Source: Minutocellus sp. GHC0000111
Lineage: Eukaryota
DNA: 64,000 bases
NCBI GenBank assembly: GCA_977018835.1
Contig: OZ361256.1
Location: 1,302,001 to 1,366,000 of the forward strand
Reading direction: 5' to 3'
Both the position numbers and the translations under genes were made by a program. The stretch's first letter is position 1, and every line of letters starts with the position of its first letter. Below, one piece after another: positions 1 to 64,000 of the stretch. The notes beneath the pieces were generated by a model that made no database searches, was not told the origin of the DNA, and was given only the letters and a program-made list of their open reading frames with translations.

Positions 1-1
1 T

Positions 2-1819
2 CCCCACGCATCCCGCGTAAACCTGACCAAAGAGAATACCAGCGCCCATCATCGCCGTGAGACCGGCGCTTGCCGCATTTCTGTCCTTGGTATCAAACAA
101 ATCGCCAAGCAAGGAGAAGGCAATGGGTACCGATCCTGACATACACCCCCCACAAACAAATCTGGCAAAGTAGAGCTGGGCATATGTTCGACTCAAGCCC
201 GTGAGGATCGCAGAGACACCGCCTACCAGGCACGTCCAGGCATACAAGCGCTTGCGACTGGCAACCAGATCGGCCACAAAGCCAATGGCGGCACTGACGG
301 GCAGACTGAGGACGCCTGTGGCAAATGCAACGTAAGCGCCGAGGTATAGATCGCGCTGCTCGGGAGTAAATCCGAAGAAGTCGGCCATCTGTGTGAGGTT
401 GGGCGCCATCAGGTTTTGTGGACTCCAAACGAACAGGAATGCCACGGCAAGGAGAAGCGATTGCAGGTGCAGGGTTGGGTCGTCGGGCTGCACATGATGC
501 TTGGTGGCATGCAGCGTCGGCTGCGGTGGCGGACCACCATCGCGATCGGCATCCAAAACGTCGTCCATGCTAAGCTTGCTAACGTTGTCGATCTGATGTG
601 GGCTCAGCTTGGCCGTCCGATCCGTGTCCCAATCCTTACGTAGATTTTGCTGATGCTGTCGCTGTTGCGATGTTCCGTATCTTTTCCCCAAACTTCCATA
701 TCGATCCCTATCGCCTGGAGTTACTGGACTTACGGGACTTATCCTACCGCTGAGATCAATCGATGCGTCGATGGGCATTGGTGTTGCCGGTTCGGTGACG
801 TCCCCTCCGCCATCGCACTCCCCGCCGTCTTTGTCCGCGTCCTTGCCCCACGATGGCTTTGGACTTGCAAAGGGAACGTCCGTCGCAAGTAAATTCGAGG
901 CCTTTGGAGTATCATCTTCAATGCCAATAGATGCACCGGGAGAACCAAACAGGCCGGGTAGCAATTCCACCTCTACCCGAGCATTATTACCAGTGCCTCC
1001 GTCTCCACAGTCTTCCTCTTCGGTGGCCGATTGGCTCAGTGCATTGAGGGAGGATGCGCTGTCCGTCTCGGCATCATCGTCGGCACCAGTAGCGCTCCCA
1101 CCGATGGCTCGATTCTTTCCGTTCGACATTGGCACGGTATCCCCACCCTCGGAGTCGGCTCGGGATCGGTATGATGAGTCTCGGCTACTTGCAATGGCTG
1201 TTCTTCCATAAGTGTTGCCGGTTGCCGCTGGTCGGGGCGGTAGCGCCCTTCCGCCGCTATTGGCTTGCGCTGCTACTAGTACATTTCCCTCTCCCACCAG
1301 CTGACCCTCCACCAGTTGTCCCAGATCGTCATCCGACGGTGCCAATTCCCGCGCATGGCGGAGGGCCCAGGCTCCCGGCGAATCACCGTCGGCATCATCG
1401 ACATTGCTCGTCGATCGAGGGTGCTGTCGGCCCGTCGTACTCGTGCCACCGTCAGCACTGCTACCGACATGTTTGGTGCTGGGCGACAATCGTTTGGACG
1501 TTCGCTGACCGACGTATCCTGGCTTTTCCGGTGGACTGGTATCGGAATCCACCCCGCCGTAAGTCTTGTTGGGTGTGGCCGTGGTTGTGCCTGTGGCTGT
1601 GGCCGACGAAGAGGAGGCATTGTTATTGTTATTGGTACCCTCGAGCCGTACCGCACGGACTCGTGCCGATCGGGTCAGATCCCTCGCACCATTACTCTGT
1701 GCCGTCTGAGAGCGCTCTTGCGGGGAGAATATCGACCGCCTGCTGTTGCTGCCAATAGGAGTGCCGACGCCAGATTCCGAGGCAGGTGTTGCTTGTTGTT
1801 GGTCTGGTGGTGTCGTCAT
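2..1819 (-). CDS. Major facilitator superfamily transporter with long disordered N-terminal extension (3' end runs off the window; absent from ORF track)
   Basis: Manual translation from ATG 1819 (MTTPPDQQQ...) stays open to the left edge and ends in MFS-like TM segments: LLLAVAFLFVWSPQNLMAPNL...AIGFVADLVASRKRL...YFARFVCGGCMSGSVPIAFSLLGDLFDTKDRNAASAGLTAMMGAGILFGQ. Confidence 0.85.
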   Translation of the reverse strand, partial: MTTPPDQQQATPASESGVGTPIGSNSRRSIFSPQERSQTAQSNGARDLTRSARVRAVRLEGTNNNNNASSSSATATGTTTATPNKTYGGVDSDTSPPEKPGYVGQRTSKRLSPSTKHVGSSADGGTSTTGRQHPRSTSNVDDADGDSPGAWALRHARELAPSDDDLGQLVEGQLVGEGNVLVAAQANSGGRALPPRPAATGNTYGRTAIASSRDSSYRSRADSEGGDTVPMSNGKNRAIGGSATGADDDAETDSASSLNALSQSATEEEDCGDGGTGNNARVEVELLPGLFGSPGASIGIEDDTPKASNLLATDVPFASPKPSWGKDADKDGGECDGGGDVTEPATPMPIDASIDLSGRISPVSPVTPGDRDRYGSLGKRYGTSQQRQHQQNLRKDWDTDRTAKLSPHQIDNVSKLSMDDVLDADRDGGPPPQPTLHATKHHVQPDDPTLHLQSLLLAVAFLFVWSPQNLMAPNLTQMADFFGFTPEQRDLYLGAYVAFATGVLSLPVSAAIGFVADLVASRKRLYAWTCLVGGVSAILTGLSRTYAQLYFARFVCGGCMSGSVPIAFSLLGDLFDTKDRNAASAGLTAMMGAGILFGQVYAGCVG

Positions 1820-2180
1820 TTTCTTATTGGCACGAGTGGGTCGAGTGGACGCGGACGCAAGGTGCAGCACAAATAAGTGCAAAAGCGACTCGGCTCTCTC
1901 AACTCAAGCGAGTGAGTCAGAACAAGCGATCAACAACGCAAGTCCTCTCTTGTTTGCATAACAACAACGCAGGAAAGAAGAATATTGTGCCGATACCATT
2001 GGGGATCGGATGTGCCGTCCGCCGTCCATGCATGGTTCCTTGATCGTCTAGCATCGCCATTTTTATCCGGGTCCCTTCATGCGAACAAACATTGCAACAT
2101 TCGAAGCCGTTGCTCGATCCCGAAGTCGTAGGAATCTACTCGAGCGTAGTAGAATGCGGCTACAAATACCACCCCTCGCC

Positions 2181-2821
2181 ATGACGGCGCTGGTAGGAGC
2201 CTTGGCTGTCCTGGTTGCTCCTCGGGGGATTGTCGCCTTCGCTCCTCCGTCGGCAAAAACAGGCGAATGCTGCTGCTGCTCTCCCGCGCCCGCCACACAT
2301 GCGTATGTGCAGCAACCAATGTCTTCTTCGCCTACTACTTCTAGTACGTCTCTCAACGTCTTTGGACCACGGAAAGAGCAGACCGAGCGCGAAGTTCTGG
2401 AACTGAAGAAGCATATTCGCTCTTTTGAGGGCGCCATCCGTAGGGAGGAGGAGTACAATTCTCTCGTCTCTCTCGTTACCGGCCTGTTTGCCGCCGCTGC
2501 TGTGTTCTTCGTCGTCGACGGTAATGCCTGTCCGGCCTGTGCCGAGGCATTTCCCGATACCTACCAGGCATTGCAAGATTCCGACCTCGTCCTTGCCGCA
2601 CGTCAAGTGAGAGCGTAGCAACCATTGCAGAGGCTGCGAAGCCACCTGTAGAGGCATCTAGCGCTATCAATACTGCGGCTGCAGATGCTCCTGCTGTGGA
2701 AACTCCTGTCGCGTCGGTAGCAGAGCCGGTGGTTGAGAAGGTAGTAGAACCTGCAAAGGACGTAGCCCCGCCAACCCCGCCGCCGCCTTCACTATCAGCT
2801 GTGCCTTCGGGGGTTATCTGA
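2181..2821 (+). CDS. Putative plastid-targeted single-TM protein; apparent 1-nt frameshift near 2608-2615
   Basis: Signal peptide + VA-FAPP motif, coiled segment, TM SLVSLVTGLFAAAAVFFVV; after the TAG at 2616-2618 another frame continues as an A/P/E/V-rich tail (VATIAEAAKPPVE...PSGVI*) to TGA ending 2821. Confidence 0.55.
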
Positions 2822-2962
2822 ACGAACCCCGTCGTCTACATTGTAATTGCACTTTTAACGTTTTTCACACAAATAAATGATTCATATTTACACGTCCTTA
2901 CTCTACTACGTACACAATATTTGTATTCGCGTGCAATACTAGTAAAGTATCTACTGATTCAG

Positions 2963-4069
2963 TTATGCACTTCGAGGGAACAGCTGCTTCTTCTCTGGCA
3001 TATTGGAATCAGAAATTTGACTCCTATTGGGGCTGGAAGTGTTGTCGTCCTTCTCGCCTCCTATTTCAATGCTTTCCCATAAATGTAGGAGGCTAAACAC
3101 GTCAACATCGACCTCACGTTCCTTCCAGAGAGCTCTACTTTGAGCTCGTTTGGCCGCTGCGATTGTCTTCTCGAAGAGGTCGCCATCATTTGGTAGGGCT
3201 GTTGGCCGACCTGCTTCGAAAGACTTGACCCTACGTCGTCGCCTGGAAGGTTTCATGTCAATTTTTGAAGGTAACGTTGGCGCAGATGTGTATACATGTA
3301 TTGGGGGTTGGCCGAATGTGGCTTGTGAGTTCTCCTTCAGAAGATGTTCTAATTTTTGTTTTTCTCTTTTCAGCTCAACAAGTTTTGCCTCTGTTCTAGC
3401 GATTTCGTCGCCTAGAGAAAATATCTTTCCAGCGATAATGCATTGTTCGTCAGTTCCTCCTATTAACGATTGAGATCGCTTCTTAACATTTCGGCCGCTA
3501 CCACTTGCTGCCACAGTGGTGTCATCGTCAGCATCGACTGAGGGAGCTGACCTCGTGGCGCTCGCATACTTCTTCGTTCTTGCCGTGCGTATAGTATAGT
3601 TCTCTGGTTTGTCGTCCTGTTGAGCACTGGATTCTCGCTCAAGTGACTTGTAGTAATAATTGTACGGGCTCTTTGGCTCGCAGACAACGTCAACGTTTAG
3701 GGATTGAAACAGTGTCATAATGGGCGAGCTCAACGGTGAAAGGTGATTGGAGAGAGATAGCGGATCGGCATCATAATTATCCCCCTCCATCGATTTACGA
3801 ACTTCCGTACATTTCTGCTTTGCATTTCCGGCTCTGTTGCCATTCCCTTTCCTCGCCATGGCACCTATTGCCGCGGGGGTTGAGGAGATGTGTTCAATCT
3901 GACCAGTTGTCGCTTTGTGCCTGCTAGTGATCGTGCTCATACTTTTACATACTAAACCGTCCTGGCACTGCGGGTACATGTAGTGTAAGTAGATCGGGAA
4001 ATCTTCGCCACAAGCACTGACTTGTTCATCCCCTTCGCGATTTCTTCGCCATGTCGTTCTTCTCGGCAA
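2963..4069 (-). CDS. Hypothetical protein with short coiled coil (start uncertain)
   Basis: 368-codon ORF, no recognisable domain; coiled segment LGDEIARTEAKLVELKREKQKLEHLL. Confidence 0.5.
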   Translation of the reverse strand: MPRRTTWRRNREGDEQVSACGEDFPIYLHYMYPQCQDGLVCKSMSTITSRHKATTGQIEHISSTPAAIGAMARKGNGNRAGNAKQKCTEVRKSMEGDNYDADPLSLSNHLSPLSSPIMTLFQSLNVDVVCEPKSPYNYYYKSLERESSAQQDDKPENYTIRTARTKKYASATRSAPSVDADDDTTVAASGSGRNVKKRSQSLIGGTDEQCIIAGKIFSLGDEIARTEAKLVELKREKQKLEHLLKENSQATFGQPPIHVYTSAPTLPSKIDMKPSRRRRRVKSFEAGRPTALPNDGDLFEKTIAAAKRAQSRALWKEREVDVDVFSLLHLWESIEIGGEKDDNTSSPNRSQISDSNMPEKKQLFPRSA

Positions 4070-4564
4070 ACACAGGGCATGGGAATGATTTACGAGTAGA
4101 AGAAAGACATGTCACATTCGACATTTTGGGGCTGATGTACCGGTAATAGATCTACTAGCTAGATAGATCTCTAGGCTAGCTAGTAGGTAGGAATTCCTAG
4201 TAGAGGGCTGTTTTTTATTCGTGAAATATTTTTTTTTTTACGAAAATGTCTCCGCCGTGTAGAATCTACGTAGCTACTAGATCTACACTGTAGATGCATA
4301 GAGAGAGACGTCTACATGTACTTTATTGGTGTGATACGATAAAAAGGCAAATTTAGAAAAAGAAACTGATTCAATTTCAGCTTTCGAGACTTTGTGAGGA
4401 CGAAAACTTCTTTTCTCAGCATGTTCCCCTTTACTTATTCGAGAATTTCCGCTTTCTCGGTCGTCCCGGTATGCCAGCAACTGCGTGCCAATCGAATTAT
4501 TTTGCCCATTGTCTACAAAGAGAGCCGAAAGCCAAGAAACAACATACATCCGTCCTTATCAATC

Positions 4565-6360
4565 CTATCTTGCACTACCTCCGTACTTGAAGTACGGGCT
4601 TCGGCCAGGATCATAGTAGTTGCTGTTGTCACCGCTGCCGAACCGACCATCATCCGAGATGCGGTACCTTCCACCGTCGCGTCCATCGGACAGCCGCCGA
4701 CGATCGGGGGTGCCCCGCCTGACAAACTCCGAGTCGGACATGTACGCCTTATTGCGCTGAGAGTCAAAAAGAGGCTTGAAGGTGGAGCTGCGGCTGTACT
4801 CGTTGGCGTCGGCATTGTAGGTGACACCACCACTGTATCGCTTCTCCTTACCCAAGTCGGACTGGCGGCGCATGCCCATGTCAGGACGCTCGTCGTAGTA
4901 CATGGGCGGAGGGGGAGGTCCACCTGCCATGTAGCGGTCCATGTCCTTGCCCTGATCCGACAACCGGCCTGAGGAGGGACCGCTGCCCATCATGGCATCC
5001 CTTCTCATGTTCTGGGGGTGAGGTCCACCGCGAGACGAGTCAAAGAGAGGCTTGTACGTGGAAGAAGAACGATTCCCAATGTCCGAAAGACGACCGGTGC
5101 TCGACAGACCACCAATGCCATACCTATCACCTTCGCTAGGACCGGGCTGCCACCGACCGTACCGGTCGTAGAGCCCATCCGCGCTAGACCAAGAACTGCG
5201 GGCCAGGGCCATGGGAGCACTACGTCGTTCGTCTCGGCGATCATATTCCTTGCCAACATCGCTGAGCCGTCCACTCGATCCGCCTCCACCGCCGCCGGGG
5301 GCACTGTAGGGCAGATCATTCGAGTAGGGACCACCAGCACCATCCCATCGACGATCACTCTCCCGCATCATTCGTCGGTCGTACCGTTCCTGGTCCGTGC
5401 CCTCGTCACTCAAGCGGATCGACCGTCTACCACGGGGCATGGGGGCGAGGGCATCCCGCCTCATGTTCTGAGGGTGCTGATCACGGCTGCTGGCAAACAG
5501 AGGCTTGAAGGTGCTGGACTGCTTGTCCTCGCCGTGGCGGCGCTGGTAGCTGTACGGGTCGTCGATGTCGGGGTAGTCATAAGGGCCGTTGTAATTGTAG
5601 TTGTTGGGTACGCGGTACGTGTCCATCTTTCCCCGATCACTAAGACGGCCAGTCGATCTAGGAGGAGCCAGAGCCATGGGACCACCAACATCGCCGTTGC
5701 CGCCGCGCTGATCGTTGAAGAGAGGCTTGTAGGTGGAACTCATGGGACCACCTTTACATGTCATGATGTGTGAGACAAGAAAAGAATTGAAATAAATACC
5801 GCCAGTAGTACACAACAAAAAATGAGATGCACGAAGAGCGAGGCAAAGAGTGAGCAAGATACGATGCGATATAAGTTCAAGTTTCGCCCCTATAAAACCA
5901 ATAGAACTTGGACACCGATGGGTTGACTTCTTGGCCACCGGTTGCGTGTATTGGCCACCGGTTGCCTATGCCATTTTCGCCGTTGCTTTTTTCTTTGCTT
6001 TCTTTTTTTCTTCTGTGTTACAGTAGTTGCTGCAATACAACACAGATGCACCCGACAAACAAAAAGATAACACCACACACCATAGTCGTAGGGGCCGGGT
6101 CCGTAATCGTCCATGTCGTTGGGGCGGGGAGGGCCGTACGGCAGGTCGTCGTAGTCACCATGTCGGCCGCCCCTGCGGGCAAGTGCCGAGGAGGGGACGA
6201 GGGCCGACGACGGGTTGTCGTGCGTGGCGGACGAGGAGGCGATTCCTCCCAGACCCTTGGCGGTGTAGGCGTCGACGCCGAGCGGTGAATTTGTGGAGAA
6301 GGAGGAGAGCGCGAGCGCCGCGGCAGCGGCCACCGCCGCTGGGCTGAAGCGGAGCACCAT
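4565..6360 (-). CDS. Low-complexity R/G/D/Y/M repeat protein with bipartite leader (exons 6360-6081, 5751-4565; about 488 aa)
   Basis: [20 protein letters not shown]...GVDA-YT leader; phase-1 GT..AG intron 6080-5752 joins PYDYG to GPMSSTYKPLF; 6x RLSD plus RQSD/RISD variants, 4x ST[YF]KPLF, 2x HPQNMRRDA. Confidence 0.75.
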
Positions 6361-6606
6361 CTTGCAACCAACTGCCAAAAATAAAACGGCGGTCTGCAGG
6401 TCTTCATGCCATGCAGTCGGCCGGCGGTGCAGCAGGCCGTGATGTCAGACAGAAAAAAACCTGCTGACGTGGTGATTTTGTTGGGTGTCTCTCGGCCCCT
6501 CGGCTTCTAAAAAACTCGACTTGAAGGCATCACGCTGTCAGTTGCTTGCTTTGCCGCATGCCATTCTGTGCTGGTTATCGATATCGTTGAAATTAGCAGC
6601 TGAACC

Positions 6607-8150
6607 ATGACCCGCTTCCTTGCCCTGACCCTGGCCGCCATCCTCGGCGCCGCCGCCTCCGTCGCGGCCTTTGCCCCCGCCCCCGGTGCCGCCTCGGCCC
6701 GTCCCTCCACCTCCTCCAAGACCTCCCTTTCCTACGGCTCCAACTACGGCGTCATGGACGGGGACGACGAGTACTACCGCGGAACCGACCGGTACGGCCG
6801 TGCCGGCTATGGCAACCGTGGTGGATATGGCCGCTCGGGCTACAACGACGACAACTACCGCGGTGGTGGCGGATACCGGACCGAGCGCCTCAGCGACGTA
6901 GGCAAGGTAAGTTGATTTATATTTATTGCCAGCGGAGAACATTTTGTTTAGGATGGCACATGACATGTGTGGTCGAGAACATTTTTTCTCTTTTTGGAAC
7001 AGTCAGCTTTGGAAGAAGAAAAGACAGATGCCATGCCCCAAGAAAAAGTTCTACATACTTTGCAATAAGATATGGGAGCAATACTAGCTACGTAGTAAGT
7101 AGCAATTTGCTCTCTGGGCAAAGAAAGGGTGTGGAACCGAAAGGAGAAGATTCTGTGTTCTGTGCCGTTCCCGCCTTCTGTGCCGAAAAATGGAGGAAGT
7201 TATGTACTAGTACTACGGTGTAGCACGAGGACCGAGCCACTTCTTGTTCCAGGCAATGGCAATCCGCCGCAAGCGACTGGTATAAGTCCGGTATCCCGTT
7301 CCAGTCGCAATACGTGTACATATAACTCGTTTTGGGATTGTAGGAGGATGCCGGTTGGGAAAGGACGTCGACCTCTCTTTTTTCGTCCGGCGAACACGAA
7401 AGATTTTTTTCATCTCCGAAAGCCTAACAGCAGATCAAAAAGTCTCACCCTTTTACTTATCTTGGCTCAACTGCATTTATTTCTCTCCCTTGTTTACATT
7501 GACTCTGACTGACGTGCTTGGAACAATAGCGCTACGGACCCTACAACGATGGATACCGTGGAGGAGGATACTCGAACTACGGTGGCGGAGGAGGACGTCG
7601 AGTCAGTGACCTGTACAATGGCGGCGGCGGTTACAACAACCAGGGCTACAACGACTACGATCGCTACGGCCGTCGTGGATACAGCTCTGGCCGCCTTTCC
7701 GATCAGGGCAAGTACGGCAACTACGGACCGTACCAGGATGGATACGGCCGCGGCGGTGGGCTGGTCCGCTCCTCTTCCAACTACGGCGACCTCTACAACA
7801 ACAACCGTGGGGGTACCTACGGTGGCGGCTACCGCTCTGGCCGCCTCTCCGATCAGGGCAAGTACTACAATGATGCCTATGGCTACAATGATTATGGCCG
7901 CAATGAATACCGCAGCAGCGGTTATTCCAGCGGTGCCTACGGCGACAATCGCTACTCCGGTGGCCTCACCCCCTACTACCAGAACCAGTACGGTCGTGGT
8001 AGCTCCACTTACAAGCCCCTCTTCGGTGACAAGACCTACCTGAACGACTACGGCTATGGAGATCGCTCTGGATACAGCCCCTACTACAACCCCGACCGGG
8101 ATGCCTACTATCACCAACCCCAGACCAGCGGAGAGCGCAACAGTTACTAA
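6607..8150 (+). CDS. Plastid-targeted Tyr/Gly/Arg/Asn-rich prion-like repeat protein (exons 6607-6906, 7530-8150; about 306 aa)
   Basis: Signal + ASVAA-FAP motif; donor AAG|GTAAGT at 6906/6907, acceptor TAG at 7529; exon 2 (not in the ORF track in this frame) reads RYGPYNDGYRGGGY...SGRLSDQGKY...SGRLSDQGKY...SSTYKPLFGDK...ERNSY*. Confidence 0.85.
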
Positions 8151-8888
8151 AGGGCGCCGCTGCCGTCAGGTAGATTGAGCTGAATTATGGAGAGGGCGGA
8201 TGGTACAGGGAAGATATGAGAATATCGTGGTAGAGTGGAGTATATCTAGCTTTTTGATGTTTGACTTCATAATGTTACATGAATGAAGTCAAGAGAAGTA
8301 TAAACACCGTTTTTTGTGCCCGAAAGATGAAAACCTTGGGGATTTGATTTGTGAAGAAAAAGAAAATGCATGCGACAATCTAGAGCGCACACATTATACA
8401 TTTGTTCCTGGCGAATGGCACTGTGGCAACGAGGGTGTGGTGGGAGAGTAGTCCTTAAATCTTTGTCTTTCCTCGCCAGATTTATTTGGACCAAAGGAGA
8501 AAGTCTCGTGAGAGGAAGGAAACAAAAGGACTATCTTTCACCGGCTGCGACATGTCAATGCCAGCAAGTAGATATAGTAGTAGATTGTTAGTTTTGCACT
8601 ACACGTATTTATTCCACTGATCTTTTTACCCTCTATATTAGGAGGGCATCGCAAAAGAGTGTCTGAAACTACATGTACGTAGCAGATCCTCTCTGCAATG
8701 CTTCATCAATCAACAAAACGACATGTGAAGTGCTCGATCGAGACGAAACATCCTCTAGCTACGTACGTAGATTACCTACCCTAGCTAGCTATGTAGACTA
8801 ACTTTTTCACACAATCCCAGATTTTATTTATTTGAATGTAACCGCCCTCGGGCAAATTACTTCATAATTTGCGCCCTCGGGACCTCGG

Positions 8889-11458
8889 TTACATTAATAA
8901 CGCCCTTCGTAATATTTTTGCGAGCTCTTCCGAGCGAAAAATATTAAATACATCAGGGTCGTTATTATAAGTATTGTCAAAGATCTCCTTGTCACTCGAG
9001 AATGATACTATCGATGATCTCAACGAGGAGCGCTTTTGATTTTCAATGTTCGTGCCGTGACCATCACGATCATTGCTGCCTTGTTCATCTTCGCTGTCAC
9101 CCAAATGGCCGACATTTTGAGAACTGAGATCTCGTGCAATCCTCGCCAAGGATTCTTGCTGATGTTTTGGAATGTCCATGTTCTTGCTGGCCGAAAACCG
9201 CTTGGCAAAGCCGAGCATTCGGTTGCTCTTTTGCTCGTGGTCTCCCTGCAAATTCAGCGTTTGCTGTCCACTGATGCTGTAGGACTTTGCTCTATTGAAC
9301 TTTGCCCTCTTTTTCTCTGAGTCGGTCCTCCTGATCTTGCCGCCACCGGAGCCGAGTTTACCCATCAATAGCATCCCAGGCTTCAGGTGGCCGCTAGTTG
9401 TAAGCTCTTTCTGCGCTTGTCTTGCCTCCATGTCTGCAATATACTCTTTATAGCGGCGGTGGGGCGGACCCACAAGAACAATGTTGGCAGCCCAGTAGAG
9501 CACTTGATTGGCAACTGCCAATATCCAGTTGAGAGTTTCAGGAATCGGCGATATGGATATGATGAAAGAAAAGAGCACCGCAAGGACTAATGCCACAAGA
9601 GATGCAATCACGACCATATCGATTACCGTCAGGTGAGACATCTTTGGTATCGACTCCTGGACGATGTAGAGGAAAGCAATCGTCGACAGCAAAAGCGTGA
9701 CAAGCACCTCAAGTCGTCCCTGCAAGTTATCCGTTTCGATGCCGTATGGGGAAAGCGATGTCAAAACAAGGAGCCATAGTGGGAGCACTGCATTTGTTTG
9801 TGGATTTTGCAACGGATTTTTGGTTAGTAAAGAAGAAACCGAATAAAAACAGCCTGCACGCCCAGCTATGTCAACTCACGTATTTTCAGGTAGTAGTATT
9901 GCGCCTTGCGAACAAGATGAATATCAAACTTGAATGTGATGGGTTTCTCAGGATCATTGACCGACGGGTTGATGACGTTCTGACTCCACCCCAGGATGGA
10001 AAACTCGCTAACCTTGCCGCCCCACCCAAAGAAGAAAAAGGGAACTATATGGTTGTAGATAGATTAAGGTATGTGAGGTCGAAGCTTTTCGGGTCAGCAA
10101 CGGAAACAAGGACGCACACTCCGTTGTATTACAAGCACGAAAGAATACATTTATTTGTCCCACATATACTCACCATCTTTTCTATTCAACATAGGCTCCA
10201 AAGAGTATACCCTCTTGACAGGATCATTCCCAAAGCGACTTCCGTCGAGCGTCCTCCAATTGCAAATAGTGATGAATTTCATCTCCAGCTCATCATTGTC
10301 AAATGGGAAATCACGCAGATCCATCGGATTGTAGACAGGGCCATGGAAGGTAATGGTCCGCTTGAGCCGACCGGTTTCACTCGACAGCAGCGAAAAGGAA
10401 TCATAGACGACCTCGCATTCGTTCTGCGCATTTTCCAGGATGATATCAGGACCCCACAAATCCCCGGGCAAGTCATTAGTGGTGATGGGCAAACCGCACA
10501 GCCGCGGATCGTTCCATTCAAAAACCACCACAAACTTTATGACACATGTAAAGTCCACCGTTGAAATGTTAGTGAGCTTAAAGCAGGCGCAGCGAAAATC
10601 AACCCGCAACGGCTTATCCTCGTCGGCCTCCAACAGCAGCTCACTGCCCGTCGCTGTCTTCTGGATAGTCGACGGAGGCGGCGGCATCCAATAGGCAATG
10701 GCATTATCGACAGCATCGGGGTCCATGTCATCATTTGTCCCGTAGGATCCCATTGACGTCTTGCGGTTTGGAGGCCGACCAAAGGCCGCTGGGCGTGCGT
10801 GCTCTAGACTGGTCTTTCGGATCATTGATGGTCGGTTCTGAGATGGCCGATGGAGTTCATCCGAGTGGCGGCGATTCACAATCCCAAGCGCGGAAAGATT
10901 GTCCCCCGACGAATGGCGTCGCATAGCCTTTGGTTTGGTGGATTCATCGGACGTTGCCAACTTTTCGCTGATGCTTTCACCTTCGTCATTGAGGCTTATA
11001 GACAGGCTGATCTCGCTATCCCTACGCTGAGCACAGGTTGATGGATCTGATAAGTTCCGCCTGAGTTCAATGGGGAACGTGGAAGATGTACCGTTGGATC
11101 GCATGACTCGTTCCGAGTCGGCATGTTTCTCCGAAAGTGCGGGACGGTCCGAGATCCTGGCACCACCCACCATGCCGCTCCCACGACCGTCACTATCGCT
11201 ATCGCTGTCTTCTTCCATAAAGGCACTTTCGTAGGCCTTCATAGCAACGGCAAGACTGCTCGACGAACGCCGCCGGCCGTCTTTTTCGTCTGCCTCGGCC
11301 TCCTTCACGGCCTGCCGGACGGTTTCCGCCAACAGTTTGGACGACCCCCGTCGCTCACCGCTAGACGTAACACTGGTCGGATTTCCGTGTGGATTTTGCA
11401 GAGATCGTTGCCTCTGTCGATTTTGAACAATGTTGGTTGGCTGGTTCAAGGATGGCAT
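8889..11458 (-). CDS. Cys-less (Pro-loop) pentameric ligand-gated ion channel-like protein (exons 11458-10174, 10044-9880, 9787-8889)
   Basis: ISTVDFTCVIKFVVVFEWNDPRL, LWGPDIILEN, MDLRDFPFD, spliced pre-M1 RKAQYYYLKILLPLWLL, M2 RLEVLVTLLLSTIAF, IPKMSHLTVID before M3; both introns GT-AG and frame-consistent. Confidence 0.85.
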
Positions 11459-12224
11459 AACTAATGTGTGGAAGTGAGAGGGTGCCACGCGGGTGAAGCT
11501 GCAAAGCAGAAATGACCGATTGTGTATTATTGGTGTCAGGAAAGCAACGCGGTATTTTTCCTTCGCTTCAGGTAGATCAATGAAGGACAAAGTACCTGGG
11601 TGTAGTAGATGAGCACCACCACCTGTAATTGAGTTGGGTGGCGAACGCAGCGCTAGCTCTACGTAGCGCTCCAATATCAATTCCACGCACGAAGGCGGCG
11701 AGATGATGGCTCCATGGATCGAGCGAGGGCAGAAGTAACAAGTTGCAAATTAAGAGTTTCAGAGTTGCTTTTTGCGGGTGCGCCACTATTGTACACGTAT
11801 GACTTGCTCGACCCAGCGGTCTTTCCGTCAATCGTCAATCGTCGAAATAGTCTTTCCGTCATCCGTCGAAAGCAACCTGTGCCTCTCGCGTGCGCACGAA
11901 GAGGCTGTTTCCTCCGCTTGGAACCGCCATCAGCTTCAACCGGAGGCCATTTTGCATCTTCTCTCAGCAAGAGATTGTTCTACATCGCCCCGTAGATTGG
12001 TTTTTTCAACGCTGTTGTTGACCTTGCCGTTCAGTGAAACGTGCTTGTTGATTCTAGATTTTGCCCGTCGTTGTTGAATTGGTTGCCGCTCGCTCAGTAG
12101 ATCAGACGTTCGTCCACTCACATCAACCATCTCAGACATCAACAGACGAGACGAACGAAAACGAAGAAGAAAGAGAGAAGCAGAGCGTACCAAGTTTTGC
12201 TCGCGCACTCACGCAATAACCAAA

Positions 12225-14632
12225 ATGGTAACGTCGTCGAGTATACATGATGTTACTGTTGCGGCGATGGTGCCGCCGTCGGCATCGGACGAATGTGACA
12301 CATCTTGCGCACATGTAGCAATTGGTGGTCCCACACGTGGATGCTACCGCAATTGCACCTCTCAGAAGCGGAGGATCGGAGCAATTTGTGCCGACGGCGG
12401 AAATAGCGACGGCCAACGCCACGGAAGAAGCGACGCTGCCACCATTACCACTAGCTTCAAGAGTCCCACTCTCCTCGGAGCCCTCTGCTGGACTCTGGCC
12501 ATCTTCTCCGTCTGCCGCCGTCCACTGTCCGAGGCGTTGGCGACGCCCCTTGTTCCTGGAAAGTCGACCTCGGCCGTGGGACCGTTTGGCATGCCGCCTC
12601 GACGAAACTCTCCGGCCACTGTTACGACAGGCATGGGCAGTGGTACTGCGGCATCGACTACCTCCCTCGATATGCTCCGAGGCGGAGCCGATGCTACCCT
12701 GGCCCAGTCACGCGGCATGGCCAGCCGTCGAGGTGACGGCAAGAAGAAGAGCCGGCCGGCTAGTGGTGGATCGGCCGCCGCTCAAACGACGCAGCGCAAC
12801 GTCCTCCAGTCGCGGCCGGACGTGTCGACCGAGGTCGGACCGGCGGCCGACGACGATGGCCTTGCCGCCAACGCAAATACCAATACGAATACCAACGGCG
12901 ACATCCCCCGCTTGGCCGTCGACGCATCCGACCTCAGCAGCAACGACGAGGACGAGGAGGATTTCGACGCCAACCGCGTCATCCCCTGCGAGTACGTGGC
13001 CGAGACCAACCTCCCCACCGACATTGGACACTTCCGCCTGCGGGCGTACCGGATAAGCGACGACGATTTCAGCTCCAAACGTCGCAACCGCTTCGTCGGG
13101 ACGGAGCCCTGCGTCATCTACGCCGGTGACAAGCCCCCCTTTGGCATCAAGGGAGGTGCCGATGGCAACAAGGTTATGAAGGGAAGGCGTTCCGTCCCCG
13201 TCCGCATCCACGATCAGTGCTTTACTAGCGAGGTGTTCCGTTCCCAGCGGTAAGTTTGCAGACGGGCACATGTCATAAAATGAATGATCGTTCTCATACA
13301 TCACACTCTTTCATTAACCACATGTTGCCTGAAACACTCACGTGTGTGTATCTCTTCTAAACGCACAGATGCGACTGCAAGGAGCAGTTGAAAATGTCCC
13401 TGGACTACATCAAGAAGCATGGAGGTGCCATCATTTATCTGCAACAGGAGGGACGTGGCATCGGCTTGGCCAATAAGGTCGCAGCTTACGCCCTGCAGGA
13501 TGTCGGTATGGACACGGTCGATGCCAACATCCACCTCGGCTTCCCCGAGGACTGCCGACAGTATGGCGTCGTCCCTGCCATCTTGGCCGAGATGGGAATC
13601 GATTCCATCCAGATCATTACCAATAACCCGCGCAAGATCAACCGCCTTCGTGATCTGGGTGTTGATATCGATGGCACCATCCCGATGGTAGTGAAGAAGG
13701 CCAATCCGTACAATCAAAAGTACTTGCAAACGAAGCGGCAGAGGATGAACCATCAAAACTTTGGATCGTTGCTGACGCAGGATGGCAAGTCGGTATTCGA
13801 TGAGCCAACCATCCCGCCAGTGCGTCCCTCGCTCAACTTGAATGTATCGCCGGGCAACAACACCTTTGATGCTCGTGCGCCGGCGAGCCTTGCGGAGAAG
13901 TACATCAACGAAGGGGAGGAGATGGCAGCTCATGCCGTTGCGACTTGCCTGATCGATGATGATGAGAGCCAAGCGGGTGTTACGGCCTCTGAAGATGGAT
14001 ACTGTTTTGGAAGGCAATCGGTGGAGGATGCCATCGCCGCCGTCAAGCGGGGTGAGCTGGTGGTCGTCGTGGATGACATGGACCGAGAGAATGAGGGTGA
14101 TTTCATCATGGCGGCCGACCTTTGTACTCCGGAGCAGATGGCAACCATCGTCCGGTACTCGAGTGGCGTGATCTGTGTCGGTATGGAAGGGAAGCGAATG
14201 GACGAGCTTGAGCTGCCGGCCATGGTGACCAACAATGAGGATCCCAAGGGCACCGCCTTTAGTGTTACTGTCGATGCCGCCAAGGAACACGGCATTACCA
14301 CTGGCATTAGCGCAGTCGACAGGGCCAAGACCATGCAGCTGTTGGCTTCGTCTGAAACGTCCGCCAAGGACTTTGTCCGTCCAGGACATATCTTCCCCCT
14401 CCGAGCCAAGTCCAAGGGTGTGCTGCAGCGAGATGGTCACACCGAAGCGGCAGTTGACCTTTGCAAGTTGGCTGGACGAGCACCGGTCGGTGTACTTTGC
14501 GAAATCGTATCAGAAGAGAATCCTGTTGAAATGGCAAGGTTACCCGAGTTGAAACGATTCTGCAAAGAACACGGCTATGTCCTTACCAGCATCGTCGACA
14601 TTGCGCAGTATCGAAGAGATACTGATCAATGA
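12225..14632 (+). CDS. RIBA: Bifunctional GTP cyclohydrolase II / 3,4-dihydroxy-2-butanone-4-phosphate synthase, GCH-II first (intron 13250-13368; start uncertain)
   Basis: VRIHDQCFTSEVFRSQR|CDCKEQL and QEGRGIGLANKVAAYALQD (GCH II), followed by DDMDRENEGD, TAFSVTVDA, TTGISA, RPGHIFPL, GHTEA (DHBPS). Confidence 0.93.
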
Positions 14633-14789
14633 AGCATTGAAGCTTGTGTAATATGTAAGCTATAAGAAAAAGTAGAATTGAACGAGATTCTACCTACGTA
14701 GCAGTAGCGGCAGCGGTACTTGTAGAAAAATAAGGTGGAAATTCTCACCAAGGTGCACAATCTTGAAGCAAGTACCGGTAAGCTCCTCA

Positions 14790-15671
14790 CTAACACAACT
14801 CAGTCCAGAGCTTCTCACAAAGTGGCACACCCACTTCACCATACCGTCTTTCTCCTTCCGTCATGGGAGCCAAATGAGGGATCTTGTCCTCAACCAGGGC
14901 CATCAAGCCCTCATAAATGGCTTTGTTCCCCTCCTCGCTTAGGTGCAACCCATCTGTAAGATGCTTTTCGAAGCCGGGCACGTCGCCACCCAAAAGTTTC
15001 CACGTGTCTAAAGTTGCGCACTTTAGCGCATCGCCAACAGACTTCATTGCAAGACCATATTGGCGAGAGGCATCGTTGGTGCGATCGGATTTATCTCGGC
15101 CGTACGTCTTGCAAAAATCCTCCCACCACGGCTGATAGACAGGTGGTGGTGTGATCAGGATGATCGGTGGTGAGCGACCATCGGCAGAGCCATCGCCATC
15201 ACCATCGCCACCGCTCTTGTGGGAAGCCCGTATCATCTCCACAATCTTTTTTAGGTTGGACGCATATTCCTCGACTGGGACATGCTGTCTTGTACCTGGC
15301 AAGGCTGCATCGTTGGCTCCAAACCATAGCGTGTAGAACAGCACTCTGCCGCTGCCTGCTGACCCTGCGCCGCAATCAGCTAGAACGCTCGGTAAAACAT
15401 CGAGGGCATGGCGAGTGTTGTATCCGCTGAAGCCACGAGACAGCACATCTGCTCTACGCGAGTACGTGCTCTACGCGACGCGGTGGAATGAGTAAGTGTG
15501 AGTAGATGAGGGTTTGACTTTGAGGCATGCATGTTGCCAGCACAAAGAAGGCACAAAAATTCAAGCACGCACCGACAACCTGGATATCCATCCGAAGCCA
15601 GACCCGGCCTGCTCGCCGAAGCCGAACTGTGTCAACGAATCCCCAAAGAGGACAAGACGGGGTCTGCTCAT
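14790..15671 (-). CDS. IAH1: SGNH/GDSL esterase, IAH1-like (exons 15671-15573, 15470-14790)
   Basis: MSRPRLVLFGDSLTQ, RADVLSRGFSGYNTR, WFGANDA, ILITPPP, DGLHLSEEGN. Confidence 0.88.
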
Positions 15672-15818
15672 GGTAACAAAGCGGCCGCAACAAAAAATGA
15701 GCCGATTTGCACCGGTTTACCAATGACCCCCCAAATTTGCACATGCGCTGCCGCGCTGCTGCCGCTGCTGCCGCTGCTGCTCTGCTGCTGCCGCAGAGCA
15801 GCCATTCGACCCTGATAA

Positions 15819-16831
15819 ATGACCTTCTCTAATCCACCCGCCGCGATCGGCCTTACACTCGGCCTCTTATTATGGCCATGGCCGAACATTCTGCCATTCG
15901 TTGCTGCTTGTAAGAATGAGGTTTCGGTACAGGTGTACGAGGGCCCAACGTCATGTAGCAACACCAACGCCGACGATCTGAAGAAAGTGGAAAATGACAT
16001 CGTCGTACCTAGGTAGGGCTCCACTTTACCGTCACTATTGACGAAAGCAGTGAGGCGGGAGAGCGCGGGGCGAAAATTGAGTCGTCTCACGACCGAGGGA
16101 TCGCACCCTCGTTTCCCGTCGGACAGGCAAAGGTCATTCCAGGTCTTGATCAGGGACTTGTGGGTCTTTGCAAGGGGAGCAAGGCGCATATTATCATCCC
16201 TCCCCATCTGGCGTACGGAGACATGGGTGTTCCAAACTCAAATGTACCCGGCGATGTGACACTGCGTTACGATGTGGAGATATTGGACGTACGAAAGCCA
16301 GTTCCAAACGATTTTCAATTGATTGATACAAACAACGATGGCAAGCTTTCGAAGGAGGAGGCAAAGTTGTACTTTGAGAGCAAGGGCCAGATGATTGATA
16401 TAGACGCCTTGTTCAAGGCAGAAGATCTCGATGATGATGGCTACGTATCGTGGGAAGAATTCACCGGTCCGAAAGGTGATGGTCCGCCCGATATTGTATT
16501 GCAACAACAAAGACAAAAGATGCACGAAGAGCAAGCAGCCCAAGCTCAAGCTCGAGCACAGCAGCAGCAGCAGCAGCAACAAGCACAAGATGCGCAGCAG
16601 CAAGTGGTCGAAATATTTCAGCAGATGGATGGTGATGGAGACTCTAAGATCAGCAAGGAGGAACTTGCGGCTGCCTTTGCTGCAATGGGATCCAAAATGA
16701 CCGAGGAGTTTTGGGAGGAAAGCGATAAGGATCGAAGTGGTTTCGTTGAATTTCAAGAATTTGTGGGTGATAGTGGAGACAGTGGGGATGATGGGGCCAA
16801 TAGCGTTGGAGGGAAGAAAGATGAATTGTGA
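15819..16831 (+). CDS. ER FKBP-type peptidyl-prolyl isomerase with EF hands and KDEL; frame broken by an 8-nt insertion at 16006-16015
   Basis: Signal peptide; VGQGKVIPGLDQGL, IIIPPHLAYG; EF-hand loops DTNNDGKLS, DLDDDGYVS, DGDGDSKIS, DKDRSGFVE; C-terminal KDEL. Confidence 0.85.
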
Positions 16832-17222
16832 ATAAAATCGATAGTGGGCTCTCGAATGAACGGTATGCTACTGAGCCGAGAGGGGAGACATATTCATCGT
16901 CGATCATTTTCTTCTGCGCAGTCTTTTTTTTTTTTTAGAGAGGGCCTCCGGCAGCATATGTAGGAATTCCTACATATGTGAATCTAAATGTACCACCACC
17001 ACTAGTAGCTAGATCTATAATAATATAACCCTATGAATGAATAAGACTGACGAATCATTGATGTTTTGGCTTTCCCTACCGGATACCGGTATTTTGCTTG
17101 CTTGAGATAGGCAACCGCCTGGCGTGACTTGAGAAAACTTTCCTCTCCATGATGATAACCAAAAGGAAAAGGGGAGAATGCGAAGAAAGATTATAGAAGT
17201 GGCGTTTGCCCCATGCATTCCG

Positions 17223-17348
17223 ATGCCAATAGCCATGGCACATGTGTTTCATCGATCATATGTGCCGTACTAATCTAGCAGACAATGCCCATAGCCATGG
17301 CACATGTGTTTCATCGATCATATGTGCCGTACTAATCTAGCAGACAAT
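17223..17348. repeat. Tandem duplication, 62-bp unit x2, just upstream of the PRP4 start
   Basis: atgcc(a/c)atagccatggcacatgtgtttcatcgatcatatgtgccgtactaatctagcagaca repeated with one mismatch. Confidence 0.9.
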
Positions 17349-17372
17349 TATTTAGTGAAGCTGTGAATAATA

Positions 17373-19907
17373 ATGGTCGGCCGAGGTCGTGGTCGGGGAA
17401 GGGGGCGCCCTGTGGAACCACCGCCCCATGACTTTGGCAGAGGACCTCCACCACCACCCGATCGGCCGGTCCCTCCTTCGGCTGGCGGTACCTCCGCAGG
17501 TCTTGGACGGGGCAGAGGCAGGGGCCGTGGGAGAGGTGGTGACGTTAACAAACCAGCATGGATGACGGCAAATGATGCCGGTGCTGGAACATCGGCAGGA
17601 GCTGGCACTGGCGGCTCTGCGGCTGATGATAGCGCCGCCCAGCTTGCCGCCCAGATGGTGCGATCGGTCGTTGAGACTGGTGGCGCAGCAGCTCCTCCAC
17701 CGGCGGGTCGGGGCCGAGGCCGAGGTCGAGGTGGGGGCACTGATCAGCGGCCGGCCTGGATGTCGCGTGGCGATGCTGGACCAACGTCGGCGACTGCCAC
17801 TTCTACCTCAACTGCTTCGAGTTCCGCATCCGCAACAACAGCCACGATGTCGGCAGCCGCCAGAGAGGCCAAGTTTCAGCGTGATCTGGCCACCCTGTCG
17901 TCGCAGATCCGTTCGGAGGAACGTCACCGTCGAGAAGATGAAGAGCGTTGCATGAGAGAATCCGAGCGGATTCGGCAGGAGGAGGTCGAATTGCAACGGA
18001 GGGAGGAAGAGCGGAAGCGGGTGGAGGAAGAGCGCAAGCGACGGGAGGAAGAGGAACGGAAGCGACGGGAAGAGGAGGCCAGACTCGAGGCTGAGGAATT
18101 GAGGCAGTTGCAGGCATTGGCTGGTGAGGGTATCGGTGAAGGTGCAGGTGGTGACGATGACGATGGTGTCCTCATGTTTGAAGACGAAGAGGAACGAGGG
18201 GCAAGGCTTGCAATGGAACGGAGGGAGAAGAGGCGGAAAAGACTGAAGGAGGTTGCCGCTACAAGTGCTACAGCTACAGATACTACTGCTTCTGCTGCTA
18301 ATGAGTCCATGCAGCCAGCCAAAAAGGCAAGAGTCGACGATATGACAGGCGACACTGATACAAAAAATGTTGGCGCCTCAGTGAGCGATGAAAAGAAGCT
18401 TGAAGAAGAGCCATCGTATAATGAAATTATGGCCGGCGAAGGCTTGAGTGTTGACAAAGACGACGGTGCCGATTCGTTCGACATGATTGCCACCTCACCT
18501 TCCCCTTCAAATGCAACGGGAACAACTAATGGAACGAAGTCAGACCAACCGGCCAAATCTTCTAATACGGACGGAATTGGGGAGGCAGTTGGAGGAACGA
18601 AAGGTCTTACTCGAGCCTCTGCCGATGCTGCCGATGCGGGAAATTTTGATGATGCTGAAGGATACTACCGGGCAGCAATCGGTGAGATCGTTTCGCTTAC
18701 GGCATCGGTCCCTGCCGAATTGGGGGGCAATCAAGATGGCGCATCGGTGGTGCCCTTACGGGTGCTCGGAATTATCGGTAAGGGAGTTTTCTCGACGGTC
18801 CTAAAGGCTGTGCCTGCCGACCAGAATGATACCTATCAATCGAACAACGTATTGGCCATGAAGTTGATCCGCAACAACGATACGATGGCAAAGGCCGCTG
18901 TCAAGGAGGTGCGGATACTCCGGTTGTTGTGCGGAAGCAAATCGTCCAAAAAGGCAGACAGTACCGAGAGTGAGGCTGAAGAGTTGGCTCGCAATCACAA
19001 CATTGTTCGGCTACTGGAAATTACTAATGATGGTATCGATTTCGAGGGAAAGGTCGGCAGGCGGATGCAACAGCAGCAGTCATCCATGTCTCTGCCGCCC
19101 CTCGAGTATCGAAATCACACCACCCTTCTTTTTGAGCACATGCCGTATAATCTCCGTGAAACGCTGGCCAAATTTGGGAAAAATGTCGGAATCAACTTGA
19201 CGGCTGTTCGATCTTACTCCAAACAATTGTTCCGCGCATTGGCCCATCTTGCCAAACACGCGATTGTTCATGCCGACATTAAGCCCGACAATATTCTCGT
19301 TTCGAGCGACTTCTCCACGGTAAAACTTTGTGACTTTGGCTCGGCCTTCTTTGAGACCGATAGCGACAATGTCCCGACGCCCTATCTCGTTTCTCGCTTT
19401 TATCGAGCGCCCGAGATCATTTTGGGACTAGATTACAACAGGGCGGTAGATCTCTGGTCCATTGCCGTCACTCTTGCCGAACTTTTTACTGGATCGGTCC
19501 TATTCCCGGGTCGAACGAACAATGACATGCTAAAACGATTCGTCGACACAATGGGCCCATTCAGTAACAAGATCTTGCGCAGGCACTGTACCAGCTACAG
19601 CAAGATGGGCCTGCAAGCACACTTCGAGGCAGTCCCCGGAGGAACCTACAGCTTTCGTAGACAAGACCTTGATAAGGTCACCGGTCGACCTGTGGTCAAG
19701 ATCATTCCAAAGATGGAGGTGAATCCCAACAAGCAGCTTTCCAGACTGTTGCTCAATTCACGGAGTGGATCGGATGATCGTGCCGATGTGCTGCGATTTG
19801 CGGATTTGTTATCGAAGTGTCTAGATCTATCGCTTGATCCAGCGCGTCGACTAGGAGTCAGAGAAGCTTGGGATCATGAATTCCTATCTGGCAAGAAGAA
19901 GCATTGA
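17373..19907 (+). CDS. PRP4: Serine/threonine-protein kinase PRP4 homologue
   Basis: DDAEGYY, GKGVFS, KLIRNND, VGINLTAVRSY, HADIKPDN, CDFGSA, TPYLVSRFYRAPE; N-terminal GRGRG..PAWM repeats and charged helix. Confidence 0.93.
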   Translation: MVGRGRGRGRGRPVEPPPHDFGRGPPPPPDRPVPPSAGGTSAGLGRGRGRGRGRGGDVNKPAWMTANDAGAGTSAGAGTGGSAADDSAAQLAAQMVRSVVETGGAAAPPPAGRGRGRGRGGGTDQRPAWMSRGDAGPTSATATSTSTASSSASATTATMSAAAREAKFQRDLATLSSQIRSEERHRREDEERCMRESERIRQEEVELQRREEERKRVEEERKRREEEERKRREEEARLEAEELRQLQALAGEGIGEGAGGDDDDGVLMFEDEEERGARLAMERREKRRKRLKEVAATSATATDTTASAANESMQPAKKARVDDMTGDTDTKNVGASVSDEKKLEEEPSYNEIMAGEGLSVDKDDGADSFDMIATSPSPSNATGTTNGTKSDQPAKSSNTDGIGEAVGGTKGLTRASADAADAGNFDDAEGYYRAAIGEIVSLTASVPAELGGNQDGASVVPLRVLGIIGKGVFSTVLKAVPADQNDTYQSNNVLAMKLIRNNDTMAKAAVKEVRILRLLCGSKSSKKADSTESEAEELARNHNIVRLLEITNDGIDFEGKVGRRMQQQQSSMSLPPLEYRNHTTLLFEHMPYNLRETLAKFGKNVGINLTAVRSYSKQLFRALAHLAKHAIVHADIKPDNILVSSDFSTVKLCDFGSAFFETDSDNVPTPYLVSRFYRAPEIILGLDYNRAVDLWSIAVTLAELFTGSVLFPGRTNNDMLKRFVDTMGPFSNKILRRHCTSYSKMGLQAHFEAVPGGTYSFRRQDLDKVTGRPVVKIIPKMEVNPNKQLSRLLLNSRSGSDDRADVLRFADLLSKCLDLSLDPARRLGVREAWDHEFLSGKKKH

Positions 19908-20162
19908 TGAAGAGCATGTCTAGATCTAGAGACTAGATCTACTTTAGAACGTGTTCCTACCGGTAAGATAGCTCCGGTAGTGATCTCAGGATAGGGGGAA
20001 CAAGGGATTTACGTAGCTTGTTCCGGGAGACGCCCTGGCCAAAAGGGCGGACCGAAAACGCACCCATTCATTACATTGAAAAGCAAGCCAAGGCGGAGAC
20101 GAGAACCCACCTTCTCTTCCCCACCGTTCAATGCTTTATTGACCTAATCTGCATAAGTTCAT

Positions 20163-22214
20163 TTGCGCATACGAGTAATATTGTGTTTATTAACCATATT
20201 CAGTACTAGGGCTAGCCTGAAACCTTCTCGGCCAGTGCTTATTGCCTTATTGGCCCAATGCTTCCTTCTGCCGATTTCAGCCCACCGCGGACCTACAGTA
20301 TTCGTAGACAAACAACACACCATGGCAGAGGCGAAACGCGCCGCCGGCATAAAACGGAAACGGACCACAATCGCCATTGATGGGAGTGAGGCAGCGATTG
20401 GTACTGTCCGGCCCGAATTTTTATCATTTACTCTCGATTGGTGGCCCGATGATGAGCCAGGGTGGGAAGGGTCGAGCGTCGTCAAGCTTGATCTTACCTC
20501 GCCTCGTCTCGTTAATGCTGTGTCGGCTTTGGCACCCTTCTTTCTCCGAGTTGGTGGGTGGGAGGCTGACAGAGTGGTGTATCTCACGGACAATGCAACG
20601 CCATCGCAAAGACAGTACTGTAGCGACAATCAAGACTATTGCCTGACCATGTCGAAATTTTCGGAGATTGCAACATTTGCACAAAGGGTCGGGGCTCGGA
20701 TTGTGTTCTGCCTGGCGTATCTGCTGAGCATTGAGAATGAAACAAAAGATTGGGATGGGAGCAATGCACGAGACTTTTTACAGCACGTGGCCAAATCATC
20801 GACGCCTGGCTTGCTCTACGGAATTGAATTGGGAAATGAGCCGCTGCACAGAGGACGATCTACCAATGCTACAAGGCACGTCATGGCATATCAAGAGCTT
20901 CGAGACATGATTGACGAAATATGGAGTGACAATCTAGAAGCATTTCGGCCAAAGCTTTTGGGACCGGCAACCACTGGCGTCAATCAGAACTCATTTGGCA
21001 AATTTCTATCCTTTGTCGAATTTTGCGACATGATTGACATTGCGACCTATCATGATTATCGGTGTGGATCGGGGCGAAATGAAAATCTCTCGTTGGAAGC
21101 CATTGATTCCAAGTCATTTCGAGAACACAACAAGCTCCACCACGCAGCGAAGCTCGTTAAGGCAGCGCTTACCAGACCCAATGCTGAGATATGGATCGGT
21201 GAAGGATCGATGGCGTACAACTCTGGTCGGGAAAATGTGACCGATTCACTTCAGAATTCGTTTTGGTATGCGAACATTTTGGGACAACTCGGTAAGACTA
21301 GGCACATGACTCACAGTGTCTTCTGTCGACAAGCTCTAATTGGCGGTTGGTATGACATCCTCTCTCATTCGAACGATTTCGAACCTAACCCCGATTATTG
21401 GCTCGCTGTTCTGTGGAAGCGTTTGATGGGGACAAAATCGTTATTCTCAGAGCGGATTGGTTGCTGTGAGGAAGGTTCTTCCAGATTATTGCTCCATGCC
21501 TTCTGCGCTCGCCATGATGACGGATTGAAGCCTGATGTGACGAAAGGTGATGTAGCAATTGTTCTTGTCAATATTGCCGACGACACCAGTTATGAAGTTA
21601 CATTGGACGAGACGAGTGACGTATGGGATGCCGAGAGTAGGTTGGAATTTCTCATCGAAGCGGATCGTGATGAACTGTCCAGGGCGGTCTCCCCACTGTC
21701 ATCGAGGCGAGTCACGATCAACGGGCAACCCATGCTGCTGGGTTCAAATGGCGAAGTACCTGAGATTTTTCCATTTGTGAAGCATGATCCAGACTCGGGT
21801 ATGATTGTACCTCCCTATTCAATCATGTTCGCTGTACTGCGAGGAGCCAAGGCATTCCTCTGTCTGGATGATGACAGTTTAATCGGTGCAGCAGCCAATA
21901 ATGAAATCGTCGTCGCACCAAAGTTTTATTCAGAAGTAAGTGAAAATGACGTCGGTGGTGGAATAGAACCGCCGAAGCTTCATGTAAGAACAGCACCAAA
22001 ATTCTTCGAAGGCACACATGCTGACGCTGTGGTCAGTACTGCATCAAGTCCGAATGGGGCAATTTTAATCGAATATTGCTTTGTTGCAGCTGCCGCCTTT
22101 CTAATTATTTTTGTGGGCATGTTGCTTGTGGTAGCGCGATCAAAATTTACCTTTAGACGGGGGCGCCAAGGTCGACAAAAGGGAAGGATGAGGCGCTTAC
22201 AATATCGCACATAA
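20163..22214 (+). CDS. Heparanase-like glycoside hydrolase family 79, C-terminal TM anchor (start uncertain)
   Basis: TLDWWP, LRVGG, ELGNE (acid/base), IWIGEG (nucleophile), RQALIGG.Y, PNPDYW..LWKRLMG; hydrophobic segment plus basic tail. Confidence 0.9.
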   Translation: MRIRVILCLLTIFSTRASLKPSRPVLIALLAQCFLLPISAHRGPTVFVDKQHTMAEAKRAAGIKRKRTTIAIDGSEAAIGTVRPEFLSFTLDWWPDDEPGWEGSSVVKLDLTSPRLVNAVSALAPFFLRVGGWEADRVVYLTDNATPSQRQYCSDNQDYCLTMSKFSEIATFAQRVGARIVFCLAYLLSIENETKDWDGSNARDFLQHVAKSSTPGLLYGIELGNEPLHRGRSTNATRHVMAYQELRDMIDEIWSDNLEAFRPKLLGPATTGVNQNSFGKFLSFVEFCDMIDIATYHDYRCGSGRNENLSLEAIDSKSFREHNKLHHAAKLVKAALTRPNAEIWIGEGSMAYNSGRENVTDSLQNSFWYANILGQLGKTRHMTHSVFCRQALIGGWYDILSHSNDFEPNPDYWLAVLWKRLMGTKSLFSERIGCCEEGSSRLLLHAFCARHDDGLKPDVTKGDVAIVLVNIADDTSYEVTLDETSDVWDAESRLEFLIEADRDELSRAVSPLSSRRVTINGQPMLLGSNGEVPEIFPFVKHDPDSGMIVPPYSIMFAVLRGAKAFLCLDDDSLIGAAANNEIVVAPKFYSEVSENDVGGGIEPPKLHVRTAPKFFEGTHADAVVSTASSPNGAILIEYCFVAAAAFLIIFVGMLLVVARSKFTFRRGRQGRQKGRMRRLQYRT

Positions 22215-22355
22215 CAAAAACGTTGGTCGTTGGTACGTAGCAACAATAAGTAGCTAGTAGTCGTACAATTGTAGTCGTAGTAGGAGCCACATGTAGGTGT
22301 CTGCTAACCAAGGCATGTCTTAATAAAAAAGATGTGTACTAAACATGTACAAGTT

Positions 22356-24209
22356 TCACCGCTTGGACGTGACAGCTCCTCTTCGTCCTGCAGCAACCTC
22401 GGCCAAATGTCTTCGAATCGGTCCCAGAGCATTGACTAAATTCATTCCTAAGCTACGAACGTAAACAGCGGGTTCAAACTTGGTGGCAAAGAATTCGTGC
22501 AAGGTGTGAATGCCACCAAGGACGGCACTCACTTCCGCTCGTCGTTCCGTATTGTACTGGTTCAGAAAGTGCATCGTACCACCAAAGTCCATACCGCTCT
22601 CCTGTGCCGTTTGGTAATGCCGAGCCAGACTCTCTACATCTCCTAGACCAAGATTGAGACCCTGTCCTGCCATGGGATGTACTGTATGAGCGGCATCACC
22701 AACCAGAGCTACTCGTGGTGCGACATATGATTGAGCCTGGGAGGTGCTCAAATCAAAAGCAAGTCGGGGTCCTACCACCGATGTTATGAGAGGAGGCAAC
22801 TGAAATGGTTTGGATTCTGACCATCGGCTCATCGTCAATCCATCATTCGCACCTCTCGCCAGATGGTCGATGCCCTTGGCAATCCCAGTGAGTGGCGCCG
22901 ATAGTGGTGCCAACGGTCCAGGCAAGTTGGGCAGAATACTTTCGGTCAGCTCCTGAGGAAATATGGACTGCGTATTTGCAGGTCCGCTCTGCATAACATC
23001 GTTCATGGCTGCCAAAAAATCCTCCTCTGATAGTGACTGTAGATGCGTCGCGTGAGACGGGGTGGTACTCCAGACAATGTTGGCGTATTCGTATTCCTCC
23101 AATTGATCCTCGCCGTTGCGGTTGTTTTCGTTGAACGACCAAACAGGAAGCAACGCCATTGGTCCACTCTTCATGAAGCGCTGGTACGCCGTCTTTCTCA
23201 TGCCCCCTCTACCTCTGTCCACCTTGACGGTACAAGTGACCGCTCTTCGTCCATAACCACTCCCCGTGACGGGCATGCCAAGCATCCGTCGGACTGTGCT
23301 ATTGCCTCCATCAGCCGCCACGAGTAAATCGGCCGTGACCGTCTTGGTTTGGGGATGCCCGTCTGCCGACGCGTCGGGGGTGGGGTTGTGGATCTGGTAC
23401 GTCAGACTCACTGGAGGTGGGGGGGCCAATGCCATGCCAGCACCGGTAGTGCTTTGATGCTGCGCTGTGGAAGGAGCGACGATGGACTTTTCCGCGGCAT
23501 TGGTGATAAGATCGATTCCGTTTGACTCCCCAGCTTTCATATCATCCCAGAGGGCACTGACTAGAGGCCCATCCTCCACCACGGCACCCAACATATCAGT
23601 GTAAGTTGTTTCTGAACCAACATCACCATCGTCACTTGACTTGTCGATGGAATGGGCACTCGTACTCAAATCATCGGCATCGAAATGTAGGGTTGCTGGG
23701 CCGTCTGACTCCCATATCTGCATGGCTGAGTACGGAGCGATCCGAGCGTACGGGCTGATAGATGACAACGCTTCGATGGGACCTGGCCTGGTACCATCAT
23801 CTGCACCACTGGATTTCGGCAATCCGTTGTTGATCAGCTCCAAACTGGCAGGACTTAGGGCGTAGGCCCTGGCGTTGGGCAAGTTGCCACCGGCTGCAAA
23901 GGCTGAAAGAGGTCTTGGACCTTTGGAAAACTCCACAAGCCCAATCCTGAGCCCGGTGCCACCACCCGACCGGAGGAGGCAGCTGGCGAGTGTGGAGCCC
24001 ACGGCACCTCCTCCAACAATGACCACGTCGTAGTGCTGATCTTCACCGCCACTCCTGGGGGTGGCTTGGGCTGACGATGCCAGACGAACTGTATAACAAC
24101 AATGTAGCGATTTCGGTGAAGAAGAGTGGCGTCGTATCCGTCTCGTCCCGACGGACACGGCGGAGGAGAGGTGGCGGCCGAGCATGGTGGGTGTAGACGA
24201 GAGCTGCAT
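22356..24209 (-). CDS. COQ6: Ubiquinone biosynthesis monooxygenase COQ6 (UbiH/COQ6 family), mitochondrial leader
   Basis: DVVIVGGGAVG, LLVAADGGNSTVR, AYQRFMKSGPMALLP, ALVGDAAHTVHPMAGQGLNLGLGDV. Confidence 0.9.
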   Translation of the reverse strand: MQLSSTPTMLGRHLSSAVSVGTRRIRRHSSSPKSLHCCYTVRLASSAQATPRSGGEDQHYDVVIVGGGAVGSTLASCLLRSGGGTGLRIGLVEFSKGPRPLSAFAAGGNLPNARAYALSPASLELINNGLPKSSGADDGTRPGPIEALSSISPYARIAPYSAMQIWESDGPATLHFDADDLSTSAHSIDKSSDDGDVGSETTYTDMLGAVVEDGPLVSALWDDMKAGESNGIDLITNAAEKSIVAPSTAQHQSTTGAGMALAPPPPVSLTYQIHNPTPDASADGHPQTKTVTADLLVAADGGNSTVRRMLGMPVTGSGYGRRAVTCTVKVDRGRGGMRKTAYQRFMKSGPMALLPVWSFNENNRNGEDQLEEYEYANIVWSTTPSHATHLQSLSEEDFLAAMNDVMQSGPANTQSIFPQELTESILPNLPGPLAPLSAPLTGIAKGIDHLARGANDGLTMSRWSESKPFQLPPLITSVVGPRLAFDLSTSQAQSYVAPRVALVGDAAHTVHPMAGQGLNLGLGDVESLARHYQTAQESGMDFGGTMHFLNQYNTERRAEVSAVLGGIHTLHEFFATKFEPAVYVRSLGMNLVNALGPIRRHLAEVAAGRRGAVTSKR

Positions 24210-25034
24210 GGTCCCTTGAGAGCTGACTGAGCGAGCTGGATGGCTGTGAAAAGCTCCGGGTTTCTTCATTTGTGTTTCAATTTTCCGGGTGTCCACGAGA
24301 GTCAGTCGTCCTGCAGTTGAAAAAAAGGCGGCGAGGTGCGCTCTCAAGGGACATCGCGATCGTCTTAAAAAATAGGTGCACGATCGGGCTGGGCAGGAGC
24401 TCTTTGGTCAATAAAAATGAATGTTCGAACATACCCAGAGGTAGGATCTGTTGCCTCGCCGAATCGTACAAATTTTGGCCAAGTTGAAATGCCCATCGTG
24501 TAAGTAGGACAAGGAAACTTTTGTGTCATGCGTTGACTGACCACCATGTGGTTGATGACTTTTTATATAAACGTACCTCTAGGAATTCCTATAGCTAGCT
24601 AGGCCCCTCTTTATAGAATACATGCGCAAGACAATCTAGTTGTATAAATATGAAAGATTTGGGAGACATGTACCAAACTACATGCAGTAGCCGTACAATT
24701 ATAGTAGCAAACAAAGATCAACTAAAATTACACAAAGAGAAAACATGTATGAACATGTATGTAGTATTGTTATGAAACTGTTCGAACTCCACATTATGCA
24801 AAAGGGTATTTGGTGTTGCTGCCCGTGTTATCACAAAGCATTACACCGAAATTTGATCATGTGTACATGTGCATGTGTGTTTTCGTTTGCCCGAGAATCA
24901 ACTCCTTACATTTCACTCTGCAGAGGCAAAGATTGCCGAGATGTTGTATCCGTCCACCTCGTCGGCTTCCAAACTTTGCGTCGCCATGAGCTGGTCGCCA
25001 TTGGTAGGAGTGGGCGCACTGACCTCACCGAGCG

Positions 25035-25961
25035 TTACAGAAGAGGAACAGATGTCCTCGGGCCTATAGTATAGTGCCGGGGTGGGGTGGCCAGGATGGT
25101 AGTTGTAGCAGCTGGCGCTTCGATATGAGTTTCATCGACGTGATGATCTTCCTCGATCATCATGTGTTTGCGTGATCTTTTAGCGGGAGATTCAAACTCG
25201 GAAGTGGGCCAACTCTGGTCGTTATCGGTGTTGGTGGCACTTCCGGTCTCACTATCGCTGTCGCCAGTTGGGCCGTCGTAGATGGGATTGGCTCTCTTGA
25301 GACACAAGAGGGAGGGAGAGCTACCCTCCTGGCGACTGGGGCTGTCGTCGCGCTGGCTTGGTTCGTCTCCTCGATGAATGTTGAAATTGTAGGCATACTC
25401 CTCATCGCCAACATCCTCCTCGCCCTGTTCATCTTCTTCGTCGCTGGCCTCGCCAATAGTGGGCTCGAGACGATGGATGAATGAAAGTTTGTTTCCTGAA
25501 GAAGAGGCAGCGGCGGCAGAGCGGAAGATGCCATCCTCGTTGTTTTCCTGAGCAGCATCAGCAGCAGATGTCTCGTCATCATCCATATCATCGGTCGTGG
25601 CTCCGTCTCGGCATTCTTGGGTAGCAGATGAAAAGGCCGTGAGAGACGAGGGGGTATTAGGCGTAGCAGAAACAAAGGGAGTGGCTGATCGGTCGACGCT
25701 GATGCCATCGATGTTGGTGGTGTCAGACAAGATGTCAGCCGCTAGCCGACTGCAGAGGTAGGCCTCGTCGTTGGAATGTGATCGAGAGATGAGGCGTCGA
25801 TTGCGGCCGGGAAAGGTGGCCGCTGTCTGAACCAGGTTGCCAGATGAGGTCGACTTGCTCAAAGACATGAAAGAGGTTTCGATGTACGGCTCAACGACGC
25901 CGAAGCTGACGGAGCGTGACACTGATTGGGGGCGATGGATGTTGCTGTATCCGAGCGGCAT
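25035..25961 (-). CDS. Hypothetical S/D/E-rich disordered protein
   Basis: 308-aa ATG ORF, no recognisable domain. Confidence 0.55.
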   Translation of the reverse strand: MPLGYSNIHRPQSVSRSVSFGVVEPYIETSFMSLSKSTSSGNLVQTAATFPGRNRRLISRSHSNDEAYLCSRLAADILSDTTNIDGISVDRSATPFVSATPNTPSSLTAFSSATQECRDGATTDDMDDDETSAADAAQENNEDGIFRSAAAASSSGNKLSFIHRLEPTIGEASDEEDEQGEEDVGDEEYAYNFNIHRGDEPSQRDDSPSRQEGSSPSLLCLKRANPIYDGPTGDSDSETGSATNTDNDQSWPTSEFESPAKRSRKHMMIEEDHHVDETHIEAPAATTTILATPPRHYTIGPRTSVPLL

Positions 25962-26385
25962 GATGATTTATTTGATGTGCTTTCCTTTGCTTTTTTACTT
26001 TGATCCTCGATCTTGGTTGGAAATGTCAAAATAAAAAGTGGAGAATTCTTTTCGTTTTGTTTTGTGGCGAGGTGGCGAGCGAAAATTCAAACGATCGTGG
26101 GAAAGCACTCATCATTTTTTCGTCTTGGATTCAAGTGAGGTGCTCCATGAGCGATGCAGAGAGGCTGGGCCGGCGCGCGTCAAGCGTTGAGGCGAGAGGC
26201 ACTGAGTGGACTCATCCGACTCTGACAAGAGAAGTCGAGTGAGTCGAGTCGAGTCAGTCGAGTCGCTACGTACGTAGCTACGCGTAGTAGCCACCTCCAC
26301 ATACATGCTCGCTCAGCACATCGCATCTGTCGCATCATCATCAGCAACATGAGCAACCCATTTTTTCCACTGCAGGGTCGGCAGC

Positions 26386-28157
26386 ATGCCCTCCTCTTCG
26401 CCAACCTTGAAACGCCGCCAACAACACGTTCCAACCGTGAACAAGATTGTGCGTCTCTTCCTGGCGTCATTGGCGGTCCGCCAATTCACGCCAGTCGCGG
26501 CGTTTGTACGATCAATATCGGCATCGGCATCGGCATTCGTCACCACATCACGATCACGAACAGCTCCTTCTGCTCGAATTCGTAGTAGTGGCCATCGTCC
26601 TTTGCGCGCGTACACCACAACTGGATTTCGAGAACCTCCGAATAACGAGGATAGTAATAGCGGGGAGGAGGCCAACATTTCCCGGTGGGAACGAATGTGG
26701 GAGGAGGGACAGCTCAAGCGGAACGTTCAGATGGCATTGGACGTGTCGTCGTCGCCGGATGCCCGCCCATTGGGCCCGTTGGTCGCCAAGAGCGAGGTGC
26801 GGGTAATATCTTTCGATTTGGACAACACCCTGTGGAAGACGGGGAAGGTGATATCGCATGCCAACGATGTCCTGTCCCAGTATTTAACCGCCAAAGGAGT
26901 GAACGTGCCTGTCAGGACGGAAATCGTCATGGGGGAACTGTTCAAGAAGGGTCCGGCTAGATACAATTCAATGAGAAGGCGGTGGAAGAAAAGAGAAAAG
27001 ATAGTACCAACAACAATAACGGTGATGTGAGTACCGATTTCGACAAGGCGGCGGGCGGAGAAGGCAGCAGTAGGGGAGTGCACATCTCCAGCGGTACCTC
27101 TAAACCGGTCTTGTTGACGCAGCTTCGCATCGATGCTCTGTGGGACATATTTCTGCGCTACAATGGCTACTCGGAGGACGATGCACGAGCGGCTGCAGAG
27201 GAGGCATTCCAAATTTGGACGAACGCGCGGCATGATGCCATACCCAATCACTTTGCTGAGCAGGTCGTCGAAAGCTTGGAGTTGCTTAGACAGATCGAAT
27301 CGCGCGACGGTCATCGTGTGGTGATTGGGGCCATTACAGACGGGAACAGTGACCCTCGCAACGTGGAGGCACTCCGACCGTATTTTGACTTTGTGGTCAA
27401 CTCTGAACAGGTAGGCGTCGCTAAGCCAGATGCACGAGTTTACCTCAAGGCCGCGGAGCAATTGTTGGAAAATCCTCGCCTTGAGGATGTATTCATCGAG
27501 GCCATGGGGGCATGCAAAATGCTGGACGACGCCGTCGAAAAGACCGATCTCTTGGAGTCAGCGATCGGGCCTTGGTGGATTCACATTGGAGACGATTTCA
27601 TGAAAGACATTGTGGCAGCAAGAGAACTCGGTATGCGGACAGTCTGGAGTCGCGAACTCGTACGAACGTCGCCAGCCAACGCCGAGGAAAAGGGATCAGC
27701 CACAAAGCAACTCAATGACAAAAGAGACGGCGCTACTACTGATGGCAAGCAAGGCAAAAAACGAAGCGTTGCTGACTTGGTACAAGAATTGGCCACGATG
27801 AAGGTGGTGGAAATGAGAATAGGGGCCGACGAATTCTTGGCCGACAGCATACACAGAGAGTTTGCCGATGAGATTGTGGATGATTTTGCGAGAATAGCAC
27901 ATCTGCTGCACGAGTGGCATTTGGATGGAAGATCTGCAGAAGGCGACAATGCCATCGTTGCACCATGGAACGATTCTTCTGTGCCTACTACTCTCACTTC
28001 TAGTAGTATCCCTCCCTCTGATGACCCCGAGAAGGCCGTTGCTAATGCGGCTACCAGCGAGAGCAGGAACAAGTTCTGCGTTTTCTGTGGAAGGAAATTG
28101 CCATATGAGGCGAGATTCTGCTCCTCGTGTGGTGAAAAGCAGCCTGAGTTAGCGTAG
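26386..28157 (+). CDS. HAD-superfamily hydrolase, probable plastid leader, C-terminal double zinc ribbon; apparent 1-nt frameshift near 26965
   Basis: VAA-FVR leader; ISFDLDNTLW; ITDGN; VGVAKPD; HIGDDFMKDIVAA; CVFCG...FCSSCG; the motifs are split over two overlapping ORFs. Confidence 0.82.
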
Positions 28158-28452
28158 ATGTACCGGTACATGTAGATTTTTTGAAGTAGTTCGGTACCGG
28201 TATGGTAGGTTTTCCTATGTTTTTGAAGCTCGCTCGCTCACTGACTACATGTAGTACCGTGGTACGTGTAATAGGATTCCTAGATCTAGATCTCATTACA
28301 TGTATGCGTTACATTACATGTATGATCAATAATGCCAGCCGCCGCCATGCCAGCCATTGTAGGCCTATGTAGGCAGCAGGCCGCGCCATCGCCATCGGCC
28401 CATCGCCATCGCCAGCTCGTCGAGAGAACCCGGAAACAAAAACGGCCACATC

Positions 28453-30975
28453 ATGCACTCTCTCATTCTTCAGCCAAGAAAGATACCAACGCAACAGCCA
28501 TATATCACGAGGGGCGACGGTACTCCTGCGCCAATGGAATTGACATTGACGGGGGCGACGCTCGCCGGTGGCGGCAGCAGCAGCACCCCTTCGTCTCCCT
28601 CCAAGGTGGCAGCTGCTGCCCACCAACACGGACCGGGTTGCAGCCATGATCACTCACATTCACACTCACCTCACGTCGCCGGCGGTGCTGCCCACCAGGC
28701 TTCGCAGACGTCACCGATCCGCATCCGCCTACCGACTCATCACACCCTGCCCCCGGAAGTGTTGCGACGGCAGCTGGTCCAGCTCTCGACCAACCCTGCG
28801 GCACTCTTCATGGCGCTGGTTGGTACCGTCAAGGTTGGGTCGTACGAGAGCTTCGTCGCCTTTGCTGATGGGGTGCGTGAGTTGGAGAAAGAACGGGGCG
28901 TCCCGACAACTAGCTTGGCCGAACGAGGCGGAGATGGGCACACCCTGTGCCACTGGGCGGCGAAACGATCGGACGACGTCCGCTTTCTTGAATACTTTGC
29001 GAGCGTTCCCGGTGTGGACGTCCATCGTCCGAGTACGGACTCGGTCGGGATGTACCCTATTCACTGGGCGGCCACCGAAGGAAGCATTGCGCTTGTGGCG
29101 TTCCTTTTGAGGCATTTGACCGGGAGTGGTGATATTTCTAGTAACGACGAGGACATTATCAACGCCCGTGATGGGTCAGGGTGCACACCGCTCCTTATTG
29201 CTGCGCAATATGGTCATGCCGATCTCGCGGCGTTCCTTCTCAAGCGCGGGGCCGATGGGAGTGCTGTTGATTCTTCTTCCGATACGGCATTGCACTGGGC
29301 AGCGTATAAGGGATCTGTCCCGGTCTGTGGTTTGCTGCTGCACCTGCACGGCGTTGGAGGACACATCGACAACATTGATGATTTTGGTCAAACACCTCTT
29401 CATCTAGCGGCCATGCGGGGCAACGTTGAGGTTGTACAACATCTTTTGGAGGAAGCCGAAGCGTACATGGATCGCCAGGCGAGAGGAGAGGTACCGATGT
29501 CATCACCAACGCATGTGGGTGGTCGCGACTCATCTTTCGCGGGATATCTCCTTACGGTTCAGGACAAGGACGGCAAAACTGCGTTAGATCTGGCAATCAA
29601 GAAGAAGAAGGAAGGCAGTGAAATGGTGTTGCGTGACTACATCAATCGGCACTGCGCTCCGAGACCGAACGCCTTTACTGTTGCCCAACGTGCGTGTATG
29701 GAAATGTTCTCCCCTAAAGCCTGGAAAGTATGGATGGGGATGAATCCCGAGGCTGCATCCGGTGCCCAAAGTCCGAAATTTCCATTCTATTTTGTTGTTG
29801 GAAATATGATTGTGGCTTTTTTGTACTATCCACTTGTCTTCGTACCAATGTGGACAACATCGGAAGACCCAGGTTTGCTCTATGACCTAATGCCAGTCCA
29901 CATATTTTCCCTCTTGTGCCAAATTATCATGTGGGTTTCCTTTGTGTTGACGTGGAAGACGGATCCAGGCACGTTGGGGACGATAAATTCCATTTCGGCT
30001 TCCGACTTTACTGCTCGAGGGCAGGCATACGCCCAATCGTGCGGGCTGGACCAAAGCACTGAAATCCGAAGCGAGTTGGATGGAATCACACGAGTTCTGA
30101 GACGAAAATACGATGAAACTCTGGAAGAATACTCAGCGGATGCGACCATTACAAAGAAGAGCAGCGAGGGAGGAACGACATCTCCGAAACCAAAGAAAGA
30201 TCACGCAGCGCTGTGTCATTCCTGCCACATTGCCAAGCCCTTGCGATCGAAGCACTGCCGGGTCGCCCGTCGGTGTGTGCTACATTTTGATCATCACTGC
30301 CCTTTTGTTGGAGCAACGATTGGTCTGTACAACTACAAATTCTTCTACACATTTTTGGTTACGCTGGTCCTCGCATTATTGACCTTTATTGGCACTCTTA
30401 TCGTTTTTACCTTACGATCGCCAGAGGTCCACCTTGGAGTTACAATTGTTGGTCTTTTCATTAGCCTCATTGTAATACCATCTGGCGGCATGCTCGTTTA
30501 TCACACCCAATTGATTTGGAGGAATCTAACGACGAATGAGCACCAAAATATCTATCGATATAAATACTTTCAAAGGAAAGAGGGCAATGGGTTTCACAAC
30601 CCGTTCGATCACGGCTTCTTCCGCAATCTCATGAGTCGGTGTATACCTGGAGAAGACTCGTATATTATTTTTGAGAATGATGAATTGTTTTGCGAGAATG
30701 GCGGAGGTGGGACATCTTTGTTGCCACAACCGACGACGATCAATGACGGTAGAACTAGGGAGATTGAACTGACTCCGCAGGGAAAGAACTCCAGTGAGGG
30801 CTTCAGTCAAGCAAACGAAACGGCCATGATTTTGGTGTCTGAAAAGAACAGCGATGGCAGCGCAGGAGGTGGTGCTGAACGGAGGTCTGCAGCCAAGCGA
30901 CGTGTTTCAGAGCATGCTGTTGCCGCTGCTGAGTCCGATCAGGCTCATCATCAAGAAATGAAGAGCCTCTTGTAA
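28453..30975 (+). CDS. Ankyrin-repeat DHHC palmitoyltransferase (AKR1/ZDHHC17-like)
   Basis: Ankyrin repeats (HWAA, TPLLIAAQYG, TALHWAAYKG, TPLHLAA); RSKHC...FDHHCPFV; NLTTNE; NPFD. Confidence 0.92.
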   Translation: MHSLILQPRKIPTQQPYITRGDGTPAPMELTLTGATLAGGGSSSTPSSPSKVAAAAHQHGPGCSHDHSHSHSPHVAGGAAHQASQTSPIRIRLPTHHTLPPEVLRRQLVQLSTNPAALFMALVGTVKVGSYESFVAFADGVRELEKERGVPTTSLAERGGDGHTLCHWAAKRSDDVRFLEYFASVPGVDVHRPSTDSVGMYPIHWAATEGSIALVAFLLRHLTGSGDISSNDEDIINARDGSGCTPLLIAAQYGHADLAAFLLKRGADGSAVDSSSDTALHWAAYKGSVPVCGLLLHLHGVGGHIDNIDDFGQTPLHLAAMRGNVEVVQHLLEEAEAYMDRQARGEVPMSSPTHVGGRDSSFAGYLLTVQDKDGKTALDLAIKKKKEGSEMVLRDYINRHCAPRPNAFTVAQRACMEMFSPKAWKVWMGMNPEAASGAQSPKFPFYFVVGNMIVAFLYYPLVFVPMWTTSEDPGLLYDLMPVHIFSLLCQIIMWVSFVLTWKTDPGTLGTINSISASDFTARGQAYAQSCGLDQSTEIRSELDGITRVLRRKYDETLEEYSADATITKKSSEGGTTSPKPKKDHAALCHSCHIAKPLRSKHCRVARRCVLHFDHHCPFVGATIGLYNYKFFYTFLVTLVLALLTFIGTLIVFTLRSPEVHLGVTIVGLFISLIVIPSGGMLVYHTQLIWRNLTTNEHQNIYRYKYFQRKEGNGFHNPFDHGFFRNLMSRCIPGEDSYIIFENDELFCENGGGGTSLLPQPTTINDGRTREIELTPQGKNSSEGFSQANETAMILVSEKNSDGSAGGGAERRSAAKRRVSEHAVAAAESDQAHHQEMKSLL

Positions 30976-31598
30976 GCGTACCGGTAAGCGTCAAACGTTA
31001 ATTGAAATTTACATGTAATCTAGATCTACGACATGATGTACATATGTTTGTACGGTGAATTGCCTTGGCCTTATTGATCTTGCCCCCTCAAGATGACAAC
31101 AATTTGATATGTTCTGGTACTTTCTGAAACGACGTGGCAGCGCGTCACATTCGTCAATCCAACATTTATGCCACCTCGCCACTGGCCGCGGGCCCGGCTC
31201 TCACAATTTCACGACCTGCCTCATGCCTCCGCTGATGGCTGCTGCCCTCCGCCTCGCATAGTCTTGACTACGCTGGAGCTAGCTAATAGACTAGCTGCTG
31301 GAGCTTCTGCTGCTGTTGTGGTTGAGATCAATTCACAAAAGTTTCCGGAATTGGAATTGATTCGGTGCTCTGAGAGTAGTCGAGACTACCGGCAGTACCT
31401 GGGACGTCGAAAAGGGCCAGCTTCGCCAAGTGATGGCATCCCTTGGCTTCGCATTTTTGACGATCTGGATCCCATCACCGCCTCGCCGACTCGTAGTGCA
31501 CGGTCGTCGCTGCTCTCGCTTTTGTGCCAGGGTCGCCATCACCTCTGCTGGTTTTTGGCGGCAACCCGAGGTTCTTGTATAACGTGTCTGTGCAAAGA

Positions 31599-34500
31599 AT
31601 GAGTGAGCGCGGCGATTATGTTGGCCGGGCCGCCGTCCCACTCTCCCTGCCCTCGGACGCGGAGAACCTTTCGAAGTCTCTCTGTATTCTTCGAGACCAG
31701 ATCGAGATATTTGCCGCAACCTCGGACGACGTTGCTGCAAGGAAGCGGCATCCGCCTAAGCTAGGGGCGGTTGGCCTGCGTTGTCGTCACTGCTATCATG
31801 TGCCCCTCACCTCGCGATCCAAAGGGTCAGTGTCATATCCCAAATCCATATCTCTGATCCATCAGACCATCCGCAACTTCCACCGCTTCCACTTTTATCA
31901 GTGCGAGTTCATACCGGAGGCCGATAAGGAGGCAATGAAGGCTATTGGAAAGAACAAGCAGCCGAGCAAGAAGGGAAGTGATGTATATTGGATCCAAAGC
32001 AGCAAGGAGCAGCTTGGCATGGTGGGCGAGGATGATGGCAGCGGTGGCTCTTGCATTCGTTTCTCCGAGAATTCACCCTTTCGTGCTCTTGTTGGTGAGC
32101 ATGAAAGCAGCAATGTTTGTGGTGATGGCAAAGATAATGCTATGCGGGCGCCGACGGTGGCAGTGGCGAACGAATGCATATCCACAACAATAGACGAAGG
32201 CGTCTTTCTTAATGCAAACGATGAAGACATCTTGGAATTATTCAGCGACGAAGCTCTTGAGAATGATCTTGCCGCTGTACAGGAAGTAATTGATGTCGAA
32301 AAGAATGTTGATGGTCTACCCTCGAAAGCAGCAGGATATATTAAGGATGAAAGGGACAGTGACGAGAAGAAGCCGCCCGCTGCAGCAATTGCACCTGATG
32401 ATAAGGACGAGGACGAGGAGAAGAAGATGGGGGGCATGACAAAAGGCAAGAAGCGATCTTCGTTGATATCGCTCACCGATTCAATCCAGTCCTTCGAACT
32501 AGACTCAAACGACATGTCGAATCTTCTTAATATTCTTGACGTCGAAGCGCCTGGCATAGCCACTGCAGCAAAGAGTCAAAATAGTTCGGGTCTCTGCTCG
32601 GCGGCAACCGCGACAACGGGTGCATCGACGGCAGGAACAAGAACGCATAGTAAGACCTGCGAAAATGACAGGGGCTATTCATCTCAACAATTCTCTGCAA
32701 CGGAACAAAAGCTCCTCGAAAATGTAGCTTTCCTTTTGAGCTCCGTCCGCCAGACCATAAGCACATTGCCAACAGATGATTCAACGGCATCATTGCTAGA
32801 ATTGGGAAAAACTGCGTATAGCATCCTCACCGGCACAGACTTCACAGACGCTGTCCTTCTTGATGGAGGTGGCGGTGCTTCCTCAACAGATGACACTGTT
32901 GATGCAGTGGTGGAATCTCTCTCGAAGACTGACTTTGTCGAGCAGGATCAGCAAAAGAAACGGCGGCGCCCTGTACCGGTGCATATTGGCAGAGAGCGGC
33001 CTCAGCCATCTACTTTTGATATGCTCTGCGAGTCTACAAATCTTCCCTCCCGACTGTGCTTTCTCCTTTCGGGCCTCTTAGCGAGCCACCGGCGTAACGG
33101 TGCTGACGAGGAGGGGCAGGCGGAAGTGTATGCGTCACTTGAAGACGTTGAGAGCGATCTGCGAGAGATGCTCGATGATCCAAAGAGGCATTTATTCGAT
33201 GTTCCTCCCGACAAACAATCAGATAAACTCACGTTTGACCCGCTGAAGCTGTACGGCAGAGATATCCAAATTGAAGAGTTGACCGACGTTTTCGAGCGCG
33301 TTGTGCTGACGAATGGTTCACGAGAAATGGTCGTTGTTTCGGGAAAGCCTGGGTCGGGTAAGACCGCCCTCGTCGACAAACTGCTACATCAGTATCTCCA
33401 CCCTTCCGGCGGGTTTCTCATTCGAGCAAAATTTCAACAGCTCGGCCAGATCCAGCCAATCTCGGTTGTTCTTCAGGCATTCGATGAATTTTGCCAGGAT
33501 GTCCTTAATGCTGGTCATGACGATCTGTCCGCTAGACTTGTACGCACATCCATCGCGGATGCGGTCGGTACAAATGGATGCCGCGTGCTTTCTTCCTTGA
33601 TGCCCAGCATTGGCCCAATGCTCGGCATGGCGTCGAGTCCATCTCCTGAGTCAGCCACTGAGGGGCATGCAGCTTTCAATCGCTCATTATACTATCTTCG
33701 TCGATTCATCAAGGCGATTGGTTCCCCCAGCCATCCTGTGGTGCTTTTATTTGATGACCTGCAATGGGTCGATCAAACCTGTTTGGATCTCATATTAACG
33801 CTCTTGACAGATGACTTTACTTCTCTATTTCTTGTGGGTTGCTGTCGTGAGGATGAGGTCGAATCGGACCCAGATCACCCATTACGTGGCTTCCGGCTGA
33901 AAATGTTGGAAAACGGAGTGCCTGTAAGTGACGTGATCCTCGGCGATTTAACCATGAGTGATTTGAACATTTTGGTAGCAGACCTACTCCACTCGTCTCC
34001 TAGGACTGCCAAACAGCTCTCTCGAATGGTATACGCGAAAACAGGAGGGGGCAATCCCTTGTTTGTCAAGCAATTCATCCTCTCGCTTTACGAAGATAAG
34101 TGTCTGACCTATTCTCCTGTTGCGGGTAGATGGGTCTGGACGATGAAGGACATTGAAGCTCGGGAAGTGGCATCGAATGTTGTTGGTCTTCTTACATCAA
34201 AAATTTGTCGCTTAGATGAAAAGTCTCAGACATTACTCAAGGTATGTGCCGGGCTTGTATCTATATTATGCGCATGACAGTAAGACAACATATATTTCTT
34301 CTTCTGTTCTTCGTTTCTGAATTCAATGCTTGTTTTTGTATCTTCCCTCTTAAGGTCGCTGCTTGCCTAGAATCTCAATTCAGAGGCTACCTTCTCGGCA
34401 AGATCCGGCTTGATGGCATTTCGGGGCTCATGGAACAAGAGAGACACCTGCAGATCCTTGTTAATGAGGGACTGCTGTGCAAGCTTGGGGATCACTCCTA

Positions 34501-36445
34501 CAAATTCGCCCATGACGAGATATTTACCGCATTGTATTCCCTCGTCGCATGCGTGGAATCCATGCATTTGGACATAGCAAGAGACTTGCTGGCGAACACG
34601 CCATCTCCTGCGGAGCTTAGAGATATTTCTTTCGTGGTAGTTGACCAATTCAGCAGGGGTATATCTCTCGTTACGGACCACACCGAGTCCATCCGCATCG
34701 CCGAAGTTTGCCTTGCGGCCGGCCAAAAGGCACTGTCTCAGTCAGCCTTTAGCCCAGCCTCTATATATTTATTGCAGGGTTGCGCTCTCCTTACAGATCG
34801 CGACTGGGAGGGAGAGCACTACAAGTTATGTCTTAATTTGTACCAGAAATGCATCGAGGCACAGTACGTGGTTGGCAATCACGAAGGTGTGTCGTCATTG
34901 ATCACTCCAGTACTAATGAATGGGCGAACCATCATGGACAAGATCCCATCTATCTTTACTTACATCCAATCACTCGGCGGGCAAGGGCAGTACGAATTGG
35001 CAATTGACACTAGCCTCGGCATCCTTTCACAGCTCGGCGCAGAAGTGCCCAAACACCCTCAGCAAAGTGACCTCATCCAAGGATATCTCAAAACGCAACT
35101 GATGCTACAGGGCACCGCTGTGAAACACTGGTTCTCTTCCATTGGATCTTCGGATTGGATGCATCTCAACAACACCATGTCGAAAGCGGTCGCCGAAGCG
35201 CCAGCCATGGACAATCCGGTGAAAGAGGCAACTGCCCATCTATTGCTCCTGATTGGTCGATTTGCTTTACTTACTAGTCGAGAGAAACTAGCTCCACTGA
35301 CATGTTTTCTGTCTGTTCAAATAGCCCTCAGCCATGGACCTTGCCGCGACTCCGCCTTTTCATTTGCAAGTTTTGGAGCAATAAATTGAATTCGCGGTGA
35401 TTACGTTTCAGGTGAAAGGTTCGGCCATCTGGCCCTTCTTATTCGCGAACGCTTCGGGGAGGATGCAGACATACCTGCCGTATTTGCGATGGCTTACTCT
35501 TCTATCTTCAGCAATACTCAGCCTCTACAATCGGTCATACCGCCGCTGCAGCGCGGATATCAAGCAGGACGAATGACAGGACACATAGAGATGGGATTCA
35601 CCTGCGCTCGCCTCGTTGCGTTGCGACACCTCAATTGTGGTACGCGGCTTGACATCGCAGCACGAGAAGTCGAGACGTATGTCCGAGAGATGCGTGCAAG
35701 TGGCCACTACACGCTGTATCTCACAATGCCTTGCCTTCAAGCAATGTTGAACTTGATGGATGAAGACTGTTCCGACCCCTCCACATTGAATGGAAAGATA
35801 ATGGCAGAGGAAGACTTTATCCTAACGCTGGGATCGCTGCAGACCGGTTCCGTTGCCAATTTTACATTGGCGTTTCACTTTCTTCGAATGCAATTGGCGT
35901 ATCTTTTCTTTGACTTTGTCAAGGCCGGAACCATTGCAATAGAGCTTGTTGAACTTACCAAGGAACGCCAGTTGCGAGCACATTCCGCTGCCGACGAAAC
36001 ACTGTACATGGGGTTAGTTGCCGTGCTCATGGCAGCTACTGCAGTTCCCCTATCTCCAGGCGGTGCAGGCGGTGATGCCGAAGAATCTAGCGCCTCATCG
36101 ATCGATTGGAAAGCAATCGTTGACAAAAGCTTGGACGATCTATCCCAGCGAAATAAACACAGTACTTGGAATTTTGAATCGAAGGTCTGTCTGCTGTCTG
36201 CAGAAATTTCCTTCTACCTGAAGAAAGACAATTCCAAGGCTGGACATCTTTACGACGAGGCGATCAAGGCAGCAGAAGAACACAAATTTATGAACGAATG
36301 TGCTCTGGCAAGCGAACGAGCTTCCTACTTCTATCTGCAAACCGGGGACCCTGCAACCGCCCAAAAGTATTTGGACAGGGCTGCAAAATTCTACCGAAAA
36401 TGGGGTGCCTCAAGAAAGGTCGCCGCCATTACATGTACTACGTAG
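31599..36445 (+). CDS. STAND/AAA_16-type P-loop NTPase with TPR-like tail and N-terminal diatom Cys/His domain (intron 34242-34354; in-frame TGA 35387-35389)
   Basis: VGLRCRHC..SVSYP..RFHF..C domain; LYGRD, GKPGSGKT, LLFDDLQW, GGNPLF, YKFAHD, YDEAI..A, KWGASRKV; ORFs at 34244 and 35489 are in the same frame. Confidence 0.8.
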
Positions 36446-37594
36446 TAGCTAAACACACCTCTGAGGACCCCCGTGTTACGTAGTAGATCTAGGGATTCCA
36501 TTCATTCCTATCGAAACAATTGCTCCTTATTCATACTTACTCTACATATTTGTTGTTTAGAAAATGCTTTGTTTTGTAGCGTAGATTTATCCGGGTGTGA
36601 GAATTACATGTATGAGTTACATGACATAGAGTGAGTAGGTACAGCCGGATACAGTCGATAGATGGATTTCTGTCTCTTGCGAGCCAGTCGGCTTGAATGT
36701 GGTGTAGGTTTGTGGGAATTGTAGATGTGTTAATTGCCTCGGCCCGCCGTGCCTCTCACCTCTCAGCCGACCTCCCCTTTGCAATAGCAGTGGATTTCGC
36801 CAAGGTCCAACACACACCCAGTGCTCCCTCATCACCACCAACGACGACGCCGTCATCACAGAGCCGTTTACTGCCGATGGCATAGAAGTAGCCGTCAACG
36901 AATTGTCTCCCCGTTCGACTCAGAGTATCGAGCGCGCTACCGCCATGTCCCCCATGATCAACGCTCTTACTAATGCTACAGTAGCATCTGTAACAGCAAC
37001 GGTCAAGGACGACACAGAAGTGACCGCACCGAGAAGAACTGCCAGGAGTCAATCAGCCAGACTTACCCTGGCAGCTGCTTTCGAAGGCTTCGTACCGGCC
37101 AATAATCCCAACGCTTGGAGAGACCGTGACCTCGAGTAGATCTACACGTACTGACCCTCACCTCACCCTCACTCAATCTTATCCTGCAATGTTTACAATT
37201 GTGTTTTTGTTTTATGTTATCAACATTCGTTCTTACTTTCGGCTACCTATCCAAATTAATTGAATTTGGTTCTAACTTTTCATTACGATAGATAGATTTA
37301 AGCTAGCGGGACGACCACCACCACGTAGATACTAGGACCTAGTCTAGTACCGGTAGTACATGTACCACCAATGGTATCCATCTCTCCTGGATTTGCGAGC
37401 CAGTTGCGAGTCGAGTCAGTCGAGTCGGCCATTTCGAATTTCTTTGTTTCCGTTGGATTTGCCGGGGCAGCAAATCGAGAGGTGGCCGGCAGAGAGCCCC
37501 AACAATAAGTTCAAGTGAATAAAATTGCCCGAACCTTTTGAACGAGCTCGGCCGGCCTTCCCTCCCTGCCTGCGCCAGCCTATCCAGAGATCAA

Positions 37595-40312
37595 ATGAGT
37601 TACTTCCAGCCACAACCACAACCACAACCACAACCACAGCCCCAGCGGCAGCAGCAGCAGCCTCGGATGGCGGCCCCGCGCCCGAGGCGTCCAGCCGTGG
37701 CCGACGGTATTACTAATAGTATGAGTAGCTTTGCCGGCCAGCAGCAGCCGCCGCCGCCGCCGCCGCCAAGCCGCGGGGGGACCTACGCAGCGGCAGTCCC
37801 TCCTGGTAGACCTGCCACCGCTGCTGCTGTGTCGTATGGGCCGACTCCCATGACGGGCCGGGTCATCGTCGACCGGACGTCGTTCGATTCGGAGGACCGC
37901 ATTACCACCAACCATCTCGCGCCGCATTCCAGCGACAGCACCGGCGGGCCGAGCCTCGCCAGCTTCCGTGGTGGTGCTCCTACTGGTGGCGGTAGCCGAG
38001 GCGACCCCTCTGCCGTGCCCAGTGGGCTGCCCGTGTCTGCGGCGCAACCATCGGCCACGGCCGTCGCCAACATCTCGACGGCGGCGGCACCGCCCAAGAA
38101 GCTGCGCCGGCGCAAGATGAACTGGAAGCCGCGGCTGCCATCGTCGTCGTCTTCGTCGCCGTCGGACAACAACAACAACAACAATGCCAGCAGCGGCACC
38201 AAGTCGTCCACGTCGGGCGGCAAGGTGACGTTCCAGCGGGCGACGGACGACTCCACCGTCGATGCGGACGATATGTCGTATCTGGGACTTGGTGGTGGAG
38301 AACATCGACGGGCTTCGTCGACGGCGATGATGAACAAGGGTGGGGGAGGAAAAGGAGGAGGACAGGCCTCCGTAGCCAGTACCAATGCCACGCCCAAGTT
38401 GTCCAATGGGAACGGCAACGGCAACGGCAATCATGGAAGGCTCTTGTCCGGCTTCGGCAGGTCCCGGGGAGCGAACAACAACAACGCGGTCGCGTCGGGA
38501 GACGACAACAGCACCCTGGCGACGTTGGAGACTCCAGTTCACAGGACTGGCGGCGGCAGCAGTGCCCAGTTCAGTCCATACGGCGAGAGGAGGAGAGGAG
38601 GAAATAACAATGCCGCGGATACAACTCCCACCAAGCTACCAACGTCCGGCCAACAGGGGGCTTCGTCCCCGGCAACGCCAGGCGCTCGGAGTACGTCCTC
38701 CACGGCCCCGCTCGAGGAAAGCTTCAACAGCAGCCTGGATCACAGCGGCTACAGCACCCCCGGTCGCAGTGGTATCGGTGGCGCTGGTAGCGGCGGCGAA
38801 AAGCATCCCCTCCTACCTCGAGCGCCACCGATGACGATAATGGGCACCGCCGGCACTACGCCCCCCCCGGCACAGTAGAATCAGCCCCTCAAGCAGTCAG
38901 CGAATGAGGGAGCTTTCCTCCATGGTGGAAAATACTTCCAGTTTGAGCGGTACTGGCGCGGGGGGCTCGGCGAACGTCGCCACCACTGGTAGTTTGAATA
39001 GGGCTGATAACAGCACTAGCAGCATCGGTGCCGGCGCCGGCGCCGGCGGTGGCAGTGACACTCTACTGCGCCTCGATGACACCGATGGCCCGGGTCTGGT
39101 CGGCGATGGAAGTAGTAGCATGATGATGTCCATGTCCCCCATCAGTCGCGAGCTGGCCATGCTCCAGGCACAAAGCGAGGGCAACATCCTCACACCGTCG
39201 CGGCAGCAGCAGGGTCAAGGCGGAAGTGGCAAAGCTGTGTCCAAGACAAAAAGTGCGCCCTCGCCGGCCACTTCTAGATCCCGCTTCGCTTCGGCAGCAG
39301 GTCCAGTCGACGTCGACAGCGCCCAATTTACCGACGCAGAGCGGCACCTACGAGCGATTCATGAGATGGGGGCTGAGCATCTGATACACGGCGAATTCGA
39401 TGAAGCGGTCGAGGTATTCACAGAGATCCTAAGGGGTCAGATGGAACGCCACGGACCGGACCACCCCCGCGTTGGCACCGCCTTGCACAATCTTGGCATC
39501 TGCCATTTGAAGAATGGAGACTATGCCAGCGCCATTCGAGTTTGCCGCGATGCTGTGGAGGTCCGAAAGGCTGCTCTTGGAGGTAGACATCTGGATGTGG
39601 CCGTATCACTTGCTCAACTGGGCATCGCTCACCTTGAATGCGGCCAGCATCGAAAGGCTCTGATCGCCTTCCGGGAGGCACTGCAGATCCGCAGAACTCT
39701 GTTGGGGCCGAAACATCCAAAGGTAGCGCGCCTTCTGAACAACACTGGCTGTGCCCTCTTCGAGCTGAACGAAATGAGAGGCGCCATGCTGGCTTTCGAA
39801 GAAACGCTGGACATTCAGCGATCCATGATGAAGCTACCGGACGCCGCCTTTGGCGACGAAGGCAGCGGGGGCCGTCCAGCTCTGCCGCTGAACAACTTTT
39901 GCTCAGCACAGCGGCAACGTTGTGCAATATCGGTTCCATTCGCCTTCGATTGGGCGATGCTGATGGAGCGCTTGTTGCCCTCGAAGAGGCACTCCTTGTC
40001 CAGCAGTCGGTGCTCGGTGACGATCACCACATCGTGCTGGCCACAAGCGATAGCATTGATTTCATTGAGTCCAAAAGAAGTGGAAGTCTACCCGCTTCTG
40101 GCGACCTGTCGATTGCCGATGGCAGCCTTTCTCGCGGTCCGAGTTGCGCGCGTCCCGCCTTGTTATCTCGTTTGATCAACGCCAACGTCATTCAATCAAT
40201 TGGCAAGGGCGGCAAGAATCTCTTTCAAAGAATGGAAGAGCTCACTCTTGAGCAGATGGCTTGTGGCGGTGGAATTGATCGAAGCGACGCTCAAACACAG
40301 TTCAGCATCTAG
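37595..40312 (+). CDS. Kinesin-light-chain/nephrocystin-like TPR protein with long disordered N-terminus; two homopolymer frameshifts (about 38865 and 39870)
   Basis: HPRVGTALHNLG, HLDVAVSLAQLG, HPKVARLLNNTG, TLCNIG...VLGDDH repeats; shifts fall in C8 and G5 runs. Confidence 0.8.
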
Positions 40313-40508
40313 ACCAGCTAGTTACAAAGCTAATTACGTACCTAGGTAGCTGGTGAGCTAGACTAAAACTATTCTAGAAGTAGGTAGCTGCACGCTGGCT
40401 GCATGAAGAACTACGTAGCTCGTGGATTTATTTTTATTTTCTGTTCAAACTAGAATTTTTATATTGCATCTGTCAAAGTAGTCTCTAGATTCTTTGCTGA
40501 ATCGGACC

Positions 40509-43391
40509 TCATCGACCCGTTTTCGCCACCATGAGCTCGGCCTTGGCCTTGTAGAATGCGACAATATCATTGTCAACGTCCTTATTGCCCGTGAGCTTCA
40601 CCCCAGCAGGCAACTGAAAGTGTTCGATAAGATCGGAAGCACCACCAGTAAAACTAAGACCACCATTCAACCCATCATCGGTGGTGCCTCTTGACTGCCC
40701 AGAGGTCGATCGTTTGATCATACCGTGGGTAGTACCAGTGGCTGGAGAGCGAGATGACAAAGAGCCGCAGGCAGCTCCCATCGCTTCATCTACTGCGCTA
40801 CTGCTTGTCTCAGTCATCGAACAAGATTTTTCAGAAATACTGTTAGGAATCATACTTGAAGCATCAGCAGCAGCAACAGGAGGAGGAGGAGGAGGAACGT
40901 CGGCGGTAGTACAATTTCGACTACTCCTTTGACCTTCACCACCGATGTCATCAGATGCACCTTCGTCACAAACATTGGAGAACCAGATGTCAAAATCTCT
41001 CTGAAGAGCCAATCTATTCTTTTCGACAAGCTTTTGCGAATAACCAATCTGACTCTTGAGCTCCTTGAGGCGGCTGATGGCATTTCGATATACGACCTTC
41101 TCCTTCTGGATGGCACTTCTATGCTCTTCTTCGTCGGGATGAGGTTCCATAATGCGGTCTTGGTCAAATCTTTCTCCTGAAGTAAGCCCATCCATCGCTC
41201 GTGATCGTCGTAGCGATTCTATCGATCGGCTATGCTCGTTGATGATAGCCTTACTTTGCTGGACAATCTGTCCAACATCCTTGGCCTCCTGGTACTTGGA
41301 TTTCAATTTGGCCTTGGTTTCATTCAAACTCACAGACCCCGGATATCGTTGCCGAAAGAAATGAAAGGCTGCCGATGGGTCCTCGACGATCGCACGATCG
41401 ATGCGACTTTCAACCCCACAGAAAGAGACTATAAATTTGGACCGCTGTTGTATTGCTCGTGCTGCTTGCGATCCATCCTCCACGATGGTACATGTAGAGG
41501 CATCTATAGTGCATAAAGCAGATGAACGAGAGGAATTGCCACCGTCCGCAGATACAACTTCTTGCTCGTTGGTCGTCGCGGATTCATCTCGCTGGTCACT
41601 ACTGGTGCGGAACAAATGGGCCACCCGCTGAAAAGAAGCCGTCGGCGGCAATCCATTCTTTTTCTTGACCATGTCAACGAGTATGGCAATCTCGTGGTCT
41701 CGTCGTTGCAATGTGCGTTCGAGCTCAGACAACTTCAGGCTCGCATCGACGGCAGTAGATGCACTGCCACCAGCACCAATACCAGTAGAAGTACCGCCGG
41801 AAAAGCCACCAGATCTCTCCGCCAACAACATGCGTTTTAAGATGGTGTGGGCATATTGCATCCTCGTCAATGTGACGGTACCAACGTCGAGGACCGACCG
41901 CTCATTCCGATCCTCAACATACTCCTTAACCCTCTGCTCCAGATCTGACCTCTGATCTCTATCCAAACCAAAGCCATCGTCATTACCATCACCATCGCCA
42001 TATCCACCCTCTTCCTCGACATTTTCACCCTTGAGATATTTGACTTCCTCCCGCAACCGTCCCACCTCGGCTCGTAGACGTCGGATTATTATTGCCGGGT
42101 CCAGTTCCTCATTGATTTCGGCCGTATTCCTCACCAGGGCCACTCTCTGAGCAAATTGGCACGTCGAGATGGACTCCGAGACCTGCGCCGCCTCCGGAGA
42201 CATTGTGGCAATCATTACAGTCTTGCAGCTGCCTCCAAGTGATTCTCTCAGAACGGATGTCATCATGCTGTTTCGATAGGGAATGTGCGTCGTCGTACCG
42301 CCTCGTCCACTGGCCTTCTCATGGAGTGCTACAATGACCATCTCCAAGAAGAACAGACTCGAGTTGATATACTTGGCCTCCGCCAGGGTTTGGCCCGTCG
42401 AACTGGTCTTGTGTACTCGTTCTGATCCACTGAGATCAACCAAGTTCAATTTGGATTTGATGAGAGTTCCTACTTCGGCGGCTCCATCCCCAGGACGGCA
42501 TTCGATCATAATGGTGAAGATGCAGTGACTACGCGATGACGACTGATTCATCTCGGTCTCAAAGATGGCACGGTTGGTATCCCCCAGAAAGAGCAAGTTG
42601 AGGGCTTCCTCCTCGCTGGTAGCTGGATGGATGCTCAAATTGCCAAAGTGACAGTTGCCATCCTCGTCTTCCAGCATGGTCACTTTGGGTACTTCGTGTA
42701 ACGATGTGGATGCTTTTTGCGCCAACAGATCGTATCCGCTTTCATTGTACAGCTCCAAGTACGATATGTAGCAGTTGTAGCTTGCCCCGGCAGTCTCACT
42801 CCTTCTGGCAAATTCCTCAAAGAGCATTGTGATGGCCCTTAAAATGACGCCCCTATTATCATAATGATCTGGTCCCCCAGTCATCGTATGTGTCTTGCCA
42901 CTACCGGTCTGGCCGTAGGCGAACACGGTGGAGTTGTATCCCTCAAGAGCATTCAAAATGGCCGGAATACCAACGTCCTTGAACACCGTGGCCTGACTCG
43001 TCGATGGTTCCAATATCGAATTGAACTTGAATGCATACCGCGTTCTGGTATTGTCGACGTATCCGCCCTTGGATGTGGTGGCGGCGATGTTGGCGGCGGA
43101 TGATGATGCCGCCGCTGTCGTTGCTGCCGCCCTATGATCGGCTGGGACCGTGAAGATGAGGGTGCTTCGATCGAGGTCGTCGATTTCGTGGTAGGTTGAC
43201 GGATTCGGCGAGGGGCGGATACGGAGATGGACCTCGATCGTTGACGACGATGACGACGACGACGACGATGGCGTTGACGACGAAGACGGTGAATCTGCAT
43301 GCTCGCCTTCATCTTCCATCAACTTTTCGGCGTGCCCATCGGTGCCACCGCCGCCGCCACCACTGCTACTATCGGCAGTACCTGAATCCAT
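40509..43391 (-). CDS. KIF6: Kinesin-9 family motor (KIF6-like)
   Basis: AYGQTGSGKT, SSRSH, LVDLSGSER, EAKYINSSLFFLEMVIVAL, HIPYRNSMMTSVLR; C-terminal TGNKDVDNDIVAFYKAK. Confidence 0.88.
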   Translation of the reverse strand: MDSGTADSSSGGGGGGTDGHAEKLMEDEGEHADSPSSSSTPSSSSSSSSSTIEVHLRIRPSPNPSTYHEIDDLDRSTLIFTVPADHRAAATTAAASSSAANIAATTSKGGYVDNTRTRYAFKFNSILEPSTSQATVFKDVGIPAILNALEGYNSTVFAYGQTGSGKTHTMTGGPDHYDNRGVILRAITMLFEEFARRSETAGASYNCYISYLELYNESGYDLLAQKASTSLHEVPKVTMLEDEDGNCHFGNLSIHPATSEEEALNLLFLGDTNRAIFETEMNQSSSRSHCIFTIMIECRPGDGAAEVGTLIKSKLNLVDLSGSERVHKTSSTGQTLAEAKYINSSLFFLEMVIVALHEKASGRGGTTTHIPYRNSMMTSVLRESLGGSCKTVMIATMSPEAAQVSESISTCQFAQRVALVRNTAEINEELDPAIIIRRLRAEVGRLREEVKYLKGENVEEEGGYGDGDGNDDGFGLDRDQRSDLEQRVKEYVEDRNERSVLDVGTVTLTRMQYAHTILKRMLLAERSGGFSGGTSTGIGAGGSASTAVDASLKLSELERTLQRRDHEIAILVDMVKKKNGLPPTASFQRVAHLFRTSSDQRDESATTNEQEVVSADGGNSSRSSALCTIDASTCTIVEDGSQAARAIQQRSKFIVSFCGVESRIDRAIVEDPSAAFHFFRQRYPGSVSLNETKAKLKSKYQEAKDVGQIVQQSKAIINEHSRSIESLRRSRAMDGLTSGERFDQDRIMEPHPDEEEHRSAIQKEKVVYRNAISRLKELKSQIGYSQKLVEKNRLALQRDFDIWFSNVCDEGASDDIGGEGQRSSRNCTTADVPPPPPPVAAADASSMIPNSISEKSCSMTETSSSAVDEAMGAACGSLSSRSPATGTTHGMIKRSTSGQSRGTTDDGLNGGLSFTGGASDLIEHFQLPAGVKLTGNKDVDNDIVAFYKAKAELMVAKTGR

Positions 43392-43726
43392 TTCTACTGA
43401 AAGGGAGGGAGGCGTAGGCGTACTTAGCACAGGCCGCCCCACCACTAGCTACTACGTAGTGACCACCACTGACCGTACGTAGTGACCACCACTGACCCGG
43501 CTTGGTAACTGCTGATTTCCAAAGTCGCTGACTACTTTGAAAAAATCATCTCAGTTTTGGGGGTTGCCCCCCCCCCCCCTCCTTGAGAAAGCCCGCCTCG
43601 CTTTTCAGCCGCGAGCCGGCCGCCCCCGCCACCAAGAGCAGCAAAGTGGGACACAACCCAACGGTCGCTCGATGATACCGGCACCAGCTTGCCTCATTAT
43701 CAGCACAATTAGCCCTGCTAGGGACC

Positions 43727-44812
43727 ATGCGTGCCTCCCCTCTGATCGCTCGAAAGCGTGGATTGCCGTTGTCGGTCAGCACGTTGACTCGCAGCAGCAG
43801 CACGAAGCCTACCTACAATGGCTGGAGCCTGCGCTCGTCTCAATCGCTGCTGGTTATTATACTGCTGCAGCAATCTATGGTGCCGGTTGCTTCTTCTGCA
43901 ACTGCCAATACAATCAGTAATTTCAGTAGCGTCAGTTCCTACAGCGGCCAGTGCTTTCCAGAGGACACCGCAGAAGGCCCTGCCTTTGCATGCGCGGACA
44001 ATCCCACCTACTACAGCCACAAAGGATTGCCCTGCTCGTTCCATGCGGAGCTCATTTCTGCCTCCGATGGTGAGAATTGCTTTCATCAGGGGCTTGCCGG
44101 AATCGAAACGGGGGCAACGGGGGCAACGTGGCTGGCCCAAACTTATGACCAGAACCAGATCTTTGAATTGATTTGGGAGTGTCCGTGCGCTTGCAACGTG
44201 AAATGCTTTGACAGCGATGATGATGACGACGGCAAAGAGCCGACGGCTAGCCCCACACGTATGCCAACGATGCAAGACAAGGAACTTAATGATCCCGACG
44301 TACCAGTAGATGTAAATGCAAATGATCAGAACCAACAAACTGCCGACAGTAGAAGTGAGGAAGAAGATGCGGATGAGATAGCGCCAAGTATCGTGGCTCC
44401 TACTTTTGCTGTCGATACTGCGTCAGCAGCAGCAGATATGCTGCAGGGAACTGATGCACCAATCAGCACTGCTACAGGCGATGAATCTGGTTTTCACCTT
44501 TCCAACAGCCTCGAATTCGTGGCAATGATTGCTGGTACCGTCGTTGGACTTGTTGTGATGTACGTGTCTGTCTTTTCCCTCATCCAAAACATGCGGAAGA
44601 GAAAGAGGCTCGGGTCTGGTGGAGAAATAGACTACCACAGAAATGATAGGAATGACCTTCAGCTTGCATCCAGTTTGAGCGACATATCGGAGAGCGTTGC
44701 GTCTGTCGAGTCTTTGAACACGGAAGATAAAATGCGGCTATACAAAGCATGGAGATTGGCCACTAAAAGACGAGGAGGTATCGAGGATGGATTTGACGTT
44801 GTCGAGCCGTAG
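43727..44812 (+). CDS. Type I membrane protein with ShK-like Cys-rich domain
   Basis: Hydrophobic leader; CADNPTY..GLPCSFH...CPCACNVKC; TM FVAMIAGTVVGLVVMYVSVFSLI followed by RKRKR. Confidence 0.7.
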   Translation: MRASPLIARKRGLPLSVSTLTRSSSTKPTYNGWSLRSSQSLLVIILLQQSMVPVASSATANTISNFSSVSSYSGQCFPEDTAEGPAFACADNPTYYSHKGLPCSFHAELISASDGENCFHQGLAGIETGATGATWLAQTYDQNQIFELIWECPCACNVKCFDSDDDDDGKEPTASPTRMPTMQDKELNDPDVPVDVNANDQNQQTADSRSEEEDADEIAPSIVAPTFAVDTASAAADMLQGTDAPISTATGDESGFHLSNSLEFVAMIAGTVVGLVVMYVSVFSLIQNMRKRKRLGSGGEIDYHRNDRNDLQLASSLSDISESVASVESLNTEDKMRLYKAWRLATKRRGGIEDGFDVVEP

Positions 44813-44879
44813 AGAAATGTGTTTCATCAACGGTAGATTCTACATGCGCAACGTACATGTACCGGTACACGTAATGATA

Positions 44880-45834
44880 CTAATCAAAGTGTACCATACA
44901 GGCATGGGGGGTGAGTGATCCTATAGCATACTGGTACATGTAGATACTGCCATGTATTCCAACCATACAAAGTCCCAGCAATGCGAGTACGAGTAGACAT
45001 GTACCAGTGGCGAGGAGGAGCTGGTTGGTTGCCCGTTGCGTCGATGGTCGAGGGCTTGGAGATTCAGTCGGCGATCGAGTTGACGGTGCTCTAGAGGGAT
45101 ACTTTGTGGGGCTTGGCGAGGGCCTTCCGGTTGGCTGACTAGTCGTTGGAAAATTCGTCGGGACGAATGTAGGCCAGGGTGTAATCGGAGACGCTGTTGG
45201 AGCTGTCGATACCGGTGACGCGCTTGGGGTTGACGTGGGAGAAGGAGTAGGTGGGATGGCAGTTGGCGATTTTGTCGGTGATTTTGATACCGGTGACGCA
45301 CTTGGGGTTGACGTGGGAGAAGGCGTCGACACCGACGATGGTGAAGGATGAGGAACTGTAGCTGATGTCCTGCCATCCAATCGACTGAAAATTATTTTCT
45401 CCCGCAAGGAGACGTAGTCAAAACAACTGTGCTGGCAGGTGCAGGGACAATTCAACGTCAAATCAAGGATTTCCTTCTCCGAGTACTTGTAGGACTGTAT
45501 GCAAATCGCAACTGAAAGTGTGGTGGAATCCTTTGTGATTGGACACAGCTGGTTGATATCCGAATCCCCAAAACCATTGAGCCACTTGTCCAAGCAGCTT
45601 GAGTTATTGGTCTCTTCTCCTGGTGGCGAGCGCATCCAATTAGCGTGTGCCTCGCAGCCAAGACCTGCGGCTGTAGTATAAGTGGGATCGTCGCTGCATG
45701 ATCCATCGTAGCAGGTATTGAGTCGCTGTGGATTTGTCCCTGGTGGTCTGATGCCGAATCTTTGGGTTGTTTCTGCCTGGATAGTTTCTGCTTCAAAACG
45801 CTGCAGCAAATGGTGTTCCTCGCCATTTTCCTGT

Positions 45835-45866
<32 letters not shown>

Positions 45867-46112
45867 TCCAGGTTGAGGTGACGTGCTAAATTGCTGGTGG
45901 GTAAGGGTCGCTTGCAGCTCATTGCGGCGCAGTAGATGTCTCTCATTCTGTCGCTGGTCTGGCTGCCCATTCTGCCGCCTTCGAGCTTCCATGTTATCAT
46001 ACATATGCATTCCCGTCGACGAAAAGAAAGACGAGGCACAATACAGAGAGTGAGCAAAACCAAATGAAAGCAAAGCAAAGTGGAGGGTCTGGTGTCTAGA
46101 AATTCCAAGCAA
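44880..46112 (-). CDS. Cys-rich domain / P-T-S stalk / TM protein, left copy in the palindrome
   Basis: Identical to the 46403 ORF up to SPRPST, then a unique [24 protein letters not shown]; no in-frame ATG before the hydrophobic leader. Confidence 0.55.
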
Positions 46113-46648
46113 AGTAGTAGAGATGGGTCGTCAAAACCACGGGATTCATTGTAGCGATGCCACTATGGACGAAAACGGTGTACGATTCGTAGCAGAGAGG
46201 TGCGGCTGGCTCGCCTGACCTGCTCTCGATCTCGATGCGTACATGTACGTAGGTACATGTACGTACGTACATACACGCATCGAGATCGAGAGCAGGTCAG
46301 GCGAGCCAGCCGCACCTCTCTGCTACGAATCGTACACCGTTTTCGTCCATAGTGGCATCGCTACAATGAATCCCGTGGTTTTGACGACCCATCTCTACTA
46401 CTTTGCTTGGAATTTCTAGACACCAGACCCTCCACTTTGCTTTGCTTTCATTTGGTTTTGCTCACTCTCTGTATTGTGCCTCGTCTTTCTTTTCGTCGAC
46501 GGGAATGCATATGTATGATAACATGGAAGCTCGAAGGCGGCAGAATGGGCAGCCAGACCAGCGACAGAATGAGAGACATCTACTGCGCCGCAATGAGCTG
46601 CAAGCGACCCTTACCCACCAGCAATTTAGCACGTCACCTCAACCTGGA

Positions 46649-46680
<32 letters not shown>

Positions 46681-47477
46681 ACAGGAAAATGGCGAGGAAC
46701 ACCATTTGCTGCAGCGTTTTGAAGCAGAAACTATCCAGGCAGAAACAACCCAAAGATTCGGCATCAGACCACCAGGGACAAATCCACAGCGACTCAATAC
46801 CTGCTACGATGGATCATGCAGCGACGATCCCACTTATACTACAGCCGCAGGTCTTGGCTGCGAGGCACACGCTAATTGGATGCGCTCGCCACCAGGAGAA
46901 GAGACCAATAACTCAAGCTGCTTGGACAAGTGGCTCAATGGTTTTGGGGATTCGGATATCAACCAGCTGTGTCCAATCACAAAGGATTCCACCACACTTT
47001 CAGTTGCGATTTGCATACAGTCCTACAAGTACTCGGAGAAGGAAATCCTTGATTTGACGTTGAATTGTCCCTGCACCTGCCAGCACAGTTGTTTTGACTA
47101 CGTCTCCTTGCGGGAGAAAATAATTTTCAGTCGATTGGATGGCAGGACATCAGCTACAGTTCCTCATCCTTCACCATCGTCGGTGTCGACGCCTTCTCCC
47201 ACGTCAACCCCAAGTGCGTCACCGGTATCAAAATCACCGACAAAATCGCCAACTGCCATCCCACCTACTCCTTCTCCCACGTCAACCCCAAGCGCGTCAC
47301 CGGTATCGACAGCTCCAACAGCGTCTCCGATTACACCCTGGCCTACATTCGTCCCGACGAATTTTCCAACGACTAGTCAGCCAACCGGAAGGCCCTCGCC
47401 AAGCCCCACAAAGTATCCCTCTAGAGCACCGTCAACTCGATCGCCGACTGAATCTCCAAGCCCTCGACCATCGACGC
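45038..47477. repeat. Large inverted repeat: arms 45038-46240 and 46275-47477 (1203 bp each), 34-bp spacer
   Basis: Mirrored ORF coordinates sum to 92515 and give identical translations; arm ends checked by hand. Confidence 0.95.
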
Positions 47478-48050
47478 TTGTCCCGATACCTTCGCCTGCA
47501 GATGTATTGGCAGGAAGTGGTAGAGAGAAGCAAAATTCTTATGGCAGAGATGAAACACTTGCTGCAGAACCAACGGAAATTTCTGGTCGTGGATTCATTT
47601 CCTCTCTCATATCACTATCCGAGGGAAGTACAGGTGAGAAGAGTGGAGTAGAAATAGGCAATCTATATCTACTTTTATCGGCCGTCCTCGGTACATGTAT
47701 CATCGGAATGTTGGGATGTTTCGCCTACAGCCGAGTCAAGAAAGTTTTGAGAAGGAACAGACGGAATAAAAGTCAAGGGGATGCTGTTGCCCCTCCTCCT
47801 TCTCCCCCGTCCTCGCCTCTGCCCATGGAGGCCAACAATTTTCCCGATGCCGAGTCGATAGAAAGACATGTGCTGAACAACGTTTTAGGCCAACTCCGGA
47901 TATTATGTCAAGGAGGAAGAAAGCGACCCGGAAACCGCTGCAGCAGAGCGCTGGCACGCATGCACGCTGGCACCGCTTTTCTGCTATCGGTGGCGAAGAC
48001 TGATGCTGGAATCAGTTCTGTGCGTTCAACGTTGGACGACAAGAAAGTAG
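46403..48050 (+). CDS. Cys-rich domain / P-T-S stalk / TM protein, right copy (true end uncertain; probable extra G at about 47888)
   Basis: CSDDPTY..GLGCEAH...CPCTCQHSC; PTxSP stalk; [24 protein letters not shown]; the shifted frame gives [15 protein letters not shown]... to TAG ending 48050. Confidence 0.6.
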
Positions 48051-48238
48051 GTACGACGGTTCACCTGTTCAGGAATCTTCTAGAAAATGAAGCGCGCTGT
48101 TGCGCTGTTGCGCTACGAGAGTATACTCAACATCGGATTGGTCACAGCTACGATTTACTAACTCTCGTCCTTGAGGCGTCATTGCCATCTTCGTGCTCAT
48201 CGTTGGCCAGCAGTCGAAGACATAAACGATCTTCAACA

Positions 48239-49492
48239 ATGGCCACGACGAAGGCTAACCCTGTAGTGCATATCTTGGCGTTATTATTGATTGGGTTTCA
48301 AATTGCCACCGGATTCGAATGTCGAGACGACCCTGAATACCTGTCTCCGTCATCGGGACTGTCATGCGCAGCTCATGGTCGGTGGTTGTCATCGTCGTTG
48401 TCGTCGTCGTCGTCGTTGAACGGAGGAGACGATGGTTCATCTAGCAGCCAGGATTGCGTTAGTAAGTGGCTCGACGGAACCAAGAAGAGAAATATTCACG
48501 AGCTCTGCGATGCTACCTCTTCTTCCATCGTTGAGTGTCTCAAAGTTTACACCTATTCTGAGCAAGAAATATTAGATGTCCAAAAACATTGTCCAAAAGC
48601 ATGTAGGTCCCTCGACCTCCTGTGCGATGATGGATCGAATTCTTCCATTCCAAGTGTAGATCAGACGGAAGTCCCGAGCATGATGCCAACTATTGCTCCG
48701 CATTCGGATATCACCACCAGAGTGAATTCTTCCATACTGCATTTGGTCGAAGCTACTGAGCAGAGCTTGGTCCTAAAACGCGAGGAAGAAGGTTCCAGTC
48801 GCCGAATATTGATCATTATTGGGTATGTAACTGCATCGATAAGTGCGCTCGGCATAATAGGTTGCACCGTGATATCACTCTGGCGAAGAATCAAAGACAA
48901 AGCAGACCAAGAGCGGCGAAAACGAAGGCTATCGAGACGGCGACGGCGACGCCGAAGAGACAACGAAAGTCGACGACATCGAAGTCGAAACCATCGCAAT
49001 CGTCGAAAAGACCAGAGGAGAACTCGCAAACGTCATCGTGACTGCATTGAAAGGGACATCCATCACGATGAGCATTACAACTCTAATGGAATTGGCGAGC
49101 TGAGGATAAATATTGATCATCACGAGGCAGGTAGGAAGAAACCAACAGACAATACAATTGACTGTGTTTTGAGCATCAATTTACCTGCGTGGTGCGACGA
49201 GGATCTTGACCATGAATTGCCGTTTGACTATGACATCGAACAAGGTGGTCGACACGACGATGAGTTCCGAGAAAACGAGCAGCTCGAGTCCAAGGTCAGG
49301 CGGACAAAGGAAGATGGCGGGTCGACAATGTTTTCTTGGTTTGGTGACGCCACCAATTCAATTATTCAACCAACGCGTGGTAGTTCTACAGAGATCATAC
49401 CGGATGATCTGAGCCTCACTCCTAATCCTCGTAGGCGTACAAGTCCTGGTTGCGGAAGAAGAACGAAACGAAGATTGAATAATGACTACTAG
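48239..49492 (+). CDS. Paralogous type I membrane protein with Cys-rich domain and Arg-rich cytoplasmic tail
   Basis: Own ATG and signal peptide [39 protein letters not shown]...[33 protein letters not shown]. Confidence 0.7.
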
Positions 49493-49990
49493 CTCTACTC
49501 CTAGGTCCTACGTAGCTAGACAAGCTCTCTTTCTCTAGCTTCCTACTACGTGCACGTAGATAGAGTGCTGGCTGGCTACTAGCTAGTACATGAAACTTCA
49601 TTTGCTGTGTCTAGATCCAGACGACTCGAGCATGGTAAAATGATGCATTGTCGTATTGGTGCAGTACCGGTACCTGGAGCTCTAGCTCTAGCTACTAATA
49701 CATTTAGGGATCCTACTCTATCTTTGATGACTAGATATTATTATCGTCAAGAAAAGGCGCAAGAGGATCGCAAAGCTAACCGGTGTAGACCTAGGTAGCT
49801 AGCAATGGAACAAATAAAATACCTACCGGTAATAATTCCCACATAAGCTTTGGCTGGGACGGAGAAAGACAAATCAATGAGGCCGGGCCCGAATGATAAA
49901 TTCCACAAAAATATCCATTTTAAAGCAGGACATGTTGTATCGCGAGTTCCAGTATGTCAAGTACAATTAATTTGCATGTCGTCTCGAAAA

Positions 49991-51330
49991 CTAGCAAATG
50001 ATGCATCCACAATCGAAAGCCGACTTGGCTTGCGCTTGATCTTCAATCGGATCTACGGCAGTTGAGCGAGGACTAGCTGCAGCCTGGGCTTCAGCTTCCT
50101 CCGATGCCTTCATCTTTAGTGCTTCGTTGATGCTCGCCTTGGCTGAATTTTCCTTTTCAGCAGCGGCGTCCTCCAGCTCCTTCTTTTTAGCAGCAGCGGA
50201 CTCCTCGAGTTTTTTCTTCTCTTCCAACGCCGCCGCAGCAGCGGCCTCTTCCTCCCTCTTTTTCATCTCGATAGCCTTACGCTTTACTTCCTCGGCCTTT
50301 GCCTTGATTCGTTCTTCCTCCGCCTCCTTCTCGGCCTTGACCTTGGCTGCTTCCTCCTCCGCGGCGATGCGGGCCTTTTCTGCTTGCTCCTCCGCGGCGA
50401 TGCGGGCCTTTTCTGCTTGCTCCTCAGCAGCGATGCGAGCCTTTTCTGCTTCCTCGGCAGCTGCACGCTTGGCCTGTACATTGATCAGTGAGATTACGGA
50501 ATGGAAAAAGAGTGAGTTCGTGCATACATTATTGTATTAATGGGGGAGAAATCAAACGGACAATTGCACTATTAGAAATAATGCGCGAACATACATGGCA
50601 ACAAAATTTGTATTGGTCGTCGGCGCGCGAAATAAAAACATCGATGGCCGAGCTGACGACAATCTCTCAATCATACTATATATTTTCAACTCACCTCTTC
50701 CATACCGGCCTCGGCGGCAACCTCATCGGTCGGGGCAGCCGTAACGTCAGGGATGTCTTTGGGAACAGCGGCTCCCGTAGCGGACGCCACCTTCTCTACC
50801 GCCTCGGCCTTCTTGCTCTCGAGCTCGGCCTTGGCCATCTCGAGCTTATCGGCAGCGGCCTTGGCCTCCTCAGACGCACGGAGGGCCTCGTCGGCGAGTT
50901 TCTTGGCCTCGGCCATCTCATCGTCGACCGAGTCAGCAACGTCGGCGGCGGCAGCATCAGCTTCAGCAACGTCTGCGGCGACGTCCTCTGCCTTGTCCTC
51001 GGTGGACTCTTCAGCGGCGGCAAGAGCGTCGGCGACGGCCTCCTTTTTGTCACCATCCTCCGCGATATCAGCGAATTCAGCGACGGCGGCGGCCGGGGTT
51101 GTCTTCTCCTCCGGAGCTTCAGCCTTTGCGGGTTCCTGCACAGCATCAGTGGTGTCAGGAGCTGGCGTGGTCTCCTCCACCTCCTCCTTGGGAGGAGACG
51201 GAGTCGTCGTCTCTTCCTCCGTTGGTTTGGGGGTCTCCGTCTGTTGCGGCTTCTGGCTACCGCCGCCGCCACCCTGCTTCTTGCCCTTGTTCCCTCCACC
51301 CTTCTTCTTACCTCCTTTTTTCTTGGCCAT
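49991..51330 (-). CDS. Ala/Glu/Lys-rich coiled-coil protein ending in CaaX (exons 51330-50695, 50473-49991)
   Basis: MAKKKGGKKKGG N-terminus; phase-0 GT-AG intron; 11-aa repeats (EEQAEKARIAA); C-terminus FDCGCIIC*. Confidence 0.75.
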
Positions 51331-51894
51331 TTTTGAGTTGGTTATGCGAAGTACTACGTGCGTAGTGAATGATATGGATGGGTGCTCGAGGGAATGATGC
51401 GATGATAGCAATAAATAAATGCCGCCAACAGGAGAGTCAACTCCCGGAACGATTCGATTCGATGATTCACATGCAAATGACGTGACGTTGATCTGAAATC
51501 TTCGCGATCCGATCGCCAAAAGCAAGCGCCAGAAAGTGAAAAGAGACGGAAGACGGCCAGACCAAAGAACGCGGAGTGCATCGCTCTGCCGCCGGCAATG
51601 CGATTTTATTTGGTTTCGTGCTCATTCTGCACCAGATGCGCGCGCCACAATACATGCGCTTGTGGAATGATTGACCAGGCACAAACCTACAAACCCCCAA
51701 CCTCCACCTCAGTCCGAGTAATTAATCGCTTACTAACGGCCGAGCCGTTAACTCATTCCATGAGTTCAGCACTCTTTCACTGCTACGGACAACTGCTCAG
51801 CACTGGCGCGTTGTAGGCGGCAAAAAGTCAAGCAGTAGGCATTGATTGATATTATTTCAAGTGCATTTCCTCTTCATTCGTGCACTGGAGCACA

Positions 51895-52984
51895 ATGCCA
51901 ATCTTTTCGCGACAAAAGAAGAGCCAGAAAAAGAAGGTGGCGGGGAAGAAGTCGGCCGCGAAAGCAACGCCCACAGAAGTCGCAGAACGAGGAACTGCTC
52001 AGAAGAAGGATGGTGCTGCCACCGACACACCTCCTCCTCCTCCTCTTGCACCACCACCACCCAGGAAAGAATCTGGCATCGTACATACCACAAAAAAATC
52101 ATAACAAAGAACAGACCAAGCTAGGCAGATCTCTTGAATACTCTCCTAACGACCAGATTGAGGACACGGACGCACCTTTCGACGAGGCTCTCGTCGACAG
52201 TGCTCACGTCGAAAAGGTGGCAGTCAATATCGATGATATTGACGATGACGTAGCCAACACTGCCAAAAAGGATACTGTTGTCGAAGCGGAGAATAATAAG
52301 AATCGTGCGTCATTGGGACAAAAGTTCACAGACAAATCAAGCCACAAGGGCACCAAAATCGCGTCAAAGGCATCATTCTTTCGAAAGTCGAAGAAACGTG
52401 GTAGCGAAATCGAGAAGGAAGACAAAGAGATGGATAAAGTTGACAAGACGATCGTGGATGCATCGGAACGTAAAGAAGAGCAGCAGGGCAAGCAGTCTAC
52501 CAACCTCACCCCCACCGCCAAAGCAGACGAAAAGCACGGTACAACTACTACCGGTAGAAATGGTGTTGCTAAAGAGCTTCCTGAATCAAACGATGGTGCA
52601 TCGATTAAGAACCAAAGGAACGACGACATCACGACCACAGACGACGAGACTGATACGTCCACCACCATCGACAAATGGACAACTTCTTGCGGCAACCATG
52701 ACCCGCCATCACCTCTCGGAGGTTGCGCCGGTGCTGTCCCCTCCAAGGAAGACGTAGCCCACAAGATAGACGAGGCGGTCCTCTTCCTCGACGAGATCGT
52801 TGCACCGAAACTTGCTTTGGCTTTTCTGTGCCTTTCTCCCGAGGAAGAGAGCGTCGAGCTTGGCTACCAGGAGAACACTGGGAGACATCGCAGTAGCCGA
52901 CGGTCCAGGCGCAACGATCATCGCGGGAGATCTGTCGGTGAAACTCCCAAGAAAAAACACGCCAGCGCCATTAAAATGGAATGA
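51895..52984 (+). CDS. Hypothetical K/D/E-rich protein; probable frameshift in the A7 run at about 52095
   Basis: MPIFSRQKKSQKKKV... frame joins the long downstream ORF at caaaaaaatc. Confidence 0.55.
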
Positions 52985-53426
52985 ATCAGAGAAAGAAAGA
53001 CCACTCGTGACAAAATTTTTGACCCTGCTAACTGTACCTAGGTATTCGACGAAATAAACAAATAAGTACAGCTGTATAGACGGCGTTATATGTGATGATA
53101 TGAATTGGTTGTTCAGTGCACAGATAACCGCGCCAGAAAATAAATTCACTGCTACAGTCGTGTACATATTATTATTATATTTTTAAAGTAGAGAATTCCA
53201 CAATATGTGTTAGCGAGTGTCTACCTGGACGGCGAGCCGATGGCCACTCTCTAATTAGTTACGATGCTACCAGCTGGTGTCGTGTAGGTAGAGGTGTACT
53301 TTCTGCAATCTTTTCCCAGAAAGCTCAAATATCATGATTTCTTTTCGAATGCAACAGATTTTAAAAGCTCCATCAGATCCTTCTTTTGTTTGTAGTTCTT
53401 AGTCGGCCATTCCAAGATACTATTAT

Positions 53427-54740
53427 TTAGCTCTCAGTTGGAGGGGCATGATGAGCACTTGCAGCGCCTGGCGTCGACGCACTCTTATCATCGATACTGG
53501 TACTGGTGGTAGATTGGTCAATGGCGTTCCCACCAATGATAACACGCGCCAGATCCGTCCACTCAATGTTCATAAAGAATGGTCTCTCATCTGGCCTATC
53601 ATTTTGCACAGATCCAGGCAATTCAGGTATTGTCGGGATTGCTATTTCACTGTCTTTCCATTCTTCTTCTTCTCTTATTCCTCCTTCAGGTATCGAATCC
53701 AAGGAAATTGAATTTTGATTCCATCGTTTGCTCGAAGATAGATTGCGGATTCTGGCAGTCACTTCTGAATGGGCAGCAGATACGACGCCAACAGATGCTG
53801 CATCCAAGTTTATAACTCTTGAAACAGAGGGTTTACTGCTTTGTTTGGTTCCTTTGTCTGATGACTCTCCATGCCACGAACAATGCCGATTGCGGTCATC
53901 GGCACTCTTCGCCGTAGAAGATCTAGCAGTATGCCTCCGTGCGAGAACTGACAATAATGCAATGGCTGAGACAAGCGCAACAATTCCAGCGGCAGCGATT
54001 GCACCAATGAGCCAGAGCGGGACATCAGATATAGTTGAAGATATCAAATTTGTCAAGTTGCCGGAAGAACTATTCTTCTGAGAAGATGCCATCGGTGGCA
54101 TTCCTGCAGCACGTGGTCGGGCCTTAGGAACACGAGGAGGTGATGAAGGTATGATGTCCACCGCTTCTTCAATTACTTCGCTCTCACTCCCTCCATCGCT
54201 GCTGTCTTGCAGGGCTCTACCACCACCGTGAAGACTGATATTGTTGCTCCCATCTCCACCTCCAATCGGTTCCTCGACAAGAAGGATATACTGATGATAT
54301 CGAGGATTTCCCTCAAGCCTATTTTGACTGCTTTGTGTTGGATGTGACGTCGGTGCGGCGGTGGGAGCGAAGATGGCTGCATCGCAAGACACCCTACAAG
54401 TGCAAGGACAGTGAGCAATGATATCCTTTATGTCGCTTTGGCTGTAAATATGGTCAGACCAGCTTGCACCGGCGCCCAACCAACTCCAGCAGTTTCCCGC
54501 GGATGATTGTGACTGCAACGACCCTGGAAGATATTCGATGTGAAAGCTACAGGAGAGTCCAAGCGCAGAGCGGTAGGCCGGAGAATCTGTGCAGGATAGA
54601 TCCCACCCGCTAGTGGGGCAGGCATGCTGTGTTTTAATTGTTAGATCTCGATTTGCGTAAGCGGTTTGCCTACTGGCATAAGTCACTTTGACCTGCAGAG
54701 GCGGGACGTTGGCGGCAGAGGTGCTCTTGTCCGTCATCAC
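53427..54740 (-). CDS. Type I membrane-like protein with ShK-like Cys-rich domain (5' end uncertain)
   Basis: CTDSPAY..GLSCSFH...CPCTCRVSC; PTAAPTSHPT; RALQ; TM LWLIGAIAAAGIVALVSAIALLSVL. Confidence 0.7.
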   Translation of the reverse strand: MMTDKSTSAANVPPLQVKVTYASRQTAYANRDLTIKTQHACPTSGWDLSCTDSPAYRSALGLSCSFHIEYLPGSLQSQSSAGNCWSWLGAGASWSDHIYSQSDIKDIIAHCPCTCRVSCDAAIFAPTAAPTSHPTQSSQNRLEGNPRYHQYILLVEEPIGGGDGSNNISLHGGGRALQDSSDGGSESEVIEEAVDIIPSSPPRVPKARPRAAGMPPMASSQKNSSSGNLTNLISSTISDVPLWLIGAIAAAGIVALVSAIALLSVLARRHTARSSTAKSADDRNRHCSWHGESSDKGTKQSSKPSVSRVINLDAASVGVVSAAHSEVTARIRNLSSSKRWNQNSISLDSIPEGGIREEEEWKDSEIAIPTIPELPGSVQNDRPDERPFFMNIEWTDLARVIIGGNAIDQSTTSTSIDDKSASTPGAASAHHAPPTES

Positions 54741-55614
54741 AATACATTTACCAGTGCAATCAGATGCAAAGTTTCTATTCTCCTACTAGTAGAAGATGTT
54801 GATTAAAGAGCCCTGCTTGCGTTGAGCAAGCTTTCAGTTCCCCTCGGCGGTTTTGGCGGTGGTAAGTGAAATGAGGTGATGGTGCTCGTTGGCCGCGCGT
54901 TCGTCTTGCTCCAACGCTCGAGACACGCGCGCCGGCCGGCGCGCGGAGGCTTGACAGGCTTTCCCGTAACAAGCAAGCATCGCCGCCGCCGCCCGCCGCA
55001 ATCAAGGCCCGGCGGCAAGCATCATCATCGCGCCGCCGCCCGCCGGCAGAGCGAGAGGAGGAAAGCCGAGACATCTACATGCGCCGGTGCCGGTAGATCT
55101 ACATGTACGTGTATCGCCCGATAATGTCGATCTACATCTAATAAACGTCTTAGAAAGAATTCTACAATTAGGCCATGCGAGCTTGATGCAGATCTGATCT
55201 GTTGACAGAACAGCTGGAGGAAAAAGTAGATCTACCGGTGCCGTACACCCGCCGGGCGTTTTTTAATTAATTCTGACTCTCGAGTGCATTAGACTCGAAC
55301 TAGATCTACATTCACAGTACTAGTATACTTACCATCACCTGATTATGTCGATCTGATAAACGTTTATGTAGAAGATTGTCATACATGTACCGGTAACTCT
55401 GGGTATTGGCATGGTTTTTTCTCTTTCGCGGATTCTGGTCAGGAATTTGGTCCACACAGATAAAAGCCAAAAATCGAAAGAAAAAATCTCTGTTCGCTAC
55501 CGAACCCACACTACTAGCTACCGGTACATAGCTAGGCCTACACATCTTGTAACATCTAGCTCGCTAGCTAGACTCTACATCTACCTCTTTTTAAATCTAG
55601 CTAGTCAAGGGCAC

Positions 55615-58256
55615 CTAGCTGGCACCCACCGCGGCCTCCTTTTTATGGATAAAGGCAATGTCGACACCCTTTTCGTGTTGCTCCTCCGCATGCTGATCGA
55701 AACCTGCCGCTTGCTTAGCAATGGCCTCGTGAGAAGCATCTGGATCGTGAATGGCTTCTTGACCGACGTCCGAAAATCCTTCGTCGGGTGTTGTGTATCC
55801 CTCCTCGATATCCTGTGGGATAGCCTTTTTCTTCTCGGCCACTTCGCCAGAAGTCAAGGGCGACGATTCCTTCGTTGCCTCCTCCTTCTGCTCCTGAGGG
55901 ATGATTGCTGGAGCAACATTGTTAACGATAGCTGAAGGCGTCGCCGCCGCTGCGGCCGCAGCTTCTTGAGCATCCCTATTCTGCAGATAGATGTGAGTGC
56001 TTGTGTTGGCATCGAGAATTTCTGGCGCAATCTTGTGAACATCGGATACAGCACGAGAATGGCCAGGACCAACACTCGATTCACCCGCACCTGTGCTGGT
56101 ACCGGCTGAGCCAACACCGTGGCGAAGGTAGTGGCCACGATCCTTGGCATTGCGACTAAAGTTAGTCCGGACGGCATCCGCATCCGATGCTCCTGCTGCG
56201 AGGGCGAGATCACGAGCCCAGCTCGTGTACTGAAGCGCTACTTTCGCCAACTTCACCGGATCACGGCGATGGTTCAGACGTTGCGATCGCTGCTCATCAA
56301 GGATGTGACGCATTGCACTGTTGACGTTCCTTTGTCGATGACGACCTTCATCCATCGACGCAATATGTTCCAATCCACGACGAGAATGACCAAATTTGCA
56401 CCACCATTTTGAACCATAGTCTTCAGCCGATGCCTCCTCGGCAGGGTCAAGTCCGGCATGCTGCTCCCCAACGTACTTGCGCAGAGCCTCATCGTACTCT
56501 GGAGATCGATCTTGAGCGACCTTGTTCTTTTGTGCCCTCTTCTCCCACGCATTGTTGCTACTCAGCCAAATTTCAGACCCACCCTGCAGCATGGCCTTGG
56601 CAATTATGCGACCGGTCTGAGTGTAGTCAATAAAAGATTTCATTATATAGAGATGGGCAAGGAGGAAGAAAAAATGAGTGCGGGAGCGAACATACTTTAC
56701 AACCAAAATAATTGAAAACAACTTACCTTTTTAAAGTCATCGTAATCCGACCTCTGCCACCAAACCCCAGCCTTATCTACAAACGACATGTCGTGGCGAC
56801 TGGGTACAGAGACAACCCTAGCCATTGGGGAGAAATTCACTGACTTCTTCGATTCCGGACTCAGGAGTCCATCGTGACCGGAAGGATAGGGATGAACCTG
56901 ACGCCGCGAAGCGTAAGAGGGAAACAAAGAACGCCTGTCAGGCGATCCAACCTTCCCTTGGAGTTCAGCCGCGTTGCTAGCATTGAAATTTGAGGCGTTC
57001 TGCAGACTCTCTTGAGATGCCATCTTGACGGTGTGCTTGAGGATTCCCTTGATCTTCTTGTAATTAGAAAGGGCATCAGCAGCGGCGGCGGTAACGGTGG
57101 AGCCATCTAATTGCTTCGTCTGAGGGACGGTAGCAGCAGTTTGTGAACCCTTGACTTCATATGAGCTACTATCACCACTCGTTGACACCTCAGGAGGGAG
57201 ATTGGCGTTTCCAGACACTGACAAACGAAGCGGGGCCATCACTGCCTGCCTGTCTTTGTCGGTTAATTTCTCCCCGTAGACATCTGTATCACCCGATGCA
57301 CCCGAGGTATGCGAAGTAACGTCATCGTCATCGGTGATAATAGACGACGAAGCCGCCTGGGCTAAATGGGCTGCCCCACTCTTTGCGCTACCACGGGCGT
57401 CGGTCGAAACAGCAGCTGATGATGAGCCATAGTCCTCTTCGTCGCCCTTTTTCTCCTCGGCGTGAAATAGATCGGATACTACGGAAGAAGCCACACACTG
57501 ACCCTCATCGTGATTTACAAGACCAAGCTCCTTCGCTTTGGCAAGAGAGACCGAGTCATTCACTTCGAGGGATCCTCGGAATTTAGAATCTTCTTTTTCG
57601 TCATGCTCGGCGAGATCGGAACAGGACTTTTCGGCCCCAGCTTCGACCACCGCGCTGGGCGCAACGTCACCGTCATTGCTCGAACCATGACTATCCTCCT
57701 CATCACTGTCTACTAGTACAGGGTGTGACAACCAAGGAAATAGGCAACAGAAGATATCCTTTTTTTCTGAATTTTTGTCGGCGCCGATACTCCCATTGTA
57801 ACCACTACCTCCACCCATCAAGGCATCCGCCTCCTCATAGTAGTCGCCGTACGCCGAATAGTCGTAAGCAAAAGCCGAGTAGGCTGTTCGATCTGTGGAC
57901 TGCCCCGTGCTTGACGCAGCATCACTGCCAGCCTCGCTCACCACCGAGGAAGTGCTTGCTCCGCCACTTTGAGCAGCCGATGAAACCTCCGTCGCCGGGG
58001 CCGCCTTCTGTCCTGGGGGCCCACCGAGCACGAGACCGACCTCGCCGGCACTCTGCGTCGACACAACTTGCTCCTGTGTCGATGAGAAGAATACGTTCTT
58101 CTTCTGCGTTAGAGCGATTGGCGTATGCGACTGCGAGTCCGAGTCATCTTGGAGAGAAGATCGAGAGGAACTGCCATTGTTTCCATTCGAACCCTCGTGC
58201 TCGTTGGCCATCGAGGCCAGGTCGAGTATTGAGTCTCGAGCAAAGCCTAGCGACAT
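55615..58256 (-). CDS. Diatom-type uncharacterised protein with VxF...WW..RGLE...DEQ..Q..DP..LA domain (exons 58256-56727, 56616-55615)
   Basis: VNFSPMARV...WWQRSDYDDFKK|TGRIIAKAM...GHSRRGLEH...ILDEQRSQR..DPVKLA..YTSWARDLA; phase-0 intron. Confidence 0.78.
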
Positions 58257-59150
58257 GGTGCAATGGTGAGTGTTGCAGTTGAAGATGTTTTGAAGATCCT
58301 TCTCGCACTAGTTCCAAGAGGGCATCAAACTCCCAAACGAAGATGGTCGCAATCTGCTACGCAACTTTGCCTGCGTTACATATTAGCATTCAGGACGGAA
58401 AAGACAACGAAGAGAGTGAGAGAATGAGAATTGGGGGAACTGGGTAATGCCGCAAATGATGTAAATTCTCCCACCAAAAGGTTGCCCCCCCACCACCACC
58501 ACCACCCAAGACACAAGGATTTCTCCAAAGTGAAGGAGAAATGCCAACGCGATATGCGTCGGCATGGGCCAAAGGGTCGAGCCAAGGAACGGCGCAATCG
58601 GACTATAAATGATGGATGGGTGGTTTCATTTTCTGGCGCGCACTGCCTGCTATTTTAAAAGGCACGACCACGCAAAAGGCAACGAAAGAGTAACCCGCCT
58701 GCCCTCCGCATGCTCTTGGTAAAGGCCCATTTCAACTGGGTGAAGAAACCACACAGCAAAGGTTTCTCCATCAACCGTACTGATCTAAAAGAATCGCCAT
58801 GGAACATACCCGATTGGTGCGGTTTGGCGCAACCCGCCAACAAGAAAACACCATAAAGAACGAAATAATTCCGCCGAGCAAAGCTGGCTAGCTTACCTCT
58901 CCTGCACACCGACACCGTAGAAGGTACTAAGGAATGCTCTTCGATGGACGGGTATGGAAGTGGTTATGCTCAACGCGGCCGTCAGAACCCTTCGTTATGC
59001 TGGCCAGCGAAGAAGCCATCGAATTGCTTGAACGTCGTGGGTACCGCACGGTGGGGATGAGCTGGCGACGGTGGTTAGCAGCAGGCACTAAAACTGCATT
59101 CCTGTAGTGCCCAGTTTTTCTGCTGACCACCACCTTCGCCTCCTCTCGTC

Positions 59151-59428
59151 TCAACTGACCAAGCCACAACCATCTGCGATTGCTGCCGTTGCAATTGCTA
59201 AGTCAGCTTACAGTACCGGCTCCCAGAGCCTGTCTCTCTCTCTCTCAGTAGTTAGTTAGTTTTAAATTCCCTCAAACCGCCTCCTCACCCTCTAAGAAGT
59301 TTCATTTACCGCCTCATCAACTGACCAAGCCACAACCATCTGCGATTGCTGCCGTTGCAATTGCTAAGTCAGCTTACAGTACCGGCTCCCAGAGCCTGTC
59401 TCTCTCTCTCAGTAGTTAGTTAGTTTTA
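59151..59428 (+). repeat. Direct repeat pair 59151-59264 / 59317-59428 at the 5' side of the retroelement
   Basis: tcaactgaccaagcc...(tc)n agtagttagttagtttta repeated; the copies differ by one TC unit. Confidence 0.92.
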
Positions 59429-59546
59429 GCATGAGGTTGGTGCTACTCTACGAGTTCGTAATTATTGGCCGACACACCACCACTGCTGTTAGTCCAGAGA
59501 CCACAGTCGACTCCGGAGTCAAACGGCCACACGGCTCAGCTCTCCG

Positions 59547-61022
59547 TTGATAGTGCACGTAGATCCGATACCAGTCTCTACGACGGCAGAACAGTGCATG
59601 GCCGAACCAGATCGACCGGAACTGGATCACGTGTTGTTCGGAGTGGCAAGAGACCTCATCGTCCGAGGAGACTCTCCTGACCTTCCACGAGGCTGGGACA
59701 GACTCAGACGTCAGATTCGGCCCGGGCGCAGAAGTTTCTTCACAGCCAGGGCGTCGTCCGAGAGACTGACCACAGACGCACTGGATTGGTGGAAAAGTTT
59801 TGCCGAGGGCCGAATCGACGTTACCGAGTACCTCACCGATCTCGTCGAGCGCGCCACAGGCTACCTCCCATCGAGAGCCACGGGGTACCAGCCATCCCCA
59901 GCAGCAGCCGTTTCACACCTTACTCCAGTAGCGCACGGTCTGGTCGCCGAGCACCTCGAGCAACAAGCCTTCTTGGTGTCACCGGACTGGCCCACGTACC
60001 TCGTCAACATCTGGCTGATAGCCACGCGCCTTACCGAGCCTGAGATCCGCCGGGCACACGAGACGGCAACTGAGTTGGACCTGAGCAGTGCACTGCACCG
60101 ACTACCACGGGCAGACGGAGGCGTCGTGGTTCAACAGCATCGGGGGCGAAGGTGTCCGGAGGCATCGGTAGCAGCAGCGCGGCAACACCATTGCATCTGG
60201 CCCCAGCTCTGCTGGCTCACGCAGTGCATCCTCCACTACCAGGCCGACCGAAAAGAAAGACGGCGCATCGCGGCCAGAGAGGGCAGACCTCTAGAGCCGA
60301 CACCGCACGCTTGCATAGGTTCACGGGGGAGCGAGCTTCCACCAACGCTGCCGCTCACTTATTTCGAGTGGGAGGTAAGGCCACTCTTCTACCCACGTGA
60401 CGCACACGACCGAACCGAGCGGGCTGGCGTCAGTGTGGCATTGGAGCGAGGAGATCTCATCGGCCCTTTCGCCCTGATCACCCAGTTCCCGCTGGATTCG
60501 CCGTACCCGTTCCAGAGACGGCAGTGCCTACGACCGGACCAACTCACTGAAGCTGTTATCAACTGGGACAGTGGATTCGAGAGCCTCACCAGCGCTCGAC
60601 TCCGACACACTCGGCCTGACAGCAATCCTCTTGGACACCGAGTGGAGGTCAACCCGTGCGAACACTGGGGAAGGCTGGCAGACCTAACGGCGTCCCCCTC
60701 ACACCGCTGGGCAGGCACCTGCCATCGAGTCTATCCGAGGTGGCTAGACGATGCGGCCGATCCAAATCGCTGGGAGGGCACCCACTACCGCGTCTGGCCA
60801 AGAGCATCAATTCACCGGCGCCCCGACGATCTCGAGGCACCTATCCGCCTGCGAGATATCACCGCCGACATTTTGGCATCAGAGCCACCGCGTCAGGCAT
60901 TCAACATCCTTCTATCCGCCTTTGGAGAGCCCGACATCGCCGACCGCATCCTCACCCTCACGGCCGATCTGAACCACATCCAGCGCCGAGAGGACCGACG
61001 CCGAAGGCGACAGGCAAGGTGA
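59547..61022 (+). CDS. Retroelement 5' ORF of unknown function
   Basis: 491-codon ORF between the terminal repeats and the gag-like ORF; no domain recognised. Confidence 0.5.
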   Translation: MIVHVDPIPVSTTAEQCMAEPDRPELDHVLFGVARDLIVRGDSPDLPRGWDRLRRQIRPGRRSFFTARASSERLTTDALDWWKSFAEGRIDVTEYLTDLVERATGYLPSRATGYQPSPAAAVSHLTPVAHGLVAEHLEQQAFLVSPDWPTYLVNIWLIATRLTEPEIRRAHETATELDLSSALHRLPRADGGVVVQQHRGRRCPEASVAAARQHHCIWPQLCWLTQCILHYQADRKERRRIAAREGRPLEPTPHACIGSRGSELPPTLPLTYFEWEVRPLFYPRDAHDRTERAGVSVALERGDLIGPFALITQFPLDSPYPFQRRQCLRPDQLTEAVINWDSGFESLTSARLRHTRPDSNPLGHRVEVNPCEHWGRLADLTASPSHRWAGTCHRVYPRWLDDAADPNRWEGTHYRVWPRASIHRRPDDLEAPIRLRDITADILASEPPRQAFNILLSAFGEPDIADRILTLTADLNHIQRREDRRRRRQAR

Positions 61023-61038
61023 TCGAGCATTGATCACC

Positions 61039-61635
61039 ATGGCTTCATCTTTCAACACCTGGAAGTCAGTCCTGCTGGCACAAGAGATGCCGGCCGGGGC
61101 CGACGCCGCCGCAGCTCGAGATTTCCAGAGATTCCTCGCCGACAACGTCTGTGAAACCGACCCCACGGCCGCCATGGTCCAGAGCCATGCCCGAGCGATC
61201 CAGCAGCAAACCCGCGACGCCGAGGGTTTGTCCATGCTGGCCCACCATCCAGAAGGGAAAGTCGTGGTGATTCACCATGCCGTGGCTCAGGGAGGCACCA
61301 CCATGCAGCCCGACCTCAGGTTGGGTGGGCTCCTCGGGATCGACGATGTAGCCCCGGCAACATCGTTGGCCCAACCTAGCCTCTTGCGGCACAAGGAGGT
61401 CCTAGCCCCATCGGTGGAAGCCATGCTGGGGGCACCGTCAGAAGCCGCCCTAACCGGTCTCACCCAGGAAGGCTCCAACACCCGCCACCGGAGTGCCTCC
61501 ACGAAGTTTAAGTCCCTTGTGCTGCTGCCACCTTCGATTCTCCACCACGGTCGGACAGACCCGCATGCTCGTGAAAGTGCAGCATGTGCACATCTCACCT
61601 TTTTCTCGCCTCATGCAATTCCACGTGGGAACTAG
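61039..61635 (+). pseudogene. Truncated gag-like ORF of the retroelement
   Basis: MASSFNTWKSVLL...VIHH...LLPP, ending abruptly where the pol frame begins; position is typical of a DIRS-type gag ORF. Confidence 0.5.
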
Positions 61636-64000
61636 AGCCCATCTTCGATGTTTCCACCTTGGTGCAGCACGTCCGACGAGCAGTCGAGTCCCCGTCGGCC
61701 ACACCGAAGCCCACGGAGTTCAGATTTGAGCTCTTGACGGAGGAGGCCGCCGCTCACAATTGGTCGGTCCTCAAGAAACACGATCGTTCTCTGAGCAGGG
61801 CACTCGAGGCGCAGGGCGGGTCGCCACTCCAACCGGGATCGGAGTTCAGAGACCTGAGTCTTCTGGAGCCGACTCTTGGCCGGCACCCTCTGTGGCCCCG
61901 CTTCCGCTCCACTCTTGACAGTGGATCCGACTGGGCCCTCGATCCGGTGAGCGACGAAAGCAGACTGGACAGCGTGACAAAGAACATCGGCCGAGGCAAC
62001 CACAAATCGGCCAGGGACAGGCCGGAGGCACTCAAGGACCAAGTTCTCGACGACGTGACCCGCGGCTTCGCCCTCCCTCTGCCAGCAAAGGTCGCGCCCC
62101 TCATTCCTGGAGCGGAGGTGGCTCCGATGGGGGTTTGGTGGCACAGAACACGATCAGCGAGGCTGGCGAGATCATGCCCAAGGACCGCCTGACTCACGAC
62201 CAATCCTTCGAGATCGGCACCGCACGGTCCGTCAACAACAGAGTGCGCATGGAGGACCACCAGCCAGTGGTGTTCGGCCATGCCCTCCGGCGAGTGATCC
62301 ACTGCATCGTGGACGCCCGTCACAAGCATCCCCGTGCTCCCATCCTCCTGCAGAAGGTCGACTTCAAGGCTGCGTGTCGCCGGGCCCACTTGGCTCCCAG
62401 CACGGCCGTCAAAACGATCACCACCCTGGATGGCATTGCCCTCATGTCCCTCCGGCTGACTTTCGGCGGCCGCCCTTGCCCGAGCGAATGGTGGTGCAAC
62501 ACATCCGAATCGGCGGCCGACCTGGCCAGGGCCCTCCTGCAACGCTCGGACTGGGACCCGTCAGAGCTCCACAGCCCCCAGCAGAAGCACTTGGGTCGCC
62601 CCAAGGTGGAGGGCGACGATGTGCCATTCGCGCCGGCCCTGGACATGATCGTGACCCTTCCCGACAACAAGGATGGCATCGTCGAGCCGCACATCGATGA
62701 CCTCATCGCCGCAGCCCCTGACCTGGGCGACAACAAGGATCGGACATCCGCTGCCACCCTCCTCGCCATCCACGCGCTTGGCCGACCGGTGTCCGACAGC
62801 GAGCCACTGCCCAGAGATGACCTTGCCTCCATCAAGAAGCTGCTCGCCGAGGGGACGCCTTCCGAAGCACTGTGTCTCTTGGGGTGGGATGCTGACACCC
62901 GGCGGCTCCTGCTGAGGCTCCCTTGGAGCAAGTGCCTGGCCTGGCGCGATGACATGCTTCGGCTCCTCAGAGCCCGCGGCGCCACCAGATCAGAGCTGGA
63001 CACCTTGGTCGGAAGGCTAAACCACGTCGGATGCATCATTCCAGCCGCACGACACTTCCTCTCAGCCGCCTTCGGGATCGGCTCTGGAAGGCCCGCCGCC
63101 ACGGCCGCCAACGGCTCGACTCTGAGGATGCAGAAGACCTCAACCTGTGGCTCCGCTTCCTCCGAAGGGCCGCCGGTGGCATGAGCATGAACCTCCTCAC
63201 GTGCCGTTGCCCCACCCACGAGTGCACAAGTGACGCCTGCGAGCACGGCATCGGCGGATGGTCCTCATCCGGCAGAGCGTGGAGATTTGCCCTCCCCGAG
63301 GAGCCATGGGGCCGGTTCACCCTCAATTACCTGGAATTCCTCGCCGCCGTCATCGGCCCATGGATCGACCACATCGAGGGCAACCTGCCAACCCTCTCCT
63401 GCGTGCTGTCGGGGACCGACAGCACCACGGCCGAGGGATGGCTCAGGAAGTCGAACTTCGTGTCTCACGGCGAGAAGGATGCCGACGTAGCGGTCAAGCT
63501 GGCCACGGCGCGGAAACTAGCCGACATGCTCATCGAGACCAACACCATGCTGCTGTGCTCACAGTGGTTCCAGGGGAAGCGCAATCCGGAGGCCGATTCT
63601 CTTTCTCGTGATGCCGATCTCTCTGATGCTGACCTCACGAAATTGCTTCTGTCATCTCCCGAATGTCAGCTTCCCTCAAATTTCAGGATTGCACCACTGC
63701 CCAACGAGATCACTTCCTGGATTGTCTCGCAGGCGCGGACGCTGCCCCCGTCAGGAAGCAGTTACAACGGCCACTGCCGAGAAGCACGCTCTCTCGCGCG
63801 TGGAGCCGCTGGACTGAGTTCCTGCAGCTCATCGGGACCGGGGACGACGTCTTCCTCGACAAGGTGTCACCCCGAGACCGAACAGTCATTCTCGGCGCCT
63901 TTGCCCACGCCGTCCGACAGGCCACCAGCTTTTCGGGGCCAAAGTTTTCGCGACTGGCTGCGTCGACAGTCCGAGACACCGTCTCACATGCACGTGCTCT
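61584..64000 (+). pseudogene. RT-RNase H (pol) pseudogene, frameshifts at about 62132 and 63062, catalytic YIDD changed to HIDD
   Basis: SPLQPGSEFR..LEP.LGRHPLW, RGNHKSA, RT and RNase H motifs spread over three frames. Confidence 0.88.

What the first reader, a model, noticed from the sequence alone, without database searches (positions are those of the whole stretch)
61021..64000. Retrotransposon stripped of TpA: two-strand TA->CA/TG hypermutation ('reverse RIP')
Seen: by hand count only about 11 TA dinucleotides in 61021-64000 and none in 61635-63017 (about 1.38 kb). The 349-aa RT ORF and 201-aa gag-like ORF contain no Tyr, while the element's own 5' ORF (59547-61022) has 10. Positions where DIRS-type RT/RNase H normally have Tyr read His or Cys: HIDD (cac at 62690; canonical YxDD), KAACRR (tgt 62375), IHCIV (tgc 62303), HVGCII, KCLAW, HECTSDAC, LLCSQW. 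Likely Ile/Val sites read Thr/Met/Ala (NTSE, WDADT, DDML). Each is explained by TA->CA or TA->TG, i.e. A->G in a TpA context on both strands. Established: fungal RIP runs the opposite way (CA/TG->TA), and TadA/ADAR-type adenine deaminases prefer a 5' U/T. Inference: a repeat-targeted adenine-deamination or error-prone repair defence acting on DNA, fading toward the element's 5' edge. I know of no named system of this kind in diatoms but cannot check the literature.
Basis: partly seen in the sequence, partly recalled or inferred. Interest (0 to 1): 0.88.

Follow-up and report, generated by a model that had tools for sequence, protein, structure and literature searches.

The report
TA-erasing mutation kills diatom retrotransposon
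Dozens of copies of a jumping gene in a diatom have each had their TA steps rewritten to CA or TG, on both strands and mostly where TA is followed by C or T, which destroys the element's key enzymes while nearby genes are untouched and likely reflects a little-known DNA-editing genome defence.

Summary
Confirmed. 61021-64000 holds 11 TA (42-62 expected), and none in 61635-63017. The element is a diatom tyrosine-recombinase (Ngaro-like) retrotransposon. In 72 proteins from sister copies, 59 of 62 polymorphic codons are TA/CA/TG triads (background 418 of 978). The RT catalytic YIDD reads His in 22 copies, Cys in 6 and Tyr in none, while 176 of 177 distant relatives keep Tyr/Phe. Sites are unlinked, and all 45 well-covered copies carry both products, so integrated DNA was hit copy by copy on both strands.

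Added here:
- The mutated A is mostly in 5'-TAY-3'; TAR is hit about ten times less.
- The core is saturated, while ORF1 and probably the 3' end are only partly hit.
- Copies also carry many 2-4 nt duplications, unrelated in position to TA.

The TpA->TpG/CpA signature is already described in Bigelowiella natans (2026 preprint). This scan also noted it earlier in two windows of other diatom DNA. My searches found no paper on it in diatoms. The best mechanism is a chromatin-guided DNA adenine deaminase (about 0.5); the enzyme is untested because no host genome was available.

The parts
59033..59313 (+). Element terminal sequence upstream of the ORFs; likely a 3'-end piece of an element copy (inferred)
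   Evidence: Contigs of 4 runs run off into different flanks behind 59313, and in run X1 before 59033 (table 7); the C-terminus of relative P0121 matches 59048-59117
59151..59264 (+). Direct repeat, copy 1 (about 112 nt); TA not depleted
   Evidence: TA o/e 0.86 over 59033-59440
59317..59428 (+). Direct repeat, copy 2
   Evidence: one RNA-run contig skips one copy (table 5)
59538..61022 (+). ORF1 of unknown function; partly mutated (RTAY sites keep TA in 79 of 237 copy observations; this copy keeps 13 of 21 three-state sites)
   Evidence: no Pfam hit
61039..61541 (+).
   Evidence: loose ends at 61541/61542 in all 4 runs; P0096 continues differently
61635..63017 (.). TA-free run of 1383 nt
61632..63058 (+). 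pol, reverse-transcriptase part, broken by small duplications at 61739, 62129 and 62489; catalytic Tyr codon at 62690 reads CAC
   Evidence: the model of sister copy P0055 matches Ty3 and MMLV RT, Foldseek E 6.4e-6
63061..63790 (+). pol, RNase H-like part (label from recalled motifs and alignment to intact relatives; no Pfam hit)
   Evidence: P0126 61% identical over 243 aa; negative
63663..64000 (+). Start of the tyrosine-recombinase ORF, overlapping the pol end and cut by the window edge
   Evidence: [quoted passage not shown]
59531..63925 (.). Eleven listed 2-4 nt insertions of this copy against the majority path (59531, 59540, 61739, 62129, 62489, 63059, 63548, 63554, 63745, 63793, 63922); most repeat adjacent bases
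   Evidence: table 4 (12 of 32 rows shown)

Best explanation
After this retrotransposon spread through the diatom genome, each integrated copy had its TA steps converted to TG or CA on both strands, mainly at TAC and TAT, likely by a host DNA adenine deaminase guided to silenced chromatin. Shown: the ancestral state was TA; copies resolved each site independently; both products occur within single copies; the A in 5'-TAY-3' is preferred; the core is saturated; RT and recombinase catalytic tyrosines are lost; flanking genes are spared. Inferred: A is deaminated to inosine, which is copied as G, one strand per event, so each palindromic TA ends as TG or CA and is then immune. Targeting probably follows methylated heterochromatin, which would be strongest mid-element. 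Because Tyr codons are TAY and stop codons are TAR, the process strips Tyr from the element's proteins without making stops.
For: Triad polymorphism 59 of 62 against 418 of 978, P 1e-18. Outgroups keep Tyr/Phe in 174 of 175 and 176 of 177 cases. Short-read contigs show CA<->TG swaps at equal depth at 7 site pairs in run X11, with TA left only at 62303 and 62310. No linkage between sites: mean r2 0.063 vs 0.058 shuffled, p 0.16, four gametes in 168 of 195 pairs. 45 of 45 proteins with 4 or more hits carry both products, with no strand heterogeneity, p 0.81. TAY vs TAR in ORF1: 303 of 972 vs 11 of 353; same-site two-strand test 80 vs 14, 10 of 11 sites with one tie. Seven of the 11 surviving TA are YTAR, p 3e-4. 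Background A>G follows the 5' order A 5.6 > C 2.2 > G 1.2 per 1000, as recalled for adenosine deaminases. TAC is the stated TadA preference (PMC8065034, passages). CpG transitions are about 4-fold raised, hinting at methylation.
Against: No enzyme was found or could be sought, since no host genome is held. The only natural DNA-editing ADAT I read about prefers GAA, not TA (PMC10354150, passages). The roughly 55-fold or greater preference of TAY over AA looks tighter than engineered TadA editors, which that paper calls broad in context. A deaminase does not explain the short duplications, which lie no nearer to TA than random (mean 33 vs 22 nt). Lack of linkage could partly come from gene conversion. 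Sister copies were read as proteins only, some may be fragments or haplotigs of one copy, and assignment to one assembly rests on shared source and contig lengths. Methylation and silencing were not measured, and RNA runs hold the element.
Confidence: 0.5

Rival explanations
1. An error-prone repair polymerase (Pol eta type), or locally relaxed mismatch repair on silenced DNA, inserts G opposite T and also slips, producing both the A>G changes and the short duplications.
For: AA is the next most mutated context (4 of 7 non-TA T>C differences of this copy, read), as a WA motif predicts. In-frame insertions outnumber deletions 41 residues to 2 events. One process would cover both signatures.
Against: TAY is hit about 55-fold or more above AA. 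The antibody hypermutation hot spot is TAA (PMC6102386, passages), which belongs to the class spared here. Almost no transversions were seen.
Confidence: 0.2
2. The T is the marked base: a TET/JBP-type enzyme oxidises T at R-T-A on transposons as an epigenetic mark, and the oxidised T mispairs with G.
For: In dinoflagellates 5hmU marks transposons and is reported to replace T preferentially in TA and TC (PMC11572971, passages). A dinucleotide-specific writer would explain the tight specificity.
Against: TC (GA on the other strand) is the least mutated context here. The listing showed no paper linking diatoms to 5hmU or JBP.
Confidence: 0.1
3. A methyl mark on the A of TpA (6mA) is laid on foreign DNA and decays or is deaminated to inosine, in parallel to CpG decay.
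For: It would give strict dinucleotide specificity and slow, copy-by-copy accumulation, in line with the wide spread of load between copies (2 of 21 to 19 of 21 TA kept, P 3e-7).
Against: The known eukaryotic 6mA is at ApT (recalled), yet TAC is hit as often as TAT (241 of 766 vs 62 of 206 in ORF1). No methyltransferase domain is seen between RNase H and recombinase in this element.
Confidence: 0.1
4. The changes arose in the element's RNA or during reverse transcription (ADAR-like editing or RT error), or are an intrinsic codon bias of the family.
For: ADAR favours a 5' U (stated in the B. natans preprint); the family is present in RNA runs.
Against: Every well-covered copy has both strand products in balance; states are unlinked across copies; copies without the catalytic Tyr could hardly keep cycling; relatives keep Tyr.
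Confidence: 0.04

Closest known systems
TpA-specific hypermutation of integrated NCLDV and virophage DNA in Bigelowiella natans (Mettrop et al., bioRxiv 10.64898/2026.01.13.699255; abstract to conclusion read, methods in passages, supplements closed)
   Same: A>G and T>C almost only at TpA, giving TpG and CpA; confined to foreign DNA; patchy between lines there and between copies here; RT and DDE domains are enriched among its TpA-depleted genes; an ADAT-type deaminase is proposed.
   Different: Diatom rather than chlorarachniophyte (the word diatom is absent from its text). The target is a multi-copy retrotransposon driven to saturation (o/e 0.11, core 0) rather than a single-copy viral insert (Rho 0.45). 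A 3'-pyrimidine rule, an edge-to-core profile and short duplications are not reported in the text I read. Here the process is inferred from copies; there it was measured de novo.
Fungal repeat-induced point mutation (RIP)
   Same: Irreversible, dinucleotide-biased transitions on both strands that inactivate transposon copies. Diatoms have RID-related DNMT4 of unknown function (PMC9998398, passages).
   Different: Opposite direction (RIP makes TpA, this removes it); removes no stops by creating them but erases Tyr; dependence on homology pairing or sex is unshown.
Ngaro tyrosine-recombinase retrotransposons (PMC3783388, PMC8547959, passages)
   Same: ORF1, RT/RNase H, overlapping recombinase with His-x-x-Arg and catalytic Tyr, no methyltransferase seen, direct terminal repeats.
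   Different: Too divergent for Pfam; an extra 5' ORF; the A-[ORFs]-B-A-B layout cannot be verified because the window cuts the element.
TadA / ADAT2 adenosine deaminases acting on DNA (TadA editors, amphioxus BjADAT2)
   Same: A>G chemistry; TAC is the stated TadA preference (PMC8065034).
   Different: BjADAT2 prefers GAA and hairpin loops (PMC10354150); no such enzyme was identified here.

Membership tests
B. natans-type TpA hypermutation | Changes almost only A:T>G:C at TpA | tested here: met
   59 of 62 polymorphic codons; 22 of 29 DNA rows
B. natans-type TpA hypermutation | Both TpG and CpA products | tested here: met
   176 CA and 149 TG at 19 symmetric sites; 45 of 45 proteins carry both
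B. natans-type TpA hypermutation | Confined to foreign DNA, host genes spared | tested here: met
   19 host ORFs o/e 0.46-0.83, longest gap 327 nt; this window only
B. natans-type TpA hypermutation | About 1000-fold raised de novo rate, active in some lines only | not testable with these tools
   No mutation-accumulation data; copy-to-copy overdispersion is only suggestive
B. natans-type TpA hypermutation | Candidate ADAT2-like DNA deaminase in the host | not testable with these tools
   No host genome held
Fungal RIP | C>T at CpA/TpG creating TpA | tested here: not met
   Direction is opposite; outgroups carry the TA-state residue
Fungal RIP | Triggered by duplicated sequence | tested here: inconclusive
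   A 2440-nt host inverted repeat has TA o/e 0.58 and identical arms outside its centre, but it may be recent or an assembly artefact
Fungal RIP | RID/DNMT4 dependence, premeiotic timing | not testable with these tools
   No genome, no crosses
Ngaro retrotransposon | LTR-type reverse transcriptase | tested here: met
   Foldseek top hits Ty3 and MMLV RT, E 6.4e-6
Ngaro retrotransposon | RNase H after RT | tested here: inconclusive
   Conserved acidic motifs in alignments recognised from recall; no Pfam hit; not folded
Ngaro retrotransposon | Tyrosine recombinase with His-x-x-Arg and catalytic Tyr | tested here: met
   Motifs visible in sister proteins; Pfam negative; not folded
Ngaro retrotransposon | No methyltransferase domain (present in DIRS proper) | tested here: met
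   The recombinase ORF starts inside the pol end with no room for one
Ngaro retrotransposon | Split direct repeats A-[ORFs]-B-A-B | tested here: inconclusive
   Direct repeats at the 5' side; the 3' end lies outside the window
RNA-level (ADAR/RT) hyper-editing | One-strand bias within a copy | tested here: not met
Pol eta WA mutagenesis | AA and TAA are hot spots | tested here: not met
   TAR spared, AA far below TAY

The most novel reading that the evidence does not exclude
Diatoms and other SAR algae share an undescribed genome-defence pathway, a mirror image of RIP, in which a natural double-stranded-DNA adenine deaminase with 5'-TAY-3' specificity is steered to silenced mobile DNA. It strips every Tyr codon from transposon proteins without making stops, and is accompanied by duplication-prone repair.
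Probability: 0.4. Interest if true: 0.92.

Novelty: new member of a known kind. Interest (0 to 1): 0.72.

Why it matters
Targeted DNA hypermutation of mobile elements is known mainly as cytosine chemistry (RIP, APOBEC). An adenine/thymine counterpart has one preprint report, in an unrelated alga and on viral inserts. A diatom retrotransposon family wiped to saturation suggests the process is wider and can silence transposons permanently. The TAY rule is a cheap fingerprint: it can test at once whether B. natans and diatoms share one enzyme, and it narrows the candidates. Diatoms have CRISPR tools, so the enzyme can be hunted. A natural dsDNA adenine deaminase would interest the base-editing field. 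In practice, such decayed copies keep long stop-free frames, miss Pfam, and distort TE dating and GC content.

Tried and rejected
- No host genome was held, so genome-wide TE-versus-gene scans and a deaminase search were impossible.
- The JGI metagenome scan with the window's RT found no relative (76 pattern hits, none confirmed); two alignment queries were unusable. DNA of individual sister copies was therefore never read.
- Pfam found nothing relevant for element proteins or relatives, and the PDB sequence search was empty.
- Rejected: assembly artefact for the substitutions, because contigs of other runs show the same CA/TG states.
- Rejected: family-intrinsic codon bias and GC content.
- Rejected: duplications made by breaks at TA sites.
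- Runs X16, X19 and X20 hold the same family mostly at 95-99% identity, probably from the same diatom, so they are not outgroups.
- No intact transcribed master was seen: RNA-run majority paths match the DNA majority, but contigs drop rare variants.
- A scripted classification of insertions as tandem duplications was not completed; that count is by eye.
- One host ORF was given the wrong strand; this affects only its Tyr tally, which I do not use.
- Earlier-findings look-ups by place and by sequence were empty.
Full report
Observation. TA observed/expected is 0.11 in that stretch and 0.57 in ORF1. It is 0.66 in the host part and 0.46-0.83 in 19 long host ORFs, including ORFs of 58-65% GC. The longest TA-free gap outside the element is 327 nt. 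Even at the lowest host 1-kb value (0.41), 42 TA are expected, P 1e-8. CA and TG are mildly raised (1.24, 1.23); AA, TT and AT are normal.

Host and element. A host gene's nearest Atlas cluster is mostly eukaryotic with Bacillariophyta commonest, and a named relative of the RT is from Skeletonema, so the host is a diatom. No whole genome is held. A model of sister protein P0055 (pLDDT 84) matches Ty3 and MMLV reverse transcriptases. The frame starting at 63663 continues, in sister proteins, into a tyrosine recombinase with His-x-x-Arg and a catalytic Tyr. It overlaps the end of pol and leaves no room for the methyltransferase of DIRS proper. With the direct repeats at 59151-59264 and 59317-59428 this is an Ngaro-like element by the definitions in PMC3783388 and PMC8547959 (passages); the full repeat layout cannot be checked.

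Sister copies. Only 15 of 31 and 15 of 33 members of the two largest clusters were listed. I used 72 proteins (33 ORF1, 39 pol) and left out 10: other subfamilies, one duplicate and the window's own two. Of 978 codons covered by 8 or more proteins, 418 contain a CA/TG/TA whose state changes the residue. Of 62 polymorphic codons (minor residue in 3 or more proteins), 59 are such triads: Tyr/His/Cys, Ile/Thr/Met, Val/Ala, Thr/Ala (P 1e-18). The three exceptions are A>G or T>C changes in AA/TT context. His and Cys at one site, two changes apart, are both one step from TA. Outgroups settle the direction. Among 182 relatives, the KAAYRR position is Tyr/Phe in 174 of 175 ungapped rows and the YIDD position in 176 of 177. 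In sister copies these positions read C24/H2 and H22/C6, never Tyr. Four relatives do show His/Cys at such columns, one of them at two.

DNA check. Contigs from independent runs agree. Of 40 rows shown (19 hidden), 18 are nine adjacent CA<->TG swaps, 7 restore TA and 1 removes it. In one search, 22 of 29 rows fall at triad sites. In run X11 seven site pairs change at equal depth, so no TA state is visible there, while TA persists at 62303 (CTAC) and 62310 (GTAG). RNA-run majority paths match the DNA majority, so no intact master was seen; contigs drop rare variants, and RNA libraries may hold DNA.

How it acted. CA/TG states are unlinked between pol sites (mean r2 0.063 vs 0.058 shuffled, p 0.16; four gametes in 168 of 195 pairs). 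All 45 proteins with 4 or more hits at symmetric sites carry both products, with no strand skew between copies. Load differs strongly between copies in ORF1 (2 of 21 to 19 of 21 TA kept, P 3e-7). This fits single events accumulating on integrated double-stranded DNA after a burst from a TA-bearing master, and not RNA editing or RT error. Gene conversion could also loosen linkage, and some proteins may be pieces or haplotigs of one copy.

Context rule. I scored each site on the strand where A becomes G, setting aside six overlapping sites. In ORF1, TAY is hit in 303 of 972 observations and TAR in 11 of 353; in pol, 338 of 710 and 25 of 177. Site ascertainment differs between classes, so the cleaner test is asymmetric three-state sites, where one site offers TAY on one strand and TAR on the other: 80 vs 14, in 10 of 11 sites with one tie. 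Seven of the 11 surviving TA in this copy are YTAR, resistant on both strands (host share 15%, p 3e-4). A 5' purine seems to add in pol. Away from TA, A>G runs at 5.6, 2.2 and 1.2 per 1000 after A, C and G, and CpG transitions are about four times other G>A, a hint of CpG methylation.

Position. RTAY sites keep TA in 79 of 237 observations in ORF1 but in 1 of 168 in pol. In the recombinase beyond the window, Tyr is kept in 1 of 65 observations at residues 106-188 and 39 of 117 at residues 208-355, though in 7 of 21 at residue 17 and 0 of 10 at residue 384 (contexts unknown there). So the core is hit hardest, the 5' ORF clearly less, and the 3' end probably less. Within ORF1 there is no smooth slope.

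Second signature. Sister proteins carry 41 in-frame inserted residues against 2 deletion events, and 37 of the 41 repeat a neighbouring residue (read by eye). The window copy has its own 2-4 nt duplications. They are not near TA sites. Against a pure insertion bias, run X11 lists six low-depth 1-nt deletions. Short-read support for the duplications is thin (one contig at depth 2), so an assembly contribution is not excluded. This signature is unexplained.

Mechanism. I favour a chromatin-guided DNA adenine deaminase (0.5). TAC is the stated TadA preference (PMC8065034, passages) and the 5' order T >> A > C > G fits such enzymes (recalled). However, amphioxus BjADAT2 prefers GAA (PMC10354150, passages) and no enzyme was found. 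An error-prone polymerase (0.2) would explain the AA changes and duplications, but its antibody hot spot TAA (PMC6102386, passages) is the spared class. Thymine oxidation (0.1) has a dinoflagellate precedent at TA and TC on transposons (PMC11572971, passages), but TC is coldest here. 6mA decay gets 0.1. That the process is a defence is an inference from its effect.

What is known. The signature is described in Bigelowiella natans from a mutation-accumulation experiment (bioRxiv 10.64898/2026.01.13.699255; abstract to conclusion, passages). Its supplements, which list each mutation, were closed and could already show the TAY rule. Searches listed no paper on it in diatoms; I saw only the top listings and the library lacks most subscription papers. 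After finding the preprint I saw two earlier notes of this scan on other diatom DNA with the same reading; a look-up for the TAY context or duplications found none. Diatoms have RID-related DNMT4 of unknown function (PMC9998398, passages), a lead for targeting only.

Verdict. The feature is real and strong. It is a new member of a recently reported, mechanistically open kind, with a sharper motif and evidence of copy-by-copy action on DNA. Interest 0.72.

Noticed in passing
window 45038-47477: A 2440-nt near-perfect palindrome (arms differ only at 3 positions near the centre) duplicates the 5' part of a host gene head to head; TA content is normal. Real inverted duplication or assembly artefact.
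   Followed up: partly
window 61541/61542: Internal deletion of this copy: majority contigs continue for at least 223 nt of other sequence.
   Followed up: partly
window 62578-62612: Contigs in runs X3, X6 and X11 share only this stretch and run on into unrelated sequence on both sides; a captured fragment or a chance match.
   Followed up: no
P0279, P0280, P0035, P0126, P0092, P0121: Sister subfamilies on short ENA contigs keep most Tyr; P0280 shows a few His/Cys at Tyr columns, so related hosts may be partly affected.
   Followed up: partly
P0235 (also P0011, P0018, P0032): Distant relatives with Cys or His at or beside conserved aromatic RT positions; possible traces of the same process in other hosts.
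   Followed up: no
library search: This RT clade is large (1535 representative proteins at E 1e-30), yet none of the members I scanned is recognised by Pfam.
   Followed up: no
window 59538-61022: ORF1 has homologues only in this family and one sister subfamily among 7996 candidates scored; its function is unknown.
   Followed up: partly
window 17223-17348: Short 64-nt tandem duplication just upstream of a kinase-like ORF.
   Followed up: no
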